Position numbers and translations under genes: made by a program
From: Candidatus Iainarchaeum sp.
Lineage (GTDB): Archaea > Iainarchaeota > Iainarchaeia > Iainarchaeales > JAAZKV01
Reading direction: 5' to 3'
DNA length: 64,000 nucleotides
Assembly: GCA_026397015.1 (NCBI GenBank)
Contig: JAPLVR010000005.1
Span: forward strand, 57,231-121,230
Shown: positions 1 to 64,000 of the stretch, one piece after another
Numbering within the stretch: the stretch's first letter is position 1
Layout: each line of letters begins with the position of its first letter
The notes under the pieces: generated by a model
The model's database searches: none
The model's input: only the letters and a program-made list of their open reading frames with translations
What the model was told of the DNA's origin: nothing

Positions 1-132
1 CAGTCAATCCCGAGCCGGCAAATAGAATTGCCGGCGTAAGGGAGGTAGTTTATTTTGGCTGGCGGAATGGCCGCTGATTGCGGTCGAAACCATTAAATAC
101 TTGTTTTGGTCTATTTGTTATTAGCGGTTCTT

Positions 133-705
133 ATGACATTTGACAAGAAAATTGTTTTTGCTTTGGTTGCTGTTTTGGCTCTTTCTGTTTTTGTTTACGC
201 CACTGTTCAGGCGCCCGCTGCCGGAAGTTCTGTTGAGAAATGGTTTGCGTATTTGAATGCGCGGATTGTTGAACTTTCCACAAATGGTGGAAGCGTTGTC
301 CCCGTGGATTCTGGGGACAATTCTGCAGTTGTCATTCAAGTAAAATGCACTGGTTGGGATGGCAGCCAGAAGTTTTGCGGGACGACCAAGGACGTTGGTT
401 TAAAGGAACATAATGTTTGTTTTACCTGCAGTACCGAGTCAAGTTCCAGAAATATTTTAGCTTCGCTGGATGGGGTCAAACTGGATTGTAGCTGGGATCC
501 TCTTATCGATGGAATAAAGCCCTTTGATTTTACATCTGCACAGTGCAATGATGCATCAACCACTTTTGGGAATATGTTGCTTTATATTTCGCTAGTTGGA
601 AATCCGATAATCCATACAGTTGGTGAAGGGGATAGTGAGCAAATAAACGATGTTACTATGTCTATAAAGGCGGTTCATTATTCCTATTATAATCAAGGCG
701 ACTAG
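133..705 (+). CDS. Hypothetical secreted or membrane-anchored protein
   Basis: N-terminal KK plus hydrophobic helix, several Cys; ATG at 133 preferred over TTG at 106. Confidence 0.6.
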   Translation: MTFDKKIVFALVAVLALSVFVYATVQAPAAGSSVEKWFAYLNARIVELSTNGGSVVPVDSGDNSAVVIQVKCTGWDGSQKFCGTTKDVGLKEHNVCFTCSTESSSRNILASLDGVKLDCSWDPLIDGIKPFDFTSAQCNDASTTFGNMLLYISLVGNPIIHTVGEGDSEQINDVTMSIKAVHYSYYNQGD

Positions 706-915
706 AAGAGCGCCCGTAATGAGCCATTTTTGGCTCGTTTTTTGCCCAATCGCAACCTTTATAAACCTTGAACGCACCAATATATGCGCAAGATAACTTT
801 GATTAATTAAGAAGTTAATTAAGCCCCTTTGTGTGGGTTGGGGGCTTTTTTGGATTAACCAAGGGTTGTTTTTGTTGTTTGAATTGGTTTTTTTATTGTG
901 CGGGAAATGGGTTTT

Positions 916-1419
916 ATGGGTAAAAGATTTGCAGCGCTTGCGGTTTTGCTTTTCGCATTAATCCTTGCCGGCGGGGCGCACGCTTTCATCGTTAAAGTTC
1001 CAGGAGAAATCGAAGTCATCGATCAATCCGCAATAAAGATTGAAGTAATAAACGATTCAAGTGAAACGAAGGATTTGTTGGTTAATTTTTTCGCAGCCGG
1101 TTTGGCTTCAAATGAAGTCGAAATAAAGGCGCCTATCGAAGTTCAGGACAATTCAAACGGAATAGTTTATGTGAGGGTTTCAAATCCGTCAAATGATTCA
1201 AGAAGGGTGAGCGCAAGGCTTGAAGTTCACTTGGGAAACGATGTTGTGAAACGCGACATTATACTGATTTTCCCTGAAAAAGCGGTTGGTGAAAACGGCA
1301 CATTCACAGGTTTTTTCGGCCTCTGGGGCGGCGGATTTTTGAACGCAATTGCAACATTGCTTGCAACAATTTTTATTATTTTGCTTTTAGTTGCAATCGC
1401 GATAAAGGTGGCAGAGTAG
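916..1419 (+). CDS. Small surface protein (signal peptide, Ig-like domain, C-terminal TM)
   Basis: Signal peptide ending AHA, beta-rich middle, TGFFG then hydrophobic helix. Confidence 0.65.
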   Translation: MGKRFAALAVLLFALILAGGAHAFIVKVPGEIEVIDQSAIKIEVINDSSETKDLLVNFFAAGLASNEVEIKAPIEVQDNSNGIVYVRVSNPSNDSRRVSARLEVHLGNDVVKRDIILIFPEKAVGENGTFTGFFGLWGGGFLNAIATLLATIFIILLLVAIAIKVAE

Positions 1420-1467
1420 TTTTGGTAATAAAAGTTTTTGGTGTTGGAAAATAAAGGGGTTGTTTTT

Positions 1468-4209
1468 ATGGAAAGAAAAAGTTTTTTGAGGATTGGAGTT
1501 TTGCTTTTGGTTTTGATTATATTGCCCCTAATTGTGAATGGCTGGACTTGCGGGCCCACTTCACAAGGTTATAGTGGTTATTGTGACTGTTTTGCAGATG
1601 GATCCAATATAGGTGGGACGGCAAGGTCAGATAGGGTCGTTTGGCCATCTGCAATAAATCAAAAATGCACATATTTTGGTGTTACAGCGGGATCCGCAAA
1701 ATGCTTGCTCGCGCTGCCTAGTGCTGTACAATCCGCGGCTAAGACTTATTTTGGCCTTACTACATTGTGTGGATATGGACTTGGCTGTGATACCCCTGAT
1801 GTGGGTGAAGGCCCTCCATCCTACCTCTGCACAAATAGAACATATAATGCCGCATGCGGGTATATTGGGTATCCTAGTATTTGTTGCCAGCCTGGATCTA
1901 TCGGTACACAATCGTGTGGGAATTGGAACACTGGTACTCAATCAAGAACATGCAGTTCTGATGGGGCCGGTTGGGGTGATTGGGGTCCCTGCCTGAATCA
2001 GGGTGTTTGCACTCCTGGCAGTGCTGAGACGAGGAATTGTTCAGTAGGAATCGGAATCCAGTCAAGAATATGTAATTCTTCTTACCAGTGGGGTTCATGG
2101 ACAGGAAATTGCACTCAACCGGTTTGCACTCCCGGCGCTGTTGAAAATAGGAATTGTCCAGTTGGAGTAGGCACTCAATCAAGAACATGTAATTCTTCTC
2201 ATCAATGGGGTTCATGGGTAGGTTATTGTAATACTGATATTTGTGTTTCGGGGCAGATACAGACAGTTGCCTGCGATAATGGCAGTTCAAAATCTAGAAC
2301 TTGCCAGTCAAACGGGCAGTGGGGGGTATTTGGGGATTGCACGGGCGGAGCGGTTACTCTTGTTCCTGAAGTGAACAATATTTGTCTTCCTCGGAAAGAC
2401 AGCTACGGAATTGAATTAAAATTGGGCAACGACAGCGGCGAAAGGAAATGCTACGATTTCGAGGCCGAAACAGAGCCCTACCTTGACGCTACGCTTTCTC
2501 CAAATGAAACCGTTTGTGTTAATAACCATGAAACAAGAACAATGACTCTCTCAATAAACACATGGGATGCGGATGAAGACGATTACAACATTTCGGTTTT
2601 CGCCGAGGGCGATTCAAGCTTGTCTCTTCATTTTGATGTAAGGGTCGGCGACTGCGAGGACGGAAACTTTGATTTAACCTGGAATTCAAGAAACCTTTGC
2701 AGGGGCGAAAAGGAAACAGTAAGGGCAACGGTTGAAAACAACTCAAACTTTTCAAGAGTTGTAAAGCTTTATGCCGAAAACGAAATGATGCTCCCTTACT
2801 TTTCAAGAGAAACAGTTACCGTTCCTGCAAACGGAGAAAAGGAAGTTGATTTGATACTTAATGCAAGGTTTGCGCCTCTCGGAAAAAAAACTATTTTCCT
2901 GCGCGCGACTTCTGGGAATGTTCACATAGAAAAATCCTGGGACACGGAAGTGGTTGACTGTTCCGGCATCACAAGAAAAACTTTTTTTGTGGAAGCCCCT
3001 TTTGGATGTTTTGACGTGCAGAAGGGAAATGATTTCAGCAGCCGCTTTGCAGTAAGGAAAACCTCCGAAAATTGCAGCGAAAGGCAGCAGCTTTTCTTTT
3101 ATCTAACAGGAATGGGCAATGTGCTTTCCGCAAATGCCGCGTGGTTCGGCTGCGGTGAATCAAAAACAATTGATTTCAAAATAAGCGTTCCGGTTGATGC
3201 TGAAGCCGGCAAACAATATCTCGTTGCAAAGGCAACCGACGGAACCTTTTCGGACGAAAAACAGATTTGCATAAATGTTGTCGGTGCGAGCAATGCCGAG
3301 CTTTTGCTTAAGGAAGATTCGAAGAATGTTGTTAAGGGCTTTTCAGGAATATTCGAATTGGAAGCGAGAAATACCGGCGATTTCAACGAAACGTTTTCGC
3401 TTGAATTGCTTGAAATTCCAAGCCAGGTAAGTGCAGTCCTTTCGGAAACGAATTTTTCCCTTTTGAGGGGAAATTCAAAAGCAATTTATCTTACGATAAC
3501 TCCGAGCGATTCGGTTTTCCTCGGCCTTCACAAGCTTAAAGTGAAACTGAAGACGCCGGTTGCAAAAATTATCGAAGTTCATTTTAACGTGGTTGAGCGC
3601 GCCTCGCTGCAGGAGCTTGAAATATTAAGCTACTCGCAGGAGCTCTCCCTTGAATCTTTCGGAAGCGCAAGATATGAATTGATTCTCAGAAACAATTCTG
3701 CGGGCACATTGCGCGATATAAATATTTCTTTTGAAAATGTTCCGCGCGACATAAACATTAACGGGGCATTGATTTCAGAGCTTCCAAGCGGCCGGCTGGC
3801 GGATGCGGCAGGAATCGTAAAAGCGGGCGATATTAACGGAAGCTTCGAAGTAAACGTGGTTGCAAAAACAGGCAACCTCATTGTCAGAAAGAAAATTCTT
3901 CTTTCAATAAAGCCGGTTGAGAGGATCGAGCAAGTCGTGCAGGATCAGAATCGAGACACTTGGCAAAACCCTTTGGCGGGCCTCTTTACTCTTAGCTTTT
4001 TGGGTGACAACGCAGGGCCTTTCGCAGGCGTTTTCATAATCCTGCTTTTGATTTTAATAATTATTTTGGGCATTGCGCTTTTCCTTGACACGCAGGTTTA
4101 TGCACAGCAGGAAATTTTTATGCTCGCATTCGAAGAGCCGAGCGCCAACGCCAAAAGGAACAACTCAAATTCGGGGAGAAACCAGCCCTGGGTTGATAAC
4201 ACCAACTAA
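1468..4209 (+). CDS. Large Cys-rich surface protein or adhesin with TSP1-like repeats, Ig-like domains and C-terminal TM
   Basis: Signal peptide; four Cys/Trp repeats (QSRxC...WGxW); Ig/NEW3-like NTGD motifs; TM helix near C-terminus. Confidence 0.75.
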   Translation: MERKSFLRIGVLLLVLIILPLIVNGWTCGPTSQGYSGYCDCFADGSNIGGTARSDRVVWPSAINQKCTYFGVTAGSAKCLLALPSAVQSAAKTYFGLTTLCGYGLGCDTPDVGEGPPSYLCTNRTYNAACGYIGYPSICCQPGSIGTQSCGNWNTGTQSRTCSSDGAGWGDWGPCLNQGVCTPGSAETRNCSVGIGIQSRICNSSYQWGSWTGNCTQPVCTPGAVENRNCPVGVGTQSRTCNSSHQWGSWVGYCNTDICVSGQIQTVACDNGSSKSRTCQSNGQWGVFGDCTGGAVTLVPEVNNICLPRKDSYGIELKLGNDSGERKCYDFEAETEPYLDATLSPNETVCVNNHETRTMTLSINTWDADEDDYNISVFAEGDSSLSLHFDVRVGDCEDGNFDLTWNSRNLCRGEKETVRATVENNSNFSRVVKLYAENEMMLPYFSRETVTVPANGEKEVDLILNARFAPLGKKTIFLRATSGNVHIEKSWDTEVVDCSGITRKTFFVEAPFGCFDVQKGNDFSSRFAVRKTSENCSERQQLFFYLTGMGNVLSANAAWFGCGESKTIDFKISVPVDAEAGKQYLVAKATDGTFSDEKQICINVVGASNAELLLKEDSKNVVKGFSGIFELEARNTGDFNETFSLELLEIPSQVSAVLSETNFSLLRGNSKAIYLTITPSDSVFLGLHKLKVKLKTPVAKIIEVHFNVVERASLQELEILSYSQELSLESFGSARYELILRNNSAGTLRDINISFENVPRDININGALISELPSGRLADAAGIVKAGDINGSFEVNVVAKTGNLIVRKKILLSIKPVERIEQVVQDQNRDTWQNPLAGLFTLSFLGDNAGPFAGVFIILLLILIIILGIALFLDTQVYAQQEIFMLAFEEPSANAKRNNSNSGRNQPWVDNTN
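1882..2343 (+). repeat. Intragenic repeats of about 117 bp (39 aa), four units
   Basis: gtttgcactcc...tggggttcatgg begins at both 2005 and 2122; two more divergent units flank them. Confidence 0.85.
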
Positions 4210-4299
4210 TTCGGTGGTTTTTCTGCCAAAGGCACTTTTTTAATACTTTTTTTCTCTTTCTTTTTTATTCCTTTTTTGGTTTTGGCGGGCGGTGCAAAC

Positions 4300-4752
4300 A
4301 TGCTTGAAGATTTCCTTGAACAAAATTGTCTCGACGCAGAATTTTTTTCCTTTGAAGACGGCGTTTCTTTCAAAAAGGCTCTTTTTGAAATGCACACTCC
4401 TGCCTCGTCGGCGGTAAAAATAGAATTTTTTCTCGCAAATTCGGGCGAAGGGCTCCTGCTAATTTTTCCGCACAATTCAAAACCGGATCTTCAAAAGATT
4501 AAGAGGATTGCGGGTTGCGAAAGCATTAGCCATGCCAGTGCGGATGAAACGCTCGAATTTGCCGGTTATGAAAAAGGTTTTCTTCCGCCGGTTTCGATTT
4601 ACGGCGTGAAAGTTTTTTTGGAAAAATCCCTTCAGGGGAAAGAATTCCTGTTCTGCAAAGTGGGCGAAAACGATTACCTGAAGATTTCTCCCGATTCTGT
4701 GGCCGAGGCAAATGAAGACATAAAAATAGAATCTTTTTCAAAGCCCGTGTAA
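4300..4752 (+). CDS. YbaK/aminoacyl-tRNA deacylase family protein
   Basis: GYEKGFLPPVS motif (G-Y-x-x-G-x-x-P-P), size about 150 aa. Confidence 0.75.
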   Translation: MLEDFLEQNCLDAEFFSFEDGVSFKKALFEMHTPASSAVKIEFFLANSGEGLLLIFPHNSKPDLQKIKRIAGCESISHASADETLEFAGYEKGFLPPVSIYGVKVFLEKSLQGKEFLFCKVGENDYLKISPDSVAEANEDIKIESFSKPV

Positions 4753-4790
4753 AACCCTGCTTCAAAAAATTATCCAAAGGCGCCCAAAAA

Positions 4791-6011
4791 TTATCCGAAA
4801 GTGCCCAATATTTCTTTTATCGTTTTCGAAAGCAGCTTTATTTCCTCTTCAGTGTTGTAAAAATAGAAGCTCGCCCTCGCCAGTCCCTCGCTGTTGAGCG
4901 ATGACACAATTGGTTCCGCGCAGTGCATTCCGCTCCTTACACAGATGTTTTCCATCTCGCTCAGCGCCAAAGCCAAATCGTGGGGCGAAACCCTGCTCGA
5001 ATTGAAAAGCACGATTGCGCCCTGCTTCCCTTCATCTTTCGGGCAATAAAGTTTAATCGATTCAACCGCTTCCAGCTCTTCAAGCGCAATTTTTGTGAGG
5101 CCCTTCTCCCTCTTTTCAATTTTCCTCATCCCGATTTTTTTCAGGTAATCAATCGCCGCTCCGAAACCGTACGCCCCCCCTATATTAGGGGTGCCCGCTT
5201 CGAATTTGTAGGGCAGTTCATTCCAGCTCGCCTCGTGCCACGAAACGCTGTGTATCATGTCCCCCCCATACATAAAAGGTTCCAGTTCTTTCAGCAGCTT
5301 TTCCTTCGCCACCAGCGCCCCGATTCCGGTCGGCCCGAGCATTTTATGCGCCGAGAATGCCAAGAAGTCCGCCTTCATCGCTCCGAAATTCACTTCCTTG
5401 TGCGGAACCAGTTGCGCCCCGTCAATGCAAAGCAGCGCGCCCTCTTTGTGCGCCTTTTTTTCAATTTCCCTTATGTCCGGGAATGTTGCGACAGTGTTGC
5501 TCGCCCCGGTTACCGAAACCAGTTTTGCCCCCCTGACTTTTTCCTCAAAATCTTTCATGTCAATTTCATAATTTTCGTCCAACCTGGCATACTCAAGCTT
5601 AACGCCAATTTTCTTTTCCAGAAATTGCCACGGCACGATGTTGCTGTGGTGCTCCATTTTTGAAACAACTATTTTGTCGCCGCGCTTGAAATAATTCGAA
5701 TTCATCAGGGAATACATCACGAGGTTCATTCCTTCTGTAGTGTTTTTTGTGAAAATTGTTTCGTTCTTCCTTGCGCCCACGAATTGTGCGACCTTTTTGT
5801 GCGCTTCCTCATATGCTCTTGTCGCCTCCTCGCTCAACTTGTGCAGACCCCGGTGAATGTTCGCGCCAACATTCGAGTAATAATAATCCACCGCTTCAAT
5901 TACTTGTTTCGGCTTCAATGATGTCGCCGCATTGTCCAGGTAAACGATTTTTTTGCCGTTGATTTTTCTTTTGAGGAGCGGGAAATCTTCCCTTATTTTT
6001 TCAACATTCAT
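4791..6011 (-). CDS. sufS: Cysteine desulfurase, SufS type
   Basis: YLDNAATS, MEHHSN, SAHKMLGPTG (PLP Lys), RSGMHCA. Confidence 0.95.
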   Translation of the reverse strand: MNVEKIREDFPLLKRKINGKKIVYLDNAATSLKPKQVIEAVDYYYSNVGANIHRGLHKLSEEATRAYEEAHKKVAQFVGARKNETIFTKNTTEGMNLVMYSLMNSNYFKRGDKIVVSKMEHHSNIVPWQFLEKKIGVKLEYARLDENYEIDMKDFEEKVRGAKLVSVTGASNTVATFPDIREIEKKAHKEGALLCIDGAQLVPHKEVNFGAMKADFLAFSAHKMLGPTGIGALVAKEKLLKELEPFMYGGDMIHSVSWHEASWNELPYKFEAGTPNIGGAYGFGAAIDYLKKIGMRKIEKREKGLTKIALEELEAVESIKLYCPKDEGKQGAIVLFNSSRVSPHDLALALSEMENICVRSGMHCAEPIVSSLNSEGLARASFYFYNTEEEIKLLSKTIKEILGTFG

Positions 6012-6064
6012 AGCATAAAATGTGGGCAATAGAGCTTTAAAATCTTAATCACTCATTTTTATTT

Positions 6065-6736
6065 ATGCTTTTTGATTTGCACCTGCATTCGCGGTACAGC
6101 TTGGATGCGCTTACCAAGCCCGAAACCATAATAAGGATTTGCAAAAAAAACGGCTGGGGGGTTTCAATTACCGACCACTGTTCGATGGATTCCTATGAAG
6201 GTGCCGGCGGTGCCGCAAAAACCGCAAAAAAGAAAGGGGTTTTTCTCATTCCTGGGGAAGAAATACTTGTCTTTGAAGATGGAAAGATTAAGGGTGAAGT
6301 AATCGCTTATTTTTTGAATTCTCCAATCGAATCGAAAAGCTTTGCCGAAATCGTTGATGATGTGAAATCGCAGGGCGCACTGCTCTCATGCCCCCACCCA
6401 TTTGACTGGCCGAGGCGCAATTTCAAGGAGTTCCCGAAACACTGGAAAAAATTCGCCTGCATGGAAACCTTCAATGCCCGTGCCTACTATAATCATTTAA
6501 ATAAAAAATCCGAGGAATTCGCCGAAGGAAAAAAAATTGCGCAGCTTGGCGTAAGCGACGCGCACATCCCCGAAGAAATAGGCAACGGCCTCACTGAAAT
6601 GAACGCCGGAACGGAAAACGAGTTCAGGAAAGAATTAAAAAAGCAAAGAACCAAGGTAATTGTTAATGATTTTGCAACAGTGTGGCACCATTTCCAGACG
6701 CAGTTGGCGAGAAGAAAAATTGTTTCGCCAAGGTGA
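6065..6736 (+). CDS. PHP-domain phosphoesterase
   Basis: DLHLHS, ITDH, PGEE, HPF, SDAH. Confidence 0.9.
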   Translation: MLFDLHLHSRYSLDALTKPETIIRICKKNGWGVSITDHCSMDSYEGAGGAAKTAKKKGVFLIPGEEILVFEDGKIKGEVIAYFLNSPIESKSFAEIVDDVKSQGALLSCPHPFDWPRRNFKEFPKHWKKFACMETFNARAYYNHLNKKSEEFAEGKKIAQLGVSDAHIPEEIGNGLTEMNAGTENEFRKELKKQRTKVIVNDFATVWHHFQTQLARRKIVSPR

Positions 6737-6769
6737 AAATAAAAATTAAATTTAATTGGCGGATAAAAG

Positions 6770-7399
6770 ATGATTTCAAGGTTGAGGCCGAAAATGGGTT
6801 TTCTTCAAAATGTTCTTGCGGCGCCTTTTATTTTTCTCGGAATCGACCCTAATTTGATTTCTGTGTTCGGTTTGGTGTTTGCCGTTATCGGCGCTTATTT
6901 TGTTTATTCCCAGCAGTGGCTTTTCGCCCTTGTTTTTTTCATTCTTGCCCCTTCGATTGATTTGATTGACGGAACAGTTGCGCGTGCGCTGAGAAAAGCC
7001 TCCCCGTGGGGGAATTATTTCGAAACGATGCTCGACCGTTTTGTTGAGTTCGTTCTTCTCGGTTCGTTCGTTTTCATTTTTCCTCTCGCCTCTCTTCTCG
7101 CTCTCGGTTTTTCCATGCTTGTGAGCTACGCCAAGCCGCGTGTCGGCCTCATAATTATTACCGATAACCGCGATTGGCCCGGTGTCGGAGACCACGCGGA
7201 CAAATTGTTATTGATGATGTTCGGTCTGGTTTGTGCTTCTTTTGGTTTCGTTTTTGTGATTGAGTATGTGCTTTACATTATTGCAACAGTTTCGCTTGTA
7301 GGTGTCGTTCAAAGAATGGCTTATGCGAATAAATTGATTAAAGAAGCTGAAAAAAAAGGAACGCTTCTTCCTTACATAAAGAAGGGAAAATCACGTTAA
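6770..7399 (+). CDS. CDP-alcohol phosphatidyltransferase (archaetidylinositol-phosphate synthase-like)
   Basis: DxxDGxxAR...G...DR motif, SYAKPR, multiple TM helices. Confidence 0.9.
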   Translation: MISRLRPKMGFLQNVLAAPFIFLGIDPNLISVFGLVFAVIGAYFVYSQQWLFALVFFILAPSIDLIDGTVARALRKASPWGNYFETMLDRFVEFVLLGSFVFIFPLASLLALGFSMLVSYAKPRVGLIIITDNRDWPGVGDHADKLLLMMFGLVCASFGFVFVIEYVLYIIATVSLVGVVQRMAYANKLIKEAEKKGTLLPYIKKGKSR

Positions 7400-7447
7400 A
7401 GATTGAAAAGTGTTGTTTATGTTTGTTTGTTTTTTGGAGTGGTAAAA

Positions 7448-7774
7448 ATGGAGTTGTCTTTTGGCGATTGGCAGAATGTTGATTTGCGCGTCGGCCTCAT
7501 TGAGAAAGCCGAACACATAGAGGGAAAATCCAAGCTCTATAAGCTTACCGTGAGTTTCGGCGCGGAAAAAAGAACTGCAGTCGCGGGAATAAAGCCCTAT
7601 TATTCGATTGAAGGGCTTGAAGGAAAAAAAGCGGTTTTTGTTTTCAATTTGGCGCCCGCAACAATCGCCGGTTTGCAAAGCACCGCAATGATTCTCGCGG
7701 TTCAAACCGCCGACAAAACCTACAAAGCAATTTTTGTTGATGATGCGGTAAAAGAAGGAGCCCGATTGGAATAA
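7448..7774 (+). CDS. Stand-alone tRNA-binding OB domain (Trbp111/CsaA/MetRS C-terminal like)
   Basis: DLRVG, KLYKL, RTAVAGI, NLAP, S.AMIL. Confidence 0.9.
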   Translation: MELSFGDWQNVDLRVGLIEKAEHIEGKSKLYKLTVSFGAEKRTAVAGIKPYYSIEGLEGKKAVFVFNLAPATIAGLQSTAMILAVQTADKTYKAIFVDDAVKEGARLE

Positions 7775-7819
7775 TCGCGTGTAGTGCCCACGTTTTTTTG
7801 AATAACTTTTTTTATTGCC

Positions 7820-8974
7820 TTATGCAAGAATCGAAACCAGATACGGGAGCGCTACTAATGTTCCGATTGTCGCTCCAAGGTTTGTAAGCGCCGCAACTAT
7901 GAGCAGGTGCGTAACTTTGTTTTTGTAAAATCCGCTTATTGAAGAGATGTTTGAAAGATTTTCAAAGTCAATCACTTTTGGCGGATTGAATCTTGTTTCC
8001 GCCAGCGCACTAAACCAGCCCGCGGCAAGAAGCGGATGGAGGGTAGTAAACGGCGCCGCCAAAAAGGCGGTTATTATTGAGAGCGGATGCGCCCTTGCAA
8101 GCAGCGCCCCTATTGCAGAGCATCCGCCTGTAACAAGAAACCATGCTGCCAAAACGCTTACCGTTGTTTCAATTCCCTTCACCCAGAATGCGTATGCGAC
8201 CATCGAGATAAACAAAAACGGAATTAGGTATCCTATAATTGCGAAATAGTTTGTCTTTTTCGGCGTGGTTTCAAGCTCAGTAAGATTTACCTTTTTGTCC
8301 TCCAAAATCGTTTCTTTTATCCCTTTCAGATGCCCTGCCCCCACAACTGCAACAATTTTTTTTGCAGGGCTTCTCTTTATCATTTCAGCGATATACAAGT
8401 CCCTTTCATCAACCAGCACGTGTTTTATCGAAGGCAGCTGCCCCCCGAGTTCCTTCATTAATTTATTCATCACGTCTTCCTGTTTCAATTCCTCTATTTT
8501 TTCGGCCGTTATTTTTTCTCCATAACCAAACATTCCCGCAATTATGGAATAGCCGAGCTTCAATTTTTCGATAAGTTTCATTCCGTCAAAAGCCCTTTTC
8601 AGCGTTATCCTAACATCCCTGTCAAGCAGCTGTATAGGGATTTTTTTTTCCTGCGCTTTTCTCACGGCCACAAGCATTTCCGCGCCGGGCTTCACCCCTA
8701 CCTTAATTCCGAGCTGCTTCTGTATGTTCGAGAGCAAAACATTCAGCAAAAAAAGATGTGTTTTTCCGCTTTTTACCACTTCAACAATGTTCATTTGCTC
8801 CCATTTCTGCCCGGAAAGCAGTTGTTGTATCCTTTCCTTGTCGAGTTCAATCCCTATTATGTCCGGATTTTCCTTGTCAATGGTTTCCTCGACAAGTTTT
8901 ATCGATTCCTTTGAAATGTGCGCAGTTCCAACAAGTATTATTTCCCTGTCTTTCAGTTTTATTCTCTCAATCAT
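7820..8974 (-). CDS. TraB/PrgY family protein
   Basis: GTAHIS, ELDxxR, PGAEM, DERD, VGAGH, C-terminal TMs. Confidence 0.9.
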   Translation of the reverse strand: MIERIKLKDREIILVGTAHISKESIKLVEETIDKENPDIIGIELDKERIQQLLSGQKWEQMNIVEVVKSGKTHLFLLNVLLSNIQKQLGIKVGVKPGAEMLVAVRKAQEKKIPIQLLDRDVRITLKRAFDGMKLIEKLKLGYSIIAGMFGYGEKITAEKIEELKQEDVMNKLMKELGGQLPSIKHVLVDERDLYIAEMIKRSPAKKIVAVVGAGHLKGIKETILEDKKVNLTELETTPKKTNYFAIIGYLIPFLFISMVAYAFWVKGIETTVSVLAAWFLVTGGCSAIGALLARAHPLSIITAFLAAPFTTLHPLLAAGWFSALAETRFNPPKVIDFENLSNISSISGFYKNKVTHLLIVAALTNLGATIGTLVALPYLVSILA

Positions 8975-9006
8975 CGAATAATAAAAAACATGCAACTCTT
9001 TTTAAA

Positions 9007-9099
9007 TCATCTAATTTTTTTGAGCCACCCCGCCACAAGCGGGTTCAGCATTTTGTAGATTTCCTCGTTGCTGTGCTTTTCTTCTGACAAAGTATAATA
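9007..9099 (-). pseudogene. Possible remnant of an archaeal Lhr helicase N-terminus
   Basis: Reads YYTLSEEKHSNEEIYKMLNPLVAGWLKKIR* with no in-frame ATG upstream of the motif; resembles the Lhr N-terminal EEI..L.P.V..WF.. pattern as I recall it. Confidence 0.4.
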
Positions 9100-9181
9100 A
9101 GGAAGCTTCTTTGAAGAAGGATTAAAAATCAGTCCGCGCGGCTCAAAGCATTTGCGGGAATTCGCGCGCAATAAGACTTTT

Positions 9182-9343
9182 TCAGTTATTGCGGCTGTTT
9201 AATATTATGAGCGCAATTCCCGCTATTACGAAAATTATCCATGCCTGGGGAAAACTCTTTACCGGCTCCGGCAAAAGGCTCGATATTGTCGGGCCTATTC
9301 CAAGTCCGATTAAGAATAATCCCGTTTGTAGTTTAACCGTCAT
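9182..9343 (-). CDS. 53-aa two-helix membrane protein (not in ORF track)
   Basis: MTVKLQTGLFLIGLGIGPTISSLLPEPVKSFPQAWIIFVIAGIALIILNSRNN*; TATA-like TTTTATA upstream. Confidence 0.55.
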   Translation of the reverse strand: MTVKLQTGLFLIGLGIGPTISSLLPEPVKSFPQAWIIFVIAGIALIILNSRNN

Positions 9344-9514
9344 GCCACAATAAACGCAAAAGTAGTATAAAAGCTTGTTGGCTTTAAAAATTTTCCCGAA
9401 TTTTTCCGGTTTGATTTTATTTTTTTCCGCAAAGGCACTCTTTTAAACACTCTTTTTTTATGATTCAATTAGCAGCATCATGGAGTGATGTTTTTTATTC
9501 TTTGGAGTGGTTGA

Positions 9515-10426
9515 ATGGCTTTGTTGAGGGGAAGAAATTTTTCCGGAAGGGATTCTGTTCCGGTTTCCGGGTTGATTGTGCCGCTGCTTACCCCCATGAA
9601 CGAGGATTTTACCGTTGATTTGTTCGGGTTGAAGAATCACGTTTCAAAGCTGATGAACAGCGGAGTGAAAAATTTTTTGACCGCGAGCACGGTCGGCGAA
9701 TTCAAAAATATTTCTTTGAATGAAGAATTGGAAATAATTGAGAATGTTGTCTCAACGGTCGGTTCGAAAGGAATCGTTATTGCGGGCTGCTGTTCCGACA
9801 CAACTGAAAGCATAGTTGAAAGGGTTCAGGCGGCTGAGAGAGAGGGCGCCTATGCCTGCGCCGTTAATGTCCCCCTTACCGCCCTCACAAACGAGGTTTT
9901 TTTTATTGATTTTTTTGACGAACTTTTTACCCAGACGCATGCAAAAATTTTTCTTTACAACGATCCCTTTGTTTTCAGGCGCAACATTCCGATTCTCGGC
10001 CTCAACAAGCTCGTGAATTGGGAGCGCCTTCTCGGCGTAATAGATTTTTCAAACAGCCAGCCTTACTTCAGGGAGCTTTGCAATTTGCAGGGCATGAAAA
10101 TTTTTCAGGGCAATGACACCCTTTCCTTTGAGTCGCTGCGCGGGAATTGTTCCGGCCTGGCTTCTCCGATGTCAAACGTTCATCCGCAGCTTTTTCTCGG
10201 CATAGTTAAGGATTTCCGAAGCCTTGATATGGTGTCAATGATTCGCCAGCAGGGCGAAATAAATTCTCTCGCGGAAAATTATTTTCCCGCGCAGAAAAAA
10301 ATTCAGGCGTACAAGTATGCCCTTTCCCTGAAAGGGATAATGAAGGAATGCCACTCGAAAGGGCTCGAACCGCTGACCGTGAATGAAAAAGAAAAAATGG
10401 AAGAATATGTGAGGCAGTTCGCCTGA
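9515..10426 (+). CDS. DHDPS/NAL (DapA) family TIM-barrel protein, apparently lacking the Schiff-base Lys
   Basis: PLLTPM, STVGE, LYNDP; the G-x-K-D motif reads GVIDFS. Confidence 0.8.
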   Translation: MALLRGRNFSGRDSVPVSGLIVPLLTPMNEDFTVDLFGLKNHVSKLMNSGVKNFLTASTVGEFKNISLNEELEIIENVVSTVGSKGIVIAGCCSDTTESIVERVQAAEREGAYACAVNVPLTALTNEVFFIDFFDELFTQTHAKIFLYNDPFVFRRNIPILGLNKLVNWERLLGVIDFSNSQPYFRELCNLQGMKIFQGNDTLSFESLRGNCSGLASPMSNVHPQLFLGIVKDFRSLDMVSMIRQQGEINSLAENYFPAQKKIQAYKYALSLKGIMKECHSKGLEPLTVNEKEKMEEYVRQFA

Positions 10427-10583
10427 GGCAAATTTATTTGATAGAAATTCGCCCAAGGGAAATTTGGACGCCGAAATTTTGCCGACCGCATGATTCGATT
10501 AAATGTTCATAATTTTTTGTGCGGACGCAAACATTTAATACAACTTAATTCCTACTATTATTTGTTCTTATTGCAAGTGAAGT

Positions 10584-11858
10584 GTGGGTATGTACGAAAT
10601 AAAGGCTGTTGGCGCTAGGCAGATTTTTGATTCCCGCGGCAATCCGACCGTTGAGTGCGTTATAAAAACCGGTTTTGGCCGTTTCAAGGCTTCCGTTCCT
10701 TCCGGCGCCTCAACAGGAACAAGAGAAGCGGTTGAGTTGCGCGATGGCGGAAAAGAATTCAACGGTTTGGGTGTTTCCCGCGCTGTTCAAAATGTGAATG
10801 AAATTTTGAGTGTTGTTGTTAAGGGCAGGGATTGCAGGCGCCAAAAAGAAATAGACTCTCTTCTTGTGAAAGAGGATGGCACGCCAAACAAATCCAAGTT
10901 GGGCGCGAATGCGCTGCTTTCGGTTTCGCTCGCTGCCGCGAAAGCGGGCGCCGCCGCCGAGAATATGGAACTTTACGACTATATTTCGGAACTTTCTTCC
11001 CGCAATCCGCTGATGCCAGTTCCCGCCCTGAATATTATTAACGGCGGCAAGCACGCAGGAAACTCTCTTGACTTTCAGGAATATCAAGTCCTTCCCGTCG
11101 GCTTCAAATCTTTCAAGGAAGCCTTTTCCGCGGGCGTCGAAGTTTTCCACCAGCTTAAAAAAAATTTGGAAAAAAATTACGGAAGAAGCGCGATTAATGT
11201 GGGCGATGAGGGCGGCTTCGCTCCGCAGTTGAGAAAAGTGGAGGAGCCCATTGACGAGATTTTGAAAGCGGTTGAATCCGTCGGGTATGCGAAAGAAATG
11301 GTGATTGGTTTGGATGTCGCGGCATCCTCTTTTTTTATGGGCGGAAAATATTTGATTGAGAAAAAATCGCTCGGCATCGTTTCAATGCTCGAAGAATACG
11401 AAACCCTTTTGAAATACTATCCGATTGCTTCGATAGAAGACCCTTTTGCAGAAAGCGATTACCATGCTTGGGAAGAAATTGTGAAGAAGTTGGGGAAGCG
11501 TGTCCAGATTTTGGCGGATGACTTAACTGTTTCCCAGGAAGCATTGGTTGCCGAAGCAATTCGGCGCAACAGGGCGAATGCCCTTCTCCTGAAAGTTAAT
11601 CAGGTCGGAACTCTCACGGAGGCTTTGGAATCCGCCGCCCTTGCGCACAATTCAAATTGGAATGTCCAGGTTTCCCACAGGAGCGGCGAAACCAACGGCA
11701 CTTTCATTGCGGATTTGGCGGTTGGAATCGGCTGCGGCCAGATAAAGTCCGGTGCGCCGTGCAGGGGCGAGCGCCTGGCGAAATATAACCGTTTGCTTGA
11801 AATCGAGGAATCTTCCGGCGCCCTCTTCGCCGGCAGGAAAGCGTTCAAACCGAAATAA
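10584..11858 (+). CDS. eno: Enolase
   Basis: DSRGNPTVE, PSGASTG, GDEGG, IEDP, LLKVNQ, SHRSGET. Confidence 0.97.
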   Translation: MGMYEIKAVGARQIFDSRGNPTVECVIKTGFGRFKASVPSGASTGTREAVELRDGGKEFNGLGVSRAVQNVNEILSVVVKGRDCRRQKEIDSLLVKEDGTPNKSKLGANALLSVSLAAAKAGAAAENMELYDYISELSSRNPLMPVPALNIINGGKHAGNSLDFQEYQVLPVGFKSFKEAFSAGVEVFHQLKKNLEKNYGRSAINVGDEGGFAPQLRKVEEPIDEILKAVESVGYAKEMVIGLDVAASSFFMGGKYLIEKKSLGIVSMLEEYETLLKYYPIASIEDPFAESDYHAWEEIVKKLGKRVQILADDLTVSQEALVAEAIRRNRANALLLKVNQVGTLTEALESAALAHNSNWNVQVSHRSGETNGTFIADLAVGIGCGQIKSGAPCRGERLAKYNRLLEIEESSGALFAGRKAFKPK

Positions 11859-11970
11859 TTAAAAATTCTCAAGCTGAAGTAATTGATTTATTAATTTAAA
11901 GTACTTAATTTGTCGGGCCAGAATAAAAGGGTTATTTTGTGAAAAGTTTTTTTGTAAAGGAGTTTTTTTT

Positions 11971-12342
11971 ATGACAAATATTAAAGCCAGAACATCAAAG
12001 TTATTTTATGTGAAAAAAAGCTATCTTGGAATAATGCTCGGAATCGTGGCAGGAATCATTGATGTAATTCTAATGCTTGTTCAAGGTCTTACCTGGAATG
12101 CAAATCTTTCCGCGTTTTCCCTTTGGGTTGTTTCCGGTTTTTTGATTGCAACCTCTGACATTGAATTTAAGGATTTTAAGATTAGGGGCGGTGCAAAGGG
12201 GGTGCTTATTTCATTCCTGGTTTTGTTGCCATCCGCAATCCTTATCGGCTGGAAAGAACCCTTTTCTCTTATCCCAATTTTTGTGATGACCTTAATTTTA
12301 GGTGCCTTGTCGGGTTTTATTATTGACAAATACGGCAAATAA
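11971..12342 (+). CDS. Small 4-TM membrane protein
   Basis: Four hydrophobic helices. Confidence 0.65.
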   Translation: MTNIKARTSKLFYVKKSYLGIMLGIVAGIIDVILMLVQGLTWNANLSAFSLWVVSGFLIATSDIEFKDFKIRGGAKGVLISFLVLLPSAILIGWKEPFSLIPIFVMTLILGALSGFIIDKYGK

Positions 12343-12592
12343 AACTGCCAATTTTTTTGATTTTCTTTGTAAGAATGGCAGGAATTAAATTAGTGGAAGT
12401 TATTTAATCACCAAAGTTTATTTGTCTAAAGTGCTGGTGACGTTTGACGAAAAGAAGCTCTTAATTTTGCTGTTTTTAAGCCATTTGGGGCGCAAATACG
12501 CGCTTTTTTTCGTCGATTGCCTTTTTTCAGTTTGACGGTAATGCTTATATATGGCTTTGCTCCTTCTGCTTTCAAAGGGAGGGGTTGTAACT

Positions 12593-12967
12593 ATGGCCTC
12601 ACAGAAAATTGGAAACTATGCTTTCCTGATAGGTATCGTCATCGCTTTGGTGATGGGTATCGCAGGTGGCTTAGGATTGCTTCAAAGCGTTGGAGCATAC
12701 GTTCCATTAGTAATGGTAGTCCTAGGTTTGATAATAGGGCTAATGAATATACACGACAAGCATATCTCCGACTTCCTGATAGCAACTGTTGCTATCATAA
12801 TGGTTGGAAGCACGGCTGCAGGCTTGCTCACACTCAACGAAGTGGTTACTCCACTTGGAACCATCTGCCAAATGATAGTTGGTTACATCGTTGCGTTAGC
12901 GGCTCCGGCAGCACTGGTAGTTGGCTTAAAGCAGATCTTCAATTTAGCCAAAGATCAGGTTGCTTAA
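12593..12967 (+). CDS. Small 4-TM membrane protein
   Basis: GGAGG RBS upstream; four hydrophobic helices. Confidence 0.75.
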   Translation: MASQKIGNYAFLIGIVIALVMGIAGGLGLLQSVGAYVPLVMVVLGLIIGLMNIHDKHISDFLIATVAIIMVGSTAAGLLTLNEVVTPLGTICQMIVGYIVALAAPAALVVGLKQIFNLAKDQVA

Positions 12968-12980
12968 ATCAGTAAATAAT

Positions 12981-13060
12981 AAGGTTATAGGCGCGCAAGG
13001 GCCTCTTCGGATTCCTGCCGCCTCACCTTTCTTTTTTTATTTTCTTTATTTCTTTCTCTT
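12981..13060 (+). terminator. Hairpin followed by a long T-tract
   Basis: aaggt..aggcg...cgcct.acctt followed by a long pyrimidine run. Confidence 0.45.
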
Positions 13061-13062
13061 CC

Positions 13063-14109
13063 ATGCCCAGGTGCCTAAAGTCAAGAAAATACCATTCTTT
13101 TGCCGAAATTTCCCCTCCGAGTAAAGGTTCCAAATCCTTTTCATTTGATTCCTACCCGATTCAAGAATTGCTTAAAACCATCCAAATCCTCGCTTTCGGA
13201 AAGGACTTCCAAGCCTTCTCCGTAACGGTTTCCTGGCCAAAAAAAGTCTCTCTAACTGATGCTGCCATTGCTCACCTAAGGCGCACCGTTCAGTGTGGAC
13301 TTGTGAAGGAAGCAGAGCAAAAACTGGGCAAAAAGGCTGATTTTCGCTCATTTGAGGCTGAATTTTTGATAGATTTCAACAAAAATAGGGCATTTTTGCG
13401 CCTCTCTCCCCTATATATTGAAGGGAAATACCTCAAGTTTTCCCGTAAAATCGCCAACACTTCCAAGCCCGGTTTCGAAAGCGTCGAATCCCTTCTCTCC
13501 TCCATCATTCTTCCCGCTTTCAAATCCCAGTTTGGCATCCTCCACGGCGCCGGCAGGGAGGATATTGATGTGCTTATGCTCGGTTCCGGCCGCCCTTTTA
13601 TTATTGAGCTTCTTCAACCCGAAATTAGAAATGGAAATTTGAAAAAATTGGAAAAATTGGAGAAAGAAATTAACTCGAAATTCGAAGGAAAAATTGCAGT
13701 AAATTCTCTAAAATTCGTTTCAAAATCAGAGGTCGCGCTTCTCAAAAACACCCAGCACGAAAAAATTTATTCCGCACTCGTTTCCTGCTCCCAAAAGCCC
13801 GACCTAAAAAAACTTGAAATTCTGCTTAATAAAAAAATTGAAATTTCTCAGCGCACCCCGCTTCGCGTTTCAAAGAGGAGAAGCGATTTGGTGCGAAAGA
13901 AAGAAGTCGAGCTGTTGGAAATCAAAAAAATTGGCGATAAAAAAAATGATAAGAAAAATTTTAATTTTAAACTAAAATTGAAAACTTCACACGGCACGTA
14001 TGTAAAGGAATTTATTTCGGGCGACGGCGGCCGCACAAGTCCGAGTGTTTCTTCTATTCTTGATTCGAAGTGCGCATGCGCGCAGTTGGATGTACTTGAA
14101 ATTTTGTAA
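13063..14109 (+). CDS. pus10: tRNA pseudouridine(54/55) synthase Pus10
   Basis: GKYLKFSR, HGAGREDIDV.MLG.GRPF, QRTP.RV..RR, GTYVKEFISGDGGRT.PS. Confidence 0.92.
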   Translation: MPRCLKSRKYHSFAEISPPSKGSKSFSFDSYPIQELLKTIQILAFGKDFQAFSVTVSWPKKVSLTDAAIAHLRRTVQCGLVKEAEQKLGKKADFRSFEAEFLIDFNKNRAFLRLSPLYIEGKYLKFSRKIANTSKPGFESVESLLSSIILPAFKSQFGILHGAGREDIDVLMLGSGRPFIIELLQPEIRNGNLKKLEKLEKEINSKFEGKIAVNSLKFVSKSEVALLKNTQHEKIYSALVSCSQKPDLKKLEILLNKKIEISQRTPLRVSKRRSDLVRKKEVELLEIKKIGDKKNDKKNFNFKLKLKTSHGTYVKEFISGDGGRTSPSVSSILDSKCACAQLDVLEIL

Positions 14110-14231
14110 TATTAGTAAAAATTTAGGGGTTTCAAAATTCAAAAAAATTCCCAATATATATATACCAGTTATTGCAACCATATTAATGTAAATGAAAGCA
14201 TTTTTTTGCTTTCAAAAAAGGAGGACTTAAA

Positions 14232-14429
14232 TTGAACAAAATTTTGATTTTGCTGGTTGTTGCGGTTCTTGCTTTCACAATGATTTTCGGCTGTACAGGC
14301 ACTGGAGCAAACACAGACAACAACACGGCAAATAATGGGGGAACAACTCCGACAGGAAACAATTCAAGCAATCCGGTTAATGGTGCAGGCACTGGGGAAA
14401 TTCCGACGCCGCCAGCTTTGCCGGAGTAA
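14232..14429 (+). CDS. Small putative lipoprotein ending in PPALPE
   Basis: GGAGG RBS, signal peptide with FGC lipobox, N/T/G-rich linker. Confidence 0.7.
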   Translation: MNKILILLVVAVLAFTMIFGCTGTGANTDNNTANNGGTTPTGNNSSNPVNGAGTGEIPTPPALPE

Positions 14430-14442
14430 GGGGGAATGAAGA

Positions 14443-15744
14443 ATGATGAAAAAAATTATTTTTGGGTTATTAGTATTGATGTTGGCAAATATGGTTTTTG
14501 CCGCAGAGTATATGGTTACAGTAAAGGGAAGGCTTGTTACCCTCACAGGGGAGACGGACATTCCATATGGTCTTAGTGCAAGTGTGAACGGGGTTAATCA
14601 GTACCCTGAATCAGGAACGAATTTGAATGAGGACAGGTCGTTTGAGTTCAAGGATATTTCATTTAAAGATGGCGATAATTTTACAATTTATCTGATGAGC
14701 AGTTGTTCATACCATCTTTTCAAAATAGAAAATCAAAACGGGGAGTTTGTTGTTAGTGATATTGAGGATTCTCCGAAAGAAGTAAAAAGAACAAGTTCTT
14801 CAACGATTGATTTGGGGAACCTTGTTGAAGATAAGTCTGGAAGAATACAATTCAATTCAGACGTAGTGGCTTCGGTTTATTTGCCTGCTGCCGGTGGAAC
14901 TTCGGCAGGATATACTGGGTACCTGTCTAATGCCTTAATACCTGGGAAAAGTTATGAAGCTGAAATTTATGATGATGCAGGAAATTTAATTATTACAAAA
15001 ACTATTATGAGCAGCCCAGATTATTGTAAAACAACACTTTTAACAAAAAGTGGCAATGACATAACAGTGAGTTATTGTGATAATGATCAATGCGGCACAT
15101 CATCTTCAGAATACTTTGATGTTTTAATAAAAAAGGGCTGGAATCTTCTAAATATGCAAAGACTTGATTTTAGTCAAACAAACAGTTGTTCAGCAAGTAT
15201 TTTGGGAATGGCTTTGTACGCAAAAAGCCTTCCAGGGTATGTAATAATCAATACTCCAGAAGGACTTACTTACACTAGTGGAACTGTGTACAGGTATACG
15301 CCTGCCAATGGGGCGGAAATAATTCAAAAAGAATTTGCTTTAGACACATACTCTGCAAAGTCTCCGGGAGCTTGGTTATATTCAAATGCAGACTGTACTG
15401 TAAAAGCAAGAAAAATAAAGGCTCCTGAAATATCGGTTTCTGACTTGTCTAAGTATGAACTGACTACTGGCTGGAATCTAATTGGGGTAGACAGGTGGAT
15501 GATTGGAAAGAATTTGCGGATAATATTTTCCAAGTGCGATTTGAAAGCGGTAAATGTTTGGAATGAAAATACTCAAAATTGGATTTCTCCCTCAAGCACT
15601 GTCGCGGTGAATGATCCGGCTATGATGGACTCAACATTATATGAAAGCGCACTTAACAGGGTGATTGTTGCAAAGGTTGCGGCGGGTTGCTACTTGACTG
15701 ATTTTATTGAGAATTCTATAAGCCCGCCGGCATTGCCTCAATAA
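14443..15744 (+). CDS. Secreted protein with GWNL motifs ending in PPALPQ
   Basis: Signal peptide (VFA), KKGWNLL and TTGWNLIG, no TM anchor. Confidence 0.75.
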   Translation: MMKKIIFGLLVLMLANMVFAAEYMVTVKGRLVTLTGETDIPYGLSASVNGVNQYPESGTNLNEDRSFEFKDISFKDGDNFTIYLMSSCSYHLFKIENQNGEFVVSDIEDSPKEVKRTSSSTIDLGNLVEDKSGRIQFNSDVVASVYLPAAGGTSAGYTGYLSNALIPGKSYEAEIYDDAGNLIITKTIMSSPDYCKTTLLTKSGNDITVSYCDNDQCGTSSSEYFDVLIKKGWNLLNMQRLDFSQTNSCSASILGMALYAKSLPGYVIINTPEGLTYTSGTVYRYTPANGAEIIQKEFALDTYSAKSPGAWLYSNADCTVKARKIKAPEISVSDLSKYELTTGWNLIGVDRWMIGKNLRIIFSKCDLKAVNVWNENTQNWISPSSTVAVNDPAMMDSTLYESALNRVIVAKVAAGCYLTDFIENSISPPALPQ

Positions 15745-15752
15745 TTAATCAG

Positions 15753-15790
15753 AAGCGTCCCTTTTGGGGCGCTTTTTTCTTTTTTTATTT
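15753..15790 (+). terminator. Stem-loop plus T-tract
   Basis: aagcgtccc-tttt-ggggcgctt followed by poly-T. Confidence 0.6.
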
Positions 15791-15872
15791 TTAACTTTTT
15801 TCATGAAAAATAGGTTTAAATATTTTGTCATACAAGCGTATTACAGCAAAAAGTTTTGTTTCGGGTGTTTTG

Positions 15873-16118
15873 ATGGAAACGGTTATTGTTCAGGCGAGGC
15901 TTCCGAATGGTTTGGTAAAGCAGGTTGACAGTTTGGTTTCGGGCGGGCACTACTTAAACAAATCCGAAGCGGTAAGGGACGCTTTGAGAAAATTGGTTCT
16001 CGAAAAACAGGTCGGCTCCATTCCCAATACTGGAAATTCGGTAAAAGAAGTCAGGGAAATGCGGAAAAAGCTTTCAAAAAAGAAAATTTCTTTGAAAGAA
16101 TTGAATTCGTTGTATTAG
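15873..16118 (+). CDS. Ribbon-helix-helix (CopG/Arc/MetJ) protein
   Basis: VQARLP...VDSLV..G.Y.NKSEAVRDALR. Confidence 0.85.
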   Translation: METVIVQARLPNGLVKQVDSLVSGGHYLNKSEAVRDALRKLVLEKQVGSIPNTGNSVKEVREMRKKLSKKKISLKELNSLY

Positions 16119-16879
16119 CAGTTGTATTCATGTATCTTCCTCTGGCTTTTCCCTATCCCCTTTATTTTGCTTTTCTCCCTTTCCGAATCTATTTCAAAAT
16201 CGTAATGAAAATATTCGAGTTTGTAATTGTGCAATAATTCAAGCGCATTTTTTCTTATCGTCGGCGCCAAAAGGATTCCGCGTGTTTCCTTTCCCTTTAT
16301 TTTCTTCACCTGTTCCATATACCGCTTCAATTGCGTCACGGCGCCATAATCCGCCTCGCGCCGCTTCAGCTCAATTACCACGAGCCTTCCTTCCGCATCC
16401 TCCGCAATGATGTCGCAAATCCCCTTCCTGAATACCTCTTGCTGATTTACAGGTTTCAATCCGGGTTCCAGGAAGGAAAGGTCGTCCATCAGCGCGTCAT
16501 TTAATTCCTTCTCCGAGCCGCTCAGCCTCAAATCGTTGCTTTGCGGCAAATCGTAATTTTGAACATCTTCAATTGAGTAAAAGAAAGCGTTCAGCCTTTC
16601 CTTCGGTTTGAGTTTTGTCGCACCGAGAACCAGAATATTTTTTTCCGCATCGGCTTCGCAGGAGATTTTCGCGTTCATCATATAATTCGTCGGCCTTATG
16701 AGCCTGTTTTCGTGGATTGAAACCGAATCATCTGATTTAATTAGCACAAGCCTTTTTCCGCGTGGCAGTTTTGATGATGCCCTTCCTTTATATTCGACGT
16801 AGCATTCTCCAACAATAGTACAGAGATGCTTGTTTCTCAGCGAATCAGAAATTTTTTTCTGCGCTTCTTCGAGTTCCAC
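16115..16879 (-). CDS. nucS: Mismatch endonuclease NucS/EndoMS
   Basis: Y.GRA.S.L..G.RLVLIKSD, P.NY, DII..D...VVIELKR, QLKRY. Confidence 0.92.
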   Translation of the reverse strand: MELEEAQKKISDSLRNKHLCTIVGECYVEYKGRASSKLPRGKRLVLIKSDDSVSIHENRLIRPTNYMMNAKISCEADAEKNILVLGATKLKPKERLNAFFYSIEDVQNYDLPQSNDLRLSGSEKELNDALMDDLSFLEPGLKPVNQQEVFRKGICDIIAEDAEGRLVVIELKRREADYGAVTQLKRYMEQVKKIKGKETRGILLAPTIRKNALELLHNYKLEYFHYDFEIDSEREKSKIKGIGKSQRKIHEYNC

Positions 16880-16941
16880 AAAATCAACTTCTTTTTCGGA
16901 TAATTAACTTTAAAGTTTGATTTGTGAAGTTGGGAATTTTT

Positions 16942-17895
16942 TCACTTTCTTTTTATCCTTTTGAATCCGGAGCATTCAATTAGGTTTAGCTTTGCCTTTT
17001 TTTCAACCTTGTCAAGCAGAAGGTTCATTCCCAAATTGTCTGATGGGATGTGCCCGGCTATTACTATATTCATGTGATTTTTTTCAGCTTCTTTTTTCAT
17101 TTCTTTACCAACGTGCATCGCAACAACTGTTCCTATTCCTTTTTCCGCCAGTTTCTTGTATGCGTCCTGGTGGCTTTCCGTTCCGCCAGTAACGTCCACG
17201 TAAATTTTTCCGCATAAGCTTTCCTCGCTTCCGACAAAAATTAACGGCCCGATTTTTTGCTTCATTCCTTCCTTGTATTCCGGAACCTCCTTCAGCGCCT
17301 TTATTATTTCTCCCAGCGTTTCCGGTTTCTTTTTTTCCAGAAGCCTTGTCAGGTATTCCTGTACATGGTTGTCCGCGGGTGTGTGCGTGTTGAAGTAAGG
17401 TATTCCAAGCAATTTTGTCGCCTGCTCTATCCTTTCCGCGTTAAGCGCCGAAAGGTTCTCGCCCACTTCCTTAATCCTTTCCCTCATTATGGCTTCCGCC
17501 TGATTTACGGGAACGCCCGCCATTGTGAGCGTGTCAATCTGCAGGTGCATTACCTCGTCCAGCCCCATTAACGCCCTTCCTTCCGGATGGTGCGCCCAAA
17601 TAACATCAATTTTTTTTCCCTGTTTGTTCAGTTCGTTCGCAAGAAGTATTTCCCCTTCCTCCATATCAATTCCAATAAGGGCCGTTTTCACTTCTTTTTC
17701 GGTGTCGTAAAGTATCCTTGAATCATCGTACGGGTTCCATAGTGTTTCCTTGTCGAAGTATCCCTTGTCCTCTTTCTCCATTTTTTCAAAAGCTTTCTTT
17801 CTTTTCTCAAGCATCTGTTTTATTTTTTTCTCCCCTCGCGGGTCCGCGTTTATGCCCTCTTTTACGCATAATTCAAAAATTTGCTTTACTTTCAT
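16942..17895 (-). CDS. NIF3-like dinuclear metal-centre protein
   Basis: GID, AHHPEG, HTPADN, MH, AGH..SDNLG. Confidence 0.85.
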   Translation of the reverse strand: MKVKQIFELCVKEGINADPRGEKKIKQMLEKRKKAFEKMEKEDKGYFDKETLWNPYDDSRILYDTEKEVKTALIGIDMEEGEILLANELNKQGKKIDVIWAHHPEGRALMGLDEVMHLQIDTLTMAGVPVNQAEAIMRERIKEVGENLSALNAERIEQATKLLGIPYFNTHTPADNHVQEYLTRLLEKKKPETLGEIIKALKEVPEYKEGMKQKIGPLIFVGSEESLCGKIYVDVTGGTESHQDAYKKLAEKGIGTVVAMHVGKEMKKEAEKNHMNIVIAGHIPSDNLGMNLLLDKVEKKAKLNLIECSGFKRIKRK

Positions 17896-18012
17896 TTTCC
17901 CACCTTTCCTTCCGCTGCCAATCCAGTTAATAAGAAAGTGGCAGCGAAACCCTATAAAAAGTATCTATTTCGCTGCGTTCTTGGATTAAAATTTTTATTA
18001 GGTTAAAATTTT

Positions 18013-18180
18013 TTATTCTTCCCTTTTCAGCATCGGCAGCCCGGTTGTCTGATTTTCAATTACCTTGTATCCTGCCGGAAGTTCTATTCCGTCTTCACTT
18101 TTTGAGGAAAAGAAAAACAGCCTTCCTCTTGAATGCAAATAATATTTTTTTCCCCTTGAATTTGTGTGTTCATAACCCAT
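18013..18180 (-). CDS. 55-aa small protein (not in ORF track)
   Basis: GGTGA RBS; MGYEHTNSRGKKYYLHSRGRLFFFSSKSEDGIELPAGYKVIENQTTGLPMLKREE*. Confidence 0.75.
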   Translation of the reverse strand: MGYEHTNSRGKKYYLHSRGRLFFFSSKSEDGIELPAGYKVIENQTTGLPMLKREE

Positions 18181-18291
18181 TATTATCACCCGAATAGATT
18201 AGTTTGTCCGCCTTTAAAATCCTTTTGTTCCTACTAATATTTTTAAGTCCTTTGGTTTTGTTCGGGCAATTTTTTGGGCGGGGGTGTTTTG

Positions 18292-19371
18292 ATGGAAATT
18301 CTTTCAAAGTTGAAGAAAAAAACAACCGTGCAAATCAGAAACGAAATTATTCGTTTCCTCAACCTGGAAATGCCACAGCGCATTGCAATAATTTCCGACA
18401 GCGACGAGGACGGCATTACCTCCGCCGTTCAAATGAAAAAGTTCCTCGATTCACAAAAGCACATTTCAGAGGTTTTCTTTTATGACCATTATGCTGATTG
18501 GAATTCGGGCGTCGCAGATGAACTCTCCGCTTTCTCTCCCCAAAAAACAATTTTTTTGGATTTGGCGGATGATGTTGTTTCAGGCATACTTGCGGGCGCC
18601 GGCTCTTACACCGGAAAATTTGTTACTCTCGACCATCATCAGCGCAGGCAGATAAAAAATAATAAATTTGATTTTATTTTCTTCAAGCCGGATGATTTTT
18701 CCGAGGTTGAAACTTCTAAGTATTCAACTTCAAAAATTGTCCACGATTTATTTGGAGGAGTTGATTGGATTTGTGCGATTGGCGTAATAGGGGATTATGC
18801 TTTTGTTCAATGGAAGGATTTTTTGGAAAAGATTCAGAAAAAATATTCCCTTTCTTTTGAAGACCTTTCGAATTTGGCGGGGTTTGTTGCAGCCACAGAA
18901 CTAATGCATACAAAAAGAAAGCCTGAGCTTTTTTCCCTGCTTTGCAACGCCAACTCTCCAAAAGAAATTTTTGATTCCGAAATGTTCAATATTAAAAAAG
19001 AATATGACGGCGAAATGAAGAAATTGATGCGCAGGTATAAAGAGGATTCCGTGTCCTTTGTTTCGCTCGACCTTGTTTTTTTCGAGGCAGACAAACGCCT
19101 TTCCAGCAAATTCATAAATATTCTTTCGGGCGCAGACCCCCACACCACTTTTGTAATCTATGAAAAACCCGATGTAGAATATAAGGCTTCTTTCCGTCGC
19201 GGCGATTTTAAGGTTAATTGTGCCGAGCTTGCGCGCTTTTCGGTTTCAGAGTCAAGGAATGGGCGGGGCGGCGGCCACATTCCAGCCGCTGGCGCAACTT
19301 TTTCCCCAGATTATTTGGAGGAGTTCAAGGGAAGGGTGAAGCAGTTTTTGCGCGAGAATTATAAAAAATGA
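18292..19371 (+). CDS. DHH family phosphoesterase (RecJ-like)
   Basis: DSDEDG, LDL, DHH, GGGHIPAAG. Confidence 0.9.
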   Translation: MEILSKLKKKTTVQIRNEIIRFLNLEMPQRIAIISDSDEDGITSAVQMKKFLDSQKHISEVFFYDHYADWNSGVADELSAFSPQKTIFLDLADDVVSGILAGAGSYTGKFVTLDHHQRRQIKNNKFDFIFFKPDDFSEVETSKYSTSKIVHDLFGGVDWICAIGVIGDYAFVQWKDFLEKIQKKYSLSFEDLSNLAGFVAATELMHTKRKPELFSLLCNANSPKEIFDSEMFNIKKEYDGEMKKLMRRYKEDSVSFVSLDLVFFEADKRLSSKFINILSGADPHTTFVIYEKPDVEYKASFRRGDFKVNCAELARFSVSESRNGRGGGHIPAAGATFSPDYLEEFKGRVKQFLRENYKK

Positions 19372-19413
19372 TATTGACTAAGTTCTTTGCAGATATTTTT
19401 TTGGAGGGATTTT

Positions 19414-19722
19414 ATGGGAAGAAAAAAGGTTTTGAAAAAAGTTGATGAAAATGATGAGCCGATAGTTGATTCGGCCGAGAGCAAATCAGAAAGCAAAGAG
19501 CTTTCGGACGATATTTATGATGAAAAGCAGTCGGAAGCGCAACTCGAAGAAGACGAAATAAGCCCTGAAGAAGCAGGCTTTATGGAGGGCTATGAAAGTC
19601 CAAACATGATTCACTGCAAAAAGTGCAAGAAAAAATTGAAAGCAGTTGACTTGGAACACTGCAAAGAAGTTGTTGAGGGCGGCGAAACCGTTTGGCTCTG
19701 CAGCGAGTGTTGTGAAAATTAG
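19414..19722 (+). CDS. Acidic protein with C-terminal Zn finger
   Basis: D/E-rich region, EEAGFMEGY, CxxC...CxxC. Confidence 0.7.
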   Translation: MGRKKVLKKVDENDEPIVDSAESKSESKELSDDIYDEKQSEAQLEEDEISPEEAGFMEGYESPNMIHCKKCKKKLKAVDLEHCKEVVEGGETVWLCSECCEN

Positions 19723-19729
19723 CGGTCTT

Positions 19730-20161
19730 TTATTCGATCGCGGTGTCCCGCCAATTTTCTTTTATCCATCTTTCCGCTCGCCCCATGACTTCCCCCCAGC
19801 CCAGCCTTTCCAGTTCTTTTTCAACCACTTTTCCTTTGTGGGGATACTTTGATTTTTGCGCATGATTAGAGCCGAAGCCCTGAAAGTAATGGACCAGTTC
19901 GTGCATCAAAACATAATCCAAAACATATTCAGGCACATCAACGGATTTCAGGCGCGAATTTATTTCTATTATTGAGCCGTATTCCTTGTCCTTCAGCGGC
20001 TTTATTTTTCCAAGCACGCTTTTTGACTTTCTTCCCCATCTTATTACAAATAAATTTGTTACGGCTTTTTCCGGAAAGTTTTCCCTCACGAGCGCCGCCA
20101 CTTTGCGCGCCAGATAAGAATCATAATCCGCGGACGACACCATGCACAATTTTTTTGGCAC
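19730..20161 (-). CDS. SprT/YgjP-like HExxH metalloprotein
   Basis: DYVLMHELVH...H. Confidence 0.8.
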   Translation of the reverse strand: MPKKLCMVSSADYDSYLARKVAALVRENFPEKAVTNLFVIRWGRKSKSVLGKIKPLKDKEYGSIIEINSRLKSVDVPEYVLDYVLMHELVHYFQGFGSNHAQKSKYPHKGKVVEKELERLGWGEVMGRAERWIKENWRDTAIE

Positions 20162-20183
20162 AGTTGTTTTAAAAATCGGCCTT

Positions 20184-20681
20184 TTATGGCGTGATTATTT
20201 CGAGCTTTGTTTTCTTTTCCCCAAGGTCCGTTTTGATTGAAATAGTATAGCTGCCGGAAAATACTGTTGCGTTCGGATTGGCTCTGACAATACAGTTCGC
20301 TTTTCTGTAATCGCCCGGAGCCACATTCGGGAAAGTCCCCGTTGAAGGATAAATCAGTATTTCCTCAGAATTTGTGTCAACATTGAAAGTGATGTCCGCG
20401 GTTTCTTTTGAAATATTTGTAAGAGTAAGTCTCAGCAATGCCTCTCCTGTCGAATCTTTAGTCAAATCAAGCGGATTGTTTGTCCAATCAGCCCTTATTG
20501 GCTCTGAGAATATTCCGCCGTTTTGCGATTCAAAGAAAGAAAAAAGCAGGAAGAGAATTATTGCCACAACAATCATCGCGATTATTGCCACTATCGGATT
20601 TTTCAGCCTGTCAAAATCGATATCCGGCAGCGTCGGCACCGGTATTGTCGGCAACGCAAATTTCGGACCGTACAGAGACAT
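20184..20681 (-). CDS. Single-pass membrane protein with Ig-like domain
   Basis: One TM helix, beta-rich C-terminal region. Confidence 0.6.
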   Translation of the reverse strand: MSLYGPKFALPTIPVPTLPDIDFDRLKNPIVAIIAMIVVAIILFLLFSFFESQNGGIFSEPIRADWTNNPLDLTKDSTGEALLRLTLTNISKETADITFNVDTNSEEILIYPSTGTFPNVAPGDYRKANCIVRANPNATVFSGSYTISIKTDLGEKKTKLEIITP

Positions 20682-20736
20682 TCTAAAAATAGGCTTTTGG
20701 CTTATTTAAACCTTGCCCTTCCCCCGATTTTTTCTT

Positions 20737-21813
20737 TTAAGGCAGCGTGAATAGCTGGTCGTCTTCGGCGTAAAATATTTTTGCCCTTACTCCCGCGTCA
20801 AGCCATGCGTGCGCGTATGAAAAACTCGCCAGCGCGGTAAGAAAATCGCCCTTTCCCCTGAAGTGCTTTCCGTCACTGAAGTAGTTCTTTGCCATCCCCA
20901 AAAAGTCTTCCCCTATTTTTTTTTCCCTTTCCGAAAGCTCCTGCGCGAATTTTATTTTTTCGAGCGCCTTCGCGGTAATCATCTCGTATTTTTCCGTCTT
21001 TTCCTCAAGGCGGTTTTTTTGTATTCTGTTTGAAAGTTTTCCACTGTGTAAAACTTGCAGCGCCTCCTTTTCCTTTTCAGTAAGCTTTCCGCAGACTATT
21101 AAGCTCTGCGGGAACAATTTTTTCACTTCTTTTGCCCCTTCGATGTTTTCCTTTCCGATTATTATTTTCTCATTTTCGGCGCCGAGGGCCAGTAGCGCAA
21201 CGAAACTCCAACCAATTTTTTCATTTTTGCCTGAAGCGATTTTTTCCAATACCTCAATCGCTTCCGCGCAGTTCATCAGCCTTTTTTCCTTTTCATCGTT
21301 TTTGATGTCAAGCAGGCAGACCGTGTGCAATCCGATTGACTGGTTCTGCTTTATTTGTTCGTAAAATGAATCCGGCTCGAAATTTTTTGCGTGATAGCAA
21401 ACCGTTGCGGTTCTTCCAAACCTGTATTCGTCAAGCCCGCTTTTTGAAATCAAATTTGTGATGGAAATTCCGGGAATCACTTTTGTTTCGACTTTTTTTT
21501 CTTTCGCGTCAATCAAAAGTTGGACATGGGTGGTTGCGGTAAGGGGGTTTCCAAACACAATGAGCGCGACTTTTTTTTTCTTCGCCGAATCGGATGAAAA
21601 GTCGAAACCGGTTTCAACACTTTCCCTGCTTAAGATTTCTATTTTTTTATTTCGGCCGATTTTCTTTTTCAATTCGGCAAGCGTGCCTTCGCAGTATTGG
21701 GAGGTGTATTCCTCTGCGAATATTTTGTCGCATTTTTTCAGGGTTTCAACCGCTTCCGCTGTGATGTGCCCCGGTTTCAATCCTATTCCAATCAGGTAAA
21801 ACATTTTTTTCAC
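20737..21813 (-). CDS. dph5: Diphthine synthase fused to a C-terminal DUF357-like domain
   Basis: LIGIGL, EEYTS, PLTATTH, YRFGRT, GLHT.CLLDI; tail MAKNYFSDG.HF...YAHAWLDAGVR. Confidence 0.9.
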   Translation of the reverse strand: MKKMFYLIGIGLKPGHITAEAVETLKKCDKIFAEEYTSQYCEGTLAELKKKIGRNKKIEILSRESVETGFDFSSDSAKKKKVALIVFGNPLTATTHVQLLIDAKEKKVETKVIPGISITNLISKSGLDEYRFGRTATVCYHAKNFEPDSFYEQIKQNQSIGLHTVCLLDIKNDEKEKRLMNCAEAIEVLEKIASGKNEKIGWSFVALLALGAENEKIIIGKENIEGAKEVKKLFPQSLIVCGKLTEKEKEALQVLHSGKLSNRIQKNRLEEKTEKYEMITAKALEKIKFAQELSEREKKIGEDFLGMAKNYFSDGKHFRGKGDFLTALASFSYAHAWLDAGVRAKIFYAEDDQLFTLP

Positions 21814-21832
21814 CGCAAAATTTTACACTCAT

Positions 21833-22690
21833 TTATATTATTCCGAGCTTGAACAGGCTCGCCAGCCCGGTTGCAAACCCTATAATTGCAATAATCACTT
21901 TTACAAATCCGACAACATTTTTTCTTTTTCCGTTTTCCTTCAGGTAATCGTCAAGGCTCCAGCAGATTAGAACGGCTATCGCCAGCTTTACTGCGACAAA
22001 TAAAATCGGGCTGATTTGGATTATGGCGTTTGAAACGAAGTGCTGTTCGCTGAAATTGAAGAATGTTATTGCGACAGTGCTCGCGATTCCGTCAATCGCC
22101 TGTCCTCCCACTATTAAGAGGTTCATTTTGTCCGAAAGTATTTTGTATTTCGTGAATTTGTTTATCACGAAACAAATCGAGTAAGCCGCAATCGGAATAA
22201 TTATTGCAGTTGCAATGAAAGCAGGCCAGTTGTTGAATCTGCTTAGGTTGAAAAGCAACGGTGCGGCGCAAATCACGGCCCCAAAAATAAAAACCCTTTT
22301 TTCGTCCAATTTTTTCCAAACTGTCCCGATTGCAAGCCCCGCAAGAACAAGCGCGAATGTAAGAAGCCATATTCCGGGGGTAAAAAACCAAAAGCCCAAT
22401 TCGAACGGATTTGCGGTTTTTGTTATTCCCTCGATAACAAGCATTCCCGATTCGATTTGGTGCATTACGACGCGCAGCGAAATGCCGAACAGTATGTAGG
22501 GCAGCATCGCTGTAAAGAATTTTTCGCCAAATTTTATTTTTTTTCTGAAAATAAGGTAGATTGTGATGCACGTGAGCGCAAGCAGTGCGATGTAAATGCT
22601 TGTGTTAACTATGTTGTACCCCTGAATTTCGGGGTTCATTACAGGGGTTATGAAATACTGGTTGAGAAATTCGCCGGGATTGAAATCCAT
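21833..22690 (-). CDS. DUF63 family membrane protein
   Basis: GYNIVNT, TPGIW, EQH, GFATG; multiple TMs. Confidence 0.75.
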   Translation of the reverse strand: MDFNPGEFLNQYFITPVMNPEIQGYNIVNTSIYIALLALTCITIYLIFRKKIKFGEKFFTAMLPYILFGISLRVVMHQIESGMLVIEGITKTANPFELGFWFFTPGIWLLTFALVLAGLAIGTVWKKLDEKRVFIFGAVICAAPLLFNLSRFNNWPAFIATAIIIPIAAYSICFVINKFTKYKILSDKMNLLIVGGQAIDGIASTVAITFFNFSEQHFVSNAIIQISPILFVAVKLAIAVLICWSLDDYLKENGKRKNVVGFVKVIIAIIGFATGLASLFKLGII

Positions 22691-22728
22691 AATTAGGTTT
22701 AAATTAGCACCTTTATTTAATTGTTTTT

Positions 22729-23553
22729 ATGGACCTGAAGGATGCTCTTGCAAAGGGCCTCTCAAATAAAGAAATGGGCTTTGCGCCCCGCGCCTTCGAT
22801 TCTTTCGGCAATATTGCGGTAATTGAGGTCCCAAAACAATTGAGGAAAAAGAAGAGATTGATTGGCGAGGCTCTGTTGGAGGCGAATCCGCGCTTCGAAA
22901 CCGTTTGCTCGATTGAAAGCGATCACGCCGGAAAATACAGGGTGCAAAAAGTCAAAGTTATTGCCGGTAAGAAGAATACGATTGCGACTTACAGGGAGAG
23001 CGGCTGCGCTTTTCTCGTTCCGCTCGGAAAGGTTTTTTTCTCGCCGCGCCTCGGCGCCGAGCGCCTGCGGATTGCGGGGCAGATAAAAGACGGCGAGTTT
23101 GTCGGTTGCTGGTTTTCCGGCGTTGCGCCGTATCCGGTTGTTTTTGCGAAGCGTTCAAAAATGGGGCGTGCGGTTGCAATTGAATTGAACCCTGTTGCGC
23201 ACGCCTATGCAAAAAAAAATTTGTTGCTGAACAAGGTTAAGAATGTTGAATTGGTTAAGGGCGATGTCAAGAAGCAGTACAAAAAATTTTCCAAATCATT
23301 TGACAGAATCGCGATGCCGCTCCCCCACACGGGATATCAGTTTTTGAAGGAGGCTTTTTTCGCAATTAAGAGGGGCGGCACAATTCATTTTTACGAGATT
23401 GTTGAAAAGGAAAATTTTGCGTTGCCCGAGAAGCAAATTTTTGCCGCGGCGAAGAAAGCGAAAAGAAAGGCAAAAATTGTTTTCAAAAAGCGCGTGAGGG
23501 TTTTTTCGCCTTCAAAGGAACAGGTTGTTTTTGACATAAGAGTTTTAAACTAA
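22729..23553 (+). CDS. trm5: tRNA m1G37 methyltransferase (Trm5 family)
   Basis: D..GNIA, KVFFSPRL..ER.RI, IELNP.A, DRIAMPLP. Confidence 0.88.
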   Translation: MDLKDALAKGLSNKEMGFAPRAFDSFGNIAVIEVPKQLRKKKRLIGEALLEANPRFETVCSIESDHAGKYRVQKVKVIAGKKNTIATYRESGCAFLVPLGKVFFSPRLGAERLRIAGQIKDGEFVGCWFSGVAPYPVVFAKRSKMGRAVAIELNPVAHAYAKKNLLLNKVKNVELVKGDVKKQYKKFSKSFDRIAMPLPHTGYQFLKEAFFAIKRGGTIHFYEIVEKENFALPEKQIFAAAKKAKRKAKIVFKKRVRVFSPSKEQVVFDIRVLN

Positions 23554-23572
23554 ATCGCGCTTTCTTTTTCTT

Positions 23573-24247
23573 ATGGCTTTGAATTTGGTCTTTCTGGGCC
23601 CCCCAGGCGCGGGAAAAGGCAGCATTGCCGAGGCAATAGTGAAAAAATACGGGCTGGCGCACATATCCACCGGCGAGCTTATACGCGCAGAAGTCGCCGC
23701 CAAAACAGCTTTGGGAAAAAGGCTTGAAAAAATAATTAACGCTGGAAATTTAGTTTCAAATGAGGATGCGAAAAGCCTTGTGGAAAATAAGGTAGGAGGA
23801 TTGAAAAAGAAAGGAAATTTCAAAGGGATAATTTTTGACGGTTATCCGCGTTCGCTTGTTCAGGCGGGAGGGTTTGAAGAGTTGCTTGGCAAGTTTAATG
23901 AAAAAATTTCGGCGGTTGTTTATATTGAGAGTTCCGAAGAACAGATAGTAAAAAGGCTTTCCGCGCGCTGGCACTGCCCAAAATGCAAAAAGGATTATAA
24001 TATGATTTTTGGTCCTCCGAAATTGAAAGGCAAGTGCGACATTGATGGCGCAAAGATTGTCAGGCGCGAGGATGACGAGCCGGAAATAATAAAGAAACGC
24101 TACAGGGTATTTTTAGAGGAAACCGCGCCGGTAATCGGATTTTTTGAAAAAAAAGGTTTGCTGAAGAAGTACGACGGAAATGCGCCGCTTCGGGAAAGCA
24201 TAGCGAGGGCGGAAAAAATTGTTGCGCCGCTTCTTATGCAGCCCTGA
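23573..24247 (+). CDS. adk: Adenylate kinase (bacterial type, Zn lid)
   Basis: GPPGAGKG, ISTG, DGYPR, CxxC...CxxD lid, REDD. Confidence 0.93.
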   Translation: MALNLVFLGPPGAGKGSIAEAIVKKYGLAHISTGELIRAEVAAKTALGKRLEKIINAGNLVSNEDAKSLVENKVGGLKKKGNFKGIIFDGYPRSLVQAGGFEELLGKFNEKISAVVYIESSEEQIVKRLSARWHCPKCKKDYNMIFGPPKLKGKCDIDGAKIVRREDDEPEIIKKRYRVFLEETAPVIGFFEKKGLLKKYDGNAPLRESIARAEKIVAPLLMQP

Positions 24248-24265
24248 ACTTTTTCAGATTAAAAC

Positions 24266-24299
24266 TTTTGTGAAAAAAGAGTTTTTGTGAAAAAAGAGT
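24266..24299. repeat. 17-bp tandem duplication
   Basis: ttttgtgaaaaaagagt twice. Confidence 0.85.
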
Positions 24300-24307
24300 T
24301 TCTTTAT

Positions 24308-24335
24308 CAGCCTTTTGGCAAAAGGCTGGCGAAAA
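24308..24335 (+). repeat. Copy of the CAGCCTTTT-N3-AAAAGGCTG-GCG-AAAA palindrome family
   Basis: cagccttttggcaaaaggctggcgaaaa; reverse complement of the copies at 57038 and 62414. Confidence 0.85.
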
Positions 24336-24421
24336 CCGCCGCCTTCAGGCATCGGATGAAGCTTGTTGGCTTCTGTCCTTAAACCAACAGAAGCCGCACA
24401 CTTTAGTGCGCGGTAATTCAC
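24331..24421 (+). mobile_element. Miniature non-autonomous IS200/IS605-like element (PATE-like)
   Basis: Left hairpin ccgccgccttcaggcatcgg; right hairpin gaagccgcacac-ttta-gtgcgcggtaattcac ending in TCAC. Confidence 0.55.
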
Positions 24422-25128
24422 TGCACGGCATCCCACAGAACATTGTCTTTTGCGTTTATTACAAATCCTTCAGCCGTTATGTTTGCAGGGTGTATGTTCT
24501 TGCTGTGGTCGGATCCGCGCATTTTTCTGATAAATATGCTTCTGTTTGGCGGCGTGAAATATAGTGCGATTACGCCGTCGGCGACGAATTCTTCGACTCC
24601 GTAGGCGGAAAAAACCGATTTTTTTGGTTTTGTTTCTGCAGTTAGCAGTGTGGTGCACCCGAATGCTTTCAGCCTGTCGCAGAACTGAAATAATGTAGTT
24701 CTCAGGATGCTCGCGTCTATGTAGGCGCCAAAAACGGTTGTTGAATCTACCACCAGCCTTTTCGCCTTGATTTCCTCAACTCTTTTTTCAATTTCCCTCA
24801 ACTGTTCATCAATCCTGTTTTCAGTAAGGTCCTTGTTTTTTATGTACCCCAAATTCAGCCTGTAAATATTGAAAAGCCCTTCGTCCTGAAGTTTTTTTAT
24901 GTCCCACTGGAAGCTTTCCATGTTCCAGCTTATGTCGCGGACGCTTCCTTCAAGTGTTACAAAAAGCCCGGCTTCGTTGTATTGGCTCGCGCCATTGTAT
25001 AAATATTGTGTTGTAAAAATGGTTTTGCCAGTTCCTGTCCCGCCCGAGATCAGCACGTTGCTTCCTTTCGGGATTCCCCCCTGTATCAGCTGATCCAGCC
25101 CCGAAATTCCCGTTTTTACCCTTTCCAA
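24418..25128 (-). CDS. KaiC/RAD55-like RecA-superfamily ATPase
   Basis: TGI.GLD..I.GGIP, GGTGTGKT, VVDS, RKMRGS.H. Confidence 0.92.
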   Translation of the reverse strand: MERVKTGISGLDQLIQGGIPKGSNVLISGGTGTGKTIFTTQYLYNGASQYNEAGLFVTLEGSVRDISWNMESFQWDIKKLQDEGLFNIYRLNLGYIKNKDLTENRIDEQLREIEKRVEEIKAKRLVVDSTTVFGAYIDASILRTTLFQFCDRLKAFGCTTLLTAETKPKKSVFSAYGVEEFVADGVIALYFTPPNRSIFIRKMRGSDHSKNIHPANITAEGFVINAKDNVLWDAVQ

Positions 25129-25276
25129 AAAGACACCCTGATATTTTCCAGATTTTTTACTTTTTCCTTTTTCTGCCTTGAGAATAATGGATTAAGTAGT
25201 ATTTAATCCTTACTAACTTTGCCGGCGGGCGCCTGCAAAGAATTAAAAATAATGGTAATTGTAATCATTGTTGAAT

Positions 25277-26131
25277 ATGGTGAAAAGGAAGCTGGCGAAA
25301 AAGGAAAAAAGGGGTTCCCGTACGGCGAAAGAAAATGCAATCGCTTCAACTAAAGAAAGCAGGATGGCGCGGGCATCAAGAAATGATTCCGTTGAAGTTG
25401 AAAATGCGGCGGCATCCGGCGAAGAAGAAACATTTGAACGTGATTATTCCCAAATGGATTTGGTTGACCTGATTGACCAGCCGGCTTGGAAAACAATTCT
25501 TATCGACTTGGTTAGGACCGAAAAAATGGATCCGTGGGATATTGATGTTGCCGAGCTCGCCGAAAAATATTTGAAAAAAATAAATGAACTTGAGCAAAGC
25601 AATTTGCGCGTTCCGGCAAACGCCATTCTCGCCTGCGCAATTCTGTTGAAAACAAAAAGCAAGTATCTGCACCTCGGTCCGATTGAGGATGAAGAGGATG
25701 AGAAGCCTCTCTCCGAACAGCAAAGAACGCTGATGCTCGGAGAAATCCCCGATTTGATGGCGAATCGCGCCTTCAGGGAGGGAAAAGTTACTCTTGACGA
25801 GTTGGTTGCAAGCATTGAAGGAATAATAAACAGCAGCAGGGCCGGAAGAAATGCAGCAAGGCAAATACCACGGATAGAACTAAATTTTGACACGAGCACG
25901 ATAGAAGAAAGGGTTTCCGAGATACTTGAAAAGATAAGGCAAAAAGCGGATTCACAAGGGGTCGTGATGTTCCGCAATCTTCTGGGCGGATCGGATGCCA
26001 GCACAATTGTTGATACTTTTGTTCCGGTCCTTTTTCTGGTGAACAGCGGAAAAATAATTGCGTATCAGGAAGAATTTTTCGGCGACATTTTTATACAGCT
26101 CATTCCTGAAAGCGAGTGGCGCAAAAAATGA
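25277..26131 (+). CDS. scpA: Segregation/condensation protein A (kleisin)
   Basis: MDPWDID, A.AILL..KS, VTLDEL, C-terminal F..LFL...G.I...QEEFFGDI. Confidence 0.9.
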   Translation: MVKRKLAKKEKRGSRTAKENAIASTKESRMARASRNDSVEVENAAASGEEETFERDYSQMDLVDLIDQPAWKTILIDLVRTEKMDPWDIDVAELAEKYLKKINELEQSNLRVPANAILACAILLKTKSKYLHLGPIEDEEDEKPLSEQQRTLMLGEIPDLMANRAFREGKVTLDELVASIEGIINSSRAGRNAARQIPRIELNFDTSTIEERVSEILEKIRQKADSQGVVMFRNLLGGSDASTIVDTFVPVLFLVNSGKIIAYQEEFFGDIFIQLIPESEWRKK

Positions 26132-26193
26132 TTTAATTTTCAGTTCCCATTAACAGGCAAAATATTAAATACTTCAATTGCCTTACATCTGGC

Positions 26194-26844
26194 ATGGTTT
26201 CAAAAAAAAAGCGCGCCAGGCGTTCATTCAGAAGGGCGCCGGCAAAATCGAAAGAAACTGTGCGCGTGAAAACTTTTATCGTTGAAAAGCCCGTTTACAT
26301 TAAATCCAAGGGAATGATAGGGGATGACGACGACCCTCCGGGAAAATACGATTCAAAATGGAGCAGGTATTTCCGCAAAAGGATGCCTCCATTTGCAAGG
26401 GCTCCAAAGGGAAGGGGCGGCGAAAATTTTGCGGAAGAAGATGATATCGGATCTGATGAAGCCGAGGGTAGTCCGGAAGGTAGCACAGAAGAATATCCTG
26501 AAGATGGCGCCGGAGAACCAGGCAATAATGAAATGGCGGAAGATGAAGGCGGTGTAGAAGATTTTGCCGGCGAGGACATTCCAGAGGGGGATGTTGAGGA
26601 TGCGCTAAATCCGCCTTCTTCCAGGCACAAGCGCAGCCATGGATTGTTCCAAAACAAGTGGTGGCTGAAAGGGATTTTGAAAGGGGTTGCCGTTTGGCTG
26701 ATAATTCTTATTCTCGCTTATATGATGGATTTTTTGAAAATGGTTAATGTGGAAGGGTGGAAGAGCTGGTTCGGCTTCCTAATTTTCCTTATCATAGTCT
26801 TCCTGGTTTATGAAAAGTTTTTGAAGGGGAAAGCAAACATTTAA
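26194..26844 (+). CDS. Hypothetical protein with basic N-terminus, acidic middle and two C-terminal TMs
   Basis: Amino-acid composition and hydrophobic helices. Confidence 0.65.
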   Translation: MVSKKKRARRSFRRAPAKSKETVRVKTFIVEKPVYIKSKGMIGDDDDPPGKYDSKWSRYFRKRMPPFARAPKGRGGENFAEEDDIGSDEAEGSPEGSTEEYPEDGAGEPGNNEMAEDEGGVEDFAGEDIPEGDVEDALNPPSSRHKRSHGLFQNKWWLKGILKGVAVWLIILILAYMMDFLKMVNVEGWKSWFGFLIFLIIVFLVYEKFLKGKANI

Positions 26845-26852
26845 GTCGCGCC

Positions 26853-27122
26853 TTAAATTTTTTTAGTTTCATAGCTACTTTGATTCTTGGATTTTTTTAG
26901 CGCTTCCTCGATTCTGCCCTGGTCAAAGCCGGATATTATTTCGCCGTCAATTTCTATTACCGGCACGCGCACCTGCCCGCTTTTCTCAATCATTTCTTCC
27001 GCCTTTTTTCTGTCGGTCCCGACATCGAAGTCTTCGAATTTTATTTTTTTGTCTCTAAGCCAGTTTTTCGCCATTATGCAGTACGGGCAGGTCTTGGTTG
27101 AATAAACTTTTATTTTTGCCAT
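26853..27122 (-). CDS. Glutaredoxin/NrdH-like protein
   Basis: CPYC, VPVI, GFD. Confidence 0.92.
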   Translation of the reverse strand: MAKIKVYSTKTCPYCIMAKNWLRDKKIKFEDFDVGTDRKKAEEMIEKSGQVRVPVIEIDGEIISGFDQGRIEEALKKSKNQSSYETKKI

Positions 27123-27164
27123 TAAGCCACCTTCTTTTGCCTGAATAGTCGGGTTCGTTTGGTA

Positions 27165-27989
27165 TTAAAAACTTTTTGAATTTTTTTCGTTTTTCTTTCC
27201 GACCATTACAAAGAACGCGTTTTCCTTCTTGAAGAGCCATTTTATTTCGTCGATAAGCGGTTTTTTGAATTTTGGTTTTGAATTAACAAATTCAATCCCG
27301 TTTTCGCGGAACCATTCGAGCACCTCTCCGACAGAATGGTAGCTTTCATGCACCTGCCCGTACTTGTCCGCAATCCATGTTTCGTTTTCCGGTCCACCAA
27401 AATATTTTTTTCCAAATTCTACTCTCTTTCCGATATTGTTGCCGCAAAAAAAACCAATAAATGTCCTTTTCATCCTCAGCCGCAGCCGCGAATATTTGTT
27501 GTACAATCCCACAATAATTATCCCGCCGTCTTTCAGGTTTTCGGCGCATATTTTGAATGCGCGTTTTGCATCGATTGTGTGATGCAGTGAGCCGAGCGCA
27601 ATCACCACATCAAACTTTTTTTTGCTTTTGAATTCAAAAACATTTTTTTCCTCGAATTTTGCGCCGCTTTTAACAGTCTTTTCCAATTTTTTTGCCCGCC
27701 CTATTGACGCGCCGCTGAAATCTATTCCCAGAACTTTGGCGTCCTGCAGGGCAATTGAATTTGCAAGTTCGCCGGTGCCGCACCCTACGTCAAATACTTT
27801 TTTTTCTTTCCAAAAGTTTTTTTCCGTCGTAAAAATTTTTGAAACCCATTTGTGGTATTTTGAAAGCATTTCTCCAGACCCGATTTCTCTGGAAGGGTAG
27901 GGCCATTTTTCGTATAACTCCCTTACAAGCCCTTCAGCGGCTTTTTCATTTTTCCCGTATTGCATGGTAATGATTATTGGGTTGTCCAT
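27165..27989 (-). CDS. Class I SAM-dependent methyltransferase (start may be 27965)
   Basis: DVGCGTG, GIDFS, FDVV...GSLHH. Confidence 0.88.
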   Translation of the reverse strand: MDNPIIITMQYGKNEKAAEGLVRELYEKWPYPSREIGSGEMLSKYHKWVSKIFTTEKNFWKEKKVFDVGCGTGELANSIALQDAKVLGIDFSGASIGRAKKLEKTVKSGAKFEEKNVFEFKSKKKFDVVIALGSLHHTIDAKRAFKICAENLKDGGIIIVGLYNKYSRLRLRMKRTFIGFFCGNNIGKRVEFGKKYFGGPENETWIADKYGQVHESYHSVGEVLEWFRENGIEFVNSKPKFKKPLIDEIKWLFKKENAFFVMVGKKNEKNSKSF

Positions 27990-28026
27990 AAAAATATAAA
28001 ACCGTTCAGACAACTGATTTTTAGCC

Positions 28027-28677
28027 ATGCGAACCAAGGAAAGAGCGCTGAAAATTCTTTCTCTTCTGGAGAAAAATTATCCCCGTGTGCCGAAGCTTTT
28101 TCTTTCACACGAAACTGACGCACAAATGCTCTGCGCGATTATTCTTTCCGCACGCAACACTGACAAACAAACCAACAAGGTAACTTCAAAACTTTTCAAA
28201 AAGTATAAAATTGTTTCAGATTTTGCGGGCGCAAACGCGGCAGTTTTTATGAATGAGATTTCATCAATCGGCCTTTACAAGTCAAAATCAAAAAATATTA
28301 TTTCTTCGTTTAAAAAAATAAGGGATGATTTTGACGGAAAGATTCCCCAGAAAATGGAAGAGTTGCTGCAGCTGCCCGGCGTCGGAAGAAAAACGGCAAA
28401 TCTTGTTCTAGTTTCGCTTGGAAAAATCGAGGGCATTGCAGTTGACACCCATGTTGCGCGCCTCTCCTGTCGCTTTGGCTTGTCGAAAAGCAGAAATCCC
28501 GATGTGATTGAAAGGGACTTGGTGAAAATTTATCCGCGGAACAAGTGGTCGAAGATAAACGGGCTTTTTATTTCCCATGGCAGAGCAGTTTGCACCGCGC
28601 GGAATCCTAAATGCGGCGAATGTTTCCTAAATAGGGCAGGGCTTTGCCCGCGCATCGGCCTCGCCGACCCAATTTGA
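28027..28677 (+). CDS. nth: Endonuclease III
   Basis: LPGVGRKTAN, VDTH, C-x6-C-x2-C-x7-C Fe-S cluster. Confidence 0.95.
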   Translation: MRTKERALKILSLLEKNYPRVPKLFLSHETDAQMLCAIILSARNTDKQTNKVTSKLFKKYKIVSDFAGANAAVFMNEISSIGLYKSKSKNIISSFKKIRDDFDGKIPQKMEELLQLPGVGRKTANLVLVSLGKIEGIAVDTHVARLSCRFGLSKSRNPDVIERDLVKIYPRNKWSKINGLFISHGRAVCTARNPKCGECFLNRAGLCPRIGLADPI

Positions 28678-28731
28678 GGTATTTAAGCAATAATATTTAA
28701 CCTGTGCGGACGAAAAATTAATGCGATTCGA

Positions 28732-29217
28732 ATGATTAGAAAAGAAGATTTGTTGGAGGAAATAATCGGGAAGAATCCAGAAGTTCTTCCCGTGTTGGCT
28801 CAAGCGGGCCTTCACTGCATCGGCTGCCATCTTTCTGCAAGCGAAACGCTTGAAGGAGGTTGCAAAGCGCACGGAATGAACGATTCTGAAATACGCGGGC
28901 TCGTTACAAAAGTGAACAAAGAAGTTTCTAATTTTGAAAAAAAGCCGAGGGTTGAATTCACAAAAAACGCTGTTGCAGAACTTGAGAGGCGCGTGAACGA
29001 GAACGGCAAAAAATATGTGCGGGTTGTGCAGCTCTTTGGCGGCGAATTTGATTTTGATGCCGTCGACGAAAAAGACGGCGAGGATATCGAGTTAAAACCC
29101 GGTTCAGGTGTTGTTGTTCTGCTTGGCCCGCGTACGGAAAAATTTTTGAGGGAAATAAAAATCGACTACGATAAAGGAGTAAAGGATTTTGTTGCGGCAA
29201 GGGCTGCGAAAAAATAA
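28732..29217 (+). CDS. DUF1858-domain protein with HesB-like C-terminal part
   Basis: GLHCIGC.....ETLE.GC.AHG; VEFT..AV. Confidence 0.75.
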   Translation: MIRKEDLLEEIIGKNPEVLPVLAQAGLHCIGCHLSASETLEGGCKAHGMNDSEIRGLVTKVNKEVSNFEKKPRVEFTKNAVAELERRVNENGKKYVRVVQLFGGEFDFDAVDEKDGEDIELKPGSGVVVLLGPRTEKFLREIKIDYDKGVKDFVAARAAKK

Positions 29218-29256
29218 GGCGCTTTTCTAAAAATTTTTTGTTTTCCGCTGCTTTTT

Positions 29257-30159
29257 CTATTCGGTCTGCAGGAGTTCCAACGCGGTGTGTGCCGCTATCG
29301 CCCCTTCTCCGACAGCTGTGCTGATTTGGTTCAGCGGCTTTTCAATGCAATCGCCGGCCGCCAAAATTCCTTTTGTGCTTGTTTCCATTTTGTTGTTTAC
29401 AATTATCTGCCCCTCGGCGCTTTTTTTCACATCAACGAATCCAGTGTTCGGTTCTTCACCCGCATAAATGAACGCCCCGTTTGCAGAAATCACTTTTTCT
29501 TCTTCATCAGGCAGTTTCAGGATAATTTTTTCCAAAAATTTTCCGCCTTTGAATTCCTTTACATTGGCGCCGAAAATGGTTTCTATTTTTTTCGCTTCAA
29601 CAAATTCCCTTGCGGGCTTGTCTCCCTTAAGTTCATTTGATGTGCAAATAATCGTTACTTTTTTTGCAATTTTTTCCATGTAAAGCGCTTCATTGAGCGC
29701 CATATTGTCGCAGCCGATTATCGCGACTTCCTTTCCAGCATAAACCGGCCCGTCGCAGGTTGCACAGTAATGCACTCCCTTGTTCGTGAATTTTTTTTCT
29801 CCGGGCACATTCAGCCATTTGCTTTTCGAGCCCACAGCAACAATTACGACTCCGGCACGCACATTTTCTTTTTGTGTCAAAATTTCTTTCTCTTTTCCAA
29901 AGTCATTAATTTTTAGCACGATTTCCTGCATTATTTCGGCTCCGGCTTTTCTTGCCTGTTCCTTGAGCCTTTCCATTAGGTCTGCTCCGCTAATTTCTGA
30001 AAAACCCGGGTAGTTTCTTACCTTTCCTGCCAAATTTGCTTTTCCGCCGACTATTCCTCTTTCAATCACAAGTGTTTTTAGTCCGTAATTCGCGCAGTAA
30101 AGCGCTGCGCTCAAACCCGCCGGTCCGGACCCTATTATTGCCACATCAACTTGTTTCAT
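29257..30159 (-). CDS. trxB: Thioredoxin reductase
   Basis: GSGPAG, YCATCDG, AAGD. Confidence 0.92.
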   Translation of the reverse strand: MKQVDVAIIGSGPAGLSAALYCANYGLKTLVIERGIVGGKANLAGKVRNYPGFSEISGADLMERLKEQARKAGAEIMQEIVLKINDFGKEKEILTQKENVRAGVVIVAVGSKSKWLNVPGEKKFTNKGVHYCATCDGPVYAGKEVAIIGCDNMALNEALYMEKIAKKVTIICTSNELKGDKPAREFVEAKKIETIFGANVKEFKGGKFLEKIILKLPDEEEKVISANGAFIYAGEEPNTGFVDVKKSAEGQIIVNNKMETSTKGILAAGDCIEKPLNQISTAVGEGAIAAHTALELLQTE

Positions 30160-30184
30160 AAGGGAGGTTGGGTGGAAAGTGCTT

Positions 30185-30760
30185 TTATTTCTTGCCTCTT
30201 GCGAACCAGCCAATTGTCAACCCGAAAATAAGTGTTACCGCCACTATTTCCGCAAGCAGCGAAGGATCAATAGTTTTTTCGGGCGGCAAAATGTTTGGGC
30301 ATTCCGGAAGGGCGTTTGTGCTAAGCATTTTTTCTTCAACGGCTGTGGGAAGGGCTGCGCCGGTCAAGTCTTTGTTCGCGCTCAAAACATTTCCGCCCTG
30401 CGTTTCGAGTGTTGTTTGCGACTGCAGCAAAATGAAAAGAAATGCCGAAAATGCCAATGCGCCGATGCAGAGCATCACCAAAATTTTCGCCTCTTCAAAC
30501 TGCTGCGGCGCAATTATTTGTTGCCCCTTTTTTGTAAGAGAATAATATTTCCATTTTCTTCCTTCGTCTGTTAAATCAATCAGCCCCGCATTTCTAAGGA
30601 TGTCGCAGTGTTCCTTTACTGTTGAGGCTCCGAGAGAGAGTTGGCGGCTCAACTCGCTGAGCGTTTTTCTCCTTTCGCGCAAAGTTTTCATGATGCTTAC
30701 CCTGCTCCCGGCGGCAAGCGCCTTGAAACTGATTCCATCGAGAACTATTTTTTGGTCCAT
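30185..30760 (-). CDS. ArsR-like winged-helix regulator with two C-terminal TM helices
   Basis: FKALA..SR..I, TLSELS, ST..EH..L...GLI, KWKYYSLT.KG followed by hydrophobic helices. Confidence 0.8.
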   Translation of the reverse strand: MDQKIVLDGISFKALAAGSRVSIMKTLRERRKTLSELSRQLSLGASTVKEHCDILRNAGLIDLTDEGRKWKYYSLTKKGQQIIAPQQFEEAKILVMLCIGALAFSAFLFILLQSQTTLETQGGNVLSANKDLTGAALPTAVEEKMLSTNALPECPNILPPEKTIDPSLLAEIVAVTLIFGLTIGWFARGKK

Positions 30761-30833
30761 CTCAATCCGGTCCTTTATTGCAGAAACATTCTGTCTTTTT
30801 GTGTTTTTAAGGGTTTTGATTTTGTTCGGTTTT

Positions 30834-31826
30834 TTAAGCGGTTTCCGGCTTTTTTCCGGGATAAATTAAAGTTATGAGCGCGTAGTAAATCCCCGCGAGG
30901 TTTCCCGTAACAAGCCCGGAAACAAAAAGCACGAAAAGGAAAGCGACTATGGGATAAATTATCCACGCATAAGGCGCAATTTTTTTCAGCGGCAGTGCGT
31001 TTTCAATCGCACTCGCCATGTCCCCGCTGCCGGCATTTTTTGCGAGTTCGTTTTGCATCGCAGTCGTCAAAGTAGCCCTGTATTCATCGGAATTTATTTG
31101 TTCATTTATTGCATCCGCCATTGCAACGTAAGCAATCGTGTCCGCGTCTGTTTTTTCTCGTAGAACGTTAAATTGTTGTGTGCTTCCAAGTTGATTGAGA
31201 AGCGCTTTTTGTGTTTGTATTGTCGCATCGATTTGCGCGTTCATTATTTGCTCTTTCAAATTTCCCTGGTCGCCGACAGTTGCATTGATTAAATCGGAAG
31301 TGAAATTCGCTTCATACTCCTTGCTGTTTGCGGAATTTATTACTATTAAATAAATGAAGAAGCCTATTGCGGCAAACAGCGCGATTTTTCCCGCGGCTTC
31401 GCTTCCTGCCCTGAAACTCACAAATACCTTCAATTCCTTTTCCCTTGCTTCAAGAAGTTTTATTCCGATTGGGATTCCTATGCATATGAAAAGCGCCGGC
31501 ACCAAAAAATCCGTTAACTTGAAAATTATTGCCCCGATTGCGGCGCCGGCAATGAAGCCCGTTTCCGCAAATATTGTTGCATAAAAAAATGAGTTGTTTT
31601 TGCCGAAAAATTTTTTCGCAATCATGAGAATTATTGCAATAGACAGTGCGCTTATCAGGAGGAATATTCCAAAGTTCGCGCTGAATGTCAGCTGGGTCAG
31701 CGGAATGACGTTGAGCGTGTTAAAATTGCTTATTTTTATTCCTGTTAGGGAAAAAGTGAAAGCGGAAACAATCAGCGTTATCGCCAGAACCGCCGACAGG
31801 ATAGCGCCCTCAATTTTTTGTTCCAT
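30834..31826 (-). CDS. Polytopic membrane protein
   Basis: About six TMs and a helical loop. Confidence 0.65.
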   Translation of the reverse strand: MEQKIEGAILSAVLAITLIVSAFTFSLTGIKISNFNTLNVIPLTQLTFSANFGIFLLISALSIAIILMIAKKFFGKNNSFFYATIFAETGFIAGAAIGAIIFKLTDFLVPALFICIGIPIGIKLLEAREKELKVFVSFRAGSEAAGKIALFAAIGFFIYLIVINSANSKEYEANFTSDLINATVGDQGNLKEQIMNAQIDATIQTQKALLNQLGSTQQFNVLREKTDADTIAYVAMADAINEQINSDEYRATLTTAMQNELAKNAGSGDMASAIENALPLKKIAPYAWIIYPIVAFLFVLFVSGLVTGNLAGIYYALITLIYPGKKPETA

Positions 31827-31926
31827 GCAAAGAATATTGCTTACCTCTATTTAAGGTTTTTTCTTGCAGGTTTCTCCTTGGCAAAGAACGCTTAAAAATT
31901 CTTTGCCCCAGAAATTCTTGTTGTTT

Positions 31927-34638
31927 ATGGCTGCGAAAAAATCTTCAAAACGAACTGGCTCCGCGAAGGAAAAAAAGGAAAACGCGGGTAAAGCGCCGGT
32001 CGCGGAAAAAAAATTTGATTTTGCATCGGTTGAAAAAAAATGGCAGTCGGAATGGGAAAAAGCCGGCGTTTTTAAAACCGAAGAAAATTCGAAGAAGCCG
32101 AAAATCTACGTTCTTGAAATGTTTCCGTATCCTTCCGGTTCCGGTCTTCACATGGGGCATACACTGAATTACACAATAGGAGATGTTTTTGCGCGCTTCA
32201 AGCGCATGAACGGTTTCAACGTTTTGTACCCGATGGGTTATGACGCCTTCGGCCTTCCGGCGGAGAACGCGGCGATTAAAGCAGGAGTTCATCCAAAAAA
32301 ATATACTGAAGAGTCGATACAAACTTTCATGAAACAGCAAAAGGGATTGGGCCTAAGCTATGATTGGAGCAAGCTGCTCGCGACCTGCAATCCTGATTAT
32401 TATAAGTGGAACCAGTATTTTTTCCTCAAATTTTTTGAGAAAGGCCTCGCTTACAGAAAAAAGGCGGCTGTTAATTGGTGTCCAGATTGCGAAACAGTTT
32501 TAGCCAATGAGCAGGTTCATTCAGGAAAATGTTGGCGTCATGAAGAAACAGATGTTGAGATAAGGCACCTCGAACAGTGGTTTCTAAAAACGACATCTTA
32601 CTCGGACGAATTGCTTGAATGCATTCCTAAACTTCAGTGGCCCGCGCGCATAAAATCTATACAGGAGAACTGGATTGGAAAAAGTTTTGGGACTGAAATT
32701 TTGTTCGAGATAAATGGAAAAAAGTGGCCGATTTTTACAACGCGCCCGGACACAATCTTCGGCGTCACTTTTATGGTTGTTTCTGCGCAACACCCGCGCT
32801 TGAATGGACTTGTTACTGCGGCACAGAAAAGAGAAGTCGATGATTTTTTGAGGAAAATAAAATCCACAAGCGAAAAAGACACTACTGAATTGGAAAAAGA
32901 AGGCGCATTCACCGGCAGCTATGCGACAAATCCTCTTACAAATGAGAATGTTCCGATTTACGCCGGCAACTTTGTTGTCGCGGATTACGGCAGCGGGATG
33001 GTGATGGCCGTTCCCGCCCACGACCAGCGCGACTTCGAGTTCGCAAAGAAGTATAATATTCCAGTTAAGGTTGTGATTCAGCCGAAGGGAAAAAATATTT
33101 CTGCGGAATTAATAGGGGAAGCTTTTGTTGATGAAGGCGTTTTGGTTAATTCCACAAAGTTTTCCGGCTTGGAGAGCAAAAAATCAATTGAAGAAATCAC
33201 CGAACATTTGGAAAAAATCGGTTTGGGAAAGAAAACAGTAAATTACAAGTTCCGTGACTGGCTCATTTCGAGGCAGCGCTACTGGGGTACGCCAATTCCA
33301 GTTGTGTATTGTGAAAAGTGCGGGATTGTTCCAGTTCCAGAAAAGGATTTGCCCGTTTTGTTGCCTGAAAAAGTTGAATTCGGAAAGGGAAATCCTCTTC
33401 TTTCGAATAAAGAATTTGTAAATGTTAAGTGCCCGAAGTGCGGCGGCACGTCGAGAAGGGAAACCGACACGATGGACACTTTCTTTGACAGCAGCTGGTA
33501 CTTTTTGCGCTACTGCGACAACAAAAACTCAAAGGTACCTTTCGATAAGAAGAAGATTGAATATTGGATGCCTGTCGACCAGTACATCGGCGGTGCAGAG
33601 CACGCGTGCATGCACCTAATTTATGCCCGTTTTTTTACAAAGGCTCTTCGCGACTTAGGGTTTGTTTCTTTTGACGAGCCTTTTACAAAACTTTTCAATC
33701 AGGGAATGCTTCACGGTTCCGACGGGCACGTGATGTCGAAGTCGCGGGGCAATATCGTTCTCCCGGAAGAAGTAAGCAAAAAATACGGGATTGATACCGC
33801 AAGGCTGTTTTTGCTTTCTCAGGCCGCCCCAGACAAGGATATGGGGTGGAAGGAGGAAGGAATTGAAGGAAGCCTGCGCGCAGTTATGAAAATAGTTTCT
33901 TATTTTGAAAATCCGCGCCCCGGCAAATCCAGCAGGAAAATTGAAAGCAAGATTCACAGGGCAATACGCAACATTACTTCAGATATAGAAAATTTCCGCT
34001 ACAATTTTGCGATAATAAACCTGAGAAAATTGTTTGATGCTATCGAGGGCGAGGAAAAAGTTTCAAAGGAGCATCTCGAAATTTTCTTGAAGCTGTTGCA
34101 TCCGATATGCCCGCACATTACCGAAGAATTGTGGCGCGCAATCGGAAATAAGGCTCTTGTTGCGTCTGAAAAATGGCCTGAGTGTGATGCAAAGCTGATT
34201 GATGAAAATTTGGAAAGGATTGAAGCTGCTGTTAGTTCGCTTCGCCTCGATATTTTGCGCATCAAAGAACTGGCGAAGCTTGAAAAGGTTTCGAAGGTGA
34301 GAATTTTCGTGGCGCAGGAGTGGAAGTGGAAAGCGCTAAAAATAATTGTTTCTGTATGCGATGGCAGACCCGATTTCGGCGCGGCAATGAAAGCTCTTAT
34401 GGCGGACCCTGAAATAAAACAACATTCCTCCGAAATCCAGCCCTTCATTAAGGGCGCGCTTTCGAGATTGGGCGAGCTTTCAATGCTTGAAAAGTTCGAC
34501 GAGGTTTCGGTTTTGAAGGAAGCGGCGCCTGTGCTAGAAAAAGAATTTGGAAAAATCGAAATAATGAAGTCCGAGGAATCGGCAGAACCAAAGGCAAGGA
34601 ACGCTTTTCCGGGAAAGCCGGCGCTGATTATCGAATAA
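31927..34638 (+). CDS. leuS: Leucyl-tRNA synthetase (bacterial-type core)
   Basis: MFPYPSG..LHMGH, DAFGLPAENAA, SRQRYWG, GG.EHA..HL.YARF, MSKS. Confidence 0.96.
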   Translation: MAAKKSSKRTGSAKEKKENAGKAPVAEKKFDFASVEKKWQSEWEKAGVFKTEENSKKPKIYVLEMFPYPSGSGLHMGHTLNYTIGDVFARFKRMNGFNVLYPMGYDAFGLPAENAAIKAGVHPKKYTEESIQTFMKQQKGLGLSYDWSKLLATCNPDYYKWNQYFFLKFFEKGLAYRKKAAVNWCPDCETVLANEQVHSGKCWRHEETDVEIRHLEQWFLKTTSYSDELLECIPKLQWPARIKSIQENWIGKSFGTEILFEINGKKWPIFTTRPDTIFGVTFMVVSAQHPRLNGLVTAAQKREVDDFLRKIKSTSEKDTTELEKEGAFTGSYATNPLTNENVPIYAGNFVVADYGSGMVMAVPAHDQRDFEFAKKYNIPVKVVIQPKGKNISAELIGEAFVDEGVLVNSTKFSGLESKKSIEEITEHLEKIGLGKKTVNYKFRDWLISRQRYWGTPIPVVYCEKCGIVPVPEKDLPVLLPEKVEFGKGNPLLSNKEFVNVKCPKCGGTSRRETDTMDTFFDSSWYFLRYCDNKNSKVPFDKKKIEYWMPVDQYIGGAEHACMHLIYARFFTKALRDLGFVSFDEPFTKLFNQGMLHGSDGHVMSKSRGNIVLPEEVSKKYGIDTARLFLLSQAAPDKDMGWKEEGIEGSLRAVMKIVSYFENPRPGKSSRKIESKIHRAIRNITSDIENFRYNFAIINLRKLFDAIEGEEKVSKEHLEIFLKLLHPICPHITEELWRAIGNKALVASEKWPECDAKLIDENLERIEAAVSSLRLDILRIKELAKLEKVSKVRIFVAQEWKWKALKIIVSVCDGRPDFGAAMKALMADPEIKQHSSEIQPFIKGALSRLGELSMLEKFDEVSVLKEAAPVLEKEFGKIEIMKSEESAEPKARNAFPGKPALIIE

Positions 34639-34695
34639 ATTATTAAGGTGGTTTGCTTTTAATGGATTATTTTGTGGATAATAAAAGTGGTTGCA

Positions 34696-35205
34696 ATGGC
34701 TGATGAGGGCGATGTTGAGGAAGTTTTGCTTCCGAGGATTGAGCGCGAAAAAATTTTGGAGGCGGCGCTTTTCATGTCTCCGAAGCCCATCTCCCTGGAA
34801 GAGCTGAATAAAATAGCTGAAGTGAATTCGCGGCTTGAAACCAAAGCCATGCTCGATGAACTGATTCACTTTTACTCCACCAGGAAAACCGCGCTTGAAA
34901 TTGTGGAGCTTCCGATAGGATACCAGATGCGCGTGAAGCCAAATTATGAATCAAAAGTACAGCATTTGGCACAGGATTCAATGTTCCATAAGGGAATAAT
35001 GAAGACGCTCGGGCTTATTGCATACAAACAGCCGATTACGCAGGCGACCGTCATAAAGTATAGGAACAACAAGGCTTACGATCACCTGAAGGCGCTTGTT
35101 GAAAACGGTTTTGTAAAGAAAGAGCCGCAGGGGCGCACCTTCATCCTGACAACGACTACAAAATTCATTGAATATTTTGGAAAAGATTTTAGCGGAAAGA
35201 ATTAG
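34696..35205 (+). CDS. scpB: Segregation/condensation protein B
   Basis: LEAALF, TL..IAYKQPIT, TT.KF.EYFG. Confidence 0.92.
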   Translation: MADEGDVEEVLLPRIEREKILEAALFMSPKPISLEELNKIAEVNSRLETKAMLDELIHFYSTRKTALEIVELPIGYQMRVKPNYESKVQHLAQDSMFHKGIMKTLGLIAYKQPITQATVIKYRNNKAYDHLKALVENGFVKKEPQGRTFILTTTTKFIEYFGKDFSGKN

Positions 35206-35231
35206 GGTTTGATTTTTAAAGAATTATTTTT

Positions 35232-35882
35232 TTAAAACAGTTTTTTTTGGTGCGCCTTTTTCAGCGCGGCTTCGCAGTTTTTCCAGAAAATTCTTGAGAA
35301 CGGCGGAAGCTTTTTGTGCTTCTCGACGTATTCATTCAAATATTTCTGGGTTTTCGGGTCCGCAGGATATCCCGAGCCGATGTCCCCGAATTTTTTTGAG
35401 AGTTTTTCAATTTCATTGTCGCGCTTAACTTTCGCTAAGATGCTTGCCGCCCCGACAACGACATATTTCGAATCCGCCTTGTTTTCCGCGGTTATTTTTA
35501 TTTTTTTGCCGGTGTATCTTCTTATGCGCGCCTCAAAACTTCCTTCGACCGTATCGGGGCTGTCAATGAAAATAATTTCCGGTTTGTGTTTCAGGGAATT
35601 AATCATTTTTCCGATTTGCATCGCTTCGATTTCATTTAACGAATAGCGCACCATCAAATCGTTTATTTCAATCGGCTTCAGCACAATTGTTTTGTGTTCG
35701 GCGGATTTTTTTTTCACAATCTTTTCCAGTTTTTTCCTTTTGTTGGGAAGCAGCTCTTTTGAGTCCCTCACCCCCTCCTCTCGCAACTCCTCCTCCGCCC
35801 CCTTTTCCATTACCACGATGCTCAGCGTCATCGGGCCGAAGCACGGCCCCCTTCCCGCCTCATCCACTCCTGCTATTAACAT
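35232..35882 (-). CDS. rnhB: Ribonuclease HII
   Basis: GVDEAGRGP, DSK, KAD, AASILAKV.RD, GSGYP.DP. Confidence 0.96.
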   Translation of the reverse strand: MLIAGVDEAGRGPCFGPMTLSIVVMEKGAEEELREEGVRDSKELLPNKRKKLEKIVKKKSAEHKTIVLKPIEINDLMVRYSLNEIEAMQIGKMINSLKHKPEIIFIDSPDTVEGSFEARIRRYTGKKIKITAENKADSKYVVVGAASILAKVKRDNEIEKLSKKFGDIGSGYPADPKTQKYLNEYVEKHKKLPPFSRIFWKNCEAALKKAHQKKLF

Positions 35883-35982
35883 TCAACCACTTTTTGCACG
35901 GCTTAAAGTAAGTGATGCGGTTGTTAATAAAAAAGAAGTCGTTGATAAAAAGAAATGTTAAATAAGCAGAGTGATTTTCTGT

Positions 35983-36282
35983 TTATTCGATTCTTCCGAG
36001 CGTGTCTTTCAGCTTCGCAACTTCCCTGTCGCAGCCGTTGCATGCGTCGATTGCGTCGAGGCAAGCACCCCTGTTTATTTTGTTTCTTTCTATTGCCGCT
36101 GAAGAGCCGTTTTTAGTTCTCAATTCGTGGAACTCTGCCTTGTAGTAATCGTAAGCCCTTTTTGTTGCATCCAAAGCGTTGCCCCTTTCTCTGTCGCTGG
36201 CCTTAAAGCCCTTGTACAGATTGCACAACCCGCAGTTTTTTCTCGCGATGACCAAAAGGTCTGTTATGTTCTGGGCTCTCAT
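35983..36282 (-). CDS. Hypothetical protein with two CxxC pairs
   Basis: CGLC and CNGC. Confidence 0.6.
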   Translation of the reverse strand: MRAQNITDLLVIARKNCGLCNLYKGFKASDRERGNALDATKRAYDYYKAEFHELRTKNGSSAAIERNKINRGACLDAIDACNGCDREVAKLKDTLGRIE

Positions 36283-36439
36283 AATAACTCTAGATTATGA
36301 TAAAGTAATATAAATCCTGCAGATGAGGCGAAATCTGCTGAATAAAGTCGGTTGGTGTGGCTGGTTGTTTTGGTCAAAATTTTTTTTAGGGGCGTTCGAA
36401 AACCAAATGGTTAAAAATTATGCCGTAGGCTTTGATGTT

Positions 36440-36820
36440 ATGGCTGAACCGGATTTTTCAAAACTTGGGGGCTTGGTGCCTGTTGTGGTCCAGGATTACA
36501 AAACCAAGGAAGTTTTGATGGTCGCTTTTATGAATCAGGGGGCTTGGCAAAAAACTCTTGAAACGGGAAAAGCACATTTCTTCAGCAGGTCAAGGAACAA
36601 GCTCTGGCTTAAGGGGGAAACTTCTGGGAATTTTCAGATAGTTAAGGAAATCCTGGTTGATTGCGATTTGGACACCGTTTTGCTTAAGGTGGAGCAGTTC
36701 GGCGGCGCAGCTTGTCACACCGGATACAACAGTTGTTTTTACCAGAAATTAGCCGGCAAAGAATTTGAGATTATTAAGAAGAAAAGGGTTTTTGACCCGA
36801 AAAAAGTTTATGGTGGTTGA
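36440..36820 (+). CDS. hisI: Phosphoribosyl-AMP cyclohydrolase
   Basis: SRSR..LW.KGETSG, DCD.D, ACHTG..SCF. Confidence 0.95.
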
Positions 36821-36821
36821 A

Positions 36822-37697
36822 ATGGCGGGAAAATTAAAGTTGGGAATACCTGCCGGGAGCCTGCAGGAAGCCACGATTCAGCTTTTCAAGAAAGCGGGCT
36901 TCAATATTGCCGTCAAGGAGCGTTCATATTATCCGAGCATTAATGACGATGAAATTGAATGTATTTTAATCAGGGCGCAGGAAATACCGCGCTATGTTGA
37001 AGAGGGTGTTCTGGATTTGGGTTTGAGCGGGAAAGATTGGATAACCGAAAACAATTCCGATGTGGTAGAAGTCGCAGAATTAAAATATTCTAAAATAAGC
37101 AAGGGCCCGGTAAGGTTTGTTATCGCCGTTCCCGAAAATTCAAGCATCAGGTCTGTGAAAGACCTTGAGGGGAAAAGAATTGCAACCGAGCTTGTCAATG
37201 TTACAAAAAATTATCTGAAGAAAAATAAGGTGAATGCGGAGGTGGAGTTTTCGTGGGGCGCCACCGAGGTGAAGCCGCCGAGACTTGTAGACGCGATTGC
37301 CGAATTGACCGAAACTGGGAGTTCGCTTAGGGCGAACAACCTTAGGATAGTGGAAACGATTATGGAATCAACTACAAGGCTCATAGCAAACAAAGAGAGC
37401 TATAAAGAGAAATGGAAAAAGGAAAAAATAGAAGATATCAGGTTGTTGCTGCAGGGCGCGCTTGATGCCGATGAAAAAGTCGGGCTAAAAATGAATGTAA
37501 AAGAAAGCGATTTGGATAAAATAGTCGGCTTGTTGGATGGCATGAAGAGCCCAACTGTTTCTCACTTACGCCTAAAGGGTTGGCTCTCGATTGAAGTAAT
37601 AATGTCCGAGAAAAGCGTAAGGGAGCTGATACCAAAATTGAAAAAGATGGGCGCGCAGGACATAATCGAGTATCCGCTGAACAAAGTAATCCATTAA
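36822..37697 (+). CDS. hisG: ATP phosphoribosyltransferase (long form)
   Basis: [26 protein letters not shown]-terminal SPTVS regulatory domain. Confidence 0.95.
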
Positions 37698-37738
37698 AAT
37701 GCGGTTCTGGCGCAGTAAAAAAAAGAAGGTTGCCGCCT

Positions 37739-38656
37739 TTACGCGGCAACATCTATGTTTAATCTTTTCTTCAGTTCCCTGTACCTATTTCTGATTGTTA
37801 CTTCAGTAACACCCGCGACATTCGCGACTTCCTTTTGCGTTCTCCTTTCTCCCTTCAAGAGTCCGGCGATGTAAACCGCTGCTGCCGCAACTCCTGTCGG
37901 GCCCCTTCCAGAAATTAGTCCTTTCTTTATCGCTTCTTCCAAAATTTTTCTTCCCTCTTCCTGCACTTCTCCGCTCAGGTTTAACTCAGAAGCAAATCTT
38001 GGAATGTAGTGAATAGGGTTTGTCAGTGGAACGCCCAAATTCAGTTCGCGTACAAGAAATCTGTATGTTCTTCCGATTTCTTTTTTTGTGAGTCCGCTTG
38101 CTTCTGCCATTTCGTTAAGCGTTCTTGGAACATGGTATGTTCTGCACACTGTGTACAGCACCGCTGCCACAACCGCCTCAATCAGTCTTCCCCTAATGAG
38201 CCCCTTTTTTACGGTTTTTCTGTAAAGCAAGGCAGCAGCCTCAACCAGTGTTTCGGGTATGTTCAAATATGAAGCAACCCTTCTCATTTCTGTAAGAGCG
38301 ATTGAGAGGTTTCTCTGCATTGAGGATGAAATGCTTGCCCTCTTGTGCCACTTAATTAATCTGTACATTTGCGCCCTGCTTTTGCTCGAAAGTTTATTTC
38401 CCCTTAAATCTGTTCCGCGCCTGTCAATCATCGTTACAAGCCCTTTGTTTAATTTTACATATTTCATCGGGCTTCCAGTGCGCGCGCTCTTTTCCGTACT
38501 ATCACCATCAAAGCTTCTCCACTCTTTTCCAGAATCAATCATTGCGTCTTCTGAAACTATGAGGCCGCATTGCATACAAACCGCTTCTCCCTTAGAAGAG
38601 TCCACCTTTATTTTTTTGCTTCCGCACTCTGGGCATTCAAGAACCAAATATACCAT
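37739..38656 (-). CDS. tfb: Transcription initiation factor IIB
   Basis: CPEC...C.QCG Zn ribbon, EWRSF, GR.P.G.AAA, VTEVTIRNRY. Confidence 0.97.
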   Translation of the reverse strand: MVYLVLECPECGSKKIKVDSSKGEAVCMQCGLIVSEDAMIDSGKEWRSFDGDSTEKSARTGSPMKYVKLNKGLVTMIDRRGTDLRGNKLSSKSRAQMYRLIKWHKRASISSSMQRNLSIALTEMRRVASYLNIPETLVEAAALLYRKTVKKGLIRGRLIEAVVAAVLYTVCRTYHVPRTLNEMAEASGLTKKEIGRTYRFLVRELNLGVPLTNPIHYIPRFASELNLSGEVQEEGRKILEEAIKKGLISGRGPTGVAAAAVYIAGLLKGERRTQKEVANVAGVTEVTIRNRYRELKKRLNIDVAA

Positions 38657-38879
38657 CCTCCTACCTGCTCACCATCAAAGACTGACAAAAGTCACCAAAT
38701 AGCGCTTAATTATAAAAACCCCTAGCAAGAAAGTTTATAAATGTTTCCAAATCGGGCCTTTTTTCGTCTCTTTTTAACTTTTGGGAATTAATTTAAGCCC
38801 GCGTTACGGCTTCCTTGCCGCGTAAATTCCTAAAACTTTATTGAATCCTTTCTTTCTTGCAACCGCGATATTTCAAAAA

Positions 38880-39275
38880 TTATTCAAAAATAGCGTTAAC
38901 GACGCCGTCCTGTCCTGGTCTGCTCGTTACCTTCGCGAGCTTTTCTTCCGCGCCGACTTTTATTCTCAGCACCGCCCCCTTGGTAATGATATTGGTTCTT
39001 GCAAACAGCCTGTTTGCATCGTTAGTTTTAACATTAATCACTTCATATTTTTTTGTCTTGTCCGTTTTTTTATCCAAAACGTTCACATACTTTACTGAAG
39101 TAACTCTGACCTTGCTCGTGTTTCCGATTCCTTTTTTCGTTTCCCTCTCCTCTTTTCCGCATTTTGTGAGCGCCGCTTCTCCGCCTTTCCAAACTTCCTT
39201 CTTGGTGCACCTTCGCCTTGTAGTCCTCATGCCGCCCGAAGAAAGCCTCTTTGATTTTCCGTGCCACTCAACCAT
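38880..39275 (-). CDS. rps8e: 30S ribosomal protein S8e
   Basis: S.R..SGG, R.NIITKGA, VTSRPGQDGVVNA. Confidence 0.95.
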   Translation of the reverse strand: MVEWHGKSKRLSSGGMRTTRRRCTKKEVWKGGEAALTKCGKEERETKKGIGNTSKVRVTSVKYVNVLDKKTDKTKKYEVINVKTNDANRLFARTNIITKGAVLRIKVGAEEKLAKVTSRPGQDGVVNAIFE

Positions 39276-39528
39276 TTACTTCACCTTTTAACCGTAGTAA
39301 TGCCCACCGGATTTAATACTCTTAATTGGGGCAGGTTTTTAAATGTTTATTTTAGAATGCCAAAACCGAGTCGCAAAAACAAAGGCTTTCGAATAAGCCC
39401 TCAAAAACACAGATTTCTGCACGAAAAATGCCAAAGCAATAACCTTATATTGGACCTGCAAGTAAAAATAATTAGCAAAGTGATTCTTTTTGAAGTGAAA
39501 TTTTTTCAAAAAACAGGATTTGATTGCG

Positions 39529-40149
39529 ATGAAAACACCGGCTTTTATTCAAAGAATTCGCGCCGCAAGACAAAGAAGGGCGACAGCAAAAAGCGAAGGC
39601 AGAACAGCGGTAAATCGCAGAGCTTCTGCAGTGCACCGCGCAAATCTCAAGGAAAAAGTGGCAGAGACTAAACTCGATGTTGCGCGTAGGGAAGAGCGCT
39701 CCGCAGAAAGACTGCGGGATCATACAAACGAAACAGACGATGGCTCCTGGGGCAACTTCTTTTTATGGCGTGATGACATGGTGAATTTGTACAACAAAAC
39801 TGAAGCGCGCAAAAAAGCAAAACAAAGGCTTAAGGGCAAGGAAGCGCAGGCAACCCGCGCCCGAGAAAAGCTTGCAGAAGCAGTTGAAAAAAGAAAGAAG
39901 CTTCCTGTTTGGATTAAGTCAAACGAATATATTAAAACAAAAGGATTTCCAGGCAACAGGGCGACAACTACCCGTGCGCTTTTGCGTTTGAAGCGCAGGC
40001 AAAAAAAACTGACTCCTGGAGAACGTGAAGTGCTACAGGAAATTGAGGACAATCATTGGCGGGCAAGAGGCCGCAAAAAAGGTGAGATCAGGATCAGGAG
40101 GATGAACATAATTGCCGACAAAGTGAATGTTTATAAAGAAAAAAAATAA
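39529..40149 (+). CDS. Very basic (R/K-rich) coiled-coil hypothetical protein
   Basis: Long ORF filling the intergenic gap; no recognisable motif. Confidence 0.6.
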   Translation: MKTPAFIQRIRAARQRRATAKSEGRTAVNRRASAVHRANLKEKVAETKLDVARREERSAERLRDHTNETDDGSWGNFFLWRDDMVNLYNKTEARKKAKQRLKGKEAQATRAREKLAEAVEKRKKLPVWIKSNEYIKTKGFPGNRATTTRALLRLKRRQKKLTPGEREVLQEIEDNHWRARGRKKGEIRIRRMNIIADKVNVYKEKK

Positions 40150-40183
40150 TTTTTTCACCCATAATTGCTCTTGAAACGGCAAA

Positions 40184-42457
40184 TCATTTTTCCATGAATT
40201 TTTCGTTTATTACCCTGAATATCTGCTTCGCCTTTTTCTCGCCCAAATTTTCCACTTTCTGGAGTTCTTTTTCGCCCGCGTTTGCAATTTTTTTTATCGA
40301 GCCGAATTCTTTCAGCAAATTTTTTGCCAGCATCGGCCCGACCATAGGGATTCCCTCCACAATAAATCTTTGCTGTTCCTCGACAGTTAATCCCTTTCTC
40401 CCAAACCTAATCCCTATTTCTTTGTCGCGGCCAAGCTGTTCCCTTTTTGCAATTACATAAACGAACTCGGCCGTTTCCTTTGCATCCCGCGTATTTATTA
40501 TCGGCACCTGATAATCGAGTGCGATGCTCGTAAGCGCCCCAATAATCGCATTTCTGTGAATATTTCTCAGCGTGAAAAGTTCCTGCATATTTCCCTCAAC
40601 GATTAGAAGCGGTTTTTCATAACTGTTTCTCAGCGCAATAAGCTGCGAGAAAAGCCGCCCGTCAATCATTGAGTTGATGAAGTCCTCGACCGTTTTTCTT
40701 TCGACGCAAACCTCTCTGCTCAGGACATAGTCCCCGACTTCAAGCTGTTTCGTTCGGACTGCAACTTCCTTTCCAACAAGCTCTCTTATTACGGTCGAGG
40801 CGCCTTCTCTTGAATCCGCAAAAATAATTATTTTGTCGCTTTTTTCCATAAACGAATCAAGTGTTGTTTGTTCTAAAATGTTTTTCGTTTCTTCGGCCGC
40901 ATTTCCAATCATTTTCGTGCTCATTCCTTTTAGTGTTTGTTTCATTCTTTTTTCTTTTCCTCGCGCCGCCCAGTAGAAAGCCTCATCTCTAGTATTCCTC
41001 GCCATCAGCACAACCATTTTTCCTTTCCCAAACCTCCCGGTTCTTCCTCTGCGTTGTATTGTTCTTATTTCACTCGGCACCGGCTCGAAAAAAATCACCA
41101 TCTCAACGTCCGGAATGTCGAGCCCCTCTTCTGCCACCGATGAGGCCACCAGAACATTGTGTTTTCCTTCTTTTAGCGCCACCAAAATTTCCTGCTGTTC
41201 CTTCTGGCTCATTCCTTTCTCTCTTCCCTTCGTCGCCTGCCCGATGAATTTTGTCGCCTTTATTTTTTCCTCGGCGTTCAAAAAGCCCGTTACTTCTTTT
41301 ATCGAGTCGCGGTAGTGGTTGAACACTATTATTTTGCTGTTCGGCTTTTTCTCAAATTGTTCCAGAACAATTCTTTTCAGTTCCTTGTATTTCGGGTGCT
41401 GGATTTTTTGTTCAAATAATTTGTTTGTTATTTTAATTGCCGTCAAGATTCCCTCGTCGGCCATTATGTGTTTCGCCGCCTTGCTTTGCCCCCTTCTTGC
41501 CTCCTCGCCCATTTTTTCAAAGTAACTTTTCAGCGTGCTTATTCCCTGCGTTTCAATCAGTTCCTCGGCGTGTGCAACTTTTAGCAGCGCCGCGCACGCG
41601 CTTGCCGCGGAATACAGGCTCGGCTGCGTCTTTCCGTGCCGCATAAGCCGTTGCCTTATTTGGTGCTGCATTTCAAGTATCCTGCTTCTGTTGTAGTATC
41701 TCTTGTTCTCGGTTTTCGCCACTCCCAGCTTTTTGAGCAAAACGAGCTGCTTTTTCATGAAATTTTCCAGCAATTGTTTTATTTCAACAAATTCGGCGGG
41801 CAAATCCACTTTTATCCAGTCAATTTCTATTTCATTAACGTATTCTTTTACATCAAAATCTTCCGGATTTTTTATTTCAATGTTTTTTATTGAAAGGTTT
41901 CTGCACACGTCCTGTATCTTCTCCTCTTCGCTTCCGGGTGACGCTGTCAGCGCAAGCACAAGCGCGCGCGGATTTTGTTTTTGCAATTGCAGATTGATGA
42001 AAACATATGCATAATCTCCGACCGCCCTGTGTGCCTCATCAAAAATAACCAATCCAAAATCTTCGAGGGAAAGGTTTCCGTTCAGCAAATCATTTTCGAT
42101 TGTCTGGGGCGTCGCGCTTATTATGCTTGCCTCTTTGTAAATTTTTTCGCGCTCGCCTGGCTTCACCATTCCGGTAATTGCGCAAATTTTTTCGGACCCG
42201 ATTTGAAGGAACTTTTTGAAGCTCTTGTCGTGTTGCACTACCAGCGGTTTTGTGGGCGCCAAAAAAAGTATTTTACTGTTCGGAGTTTCTTTAAGTATGT
42301 GCGTCGCAAGCATAACCGCGACAACCGTTTTTCCGAGCGCGGTCGGCGCAACAACAAGAGTGTTTCCTTTTTCAACGATGCATGAGACCAGCACTTCCTG
42401 GTAGAGCCTCGCCTCTATAGTGTCCGGCTTGACCAGCGGGTGAGAAACGAAGGGCAT
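40184..42457 (-). CDS. hef: Hef helicase/ERCC4 nuclease
   Basis: APTALGKT, DEAH, TASPG, QRRGRTGR; GDY...ERK nuclease; HhH domain. Confidence 0.95.
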   Translation of the reverse strand: MPFVSHPLVKPDTIEARLYQEVLVSCIVEKGNTLVVAPTALGKTVVAVMLATHILKETPNSKILFLAPTKPLVVQHDKSFKKFLQIGSEKICAITGMVKPGEREKIYKEASIISATPQTIENDLLNGNLSLEDFGLVIFDEAHRAVGDYAYVFINLQLQKQNPRALVLALTASPGSEEEKIQDVCRNLSIKNIEIKNPEDFDVKEYVNEIEIDWIKVDLPAEFVEIKQLLENFMKKQLVLLKKLGVAKTENKRYYNRSRILEMQHQIRQRLMRHGKTQPSLYSAASACAALLKVAHAEELIETQGISTLKSYFEKMGEEARRGQSKAAKHIMADEGILTAIKITNKLFEQKIQHPKYKELKRIVLEQFEKKPNSKIIVFNHYRDSIKEVTGFLNAEEKIKATKFIGQATKGREKGMSQKEQQEILVALKEGKHNVLVASSVAEEGLDIPDVEMVIFFEPVPSEIRTIQRRGRTGRFGKGKMVVLMARNTRDEAFYWAARGKEKRMKQTLKGMSTKMIGNAAEETKNILEQTTLDSFMEKSDKIIIFADSREGASTVIRELVGKEVAVRTKQLEVGDYVLSREVCVERKTVEDFINSMIDGRLFSQLIALRNSYEKPLLIVEGNMQELFTLRNIHRNAIIGALTSIALDYQVPIINTRDAKETAEFVYVIAKREQLGRDKEIGIRFGRKGLTVEEQQRFIVEGIPMVGPMLAKNLLKEFGSIKKIANAGEKELQKVENLGEKKAKQIFRVINEKFMEK

Positions 42458-42539
42458 TAAGAGTTTGAGCGAAAATGGTTTCTTAAATCGTTTTGCGGTG
42501 TTGTGCCGGTCAGAATTTTGATTTGTTTGCCGAATTGTG

Positions 42540-42965
42540 TCAATGCCCTTTTTTCATTTTTTTGCCGCGCGGTTCAAAACGCCCTCTCATGAGTTGCCTC
42601 GCTTCAGCTTCCCGCCTTTTTGCCGCCATTCCATTTGGCAGGTTTTTTGCCGCTTCAGCTATTTTTACCTGTATTTCAAGTTTTGCTGCGCCCCTTACAG
42701 CGCCCCTCACAAGCCCCATGGCTTTTTCTTCCCTGTGGCCGAGTGCCCCTACTAGCCCTTCGGATTCCGCGTACTCAATAAGCTTTCTCCTTTCTTTTTC
42801 CGGCGTTTCCGAGCCGGGCCTTATTCTCGTAACTTCACGAAGATATTTTCTCTTTTCATTGTTAAAAATCCTTAATTGTTTTGGCGTGAGTTTCTTAAGC
42901 AAATAAGGATATGTTGGATGCGGCCACCATTTAGGAAATTTTACTCTTCCGGCTTTGCTTGGCAT
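42540..42965 (-). CDS. Very basic hypothetical protein
   Basis: MPSKAGRVKFPKWW..., R/K-rich. Confidence 0.55.
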   Translation of the reverse strand: MPSKAGRVKFPKWWPHPTYPYLLKKLTPKQLRIFNNEKRKYLREVTRIRPGSETPEKERRKLIEYAESEGLVGALGHREEKAMGLVRGAVRGAAKLEIQVKIAEAAKNLPNGMAAKRREAEARQLMRGRFEPRGKKMKKGH

Positions 42966-43112
42966 AATTCCCACAGATATAATTTTCACCCAAAGAGGTA
43001 TTTAACTGTTTTCTTTGCCCTCTTCGGCTTTTTTCCACTTAAAAGCGTAGGTTTAAGTTCTTTTGTATTTCTAAGGTATAATATTGTTTTATTCAGCGAA
43101 AGGGTTGATTTT

Positions 43113-43316
43113 ATGGGCGAATTGCCGTTGGCGGCTGTCGATAGGATTGTTCGAAAAGCGACGGGCTTGCGCGTGAGCGAGTCCGCAGCAAAAGAACTTT
43201 CCATTCATCTTGAAGACGAGGGGATGAAAGTTTCGCAACAGGCTGCCTTGTTCGCAAAACACGCGAACAGAAAAACCATTACGGATGAGGATATTAAGCT
43301 TGCCGTGAAGAAATAA
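43113..43316 (+). CDS. Archaeal histone (HMf family)
   Basis: ELPLA...RI.RKA...RVS..A...A.HA.RKTI..EDI.LA, 67 aa. Confidence 0.95.
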   Translation: MGELPLAAVDRIVRKATGLRVSESAAKELSIHLEDEGMKVSQQAALFAKHANRKTITDEDIKLAVKK

Positions 43317-43362
43317 AATTTTTGTTTATATTTTTTGAGTTAATTTTTTCAATTTTTCCTCG

Positions 43363-43408
43363 TAGAAACTTTTTTATAGCTCAAAGCCCTACTGTTGGCA
43401 GGTTTTTT
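43363..43408 (+). promoter_or_regulatory. BRE/TATA promoter, copy 1 of a direct repeat
   Basis: TAGAAACTTTTTTATAGCTCAAAGCCCTA at 43363-43391 is identical to 43882-43910. Confidence 0.75.
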
Positions 43409-43864
43409 ATGGCAAAGGCAAAGATGGGTCGTTTTTGGGGAGTGTCGAAAAAATCCCCCGGGTGGAAGCCCGTAAGGATTCCAAAAAAATTGATGAAATC
43501 TCTTGGAATCAGGAAAGGGGAAAAAATTTCAGGCATTTCCGGAAAAATCCGTGAGGATTCGATTGTCAGGAAATATGTCGATGGCTTGATTGACAGGCAG
43601 TCGCAGGGGAATAATTTGGAGGAAAGAATAGACAACAGGTTGCGGCAGATTTTGCAGAGGAGCAGTGCAATAAAAAATGAGCGCGCGAGAAGACTATTTG
43701 AAGCCTCGCTTGCGGGCAAATTAAGCCTATTTGAAGATGTTATTCTGAACCACAAAATCGGTTTTGACAGGCGGCCGGTGAAAGATTTTGAAAAAGTGGT
43801 TGTCGAATATAAGGCAATTGTTGAATTCCGGAAGGGAAACCACGGATTCCCCCCTTCAAAATAA
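43409..43864 (+). CDS. Basic hypothetical protein between duplicated promoters
   Basis: MAKAKMGRFWG...; ATG immediately after promoter copy 1. Confidence 0.65.
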   Translation: MAKAKMGRFWGVSKKSPGWKPVRIPKKLMKSLGIRKGEKISGISGKIREDSIVRKYVDGLIDRQSQGNNLEERIDNRLRQILQRSSAIKNERARRLFEASLAGKLSLFEDVILNHKIGFDRRPVKDFEKVVVEYKAIVEFRKGNHGFPPSK

Positions 43865-43881
43865 AAACATTTTTTGCCCAT

Positions 43882-43927
43882 TAGAAACTTTTTTATAGCT
43901 CAAAGCCCTATTGTTGATAGGTTATTT
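43882..43927 (+). promoter_or_regulatory. BRE/TATA promoter of rbcL, copy 2 of the direct repeat
   Basis: 29-bp exact repeat plus degenerate extension; GGTGA RBS follows. Confidence 0.75.
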
Positions 43928-43942
43928 TGACGGGTGAAATGA

Positions 43943-45241
43943 GTGGCGGACAGCGGGCGCGTTAAGGAGTATGAAGGTTATCTTGCAAAAGGCTACGAGC
44001 CGGACAAGGACGATTTGGTTTGCGAATATTATTTGGAACCCGCGAAAGGAATTACTTTTGAGGGCGCCTGCCAGCGCATCGCCTCCGAATCGAGCATCGG
44101 CACCTGGACGGACATCGGCACGATGCCGCAGGAAATGTTTGACAGGCTCTCGCCAAAAGTTTTTTCGCTTGATAAAAAGAGCGGCATAGTAAAAATTGCT
44201 TATCCGAAAGAATTGTTCGAAGAAGGCAATGTCGCCCAGATAATGAGTTCCGTTGCCGGCAACGTTTTTGGAATGAGCGATGTTACAAATTTGAAGCTCT
44301 TGGATATTGATTTTCCAGCGGATTTTATCAGGCATTACCACGGGCCGCATTATGGAATTGAAGGAATAAGAAAATTAATGAAAGTTTATCACAGGCCGTT
44401 GGTCGGAACAATTGTAAAGCCCAAGCTCGGTCTTGACGAGGAAAAGCATGCGAAGGTTGCTTATGAAGCGTGGATGGGCGGTTGCGACATTGTAAAGGAT
44501 GATGAAAATCTTTCTTCAATGGGCTTCAATAATTTTGACAAGAGGGTTAAACTTACTTTGAATGCGAAAAGGAAGGCGGAGAAAGAAACAGGCGAGAAGA
44601 AAGCGTACCTTCCGAATGTTACCGCACCCTATAACGAGATGGCAAGGCGTGCGAGGCATGTCGTTGCGAATGGCGGCGAATTTATCATGGTTGATGTGCT
44701 TACAGTCGGATGGTCGGGTCTCCAAAGCCTGCGCGACTTGAATTTGAAGGCTGCTTTTCACGGTCACCGTGCCGGCCACGCGGCTTTTACCCGCAACCCC
44801 AAACACGGAATTTCAATGCTTGTTATTGCAAAGCTTTGCCGCCTTATTGGGATTGACCAGCTTCACGTGGGCGGAATTGTGGGCAAAATGTACGAGGGCA
44901 AAGAAGAGGTTACAGCTGTTGGCGAGGAAATCGAGAGCAAAGTTGTTTCCGAGGATTTTGCGCGCCACCGTTTGCAGGAAAACTGGCATTCTTTAAAACC
45001 AATGCTGGCGGTTTGTTCCGGCGGCTTGCATCCTGCGAAAGTCCAGCCGCTGGTGCATGCGATGGGCCGCGACATAATTATTCAGGCGGGCGGAGGAATC
45101 CACGGCCATCCGCAGGGAACAATTGCGGGCGCAAGAGCGATGAGGCAGGCGGTTGATGCGGAAATGCTCGGCGTTGAGGCAAAGGATTATGCGAAGAGCC
45201 ATTTCGAACTTGCTGCAGCCTTGAAGAAGTGGAAGAAATAG
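43943..45241 (+). CDS. rbcL: Form III RuBisCO large subunit
   Basis: ESSIGTW, GTIVKPKLG, KDDENL, HGHRAGH, GKM, SGG, GGGIHGHP; no small subunit gene nearby. Confidence 0.95.
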   Translation: MADSGRVKEYEGYLAKGYEPDKDDLVCEYYLEPAKGITFEGACQRIASESSIGTWTDIGTMPQEMFDRLSPKVFSLDKKSGIVKIAYPKELFEEGNVAQIMSSVAGNVFGMSDVTNLKLLDIDFPADFIRHYHGPHYGIEGIRKLMKVYHRPLVGTIVKPKLGLDEEKHAKVAYEAWMGGCDIVKDDENLSSMGFNNFDKRVKLTLNAKRKAEKETGEKKAYLPNVTAPYNEMARRARHVVANGGEFIMVDVLTVGWSGLQSLRDLNLKAAFHGHRAGHAAFTRNPKHGISMLVIAKLCRLIGIDQLHVGGIVGKMYEGKEEVTAVGEEIESKVVSEDFARHRLQENWHSLKPMLAVCSGGLHPAKVQPLVHAMGRDIIIQAGGGIHGHPQGTIAGARAMRQAVDAEMLGVEAKDYAKSHFELAAALKKWKK

Positions 45242-45297
45242 CACAGTTTTTTTTCCCCATTTTTTTTATTAAAATTTTTTTCCCAGATTTTTTCGTG

Positions 45298-47130
45298 TCA
45301 GTGCATCTGCCCCGTCTTCCTTTCCTCTTCGGCTTTTTCTTCGAGGTAGCGCATGTACTCGTCCATAATTCCCCTTGTTTGTTCAATTTTTCCTGTTTCC
45401 ATGTATTTTGAAACGTTTTCCAAGAACGCATTTGAACCCATTATGTAGGGCATGAGCACGAGGTCCGCGCCTTTTTTGTACAAATCGAGCGCTTCGTAGA
45501 AGTGGTGCGCCGTTGCAAATACCACAATTTTTTTGTTCGCCTTTTTGGCTTCTTCCATGAAGCGCACCTCTTTTTCATGTGTTGGTATTGCAAGCACCAG
45601 CAGTTTCGCGTCTTTTATGTCTATTTTTTCCAGCATCTCGTCATTATCAGGGTCGCCGTAAGCATAATTCATTCCCTCTCTTATTCCATTGCGCACGGTT
45701 TCCGGGTTTGAGTCGAGTACCAGTACCTGCTTATAGGGGTGCAGCGCCTTTGCGAGCGTTCCGCCAGTCATTCCGCTTCCGACTATTATTATGTGGTTTT
45801 TCAGCTCCCATTTGTTCGGCAATTTTTCAAGAGAATCGATTTGCCTGTTGAAATATTTTTTTAGTTTCGAGAACTTTTTATGATTCGGCACTTTTTTTGC
45901 GTGCGAATGCACGAACGCCGAGAGTCTGCTCGAAGAATTTGCGATGTAAGGTGTTATTATCATTGAAAGCGCCACAACTGCAATGATAAATGAGAATAGT
46001 TCGTGGGAAAAAATCGGCTCCCCGTTCATTCCAACTGTTGTGAGTCCTATTCCCGCCAGCACGAATCCGAATTCAGAAACCTGCCCTAGCATCATCCCCG
46101 TTTCGGTAGAAATTTTTGTGCCATAACCAGAAAGCAGTGTGAGGATAAAAAGCACCAGCGGTTTTATTGCGAATATTGTAAGAAGTATTATCAGCATAAG
46201 CAATGGGTTCAGCGTTCCGAAGTGGAAGTTGAGCTGTATTCCGAGGGTTACGAAAAATATTGTTACGAAAAAATCCCTGAGGGCGCGCATTTTTGAGAAT
46301 ATTTCTATGTTGTAAGGAAGAGTGCTGAGCGCTATTCCGCCGATGAAGCCCCCTATCGCTATCGGCATTTCAAGTATCACGCTCAATCCGATGAAGAAGA
46401 ATGCCGTCGCGATTCCGGAAAGGAACAGCAATTCTTGTTCCTCCGCCGCTTTTTTGAAGAGTGGCGGAAACACTATTTTGTTCAGCACAATTGCCGAAAG
46501 TATGAGAAGAACGCTCTTGCTAAGTATGTTAATGAGAATTGAGGGTTCTCCGAAGCTTGAAATGTTTGCGAGCAGCGGAAGCAACAGCACAACAAGAAAA
46601 TCTTGTATCAGCAGCACTGCAATCATTATTCTTCCTTTCAGCGTGTTTATTTCTTTTTTATCTGAAAGTATTTTCACAACTATCATTGTTGATGAAAAAG
46701 CAAGTATTGTTCCGACGAATATCGCCTGTTCAGCTGAAAGCAAACCGAGCGGAACGGTTAGCAAAAATATTGCGCCTATTATTGCCGCCACCTGCGCTAT
46801 TGTTCCTATCAGCACGTCTTTTCCCAAGCTGAAAAGTTTTTTGATTGAGGTTTCAACGCCGACTGAAAAAAGAAGGAAAGCGACTCCCAATTCCGATAAC
46901 AGAGTTGTTTCAGGGGTCATCGCGTGTATCCCTATTGTTTTGAATGGCATTCCAAGCGCGTTGAAATCAACGCTTCCCAGAACCAGCGGCCCTACTATTA
47001 TTCCCGCGACTATGTATGCGAACAGGCTCGGCTGTTTTAGTGCTTTCAGCAGCGCACTCATGAGCGCCGCCGCAATTACTATCAGTGCGATGTCCCAGAA
47101 GAGTGCCATCGAAAGTATTTCCGCCGCCAT
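45298..47130 (-). CDS. CPA2 cation:proton antiporter with TrkA-N/RCK domain (Kef-like)
   Basis: LLF.VG.E, FSST, LLIQD, QVSEF, GSG.TG RCK domain. Confidence 0.92.
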   Translation of the reverse strand: MAAEILSMALFWDIALIVIAAALMSALLKALKQPSLFAYIVAGIIVGPLVLGSVDFNALGMPFKTIGIHAMTPETTLLSELGVAFLLFSVGVETSIKKLFSLGKDVLIGTIAQVAAIIGAIFLLTVPLGLLSAEQAIFVGTILAFSSTMIVVKILSDKKEINTLKGRIMIAVLLIQDFLVVLLLPLLANISSFGEPSILINILSKSVLLILSAIVLNKIVFPPLFKKAAEEQELLFLSGIATAFFFIGLSVILEMPIAIGGFIGGIALSTLPYNIEIFSKMRALRDFFVTIFFVTLGIQLNFHFGTLNPLLMLIILLTIFAIKPLVLFILTLLSGYGTKISTETGMMLGQVSEFGFVLAGIGLTTVGMNGEPIFSHELFSFIIAVVALSMIITPYIANSSSRLSAFVHSHAKKVPNHKKFSKLKKYFNRQIDSLEKLPNKWELKNHIIIVGSGMTGGTLAKALHPYKQVLVLDSNPETVRNGIREGMNYAYGDPDNDEMLEKIDIKDAKLLVLAIPTHEKEVRFMEEAKKANKKIVVFATAHHFYEALDLYKKGADLVLMPYIMGSNAFLENVSKYMETGKIEQTRGIMDEYMRYLEEKAEEERKTGQMH

Positions 47131-47166
47131 GCGCCAATAGTATGTTTCAGCAGTTTAAAAGATTTT

Positions 47167-48573
47167 TCATTCGAGCGGAACGGCGGTCGAGCTTCCGTCC
47201 GCATTATCAATTACCTTTACGCCGAACTCTTCAAGTTTTTTCCTGAGCAGGTCCGCCTTGGCGAAATCTTTTTGTTTTCTTGCTTCGCCCCTCTCTGCAA
47301 CGAGTTTTTCCGCTTTCGGGTCGAGTTCGAAAAACTTTTTTTCGAAGTTCAAAACTCCCAAAACGGAATCAACTTTTTTTAAGAAATCGAGGGCTTCCTT
47401 CGCCCCTTCCGCCCCGATAGAATTTTCATCAAGCAGTTTGTTTGCTTTTGTTGCAAAGGAAAAAATAAAGCTCATCGCTTTTGGGACATTTAAATCGTCA
47501 TCCATTGCCTGTGTAAATCCTTCAATCGCCTCATCAACAAATGTTTTTACTGAATCGTTTTCAATTTTTTCGGAAATTCTTTTCAGCCTCTCAACAAGGT
47601 TTTGCAGCCCGGCAATTGTTTTTTCAGAGTCTTTTACCGAAGCAAGAGTGAAATTTAGCGGCTGCCTATACTGCGAATTTATCAGAGTGTATCTTATCGC
47701 CTTTGAATCCAATCCCCTTTCCAGCAAATCCCTCAGGGTGTAGAAGTTTCCCAGGCTTTTTGACATTTTTTTGCCGTCCACCATTAGGTGTTCGCAGTGC
47801 ATCCAGTATTTCACAAACTTTTTTCCCGTGGCGGCTTCGCTTTGCGCAATCTCATTCTCATGGTGCGGGAATTTGTTGTCCACTCCTCCGGTATGTATGT
47901 CAAAGCTTTCCCCCAGATATTTCATGCTCATTGCGGAGCATTCGATGTGCCAGCCCGGCCTTCCCTTTCCAAGCGAGGTTTCCCAGAAAACTCCGCCGTC
48001 ATTTTCATCCCATGCTTTCCAAAGCACAAAATCCGCTGCCGAATCCTTTTCGTATTCGTCGTGGGAAATGCGCGCCCCGGCTTTTAATTTTTTGACATCG
48101 ATGTGCGCCAGCTTTCCGTAGTTTTTGAATTTTTTTACGGAGTAGTAAATGCTTCCGTCGTCTCCTCTGTACGCGATTCCTTTATCGAGAAGCTTTTGAA
48201 TGAGTTTTACCATTTCCGCGATGTGCTGCGTTGCCGCAGGGTAATTGTCCGCCGGGGATGTGTTGAGCGTTTTGATATCGTCGAAGAACGCCTTCTTGTA
48301 TTTTTCTGTGTGCTCGCTCAATGCCATTTTTTCTTCGTTAGCAGCTTTTATTGTTTTGTCGTCCACGTCAGTGAGGTTCATCACGTGCTTTACTTTGTAG
48401 CCTTTGAATATCAAGTATTTTTTTAGGATGTCTTCCCAGCAGTATGCCCTGAAATTTCCTATGTGGGCGTAATTGTAAATTGTCGGGCCGCAGGTGTACA
48501 AACCAACGGTTTTTCCAAGCGGCTTAAAGTCTTCGAGCGAATCGGTCAGGGTGTTGAAGAATCTCAGAGCCAT
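47167..48573 (-). CDS. cysS: Cysteinyl-tRNA synthetase
   Basis: CGPT.Y...HIGN, GRPGWHIECSAM, FPHHENE, KMSKS. Confidence 0.97.
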   Translation of the reverse strand: MALRFFNTLTDSLEDFKPLGKTVGLYTCGPTIYNYAHIGNFRAYCWEDILKKYLIFKGYKVKHVMNLTDVDDKTIKAANEEKMALSEHTEKYKKAFFDDIKTLNTSPADNYPAATQHIAEMVKLIQKLLDKGIAYRGDDGSIYYSVKKFKNYGKLAHIDVKKLKAGARISHDEYEKDSAADFVLWKAWDENDGGVFWETSLGKGRPGWHIECSAMSMKYLGESFDIHTGGVDNKFPHHENEIAQSEAATGKKFVKYWMHCEHLMVDGKKMSKSLGNFYTLRDLLERGLDSKAIRYTLINSQYRQPLNFTLASVKDSEKTIAGLQNLVERLKRISEKIENDSVKTFVDEAIEGFTQAMDDDLNVPKAMSFIFSFATKANKLLDENSIGAEGAKEALDFLKKVDSVLGVLNFEKKFFELDPKAEKLVAERGEARKQKDFAKADLLRKKLEEFGVKVIDNADGSSTAVPLE

Positions 48574-48615
48574 AAGCAGCAGAATTCTGTTGTTTAGTTT
48601 ATTTAAACGTTACCT

Positions 48616-48759
48616 GAAAGTTGAAAAACGGGGAAGTTGAAAAGCTGGGAAGTTGGAAAGAGGGAAAGTTGAAAAGTTTGAAAGTCGGAAAACTGGAAAG
48701 TTGCAAAGTGGGAAAATCAGAAAACGGAAAGGTTGAAAAGTCAAAAAACAAAAAATTCA
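48616..48759. repeat. Degenerate 8-bp tandem array, 18 units, consensus GAAAGTTG
   Basis: gaaagttg aaaaacgg ggaagttg aaaagctg ggaagttg gaaagagg gaaagttg ... without phase shifts. Confidence 0.85.
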
Positions 48760-48796
48760 AGGAATTAGTTTTTTTGAAAATTATTTTTCGGCGTTT

Positions 48797-49018
48797 TCAA
48801 TCTTCGTCGTATTCATAGTCTTCGTTATCTTCGCCGCTTTCTTCTTCCATTTCTTCCATCTCCAACGCTTTGCTTTCAATAAGCTTGAATTTGCCCGGCT
48901 CCTTGCATATTATGGTAAATTCAAGGTTGCATTCAGGGCATGTTACCGCGTCGCCTTCCCCGAATTCCTCGAAATCAACTTCAAAAGGAACTTTGCAATC
49001 AGGGCACACTTTCTTCAT
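48797..49018 (-). CDS. LysW-like Zn-ribbon protein with extended acidic tail
   Basis: CPDC...G..V.CPEC..EF; ends EMEEMEEESGEDNEDYEYDED instead of EDWGE. Confidence 0.75.
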   Translation of the reverse strand: MKKVCPDCKVPFEVDFEEFGEGDAVTCPECNLEFTIICKEPGKFKLIESKALEMEEMEEESGEDNEDYEYDED

Positions 49019-49141
49019 AATTTATTCCTGCTGCCTGTATGTTTTTTAAATGTTTTTGTTGTTCACTGCCAAAATAACAAATTTGAGTTAAGAAGTAAAA
49101 TTAGCATATATTCCGGCTGCGCAACCAAATGAGCCAGAATT

Positions 49142-49702
49142 TCAGAGGAATGCGCTGCTTAAAGCAGAATTAATGAATATGAATAACAGGCCGTGCACTA
49201 TGAAAAGAAGGGCCCACACAATGACCGCCTTCTTATTTTCGGCGTCTAAAATTGTTTTTATGAGCACAAACCAGTCAAACAGGAAAACGAGCCCTACTAT
49301 GCATATTAGGGCGAAAAGTACAATTGCAATCGGCACCATTATTTGGGTGTTTCCCAAACCGGCGATTACGAAGGCGCCAACCGTCGCTATGATTCCCGCG
49401 ATTACAAAAAGCCCCCAGAGAACCCCTGTTGCGGAGGCGATTTGCGCCAGGCTGAGTTCTCCGAGCTTTTTCTTTTTGAACATGAAATAAAAAATCCACA
49501 CAAGAAGGCTTAGCACAATCCATTGCATTATTGGCGTGGCAAAGTTTATTACAAACTGCAATGCGCTTCCGGTTAGAATCAACCCGCCGATTCCGAAAAG
49601 CAGGCCTGCAATTATTGCCGTTCCGACAGCGGCGCCGAGATTTTCCTCGGCGATAGCGTTTTCAAAAGCCTCTGTCGGCCTCAAAAAGGACCCCAATGCC
49701 AT
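49142..49702 (-). CDS. Yip1-like membrane protein
   Basis: N-terminal L.P.EAF motif and five TMs. Confidence 0.6.
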   Translation of the reverse strand: MALGSFLRPTEAFENAIAEENLGAAVGTAIIAGLLFGIGGLILTGSALQFVINFATPIMQWIVLSLLVWIFYFMFKKKKLGELSLAQIASATGVLWGLFVIAGIIATVGAFVIAGLGNTQIMVPIAIVLFALICIVGLVFLFDWFVLIKTILDAENKKAVIVWALLFIVHGLLFIFINSALSSAFL

Positions 49703-49779
49703 AGCAATCATATAAGTGGTGTGAAGTTAATAAATTTATTGTGCTGCCGTTCGGCGGGGCGTGCAGCTGTTTCCCATAA

Positions 49780-50322
49780 TTAAATATTTTTCTGCAGCAA
49801 GCAACCATCGGAATATTTTTTGCCCTTTTTTGAAGCATTTTTCAAAAAGCCGTACTTTTTGAATCCTATTTTTTTGTAGAGTTTTATCGCGCCGCCGTTT
49901 TTCGGGTCGGCCCAAAGGGTAAGTATTTCAATTTTCTTTGGCATTTTTTTTTCGGCTGCCAGAATCAGTTTTGTCGCGACTCCTGCCCTTCTGCATTTCG
50001 GCAGTACAAAAAGGGAGGTTACTTCCGCAACGTGGGAATGAGCGTCTTTTTTTGGCGTGATTTTTACATGCGCGATAAGTTTGCCGTTCAACAGCGCCGC
50101 AAACCTGAAATTTTTCCCGTCCAAAGTTTTTTTCAATTTTTTTTCCGCAAGACCTTTTTTCCCCCATTTCGGGAAAAACTTTTTCAATTGGGAAATTGTT
50201 TTGGCGTCCGCGGAAACTATTTCTTTTATTTCTATTTTTTTAAGGCAATCCTGGCTTTTGCGGCATTCACGGGAATATGCCCCGCGCTCACTTTTCTTCA
50301 TCCTTATCAGCCACTTTTGCAT
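49780..50322 (-). CDS. GNAT acetyltransferase (start uncertain)
   Basis: V.P..RRAGVA..L, N..AIKLYKKIGF. Confidence 0.88.
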   Translation of the reverse strand: MQKWLIRMKKSERGAYSRECRKSQDCLKKIEIKEIVSADAKTISQLKKFFPKWGKKGLAEKKLKKTLDGKNFRFAALLNGKLIAHVKITPKKDAHSHVAEVTSLFVLPKCRRAGVATKLILAAEKKMPKKIEILTLWADPKNGGAIKLYKKIGFKKYGFLKNASKKGKKYSDGCLLQKNI

Positions 50323-50695
50323 CCGCTATCTTGTTTGAAGTGTGCGTTCTTGAAACATCTATTATGAAATTATTGTGGATTACATCGCGCCCTATCAGCA
50401 CGGCATAAGGGAGCCCGGAGCGGTCCTCTATTCCGACGCCCGTTTTTATTTTTTTTCCTTTGAGGATTATCGTCGCCTCGGCAATCGCCCTTCTCACATA
50501 GCCCTTGGGCGCGCTTGCGCTCCTTATTTTCACGCTTGAAATTATCGGGCCTATTCCAGCGCTTGCCGCTACCCTCACGTCAACGCTTGTTCTAGTTGCA
50601 CCGGTGTCGCAAAGGGCCCTTTTTATAATCGATTTCTTTTTTCCCTTTATCTTAACCAGTTCGACAAGCCCGATTGTTTTTTTTCTTCCCGACAT
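50288..50695 (-). CDS. RimK-associated aspartic-type peptidase (RimB-like)
   Basis: IG.VE.V, DTGA.RTS, DRS...Y.VLIGR. Confidence 0.85.
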   Translation of the reverse strand: MSGRKKTIGLVELVKIKGKKKSIIKRALCDTGATRTSVDVRVAASAGIGPIISSVKIRSASAPKGYVRRAIAEATIILKGKKIKTGVGIEDRSGLPYAVLIGRDVIHNNFIIDVSRTHTSNKIADAKVADKDEEK

Positions 50696-50868
50696 TTCAA
50701 CCGATTAGAAATATGTTTTTGTGTATTATTAAGGCTTTTGTTTTCAAAGCGCTTTGCCTTAAGAAAGGTTTTTATTAAGTAGTCGCGCTATGAGTGTTTG
50801 GTTAACTTGCTGCCAGTTCACGCGGATTTTTCACCCAAACGAATTCTGCAGCCGGCGGGTAATTTCCA

Positions 50869-51786
50869 ATGAAGCTCCTTGTAATCGCTGAGAGAAAAAA
50901 ACACATCGAACCGTTTCTTCCGGCCTTCGAGTCCAAGGGTTTTGAAGTAAAGTATCTTCGCATATTGAAAATAAGTCTGGTGAGCAAGCATCGCGCAACA
51001 CTTATCAAATCGCTCGGAGAAAATATTCCGAAGTATGACGCGGTTTTTCTCCATGCGCGCGCCTCCCTCGCCCCTTTTGTCGAGCCCCTTCTTGAAGAAT
51101 TTTCATCGCGAAAAATTTATTCGAATTCCATGCCCGGCTCCTATTACATCGGCATGAACGAACCCTTCAAATTCACAACTCTCGCCCTCGGCAACGTGCC
51201 GATTCCCGACATTATGATTGCGGGGTCATCTGGAGGCATAAAAACAATTTCAAAAAATGGCAAGTATCCGCTGATGGTAAAGGCTCTTGTCGGTAAAACC
51301 GTTCAGCAAAAGGTGGCGGTGAACAATGCCAAAGAATTCGAAATTTTTTTGAAGAGCATTCAGGACAACGTGGATGCTTTCATTCTCCACGAGTATGATG
51401 CATGCGATGTAATAACATGCGCCGTAATTGGGGAAAAAGTTTTCGCGGTAAAGAGGAAACTTTTATCGGGCGGAGTTTCCGAATTGAAAAAAGGGAAAAT
51501 TTACAAGCTTTCGGACGCCGAGAACGGCGCGGCAATCAAGGCGGCGCAGACCTGCGGCTATGATATCGCGCAGATTGAAATGTCAAACGGAAAAATTTTG
51601 GATGTAAGGCCGAATGTTAATTGGAAAGTGCTAAGTGAAATTTGTTCGGAAAATTTGGAGGAACATGTTGCGCAGTTTTTCGCGGAAAAACTTCAGAAAC
51701 TCGGCGTGGAAGAAGGCGTCGGAGATGAAATTGGCGTCATAAAAAGGATTTTTTCAAAAACAGTTTTAGGGAAGTGGTTAAAATGA
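50869..51786 (+). CDS. Degenerate RimK-like ATP-grasp protein
   Basis: VPIP, YPLMVK, AVIGEKV.A.KR; DxR and ExN catalytic motifs replaced (DVIT, DVR). Confidence 0.7.
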   Translation: MKLLVIAERKKHIEPFLPAFESKGFEVKYLRILKISLVSKHRATLIKSLGENIPKYDAVFLHARASLAPFVEPLLEEFSSRKIYSNSMPGSYYIGMNEPFKFTTLALGNVPIPDIMIAGSSGGIKTISKNGKYPLMVKALVGKTVQQKVAVNNAKEFEIFLKSIQDNVDAFILHEYDACDVITCAVIGEKVFAVKRKLLSGGVSELKKGKIYKLSDAENGAAIKAAQTCGYDIAQIEMSNGKILDVRPNVNWKVLSEICSENLEEHVAQFFAEKLQKLGVEEGVGDEIGVIKRIFSKTVLGKWLK

Positions 51787-52793
51787 CCGCGCAGAAGCAG
51801 AAGGGGTTTTCAGACTTGGCCCCTATTGAGGAGGAGCTGGGCGCCGACCTCTCGCGAATTGAAATTGGAAGGAAATCCGGCGGCAAAGTGCCAAAAAAAT
51901 TTGACGCTAAAAAAAGTTTTCTCATAATCGGCTCAAAAACCTACAAGAAATCTACAATTAATTCGATGATCGGCGAGAGCAAAAAACTTTTTGACAGGGT
52001 TCTGTTTGTTCCGATAAACAAAGTGCAGATAATGGTTTCAAGCGGCAGGGCTTCCCTTTGCTACAAGGGAAAATATCTGATGGATTTTGACGCGATTTAT
52101 CCGCGCTTTTCTTCCAGAGATTATGTACTCGGTGAAGCAGTTCTTAAAGTAATAGAAAGCAGCAGCGCCTACTGCCCTGTTCCCCTTCGCGCCTACCAGA
52201 TAACCAATCACAAGTATTACACCACGCAGGTCCTTTCAAACAGCGGAATCCCCGGAATTCCCACGACTCTTTTCATTTCCCCCAAATATGCGGAATACCT
52301 TGTGGGTGAAACCGGCTTTCCGATGGTGATGAAACTCATTTCGGGATTTGCCGGAAAAGGGGTCGTTTTAATAAACGATAAAAAGCAGTTGGAAAGCATC
52401 CTTGACACCGTTCACCTTTTCGAGGAATTTATTTGCACGCAAAAATTTATTAAGGGAAAAAATTTTGATGTGCGCTGCTATGTTATCGGCGATAGCGTAA
52501 TTTCGGTCAAGCGGACAGGGAGGAAAGGGGAGTGGCGCGCAAATATTTCCAGGGGCGGAACAGCAGCGGTAATTGAAACAAGCCCTGAGATGAAAAAAAT
52601 CGCCCTTAACTCTGCAAGGGTTCTCGGCATGGACATTTGTGCGGTTGATTTGATGGAGTCGGGAGGCAGATGGGTTGTGATTGAAGCTAATTTTATGCCC
52701 GGCCCATTCATGAAATACCTCGGAGGAATGATAGTTAAGGAATGGGTTGAATTCATTCATGAAAAAGTAAAGGCGCAAAAACAATTCGGCTGA
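51774..52793 (+). CDS. RimK/LysX family ATP-grasp peptide ligase
   Basis: K..T...L, P.VMK..G..GKGV, QKFI, DVR..VIG, WRANISRGG, VD...EAN..PG. Confidence 0.92.
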   Translation: MVKMTAQKQKGFSDLAPIEEELGADLSRIEIGRKSGGKVPKKFDAKKSFLIIGSKTYKKSTINSMIGESKKLFDRVLFVPINKVQIMVSSGRASLCYKGKYLMDFDAIYPRFSSRDYVLGEAVLKVIESSSAYCPVPLRAYQITNHKYYTTQVLSNSGIPGIPTTLFISPKYAEYLVGETGFPMVMKLISGFAGKGVVLINDKKQLESILDTVHLFEEFICTQKFIKGKNFDVRCYVIGDSVISVKRTGRKGEWRANISRGGTAAVIETSPEMKKIALNSARVLGMDICAVDLMESGGRWVVIEANFMPGPFMKYLGGMIVKEWVEFIHEKVKAQKQFG

Positions 52794-52833
52794 ATTTTTT
52801 TAAATTATTGGTTTATTTTTTCGGGCGTTTGAA

Positions 52834-53952
52834 ATGAAAGGCAATGATTATCGGCTTCTCGACCAGAAACTATGCGCTCTCGCAAGCTCGATAGAAGCGA
52901 ACCTTTTGTTGTATGTGAACCCTCAAAATCTTGATCAGCAGAGACATAAATTTTTTGAAGAATTCGCGAACGGAAACGAATATGCGCCTGTTTTTTCATA
53001 TGTTGCTAGAAATCCTCTTTACAGCTACTTTTCAATAAGCCCCACTTTTGAAATATACAAAAGGGAATTGAACGCGCTGCGCCAAAATCTTTATGGTGAA
53101 ACGCTCGACCTCATATTTGATAAAAAAATAGTCGACCTTTTTGACAGGATGGAGCTGATAAGGAGCGCTGGCACAGAAAACTTTTCCAATAACTCCGAAA
53201 AGTATTACGGCAAGCCGACTCTCAAGCTTATTTCACTTGCCCGCGAGATACTTTCGAAGGAAATCGCCCCGGAAGAGAAAAATGTTTCTTTCCCGCAGGC
53301 CGAAAAAATGGTTTCCGATTATTTGAAAAAATCAAGATTAAAATACAAGGTTGTTCCGAGAGAATCATCGGCCTCCCTTTGTTCTGTAAATGTCAGAACA
53401 AAAGAGATTTTTTTATCCCCAACCGCTTTTTTCGCCGAAAGCGAGATAAGGCGCCTGATTGTCCATGAAATCCGGGGGCACATATTCAGGTATGAAAACG
53501 GGCTTCTGCAGCCGTACAAGCTTTTTGCGCGCGGCCTCTCGAAGGAAACCCTCTGCACGGAAGAGGGCATCGCGGTTATGCTTGAAGAAAAGGAAGGGCT
53601 AAATGTTGATGTTCAGCTGCGCGAATATGCCGGCCGTGTTTTGGCGGTGCATTATGCCTCACGCAAAAATTTTTATGAAACTTTTTTGGAGGTTGCAAAA
53701 TTTTTTCCGAAGGAAGCCGCATTTACCCTGACGGCAAGGGCGAAACGCGGGACATTCAGTCAGGGCGAGCCGGGCGCCTTTACAAAGGACATCCTTTATT
53801 TGAAGGGAAAGGTTGTTGTAAAAAAGTTTTTGAAGAAAAACAATATTGAAGACCTTTATTTCGGCAGGTACTCAGTTTATGACGTTCCCCTGGTTAAGGA
53901 CGTTTCAGGATTGGTCAAGCCGAAATATCTGCCGCCTTCAATTAAAAAATGA
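52834..53952 (+). CDS. DUF1704/MATCAP-like HExxxH metallocarboxypeptidase
   Basis: VHEIRGH..R..NG..QP, EEGIA, R.KRG, FTKD..YL.G. Confidence 0.85.
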   Translation: MKGNDYRLLDQKLCALASSIEANLLLYVNPQNLDQQRHKFFEEFANGNEYAPVFSYVARNPLYSYFSISPTFEIYKRELNALRQNLYGETLDLIFDKKIVDLFDRMELIRSAGTENFSNNSEKYYGKPTLKLISLAREILSKEIAPEEKNVSFPQAEKMVSDYLKKSRLKYKVVPRESSASLCSVNVRTKEIFLSPTAFFAESEIRRLIVHEIRGHIFRYENGLLQPYKLFARGLSKETLCTEEGIAVMLEEKEGLNVDVQLREYAGRVLAVHYASRKNFYETFLEVAKFFPKEAAFTLTARAKRGTFSQGEPGAFTKDILYLKGKVVVKKFLKKNNIEDLYFGRYSVYDVPLVKDVSGLVKPKYLPPSIKK

Positions 53953-53970
53953 TTTGATAAATTATTTTTT

Positions 53971-55047
53971 ATGATAGAAATTAATGATTTTCGGAAGCTT
54001 CTGAAATTCAAGGAGTTTCCGTTGCATTCTTTTAAGAAAATAAAAAAAATTTATGGCGTTAGAAAAGGAGACAGTGTTCTGATTTGGTGCGACACAGGGT
54101 CGCAAAAGGAAAAAGTTTCTCCGCGCTTGGGGAAAACATTTTATGCCGAGTTCAAAAAAATGGGTTGCGATGTCTCGTTAATAGTTGGGAAGAAGCGCAG
54201 CCGCATGGGGCCGGCATCAAAAATTGTCACAAAGGCCGTCCTTTCACTCGAAAAAAAAGATTTGTTTGTTTCTGTTGGTTCCACGGGGCCGGGGCACATT
54301 ATTCGCAATGGTGCGCACATAAGTTTCAGGAAGCTAATGGGGTCCAAAAATTTTAAGGTGTTTTCCTGTAGCGGTCTCTCCGGTCTTAAGGAAAAAAATA
54401 TTGACGCTTTCTTTTCCAGCTTTGAACACGACCAAGGTGAAATAAATTTGCTGCACAAAAAGCTTGTTCCGCTTTTTAAGGAGGCATCTTTGGTAAAAAT
54501 TGCGTGCCCGCTTGGCACAAATGTGGAGTTCCGCTTCAGCCATAGGGAAGTGCTTTCGAACGATGGTAATTGGCGCAAATATTCCACAAATTATCCGATT
54601 GGGGAAGTTTACACCACTCCGATGGAAGATTCTGCAAATGGAATTGCTTTTGTTTCAAGCTTCCGCATAATCGGCGGAACCGTGCTTCCAAAAAAGGCGG
54701 TTAAATTTGTTTTTAAGAAGGGGCTGCTTGTGGATTCGAGCAGCAGAGTTGTGAAAAAAAATCTGCAGGAGCTAGTTGATTACAATAAAAAGAAGAAAAT
54801 AAAAAATTACAAAGATGCGCCGCGCACAATTGCGGAATTCGGAATCGGAACAAACCGCAAGGCGAAGATAGTGGGTGCGATGATATGCGATGAGAAGGCC
54901 CTCGGCACCTGTCACTTTGCAATCGGCGACAACAAGCAGTACGGCGGAAAGAATTATTGCTTCGGACATTTTGACAATGTCATCGCAAGTCCGACGGTCT
55001 GGTTTGACGGCAGAAAAATAATTGAAAACGGCAGGCTGTTAGTCTGA
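53971..55047 (+). CDS. Peptidase M29 (AmpS/AmpT-like aminopeptidase)
   Basis: N.P.GEV, AEFGIGTN, DEK..GT.HFAIG, H.D. Confidence 0.88.
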   Translation: MIEINDFRKLLKFKEFPLHSFKKIKKIYGVRKGDSVLIWCDTGSQKEKVSPRLGKTFYAEFKKMGCDVSLIVGKKRSRMGPASKIVTKAVLSLEKKDLFVSVGSTGPGHIIRNGAHISFRKLMGSKNFKVFSCSGLSGLKEKNIDAFFSSFEHDQGEINLLHKKLVPLFKEASLVKIACPLGTNVEFRFSHREVLSNDGNWRKYSTNYPIGEVYTTPMEDSANGIAFVSSFRIIGGTVLPKKAVKFVFKKGLLVDSSSRVVKKNLQELVDYNKKKKIKNYKDAPRTIAEFGIGTNRKAKIVGAMICDEKALGTCHFAIGDNKQYGGKNYCFGHFDNVIASPTVWFDGRKIIENGRLLV

Positions 55048-55575
55048 ACGGATTTCTTCCAGCAAAGAGGGCATTTTGAAATGCCATTTTAGTATTTCTC
55101 TTGCCCAAATCGCGAATTTTTTTTCGTTTTTATTTAGCATGGCTCGGACTTTTTCCGGAGGCAGAAATTCAATTTTTGATATTTCGCCCCTGTCAAAATT
55201 TATTTCACCGTCGTATTCAAGCAGATATATTTTTGAAATCATGTTGTCGTTTTTTCCGTAGCGGAACCTGATTTTTGCGATTTCTTTTAATTTCGGATTG
55301 GCAATTCCAAGTTCTTCTTTCAAGCCCTTTTTAGCGGCCTCATCAAAAGTTTCCCCGCTGCTTACATGTTCTGAAATGGAGGTGTCATATTTGTTTGGAA
55401 ATTTGTCCCTCGCCTTTGACCTCACCGGCAGAAGCAGTTCCCCTTTTGAATTTTTTATCAAAACATGGATTCCCCTGTGCCAAAGCTTTGAGGCATGCAC
55501 GGCGTTTCTAGGTTTTTTTCCAATTGGCTTATCGCTTTCGTCCACGACATCAACCGTTTCAAAAGAACCCTTCAA
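55039..55575 (-). CDS. NUDIX hydrolase (IDI-1-like)
   Basis: D.VD..D..IG, LWHR, K..FP, GE.....A...L.EELG. Confidence 0.85.
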   Translation of the reverse strand: MKGSFETVDVVDESDKPIGKKPRNAVHASKLWHRGIHVLIKNSKGELLLPVRSKARDKFPNKYDTSISEHVSSGETFDEAAKKGLKEELGIANPKLKEIAKIRFRYGKNDNMISKIYLLEYDGEINFDRGEISKIEFLPPEKVRAMLNKNEKKFAIWAREILKWHFKMPSLLEEIRSD

Positions 55576-55584
55576 CCCAACACC

Positions 55585-55773
55585 TTATTTTTTATCCCTA
55601 AAAAAAGCTTCGATGTCCCTATCATAACTTGCTTCGGCTTTTTTTGAAAAGTAACACGCCGGCAATTCCCCCCGTTTCCGGTGATATGCGATGCACTCGC
55701 AGCAGATTCCCTTTCTTTCGCATGAAAATGTGCAATTGCATTTTTTAAGGTTGGATTGCTTTTTGCATTCCAT
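55585..55773 (-). CDS. Small Cys-rich protein (DUF6485-like)
   Basis: C.CT..C.RKG.CCECI.YH....ELP.CYF. Confidence 0.75.
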
Positions 55774-55788
55774 AAATGTGCTATTTAT

Positions 55789-56364
55789 TCAGGCTTTTCC
55801 ATTGGCCTTGGTTTCATCAATGTCCAGAATGAATACGGCGGCGGAAATTACTGTTGTCCACAGCCCATTTTTGTTTCCTTCCGCCGATTGGCAGTAATGG
55901 GTCGTTTTAATTATTTTTCCGCTTGTCCTGTACACCTGCTCCCTTTCTTCCCAGGCGGTTTCAGAGTTGAATTCTATCCCAAGTGTTGTTGCAAGCATTG
56001 TTGCAGCCAAATCCTCTGCATAATCCCCTGCTTTCTCGTCAGTTTCCCCGAATGCGTGGTGTTCCGATAAGTAGCCGTAGTTTTCGCTTTCCTTCGGCAC
56101 CGCCAGCCCTATTGCGGTCGAAATGAGCCTGTTCGGCTCGCATGTTTCATTTTTTGCCATTACGCAGAAAACAATCTGCCCAGGAGGCAAAAGCTTAAGT
56201 CCTTCATCTTTTGGGATAATTTTGCATTTGGGCGGAAAGATGCTTGAAACGTAAACGAGATTGAATTTTTCTATTCCCGCGTTCCTGAGTGCGGCTTCGA
56301 AGGACGCGAGTCTGTCCTTGTGCACTCCCACCCCTCTCACAAAAAAAACTTTTGACGGAATCAT
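55789..56364 (-). CDS. pdaD: Pyruvoyl-dependent arginine decarboxylase
   Basis: SFE.ALR.AGI..FNLV.VSSI.PP (Ser-Ser cleavage site), GYLSEH. Confidence 0.92.
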
Positions 56365-56403
56365 AAATTGCCATACCTGTTAATAAGGAATTAATTTAAA
56401 AGC

Positions 56404-57006
56404 TTAAAGTTTTTTTGCAGCGCCCTTTTCCGCTTTGAAAATTTTTCCATGGCCGGGAACAACATAGTCAGCAATTTCTAAAATCCTTTTGCGAGATTCC
56501 ATTAATTTGCCCATATTCAATTCTTTTGGGTGCGAGTTGTCTATTTTGTTGATATCAATTTTTTGCTCTTCCCCGTCAGCCCACCAGAAAACATCGCCAG
56601 CAATAACATAAACACCAGCATTTGTTTTTACAACAAGCGAACAATGTTCTGCAGTATGGCCAGGTGTTTCGATAACAAGTGTATCAGAACCCAATATTTT
56701 TTCATTGAATTCAAGCTGCATATCCTTTTTATACATTAAATTTTCAAATGTTATAATGTCTGCATTTTCAAAGATGCCTGCCAATAATGTATGATCTATG
56801 TGACCATGGGAAAGAAAAACGAAATCTATTTCAGATGGTTCTAAGTTTTCAGTTTTCAATGCGTTTAACAGTTTTTCTCTGTTGCAACCCGGGTCAACAA
56901 TTATGTTTTTGCCATCGGATTTAACCAAAATCGTTGTAGAACTTGCTAACCACCCGTTTCTAACTTCTTTAGCATATCCTTCAATCAAAACTGTTACATT
57001 TGCCAA
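56404..57006 (-). CDS. Metallo-beta-lactamase-fold hydrolase
   Basis: SHGHIDH, TPGHT, AGD, PGHG. Confidence 0.9.
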   Translation of the reverse strand: MANVTVLIEGYAKEVRNGWLASSTTILVKSDGKNIIVDPGCNREKLLNALKTENLEPSEIDFVFLSHGHIDHTLLAGIFENADIITFENLMYKKDMQLEFNEKILGSDTLVIETPGHTAEHCSLVVKTNAGVYVIAGDVFWWADGEEQKIDINKIDNSHPKELNMGKLMESRKRILEIADYVVPGHGKIFKAEKGAAKKL

Positions 57007-57037
57007 AAAATCACCAATTTTTTTAAATTCGCCATTT

Positions 57038-57069
57038 TTTTCGCCAGCCTTTTTTCTAAAAAGGCTGTG
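57038..57069. repeat. Palindrome-family copy next to the tRNA-Leu 3' end
   Basis: ttttcgccagccttttttctaaaaaggctgtg. Confidence 0.85.
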
Positions 57070-57070
57070 A

Positions 57071-57212
57071 TGCAGGGGAAGAGATTCGAACTCTTGAAGG
57101 CACTAAGCCACTGGATAACTCAAACCCTTTCACTTTCGGCGGAGTTTTTCGCCGACCTTTTTACGAAAAGGCCGCTTGAGTCCAGCGCATTTGACCGCTT
57201 TGCTACCCCTGC
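57071..57212 (-). tRNA. tRNA-Leu(CAA) with a 58-nt intron at 37/38 (57117-57174)
   Basis: GCAGGGG/CCCCTGC acceptor stem, CTGGA-CTCAAG|A-TCCAG, long variable arm, GTTCGAATC; BHB central helix CTCA/TGAG. Confidence 0.93.
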
Positions 57213-57254
57213 TTTGCGCACATTTTGTGACAATAAGTAACGATTTGGGGAATG

Positions 57255-57920
57255 CTAATAAAAACCTTGCGAGCGCCACAGATAGAATTTGTCCAAGTGT
57301 TTTTTGTTTTTCGGGCGGATTGTTGCAAAGAACTTTTTTGCGTTTTCCTTGCCCTCAAGCCTGAGCGCGTATGGTGCATAATTTCCGTTGTAAGGCCGCT
57401 CTTTGTAGATGTTAAACTTAAGGTCTTGAATAAAAAGTATTTGTTGAATTTGTTCGGCAAGTTTTTGTGAGACTGTTTTAAACTGTATTACTGGTCTGTG
57501 GCGTTTTTGTTTTTGCCATTTGCTCGCATTGAAGTTGTAAGATTTTTTGAAATAGATGCATCCGTCAGTGTCAAACAATCCCCTAATAAAACTTGTATGC
57601 AGTTGCGGGTCAGAAACGATGCTTGGTGAGACAGTTACTTTGTTGCATTTTTTTTCTATTGGCATTCCGGATGAGATAATTTTTTCAGTAACTGCCTTTT
57701 TTCCAACACAAATTCCATAAGTGCCCCAATATGAAAAACTTTTTGGCGAAACATTGATTTGAAATACTTTTTTGAATAAGAATTTAATTCGCGCGTCATA
57801 ATATTCTTTTTCGTCTTTTGGGTTGCCTGTGATAAAAAGTGAAACTCCCGTGCTGCCTTTGCTCATCCAGCCGTCGCCGGCAAAAGCTCCGAGTAACTCC
57901 GCAAAGTACTTGCTCTCCAT
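57255..57920 (-). CDS. Free-standing two-motif LAGLIDADG endonuclease
   Basis: AELLGAFAGDG and FIRGLFDTDG; no intein splice motifs. Confidence 0.9.
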   Translation of the reverse strand: MESKYFAELLGAFAGDGWMSKGSTGVSLFITGNPKDEKEYYDARIKFLFKKVFQINVSPKSFSYWGTYGICVGKKAVTEKIISSGMPIEKKCNKVTVSPSIVSDPQLHTSFIRGLFDTDGCIYFKKSYNFNASKWQKQKRHRPVIQFKTVSQKLAEQIQQILFIQDLKFNIYKERPYNGNYAPYALRLEGKENAKKFFATIRPKNKKHLDKFYLWRSQGFY

Positions 57921-58017
57921 AAAAAAATGTGGTTTGCTGCGCATAAATACCTTTCGAGAGTGCCATGCCTGTCAACATCATTATGGCGCCAAAAAATAGT
58001 GAACATTTACTGGACAT

Positions 58018-58608
58018 TTATTGCTGCCGTTTGAACGCAAAAGGAATCTCTTTCGCCTTTAAGTCGAGGCTCTTAATTAATCGGCTGAATTCTTCGTAAT
58101 ATTCTTTTTTGTGAATTATTGACAACGTTAACATTTTTGTTTTGCCGCTTTCTTCATAAGAAACTTGAATTGTGATTTCTCTCATCGTTCCAAAAAAAGG
58201 CTTGCATTCCTCAATTTTTTCCGGGAAAGCTTTTTCCATGGCGTGCCAGCCTAACACAATTCCAATTATTTGTGAATAAGAAATTTTTTGTTCAGTATCT
58301 TTAACCAGAAAGAGAAAGTTTGGATAAACATAGCCAATTTCGTCTTGCCCAAAAATTATTTTGTTCCTGTAATGCCCCCAAAAAGCATAAAATAGAACAT
58401 ATCCGCTAAAAAAAATCAGAAAATAAAATACGACCCAAATCGCAAAATTCATGCCGTCGATAGTGCTTCCTGCAAAGCCAGCCGCTGTAAAAATAAATCC
58501 TACAAGACAAACCAAAAGAATTACGAAACCTGGGATGCCTGCGACCAGCAAGAGCAGCCAAACCCCATCCTTCCAGAAATTGGTTTTGTAAACTCTTCCA
58601 GAATCCAT
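58018..58608 (-). CDS. Membrane protein (two TMs plus soluble domain)
   Basis: Two hydrophobic helices. Confidence 0.6.
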   Translation of the reverse strand: MDSGRVYKTNFWKDGVWLLLLVAGIPGFVILLVCLVGFIFTAAGFAGSTIDGMNFAIWVVFYFLIFFSGYVLFYAFWGHYRNKIIFGQDEIGYVYPNFLFLVKDTEQKISYSQIIGIVLGWHAMEKAFPEKIEECKPFFGTMREITIQVSYEESGKTKMLTLSIIHKKEYYEEFSRLIKSLDLKAKEIPFAFKRQQ

Positions 58609-58675
58609 TTTTAACGCTTCATGAATTATGAAATGATTGTCAAATAAAATAATTCCAAATTGATAACAATTAATT

Positions 58676-59104
58676 TTATTCAAATTCAAGCAAATCGTTG
58701 TATTTTATGTTCTGGACGCCTTTTGCTCTTACAAAAATAGTTCCTCCCCTATTTTCTTCTATCTCATCTACTTTTTTGCTTCCTACTCTTAGCTCCGTAA
58801 TTCTTATTTCGCCTTTGCCGATTTCGGACTTCATCCCTTTTTTCAGGGTGCCGGACTCAACCATTCCCGAAACCATCAGTGTGTCTCCTACCTCGTACTT
58901 CCCATCTACCCTGAAGACGCACTGTCCGGAGCTTTTTTTTGAATTTGAAAAATATTTTTCGTCGTCAACCTTTCTAAGGCTTATATTGTCAATTGTTTTC
59001 GCACGGCTCTCGTTTTCCTTTGCAGCCGTTTTTTTGTGGTTCGGGATGCAGACGCCCAGCGGCACGCTTTCCTTTTTCCTTTCTCCGATTCCGAAAATTC
59101 CCAT
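58676..59104 (-). CDS. Stand-alone EF-Tu domain-II-like beta-barrel protein
   Basis: FRVDG.Y.VG....VSG.VESGTLK.G. Confidence 0.65.
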   Translation of the reverse strand: MGIFGIGERKKESVPLGVCIPNHKKTAAKENESRAKTIDNISLRKVDDEKYFSNSKKSSGQCVFRVDGKYEVGDTLMVSGMVESGTLKKGMKSEIGKGEIRITELRVGSKKVDEIEENRGGTIFVRAKGVQNIKYNDLLEFE

Positions 59105-59207
59105 CTAACAAGTTATTGAAGGGAAATAAATAAAAACTGCTTTTTCTCCTTCCTGAGGGGTAGAGAAACCCTTTAATAATAATAAAGGGAAATATATACA
59201 GTTTTGC

Positions 59208-62075
59208 ATGAAACTAGGGATTTTTTTTGGTTTTTTGGTTCTGCTCGTGCTGGCAAATTTGGTGTTTGCGGCGGATTCCAACGATGTTTTGATATCTGAT
59301 GTGAATGTTTCGCCCGCCGCGCTTTATGCCTCAAAAAACGACCAAACGGTTACAATCGATGTCAATGCCGGCAATTTTACCGATGGCTCGCTTGACATGA
59401 ATGTTCTCTTGTTTTATAATGCCGCCTTCGCAGATTCAAATTCGGTTTTGATTGATGTAAACACCTACAAAATAGTGCAATTTACGATGGTTATTTCCGG
59501 AGGCACATACGGGAGTCAGACAATTTTGGCTTCCCTGAACCCGGTTGAAAATGAATCTAATGTGGCTGACAATAATTATTCTGAAGTTGTTTCATTTGAA
59601 AAAATAGATGTGAATGTTTCGTCCGTTTCGCCTGCTGTCGCATCCGGTGCGTTGAGAAAAGGCCGGCGCGCAGAATTTAGTGTAACAGCCATTAACAGCG
59701 GAACTTCTGCAAGAGATGTAAATGTACTTTTCTATTCAAACGGAATCCTCGCGGATTCAAATTCCATTTTGGTTGCTTCAGGCCAGTCCAAAGTTTTTAC
59801 TTTCACAAAAATTTTTTCTGATTTCAATAATGACCTCAACTTTGTTGTCATTCCTGATTTACATGAGTATGAAACCAATGATAATAATTATTATTTGCGC
59901 TACGTTGTCCTGTCGGACCAGAATGATGCCAAAATAACAGGGGTTTCCTTCCTTAACAGCAGATACTCCAACAGACAGCTGAAAGACACAAATTTTTTGA
60001 TAGCTGTCACCGTTGCGAATATTGGGTCCGGCAATTTTAACAGCGATTTAAATGTAAGGCTTTATGTTGACGGGAATTATTCCGATTCGAATACAATTTC
60101 AATCCGTCCGGGCGATTCTAATGTTGTGTACATTACAAAAAACTTTTCAACGGTCGGAACATATGACTTTACTTTGAGCATCGCCCCTTTATCGGATGAA
60201 ACGAGCCTCTCGGACAACAATTCTTCGGCCGTTTTTGTTATTGACGGCAACATGGCAATCCTTCACGCTGTTTCATTTTCTGCAGGCGTTTATCCTGACA
60301 CCAATCAAAGAATTGATTTTAACGCAGGCAACTATGGCCCCACCGCCAATTTAATCCTGCGTCTTTTCAACAAAGACACTAACGCGCTTCTTGATACGGA
60401 AACGGTCTCGATGGGCAAGAATGATAATAACTGGTTGAGCCTTTACACGGGATTTTTGTCTACGAACGGGGTAAACCATTTTACCGCATCGATTGGCAAT
60501 CTTGCCAACGAATATATCTATGATAACAATTTGAACTTCAATATAACAGTTGGAAGCATTTATTCGGGCGATGTAAACCACAGCAATCCGACCAATAATC
60601 CCGGCAGTGGAGACCAAAATAACTTCACGCCCGGAACGGTTGAATCAAATTCAAAAACTGCCACAGTTGCCGCTGATTTGAATGCAGTTTCCGCCTTGGA
60701 AAGTTATTACAGCTCCGCCGAACTGGAAGAGGCAAAATCAAATACGGCTGATGCGAGTTTCACACGAGTCATTGTCAACCTTGCCACTACAAGTTCCACT
60801 GGAAGCGTTACGTATAAAACAAAAATAAAGGTCCACATAAACAAGGCTTTTTCATCTAGTGTAAAAGAATTGAAGGTCGTTGAAATTATACCAAAAACAA
60901 TTGCTTCAAATTCGAGCAAAATAAGTTCCGATATGAACTTCAAGGTTCTCAAAAGCGACCCGATACTAGAGTTTACTCTTTCCCCGAGCCAGGATGTAGT
61001 GTATTATATTGATTCAAATGTAGACACCAACGCGATAAGCGATTTTAATTCGCCGATTATTATGAAAATCACCCTTCAAGAGCAAACCCTGACAGATGAT
61101 GGGGATGCAGACGTTCAAATCGGCGATACTAATAAAGATTCAACTGACCAGAACAATTTAACTGGTTTGGCGGGAATTCTTTCAAAGCTCGGCATCGGGG
61201 GCAGTGCAAATATTGATTTGATTTCAAAGATCGGTTTGTTTGTCGTCCTTATTATTGCCGCGATTTTTGTTGTTTTCAGAATAGCTTCAGAAAAGAAAAA
61301 GAAAGCTCAGGGCATGTCCTCAATCACAATGACCAAATCAAAAATGGAACTCCCTAAATTGGGTGCCAATTGGAGCGGCCTGCCGCCCCTTCCTGCCAAG
61401 CAAATTCCATTACAGGAAACTTCGAACCAATCTCAAAAGCCTGAAATCGGACAACAAAAAACCCCTCTTTCAAAACCTTTTGTCTGGAAGCCTTCGGCTG
61501 AAAAGAAAAGCATTTTTGAATCGTTAAAGTCAAAGCTCTCTTCGATTTCAGTTCCGAAAATGGCCGTTCCAACAGTTCAGGCGCAGCAGCCCCAGTTTTC
61601 GGCGCAGCAGCCGCAGCCGGTTGCGTTGCAAATAGGCAAGATTGCCGAAACCGCGCTGGACAACAGCCCGAGTTCAGGAATTCCTGAGGAGTTCAGCCAG
61701 TGTCTGGACGCGATTGCCATTGCCGAGGCAAAACTTAATTCAATCGGAACTGTTTTTTCAAGAAAGATGATTTGCGAATCCTATATTGACGCGAATAACG
61801 CGCAAAAGGAAAGAACAAAAATAATAATTCAGGTCAAAAAATCTTTTTTGAAAGAAACGAAATCCCTGAATACCATTGAGGCGATTCCAAAGCAAATACT
61901 GGCAGATATCTCAAAATTTAGGTCAGATTCCGCTTCAAAGTTTATCGGGGAAAATGTTGTTGAATTTACTATTGGCATTGATGATGACATCGTTTATTAC
62001 ATCGATGAAAATGTCGGCGTGAACAAAATAATTCTGTTCAAGTCGCCACTCATAACAAAAATAAACAGTTCATGA
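59208..62075 (+). CDS. Large surface protein: CARDB-like repeats, TM helix, long cytoplasmic tail
   Basis: Signal peptide, four modules ending E....DNN, TM followed by KKKK, Q/P-rich linker. Confidence 0.8.
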   Translation: MKLGIFFGFLVLLVLANLVFAADSNDVLISDVNVSPAALYASKNDQTVTIDVNAGNFTDGSLDMNVLLFYNAAFADSNSVLIDVNTYKIVQFTMVISGGTYGSQTILASLNPVENESNVADNNYSEVVSFEKIDVNVSSVSPAVASGALRKGRRAEFSVTAINSGTSARDVNVLFYSNGILADSNSILVASGQSKVFTFTKIFSDFNNDLNFVVIPDLHEYETNDNNYYLRYVVLSDQNDAKITGVSFLNSRYSNRQLKDTNFLIAVTVANIGSGNFNSDLNVRLYVDGNYSDSNTISIRPGDSNVVYITKNFSTVGTYDFTLSIAPLSDETSLSDNNSSAVFVIDGNMAILHAVSFSAGVYPDTNQRIDFNAGNYGPTANLILRLFNKDTNALLDTETVSMGKNDNNWLSLYTGFLSTNGVNHFTASIGNLANEYIYDNNLNFNITVGSIYSGDVNHSNPTNNPGSGDQNNFTPGTVESNSKTATVAADLNAVSALESYYSSAELEEAKSNTADASFTRVIVNLATTSSTGSVTYKTKIKVHINKAFSSSVKELKVVEIIPKTIASNSSKISSDMNFKVLKSDPILEFTLSPSQDVVYYIDSNVDTNAISDFNSPIIMKITLQEQTLTDDGDADVQIGDTNKDSTDQNNLTGLAGILSKLGIGGSANIDLISKIGLFVVLIIAAIFVVFRIASEKKKKAQGMSSITMTKSKMELPKLGANWSGLPPLPAKQIPLQETSNQSQKPEIGQQKTPLSKPFVWKPSAEKKSIFESLKSKLSSISVPKMAVPTVQAQQPQFSAQQPQPVALQIGKIAETALDNSPSSGIPEEFSQCLDAIAIAEAKLNSIGTVFSRKMICESYIDANNAQKERTKIIIQVKKSFLKETKSLNTIEAIPKQILADISKFRSDSASKFIGENVVEFTIGIDDDIVYYIDENVGVNKIILFKSPLITKINSS

Positions 62076-62087
62076 AGAGGTGTTTTT

Positions 62088-62273
62088 GTGAGCGTTCCAA
62101 TAATTATGAAAACCGGTGTTTTTACTTTAATTGTTTGCCTGATTCTTGCCTTTGCGGCGCTAATTTATGGAAAAGTTGAAGTTTTCGTTTATTCCGCCCT
62201 CATAGTTATTATTTTCTTTCTGGTGCTTGATACCTTTGAAAGGGAAGCCGTTCGTTTGGGAAAGAAAGTTTAA
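62088..62273 (+). CDS. Small two-TM protein
   Basis: GAGGTG RBS, hydrophobic helices. Confidence 0.55.
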   Translation: MSVPIIMKTGVFTLIVCLILAFAALIYGKVEVFVYSALIVIIFFLVLDTFEREAVRLGKKV

Positions 62274-62413
62274 ACCCTTCATTTTCCAAAAAAGCCATCT
62301 TTTTAAATTTCACCTGCGTTAATTTTATTGGAGTTTGCCAAGGGCAAGCTTCATCGAGCATCAGCGAAGATGATGCTTTTTGCAAGTCTTTGAAAAAGGT
62401 TGAGACGAAATAG

Positions 62414-62446
62414 TTTTTCGCCAGCCTTTTTTCGGAAAAAGGCTGT
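62414..62446. repeat. Palindrome-family copy next to the tRNA-Ser 5' end
   Basis: tttttcgccagccttttttcggaaaaaggctgt. Confidence 0.85.
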
Positions 62447-62613
62447 GCTGGGATGGCAGAGTGGTTAAATGCGGCAGCCTGCTAAACTTTTAACAAAAGT
62501 TTAATCAAAAATGCCCCCCTTGGGGGCGTAAACTTTTGGAAAAGTTTAATCAAAAAAATTTGCGGCGAGCTGTTGCCCTACCGGGCGCCCGAGTTCAAAT
62601 CTCGGTCCCAGCG
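62447..62613 (+). tRNA. tRNA-Ser(GCT) with an 83-nt intron at 37/38 (62485-62567)
   Basis: GCTGGGA/TCCCAGC acceptor stem, G73, GCAGC-CTGCTA|A-GCTGT, long variable arm, GTTCAAATC; BHB central helix CTGC/GCGG. Confidence 0.92.
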
Positions 62614-64000
62614 TCGAACTCGTAGTTCAAAAACTTACAAAGAGCTCAATTCACTTTAAAAAGAACGGGAACGCGTTTCTGTTCGGGAAAACAGGTGAAT
62701 TGGATGGAAAAAGAGTACGGTTTTCATGGCTACGACCAAAAATTAGGGTATTTGTTGCAAAGGATAAACCCGGAAAAACACGGTTTTGATGAGCGCCAAA
62801 AAGTTAAGAATGTTCGAATTGGGCCCCTTAATTTGACGCCTAATAACAAGGTTGTTCTAGAACGGTACTATTTGGATTTAGTTAACGAGGGTTTAACCAA
62901 ACCCAGAATTCTTTCTTTGTTAGACCAGACGAGCAGGATTCTTGAATGGTTGAATAAGGATTATGACAAGGTAATGGAAGAGGACATAAAAGGGATTGTT
63001 TCGCGTGTAAGAAACGCCGATATAAGCGAATATACCAAATCTGATTACCTTACAAAGCTAAAAAGGTTCGACAAGTGGTTCCATGGCGGCGAAGATTACT
63101 CACCCCTTACCAGAAGAATTCGAACCACGGTTAAAATGAAGGACATGAAATTGCCTTCCGAATTGATAAGCCCTGAGGAGGCAGAGCAACTAATAAACGC
63201 GACCGATACGAGCCGCGACCGAGCCCTAATACATTTGCTTTGGGAGAGTGGCGCCAGGGTCGGCGAGGCAGCGAATCTTAAAATCAAAGACCTTGAATTC
63301 AAAAAAGGAGAATGTCGCGCAATCCTCACAGGCAAGACAGGTTCAAGGCGTGTCCTATTGTTGGAATGTGTTAGAGATATTCAAAACTATGTAAAAGTGA
63401 GAAATGCAAAAAGCCCCGAAGATTACCTTTTTGTTTTAGAAGGCAATAGAAATAAGGGAAAACAAATAACATATGGTGGCGTTGCCAGGGTAATTGATGA
63501 CATTAAAGAAAAAATCAACATGAAAAAAAGACTTCACCCGCACCTCTTTCGGCACTCTCGTGCAACATACTTAGCAAGCAAAGGACTTAGCGAGGCTCAA
63601 CTCTGCATGATATTCGGGTGGATAATAGGCTCAAAGCAAGTCCGCACATACATTCACCTATCAGGCGCACAAGTGGAATCTGCATACAAAAAAATTTACG
63701 GAATGCAAAAACAGGAAGAAACAGAACCACAATTAATTAGATGCCAAGTTTGTGGAGAATTTAACCCGCCAAAAAACGATTCCTGCCAAAACTGCTACAA
63801 CCCACTAACAATACAAGGTGCCCTAAAAATAAAACAAGAAAACGAGCTCCTCCAACACGACAGAAACATTTCACAAAAAGTTTTCGCAGAAGCATTCCGC
63901 CTTGTAAGCGAACAAAAAATAAGCATAGACGAAGCACAAAAACAAGCAATCAAAATAATCGCCCAACAAACACTCCAACAAACAAGGTCAGTACCTGCAC
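62614..64000 (+). mobile_element. Probable left boundary of a tRNA-Ser-integrated element
   Basis: Integrase starts 90 bp after the tRNA 3' end; sequence becomes A/C-rich. Confidence 0.6.
62704..64000 (+). CDS. Tyrosine integrase with C-terminal Zn ribbon, open at window end (not in ORF track)
   Basis: AGGTGA RBS; hand translation gives WESGARVGE, GKTG.R, HPHLFRHSRAT, FGW, RTYIHL, CQVC...CQNC with no stop. Confidence 0.92.
   Translation, partial: MEKEYGFHGYDQKLGYLLQRINPEKHGFDERQKVKNVRIGPLNLTPNNKVVLERYYLDLVNEGLTKPRILSLLDQTSRILEWLNKDYDKVMEEDIKGIVSRVRNADISEYTKSDYLTKLKRFDKWFHGGEDYSPLTRRIRTTVKMKDMKLPSELISPEEAEQLINATDTSRDRALIHLLWESGARVGEAANLKIKDLEFKKGECRAILTGKTGSRRVLLLECVRDIQNYVKVRNAKSPEDYLFVLEGNRNKGKQITYGGVARVIDDIKEKINMKKRLHPHLFRHSRATYLASKGLSEAQLCMIFGWIIGSKQVRTYIHLSGAQVESAYKKIYGMQKQEETEPQLIRCQVCGEFNPPKNDSCQNCYNPLTIQGALKIKQENELLQHDRNISQKVFAEAFRLVSEQKISIDEAQKQAIKIIAQQTLQQTRSVPA

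Follow-up and report, generated by a model that had tools for sequence, protein, structure and literature searches.

The window, by which we mean the whole 64,000-nt stretch of DNA that was analysed, comes from a Candidatus Iainarchaeum genome and contains two intron-bearing tRNA genes, tRNA-Leu(CAA) and tRNA-Ser(GCU), together with six copies of a short hairpin that ends in an A-rich tail (Table 1). This hairpin-tail unit is a hairpin of 9–10 bp followed by GCG and an A run. Its consensus reads CAGCC, T4–6, a loop of 0–4 bases, A4–6, GGCTG, GCG, and A4–7, so that five G+C-rich pairs and four to five A-T pairs make up the stem. A preliminary description, made from the letters of the window, had located six copies and stated that five of them touch tRNA genes. 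All six were found at the places given, and five do adjoin or lie within the Leu and Ser genes as we mapped them. A default tRNA scan of the window detected no tRNA.

Table 1. Positions of the tRNA genes, introns, hairpin-tail copies, and associated modules in the 64,000-nt window.
Feature	Position	Strand	Structure or remark
Copy A	24308..24335	+	CAGCC-T4-GGC-A4-GGCTG-GCG-A4
Three-hairpin module, ~77 nt	24336..24412	+	Directly after copy A
tRNA-Leu(CAA) trailer copy	57035..57067	-	Sense orientation; hairpin 57045-57067, then GCG, A7
tRNA-Leu(CAA) gene	57071..57212	-	Rfam 46.8 bits; aragorn with introns allowed
tRNA-Leu(CAA) intron, 58 nt	57117-57174	-	After position 37 (by inspection)
Leu intron copy	57145..57174	-	CGGCC-T4-CGT-A5-GGTCG-GCG-A5
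Leader module M1	62351..62373	+	TCATCGAGCATCAGCGAAGATGA
Possible degenerate copy	62377..62402	-	One arm and T run only
tRNA-Ser(GCU) leader copy	62414..62445	-	Antisense to the tRNA, tail directed away
tRNA-Ser(GCU) gene	62447..62613	+	aragorn with introns allowed; no Rfam report at the gathering score
tRNA-Ser(GCU) intron, 83 nt	62485-62567	+	After position 37
Ser intron copy 1	62483..62511	+	TAAAC-T4-AAC-A4-GTTTA-ATC-A5
Ser intron copy 2	62529..62558	+	TAAAC-T4-GG-A4-GTTTA-ATC-A7

Copy A, the one that touches no tRNA gene, lies 61 nt past an adenylate kinase-like ORF, with convergent ORFs on either side. At tRNA-Leu, the trailer copy begins 3 nt beyond the discriminator base, and the first base of the intron, placed by inspection, is the start of the CGGCC arm, just as the preliminary description had it. 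At tRNA-Ser, the leader hairpin stops 1 nt short of the first tRNA base, and the first two bases of intron copy 1 are the final two bases of the exon.

The window has five occurrences of the architecture as first formulated, with all five outer pairs formed, whereas 100 dinucleotide shuffles average 0.03 and never exceed 1. Across the whole 0.9-Mb genome, there are 31 occurrences against 0.30 (maximum 2) in 20 block-wise shuffles, and a widened pattern gives 47 matches against 3.15. The pattern is thus commoner than in shuffled sequence. The stems had also been described as always pairing. We therefore drew 69 candidates anchored on the tail alone, in which pairing was not required, and 41 of these pair at all five positions. 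The claim is close to correct; about eight candidates with a family-like 3′ arm contain mismatches. Among the 41, CAGCC/GGCTG accounts for 24 and CGGCC/GGCCG for ten, five are found once each with concerted changes in the two arms (CAACC/GGTTG, TAACC/GGTTA, TGGCC/GGCCA, AAGCC/GGCTT, AAACC/GGTTT), and the remaining two use a G-T wobble (CAGTC/GGCTG, CGGCC/GGTCG). An alignment of 34 copies has both-side changes at four of the five outer stem pairs; since these copies were preselected for pairing, the alignment is informative for the type of change only and not for the percentage paired. Rfam searches around the genomic copies returned tRNA, rRNA, and RNase P RNA only, and the unit fits no curated family. 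A reading of the tail and of the leader module M1 as a K-turn or box C/D motif was set aside as unsupported by the letters.

The genome comprises six contigs and holds an archaeal 16S/23S operon, an archaeal RNase P RNA, and, by aragorn with introns allowed, 37 tRNA genes, 12 of which have introns of 17–148 nt. A strict detector found 43 tailed copies genome-wide. Twenty of the 43 touch tRNA genes (six at 3′ ends, eight at 5′ ends, six in introns), whereas about 0.7 would be expected from the share of non-coding space (37 genes with two ends of ten positions each plus 1,087 intron bases, in ~109,500 non-coding bases). The enrichment at tRNA genes that had been proposed from the window therefore holds for the genome, and the “REP-like” dispersed palindromic family is real, its association with tRNA genes being very strong. 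The placement at tRNA genes is exact. On the 3′ side, the discriminator base is followed by one to three bases, usually T, and then by the hairpin; on the 5′ side, 0–1 base separates the hairpin from the start of the tRNA, or the final G of the hairpin doubles as the first base of the tRNA; in introns, the stem begins at the second intron base. Other stable RNAs carry the unit as well: the RNase P RNA holds one copy at the expected helix P12, and the rRNA operon holds two, ~70 nt before the 16S rRNA and after the spacer tRNA-Ala. Copies with T5–T6 runs are present inside introns and in the RNase P RNA. Several further copies lie between protein genes in either orientation.

Orientation at tRNA genes follows a single rule. 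All 3′ and intron copies are sense to the tRNA and all 5′ copies are antisense, so that both sides read alike outward from the gene: hairpin, then GCG and the A run. The rule is obeyed in 20 of 20 copies here and in 22 of 22 in the sister species, and none of these 42 tRNA-touching copies has its tail adjoining the tRNA. Inverted pairs occur in this genome only around a gene, namely tRNA-Ser(CGA) and tRNA-Arg(UCU), and neighbouring copies are direct repeats (contig C3, 207/248 and 18410/18453; contig C5, 147991/148048 and 245754/245795). Other genomes also have sense copies upstream of tRNAs, and these are not flush with the gene. At four such loci, the hairpin side adjoins a truncated duplicate of the first 9–16 bases of the tRNA, and the intact tRNA gene lies 15–35 bases beyond the tail; in a Micrarchaeota-labelled record, 23 bases of the start of a protein gene are duplicated likewise. 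Direct repeats of this kind, which flank the unit and repeat the start of the next gene, were seen at six of the 132 copies examined. Their length ranges from 9 to 23 nt, and the unit thus lacks the fixed-length target-site duplication of a MITE.

Among relatives, 41 genomes were surveyed for the core only and four in detail. A 15-mer core has 39 occurrences here and 56 in the only other genome from the same genus; of the 39 further genomes in the order, 14 have one to eight occurrences and the rest none, and the reversed 15-mer gave none in any of the 41. Syntenic genes of the two species are only 65–74% identical, and at the Leu and Ser loci the remaining intron and flank DNA can no longer be aligned. 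The trailer and intron copies of tRNA-Leu and the leader and first intron copies of tRNA-Ser are nonetheless kept in the sister species, the tRNA-Ser leader copy also in another genus. The Leu intron stem has undergone a paired change, from CAGCC/GGCTG in the sister species to CGGCC/GGTCG here or the reverse, and in copies at orthologous sites generally the loops vary while the arms and tail are mostly kept. Flank copies common to both species were found at Cys, Trp, Met, Glu-CUC, Leu-UAG, Ser-CGA, Arg-UCU, Ile, and Ala-UGC; those of one species only are at Lys(CUU), Trp 3′, Arg(GCG) 5′, Thr(UGU) 5′, Pro(CGG) on both sides, and Arg(UCG) 3′. An attempt to measure conservation as the identity of arms versus distal flanks between the two species was discarded, because registers had slipped and the flanks hold other conserved modules. 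Contigs assembled from four DNA runs contained the organism itself at low depth and gave no usable presence/absence variant. Otherwise, these contigs yielded joints from the tRNA-Leu genes of other organisms. No RNA run was listed as containing this DNA.

Hairpins of any sequence (≥6 bp) that are flush with a tRNA gene were also counted. Of the 37 tRNA genes here, 12 have one at the 3′ end and 19 at the 5′ end; the corresponding counts are 17 of 32 and 18 of 32 in the sister species, 3 of 25 and 8 of 25 in a second genus, and 8 of 31 and 5 of 31 in a genome of another family, against a background of roughly 10–16% in control windows and shuffles. Flush hairpins are not essential, being near the background of about 10% in controls on the 3′ side in the second genus and only modestly raised elsewhere.

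All introns seen here are at the usual 37/38 position. In those of tRNA-Leu(CAA), Leu(UAA), Gly(UCC), and Ser(GCU), inspection suggests that a helix of 4 bp joins the anticodon loop to the end of the intron, with a bulge of 3 nt at the 3′ site, and that the bulge of the 5′ splice site directly precedes the repeat hairpin; the minimum-energy fold predicted for pre-tRNA-Leu pairs the intron start differently. Two intron families can be recognised. One has the CGGCC/CAGCC hairpin and comprises Gly(GCC), Gly(UCC), Leu(CAA), and Leu(UAA), and the other, with a TTTTC hairpin, takes in Thr, Tyr, and Glu as well as a Ser intron from another family within the order. The introns of Gly(GCC), Gly(UCC), Glu(CUC), and Gln(CUG) in the second genus start with a hairpin followed by GC(G)AAA, the stem letters differing from those of the unit in some. 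Comparison with the sister species bears on the suggestion, made in the preliminary description, that the unit may seed or expand introns. The tRNA-Thr(GGU) gene has a 110-nt intron built of unit copies in the sister species and no intron here or in the second genus, while synteny with tRNA-Met is kept at the locus. At Glu(UUC), the two species have unrelated introns, and that of the sister species starts with the unit; Ser intron copy 2 is whole here and a shortened remnant in the sister species. Introns at Arg(UCU) and Pro(CGG) are present in this genome and not in the sister species. The Thr gain, the Glu replacement, and the second Ser copy support the suggestion, and from these sequence comparisons the unit seems to contribute to the gain and growth of tRNA introns.

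A wider scan for the full unit, with one genome per prokaryote species, found it at at least 122 loci. Among the matches listed, 53 loci are in archaeal and 69 in bacterial records, judged by their titles; the archaeal records carry the labels Iainarchaeum, Woesearchaeota, Pacearchaeota, Micrarchaeota, Altiarchaeota, and others, and the bacterial holders are almost all Clostridia, including a Butyricicoccus isolate. Roughly 28 bases of the unit are identical in several DPANN phyla and in Clostridia. For the first 80 of the at least 122 loci, aragorn placed a tRNA within 200 bases at 12 of 31 archaeal and 0 of 49 bacterial loci. Five Clostridia genomes have the core 3–29 times each, as the centre of an intergenic mosaic repeat of ~250 nt with G+C-rich hairpins, and copies in Butyricicoccus sit between convergent genes. 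In one clostridial case, inverted copies surround an alpha-galactosidase gene with their tails outward. Such inverted pairs were considered as transposon ends and rejected, since the enclosed DNA is non-coding mosaic repeat or the alpha-galactosidase gene, with no transposase. The bacterial copies had no Rfam match at E up to 1, and 2.9 million viral contigs searched for a viral carrier gave no match.

The preliminary description had suggested looking for a co-occurring HUH/RAYT-like nuclease, an idea that the searches do not support. The Y1/RAYT domain (PF01797) has no match in the two copy-rich genomes (G000, 85% complete; G001, 88% complete) or in the Clostridia genome that has the core 29 times. 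The domain does occur in 4 of 41 relatives, which are not the copy-rich ones, and bears no relation to copy number. The same two copy-rich genomes, at 85% and 88% completeness, contain no RVT_1 reverse transcriptase and no TnpB-type domain, and among relatives that have Y1/RAYT, RVT_1, or TnpB-type genes, their presence does not track copy number. We accordingly dropped mobilisation by a RAYT/HUH enzyme, retro-mobility through a resident reverse transcriptase, and a TnpB-type partner as candidates; an autonomous relative, as a MITE would have, was not found among the Y1, TnpB-type, and RVT_1 genes searched. As for the enzymes of tRNA maturation, tRNase Z was found in 40 of 41 genomes, and this genome has one EndA gene and an RNase P RNA. 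With all three present, nothing suggests an unusual processing pathway. The idea that special end signals compensate for a missing tRNase Z or RNase P was rejected, both being present.

Several functions could be imagined for a unit that is placed so precisely. One would be to insulate genes, or to halt transcription from both directions, at their borders; we regard this as fairly unlikely. A polymerase nearing a tRNA gene from either side would meet the T run of the tail and then that of the hairpin, and the tRNA's own polymerase would reach one T run 5–8 nt past the gene end. Such a stop would suit the mirrored orientation, with 42 of 42 tails pointing outward, and the copies in gaps between protein genes, which are convergent or tandem here and convergent in Butyricicoccus; one copy in this genome has its tail 2 nt past a stop codon. 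A simple T run is also common at the equivalent place in tRNA genes that lack the unit. However, the T5–T6 copies in introns and in the RNase P RNA must be read through, and a stop that depends on a T run has no need of hairpin arms or GCG. Leader copies also sit between the likely TATA box, 70–145 nt upstream, and the tRNA, and would therefore stop the tRNA's own transcript. A further candidate is a promoter role, in which the centre of T run and A run would be a TATA-like box. Some centres are indeed purely T/A and resemble TATA-type 8-mers enriched in the non-coding DNA of the genome, and five copies immediately precede the structured 77-nt module. Most loops, however, contain G or C, the start site implied by the leader copies would fall within the tRNA, module-bearing tRNAs have ordinary TATA-like boxes further upstream, and the spacing from the T run to the first base of tRNA-Ser varies by species (20 versus 14 nt). 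We consider a promoter very improbable.

The unit might instead act as an RNA structure module in precursor processing, its hairpin marking the border of the mature domain, forming, in introns, the splice motif's outer helix, and perhaps offering a protein site. The exact position, 0–3 nt from mature ends and from the second intron base, speaks for this, as do the retention of copies at orthologous sites with arms and tail better kept than loops and the Gly(GCC) and Gly(UCC) introns of another genus, which start with a hairpin and GC(G)AAA in other stem letters. On the other hand, most tRNAs here and in relatives work without the unit, the standard enzymes are all present, the predicted fold of pre-tRNA-Leu pairs the intron start otherwise, and the bacterial copies are far from any tRNA. 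Weighing these points, we think a processing module quite unlikely.

We favour, with about even confidence, the reading of the unit as a REP/BIME-like palindrome whose modular family is dispersed through a DPANN genome, resides in the discarded parts of stable RNAs, and feeds intron growth. The reading builds on observations of how many copies there are, where they lie and in which orientation, how their stems pair, which are kept and which turn over between species, and in which taxa the unit occurs. The main habitat would be the leaders, trailers, and introns of tRNAs, helix P12 in RNase P RNA, and the spacers of rRNA, with some gaps between protein genes in addition. As RNA, the unit would fold on itself into a closed hairpin that directly abuts the mature domain. 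Its stem in introns would begin at intron base two, immediately after the bulge of 3 nt bearing the 5′ splice site, and could so substitute for the outer helix of the bulge-helix-bulge motif, while leaders and trailers would be cleared by RNase P and tRNase Z. Because the unit lies in RNA parts that are removed, its insertion or duplication would be cheap, and introns could be seeded or lengthened; the copies themselves would spread at the DNA level. Expansion in one genus, turnover between sister species, and nesting in M1 are in favour of the REP/BIME-like reading, as are the excess over shuffles, the tRNA association, the direct repeats at six of 132 copies, the T5–T6 copies at tolerated sites, the dispensability of flush hairpins, and the both-side changes in the stem. 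By analogy, the unit behaves like a REP or BIME in being short, palindromic, multicopy, mixed with other modules, expanded in a lineage, gained and lost, and tolerated where insertion is harmless. The failure to find a mobilising enzyme (Y1/RAYT, RVT_1, or TnpB-type) in the copy-rich genomes, which are 85% and 88% complete, counts against it.

A purely selfish element leaves three observations unaccounted for. The orientation is mirrored in 42 of 42 copies, with the hairpin beside the tRNA and the tail outward. The orthologous copies at Leu and Ser are nearly intact amid introns and flanks that no longer align. The stem letters, beyond what pairing alone would call for, are constant across the order and in bacteria. 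Taken together, mirrored orientation, orthologous retention, and constant stem letters suggest selection or sequence-specific recognition, and they keep the functional readings alive. A bolder proposal, which we find quite doubtful, is that the unit is a cross-domain, transposase-free module that is joined hairpin-first to outward strand ends at the borders of stable RNAs and at 5′ splice sites and is a source of DPANN introns. If so, hairpin-first joining would account for the 42 of 42 mirrored orientation and for the truncated tRNA 5′ fragments that precede some copies. The unit would then be raw material for the birth, lengthening, and replacement of DPANN tRNA introns, and the origin of archaeal tRNA introns would become observable between sister species.

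Among known systems, bacterial REP, REPIN, and BIME elements come closest to what our preferred REP/BIME-like reading describes. They too are palindromes of 20–40 nt, present in tens of copies in non-coding DNA, forming mosaics with other modules, and frequent between convergent genes. As in a REP, the unit is a short imperfect palindrome with many extragenic copies (43–47 in 0.9 Mb versus 0.3–3.2 in shuffles). Unlike these elements, it has an archaeal host, no RAYT (Y1) gene was found here, neighbouring copies are mostly direct repeats and not the inverted doublets of REPs and REPINs, and it is found inside tRNA introns and RNase P RNA, with a strict orientation to tRNAs and a fixed GCG-A tail. 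Intragenic MITE-like repeats such as the Rickettsia palindromic elements are likewise small palindromes that have no known transposase and survive where insertion is tolerated, functional genes included. The unit differs from them in that it lies, in this genome, in RNA genes and introns and not in-frame in proteins, and at ~30 nt it is much shorter. With archaeal bulge-helix-bulge introns cut by EndA, the introns here share the position after base 37, a 3′ half that looks canonical by inspection in four of them, and the presence of an EndA gene. They would depart from the usual motif in having a repeat hairpin, complete in itself, next to the 5′ bulge; a long stretch of intron comes after this hairpin, whereas the usual helix continues directly into the central one.

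The origin of archaeal tRNA introns is an old question, and to our knowledge transposition has been inferred in one order, without a known source or mechanism. Searches of the literature by topic and by the core letters, supplementary files aside, found no description of the hairpin-tail repeat. In the Thermoproteales, tRNA intron “transposition” has been reported, its mechanism being stated as unknown in the passages of PMC4090602 that deal with it (citing Fujishima et al. 2010), and near-identical introns in unrelated tRNA genes are described there as implying gain after speciation (PMC4090602). For Caldiarchaeum, the abstract of PMC3293823 proposes intron gain through an integrating element. 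As far as the Thermoproteales account goes, the two cases are alike in that different tRNA genes share related intron sequences, here in two families, and differ in that the present unit is also abundant in leaders, trailers, and other RNA genes and belongs to a DPANN lineage. This abundance outside introns points to a source of intron sequence. A unit of ~30 nt is met in three settings, beside tRNA genes, at intron starts, and as a building block of an intron found in only one of the two sister species. It provides a specific donor sequence, and the two genomes allow intron gain, growth, and replacement to be compared site by site. The mirrored orientation and the occurrence in both DPANN archaea and gut Clostridia could indicate a conserved recognition factor or a new route by which repeats spread. 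Even if the unit is a tolerated passenger, tRNA and intron finders and RNA-family models must allow for such inserts in DPANN genomes.

Two other modules accompany the unit. M1 is a second repeat family of tRNA leaders whose stem covaries among copies, and in the leaders of Ser(CGA), Lys, and Arg(GCG) it is split by hairpins that have been inserted into it. The 77-nt three-hairpin module has five genomic copies, three full and two shortened, each immediately behind a hairpin-tail unit that itself lies 32–73 nt downstream of a protein gene, and both-side changes are seen at 3 of its 22 predicted pairs.

The leaders of many tRNA genes in the genome containing the window (G000) carry M1, a second repeat family with a stem of 4-6 bp that covaries between copies, and M1 lies likewise in tRNA leaders of another genus. 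Copies of M1 lie in either orientation, some of them interrupted by hairpin insertions. By position, M1 begins at about the expected start of the transcript from the upstream TATA-like box; such a box lies ~31-46 nt upstream in tRNA genes without repeat modules and 70-145 nt upstream in those with them. The CCA end is not encoded in either tRNA gene of the window (57071-57212 and 62447-62613).

Within the tRNA genes, a second intron family has a hairpin of the form TTTTC-T-run/A-run-GAAAA and, after it, GTG.TA...ATCCCAAAAGAAA. Because it is common to the Thr(CGU), Tyr and Glu(UUC) introns of G000 and to the Ser(GGA) intron of G039, a genome from another family of the order, unrelated tRNAs carry related introns. 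Introns also affected gene calling, since in two genes that aragorn mislabelled, which we read as tRNA-Gly(UCC) and tRNA-Leu(UAA), the intron shifts the called anticodon.

Positions of the features discussed (C1-C6, contigs of G000; L, loci carrying the hairpin-tail unit)
Feature	Location	Strand	Remark
M1 copy	window 62351-62373		example CTATCGAGCATCAGCGAAGATAG
M1 in tRNA leaders	G000		Cys, Trp, Met, Glu(CUC), Ile, Val, Asn, Tyr, Ala(UGC)
Second intron family	C2:5062-5227; C5:191849-192022; C6:28304-28483; G039 Ser(GGA) intron		
tRNA-Gly(UCC)	C1:177553-177719		aragorn: SeC(tca)
tRNA-Leu(UAA)	C5:275614-275829		aragorn: Ile(tat), 132-nt intron
77-nt module	window 24336-24412; C3:24038; C3:30247		
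77-nt module	C5:125494; C5:285067	minus	
Complete hairpin-tail unit in RNase P RNA	C6:77066-77094 (= L011:1567-1595)		
Two partial tRNA 3' ends	C1:150990-151990	minus	...CCCGGCGGCTGCA
Hairpin-tail unit in gut Clostridia	L083-L152 (Clostridia records); L195-L202		

The hairpin-tail unit has associations of its own. Directly behind it stands, in five places in G000, a ~77-nt module of three hairpins, each copy 32-73 nt 3' of a protein gene and some with paired changes; nothing in Rfam matched this module, and it may represent either a small RNA or an element of 3' untranslated regions. In the RNase P RNA, the unit occupies the place of helix P12, and the RNA holding it still scores 108.6 bits with the archaeal model. 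Adjoining tRNA-Gly(CCC), two partial tRNA 3' ends enclose ~0.9 kb with a small ORF; T-T and then two hairpin-tail units come after the distal end fragment. The arrangement has the look of an integration remnant, in which a former tRNA end and its trailer copy were both displaced.

In gut Clostridia, the unit is the core of a ~250-nt mosaic intergenic repeat with a varying number of G+C-rich hairpins, present in 3-29 copies per genome in the five genomes counted. In one Clostridia genome, inverted copies of the unit flank an alpha-galactosidase gene.
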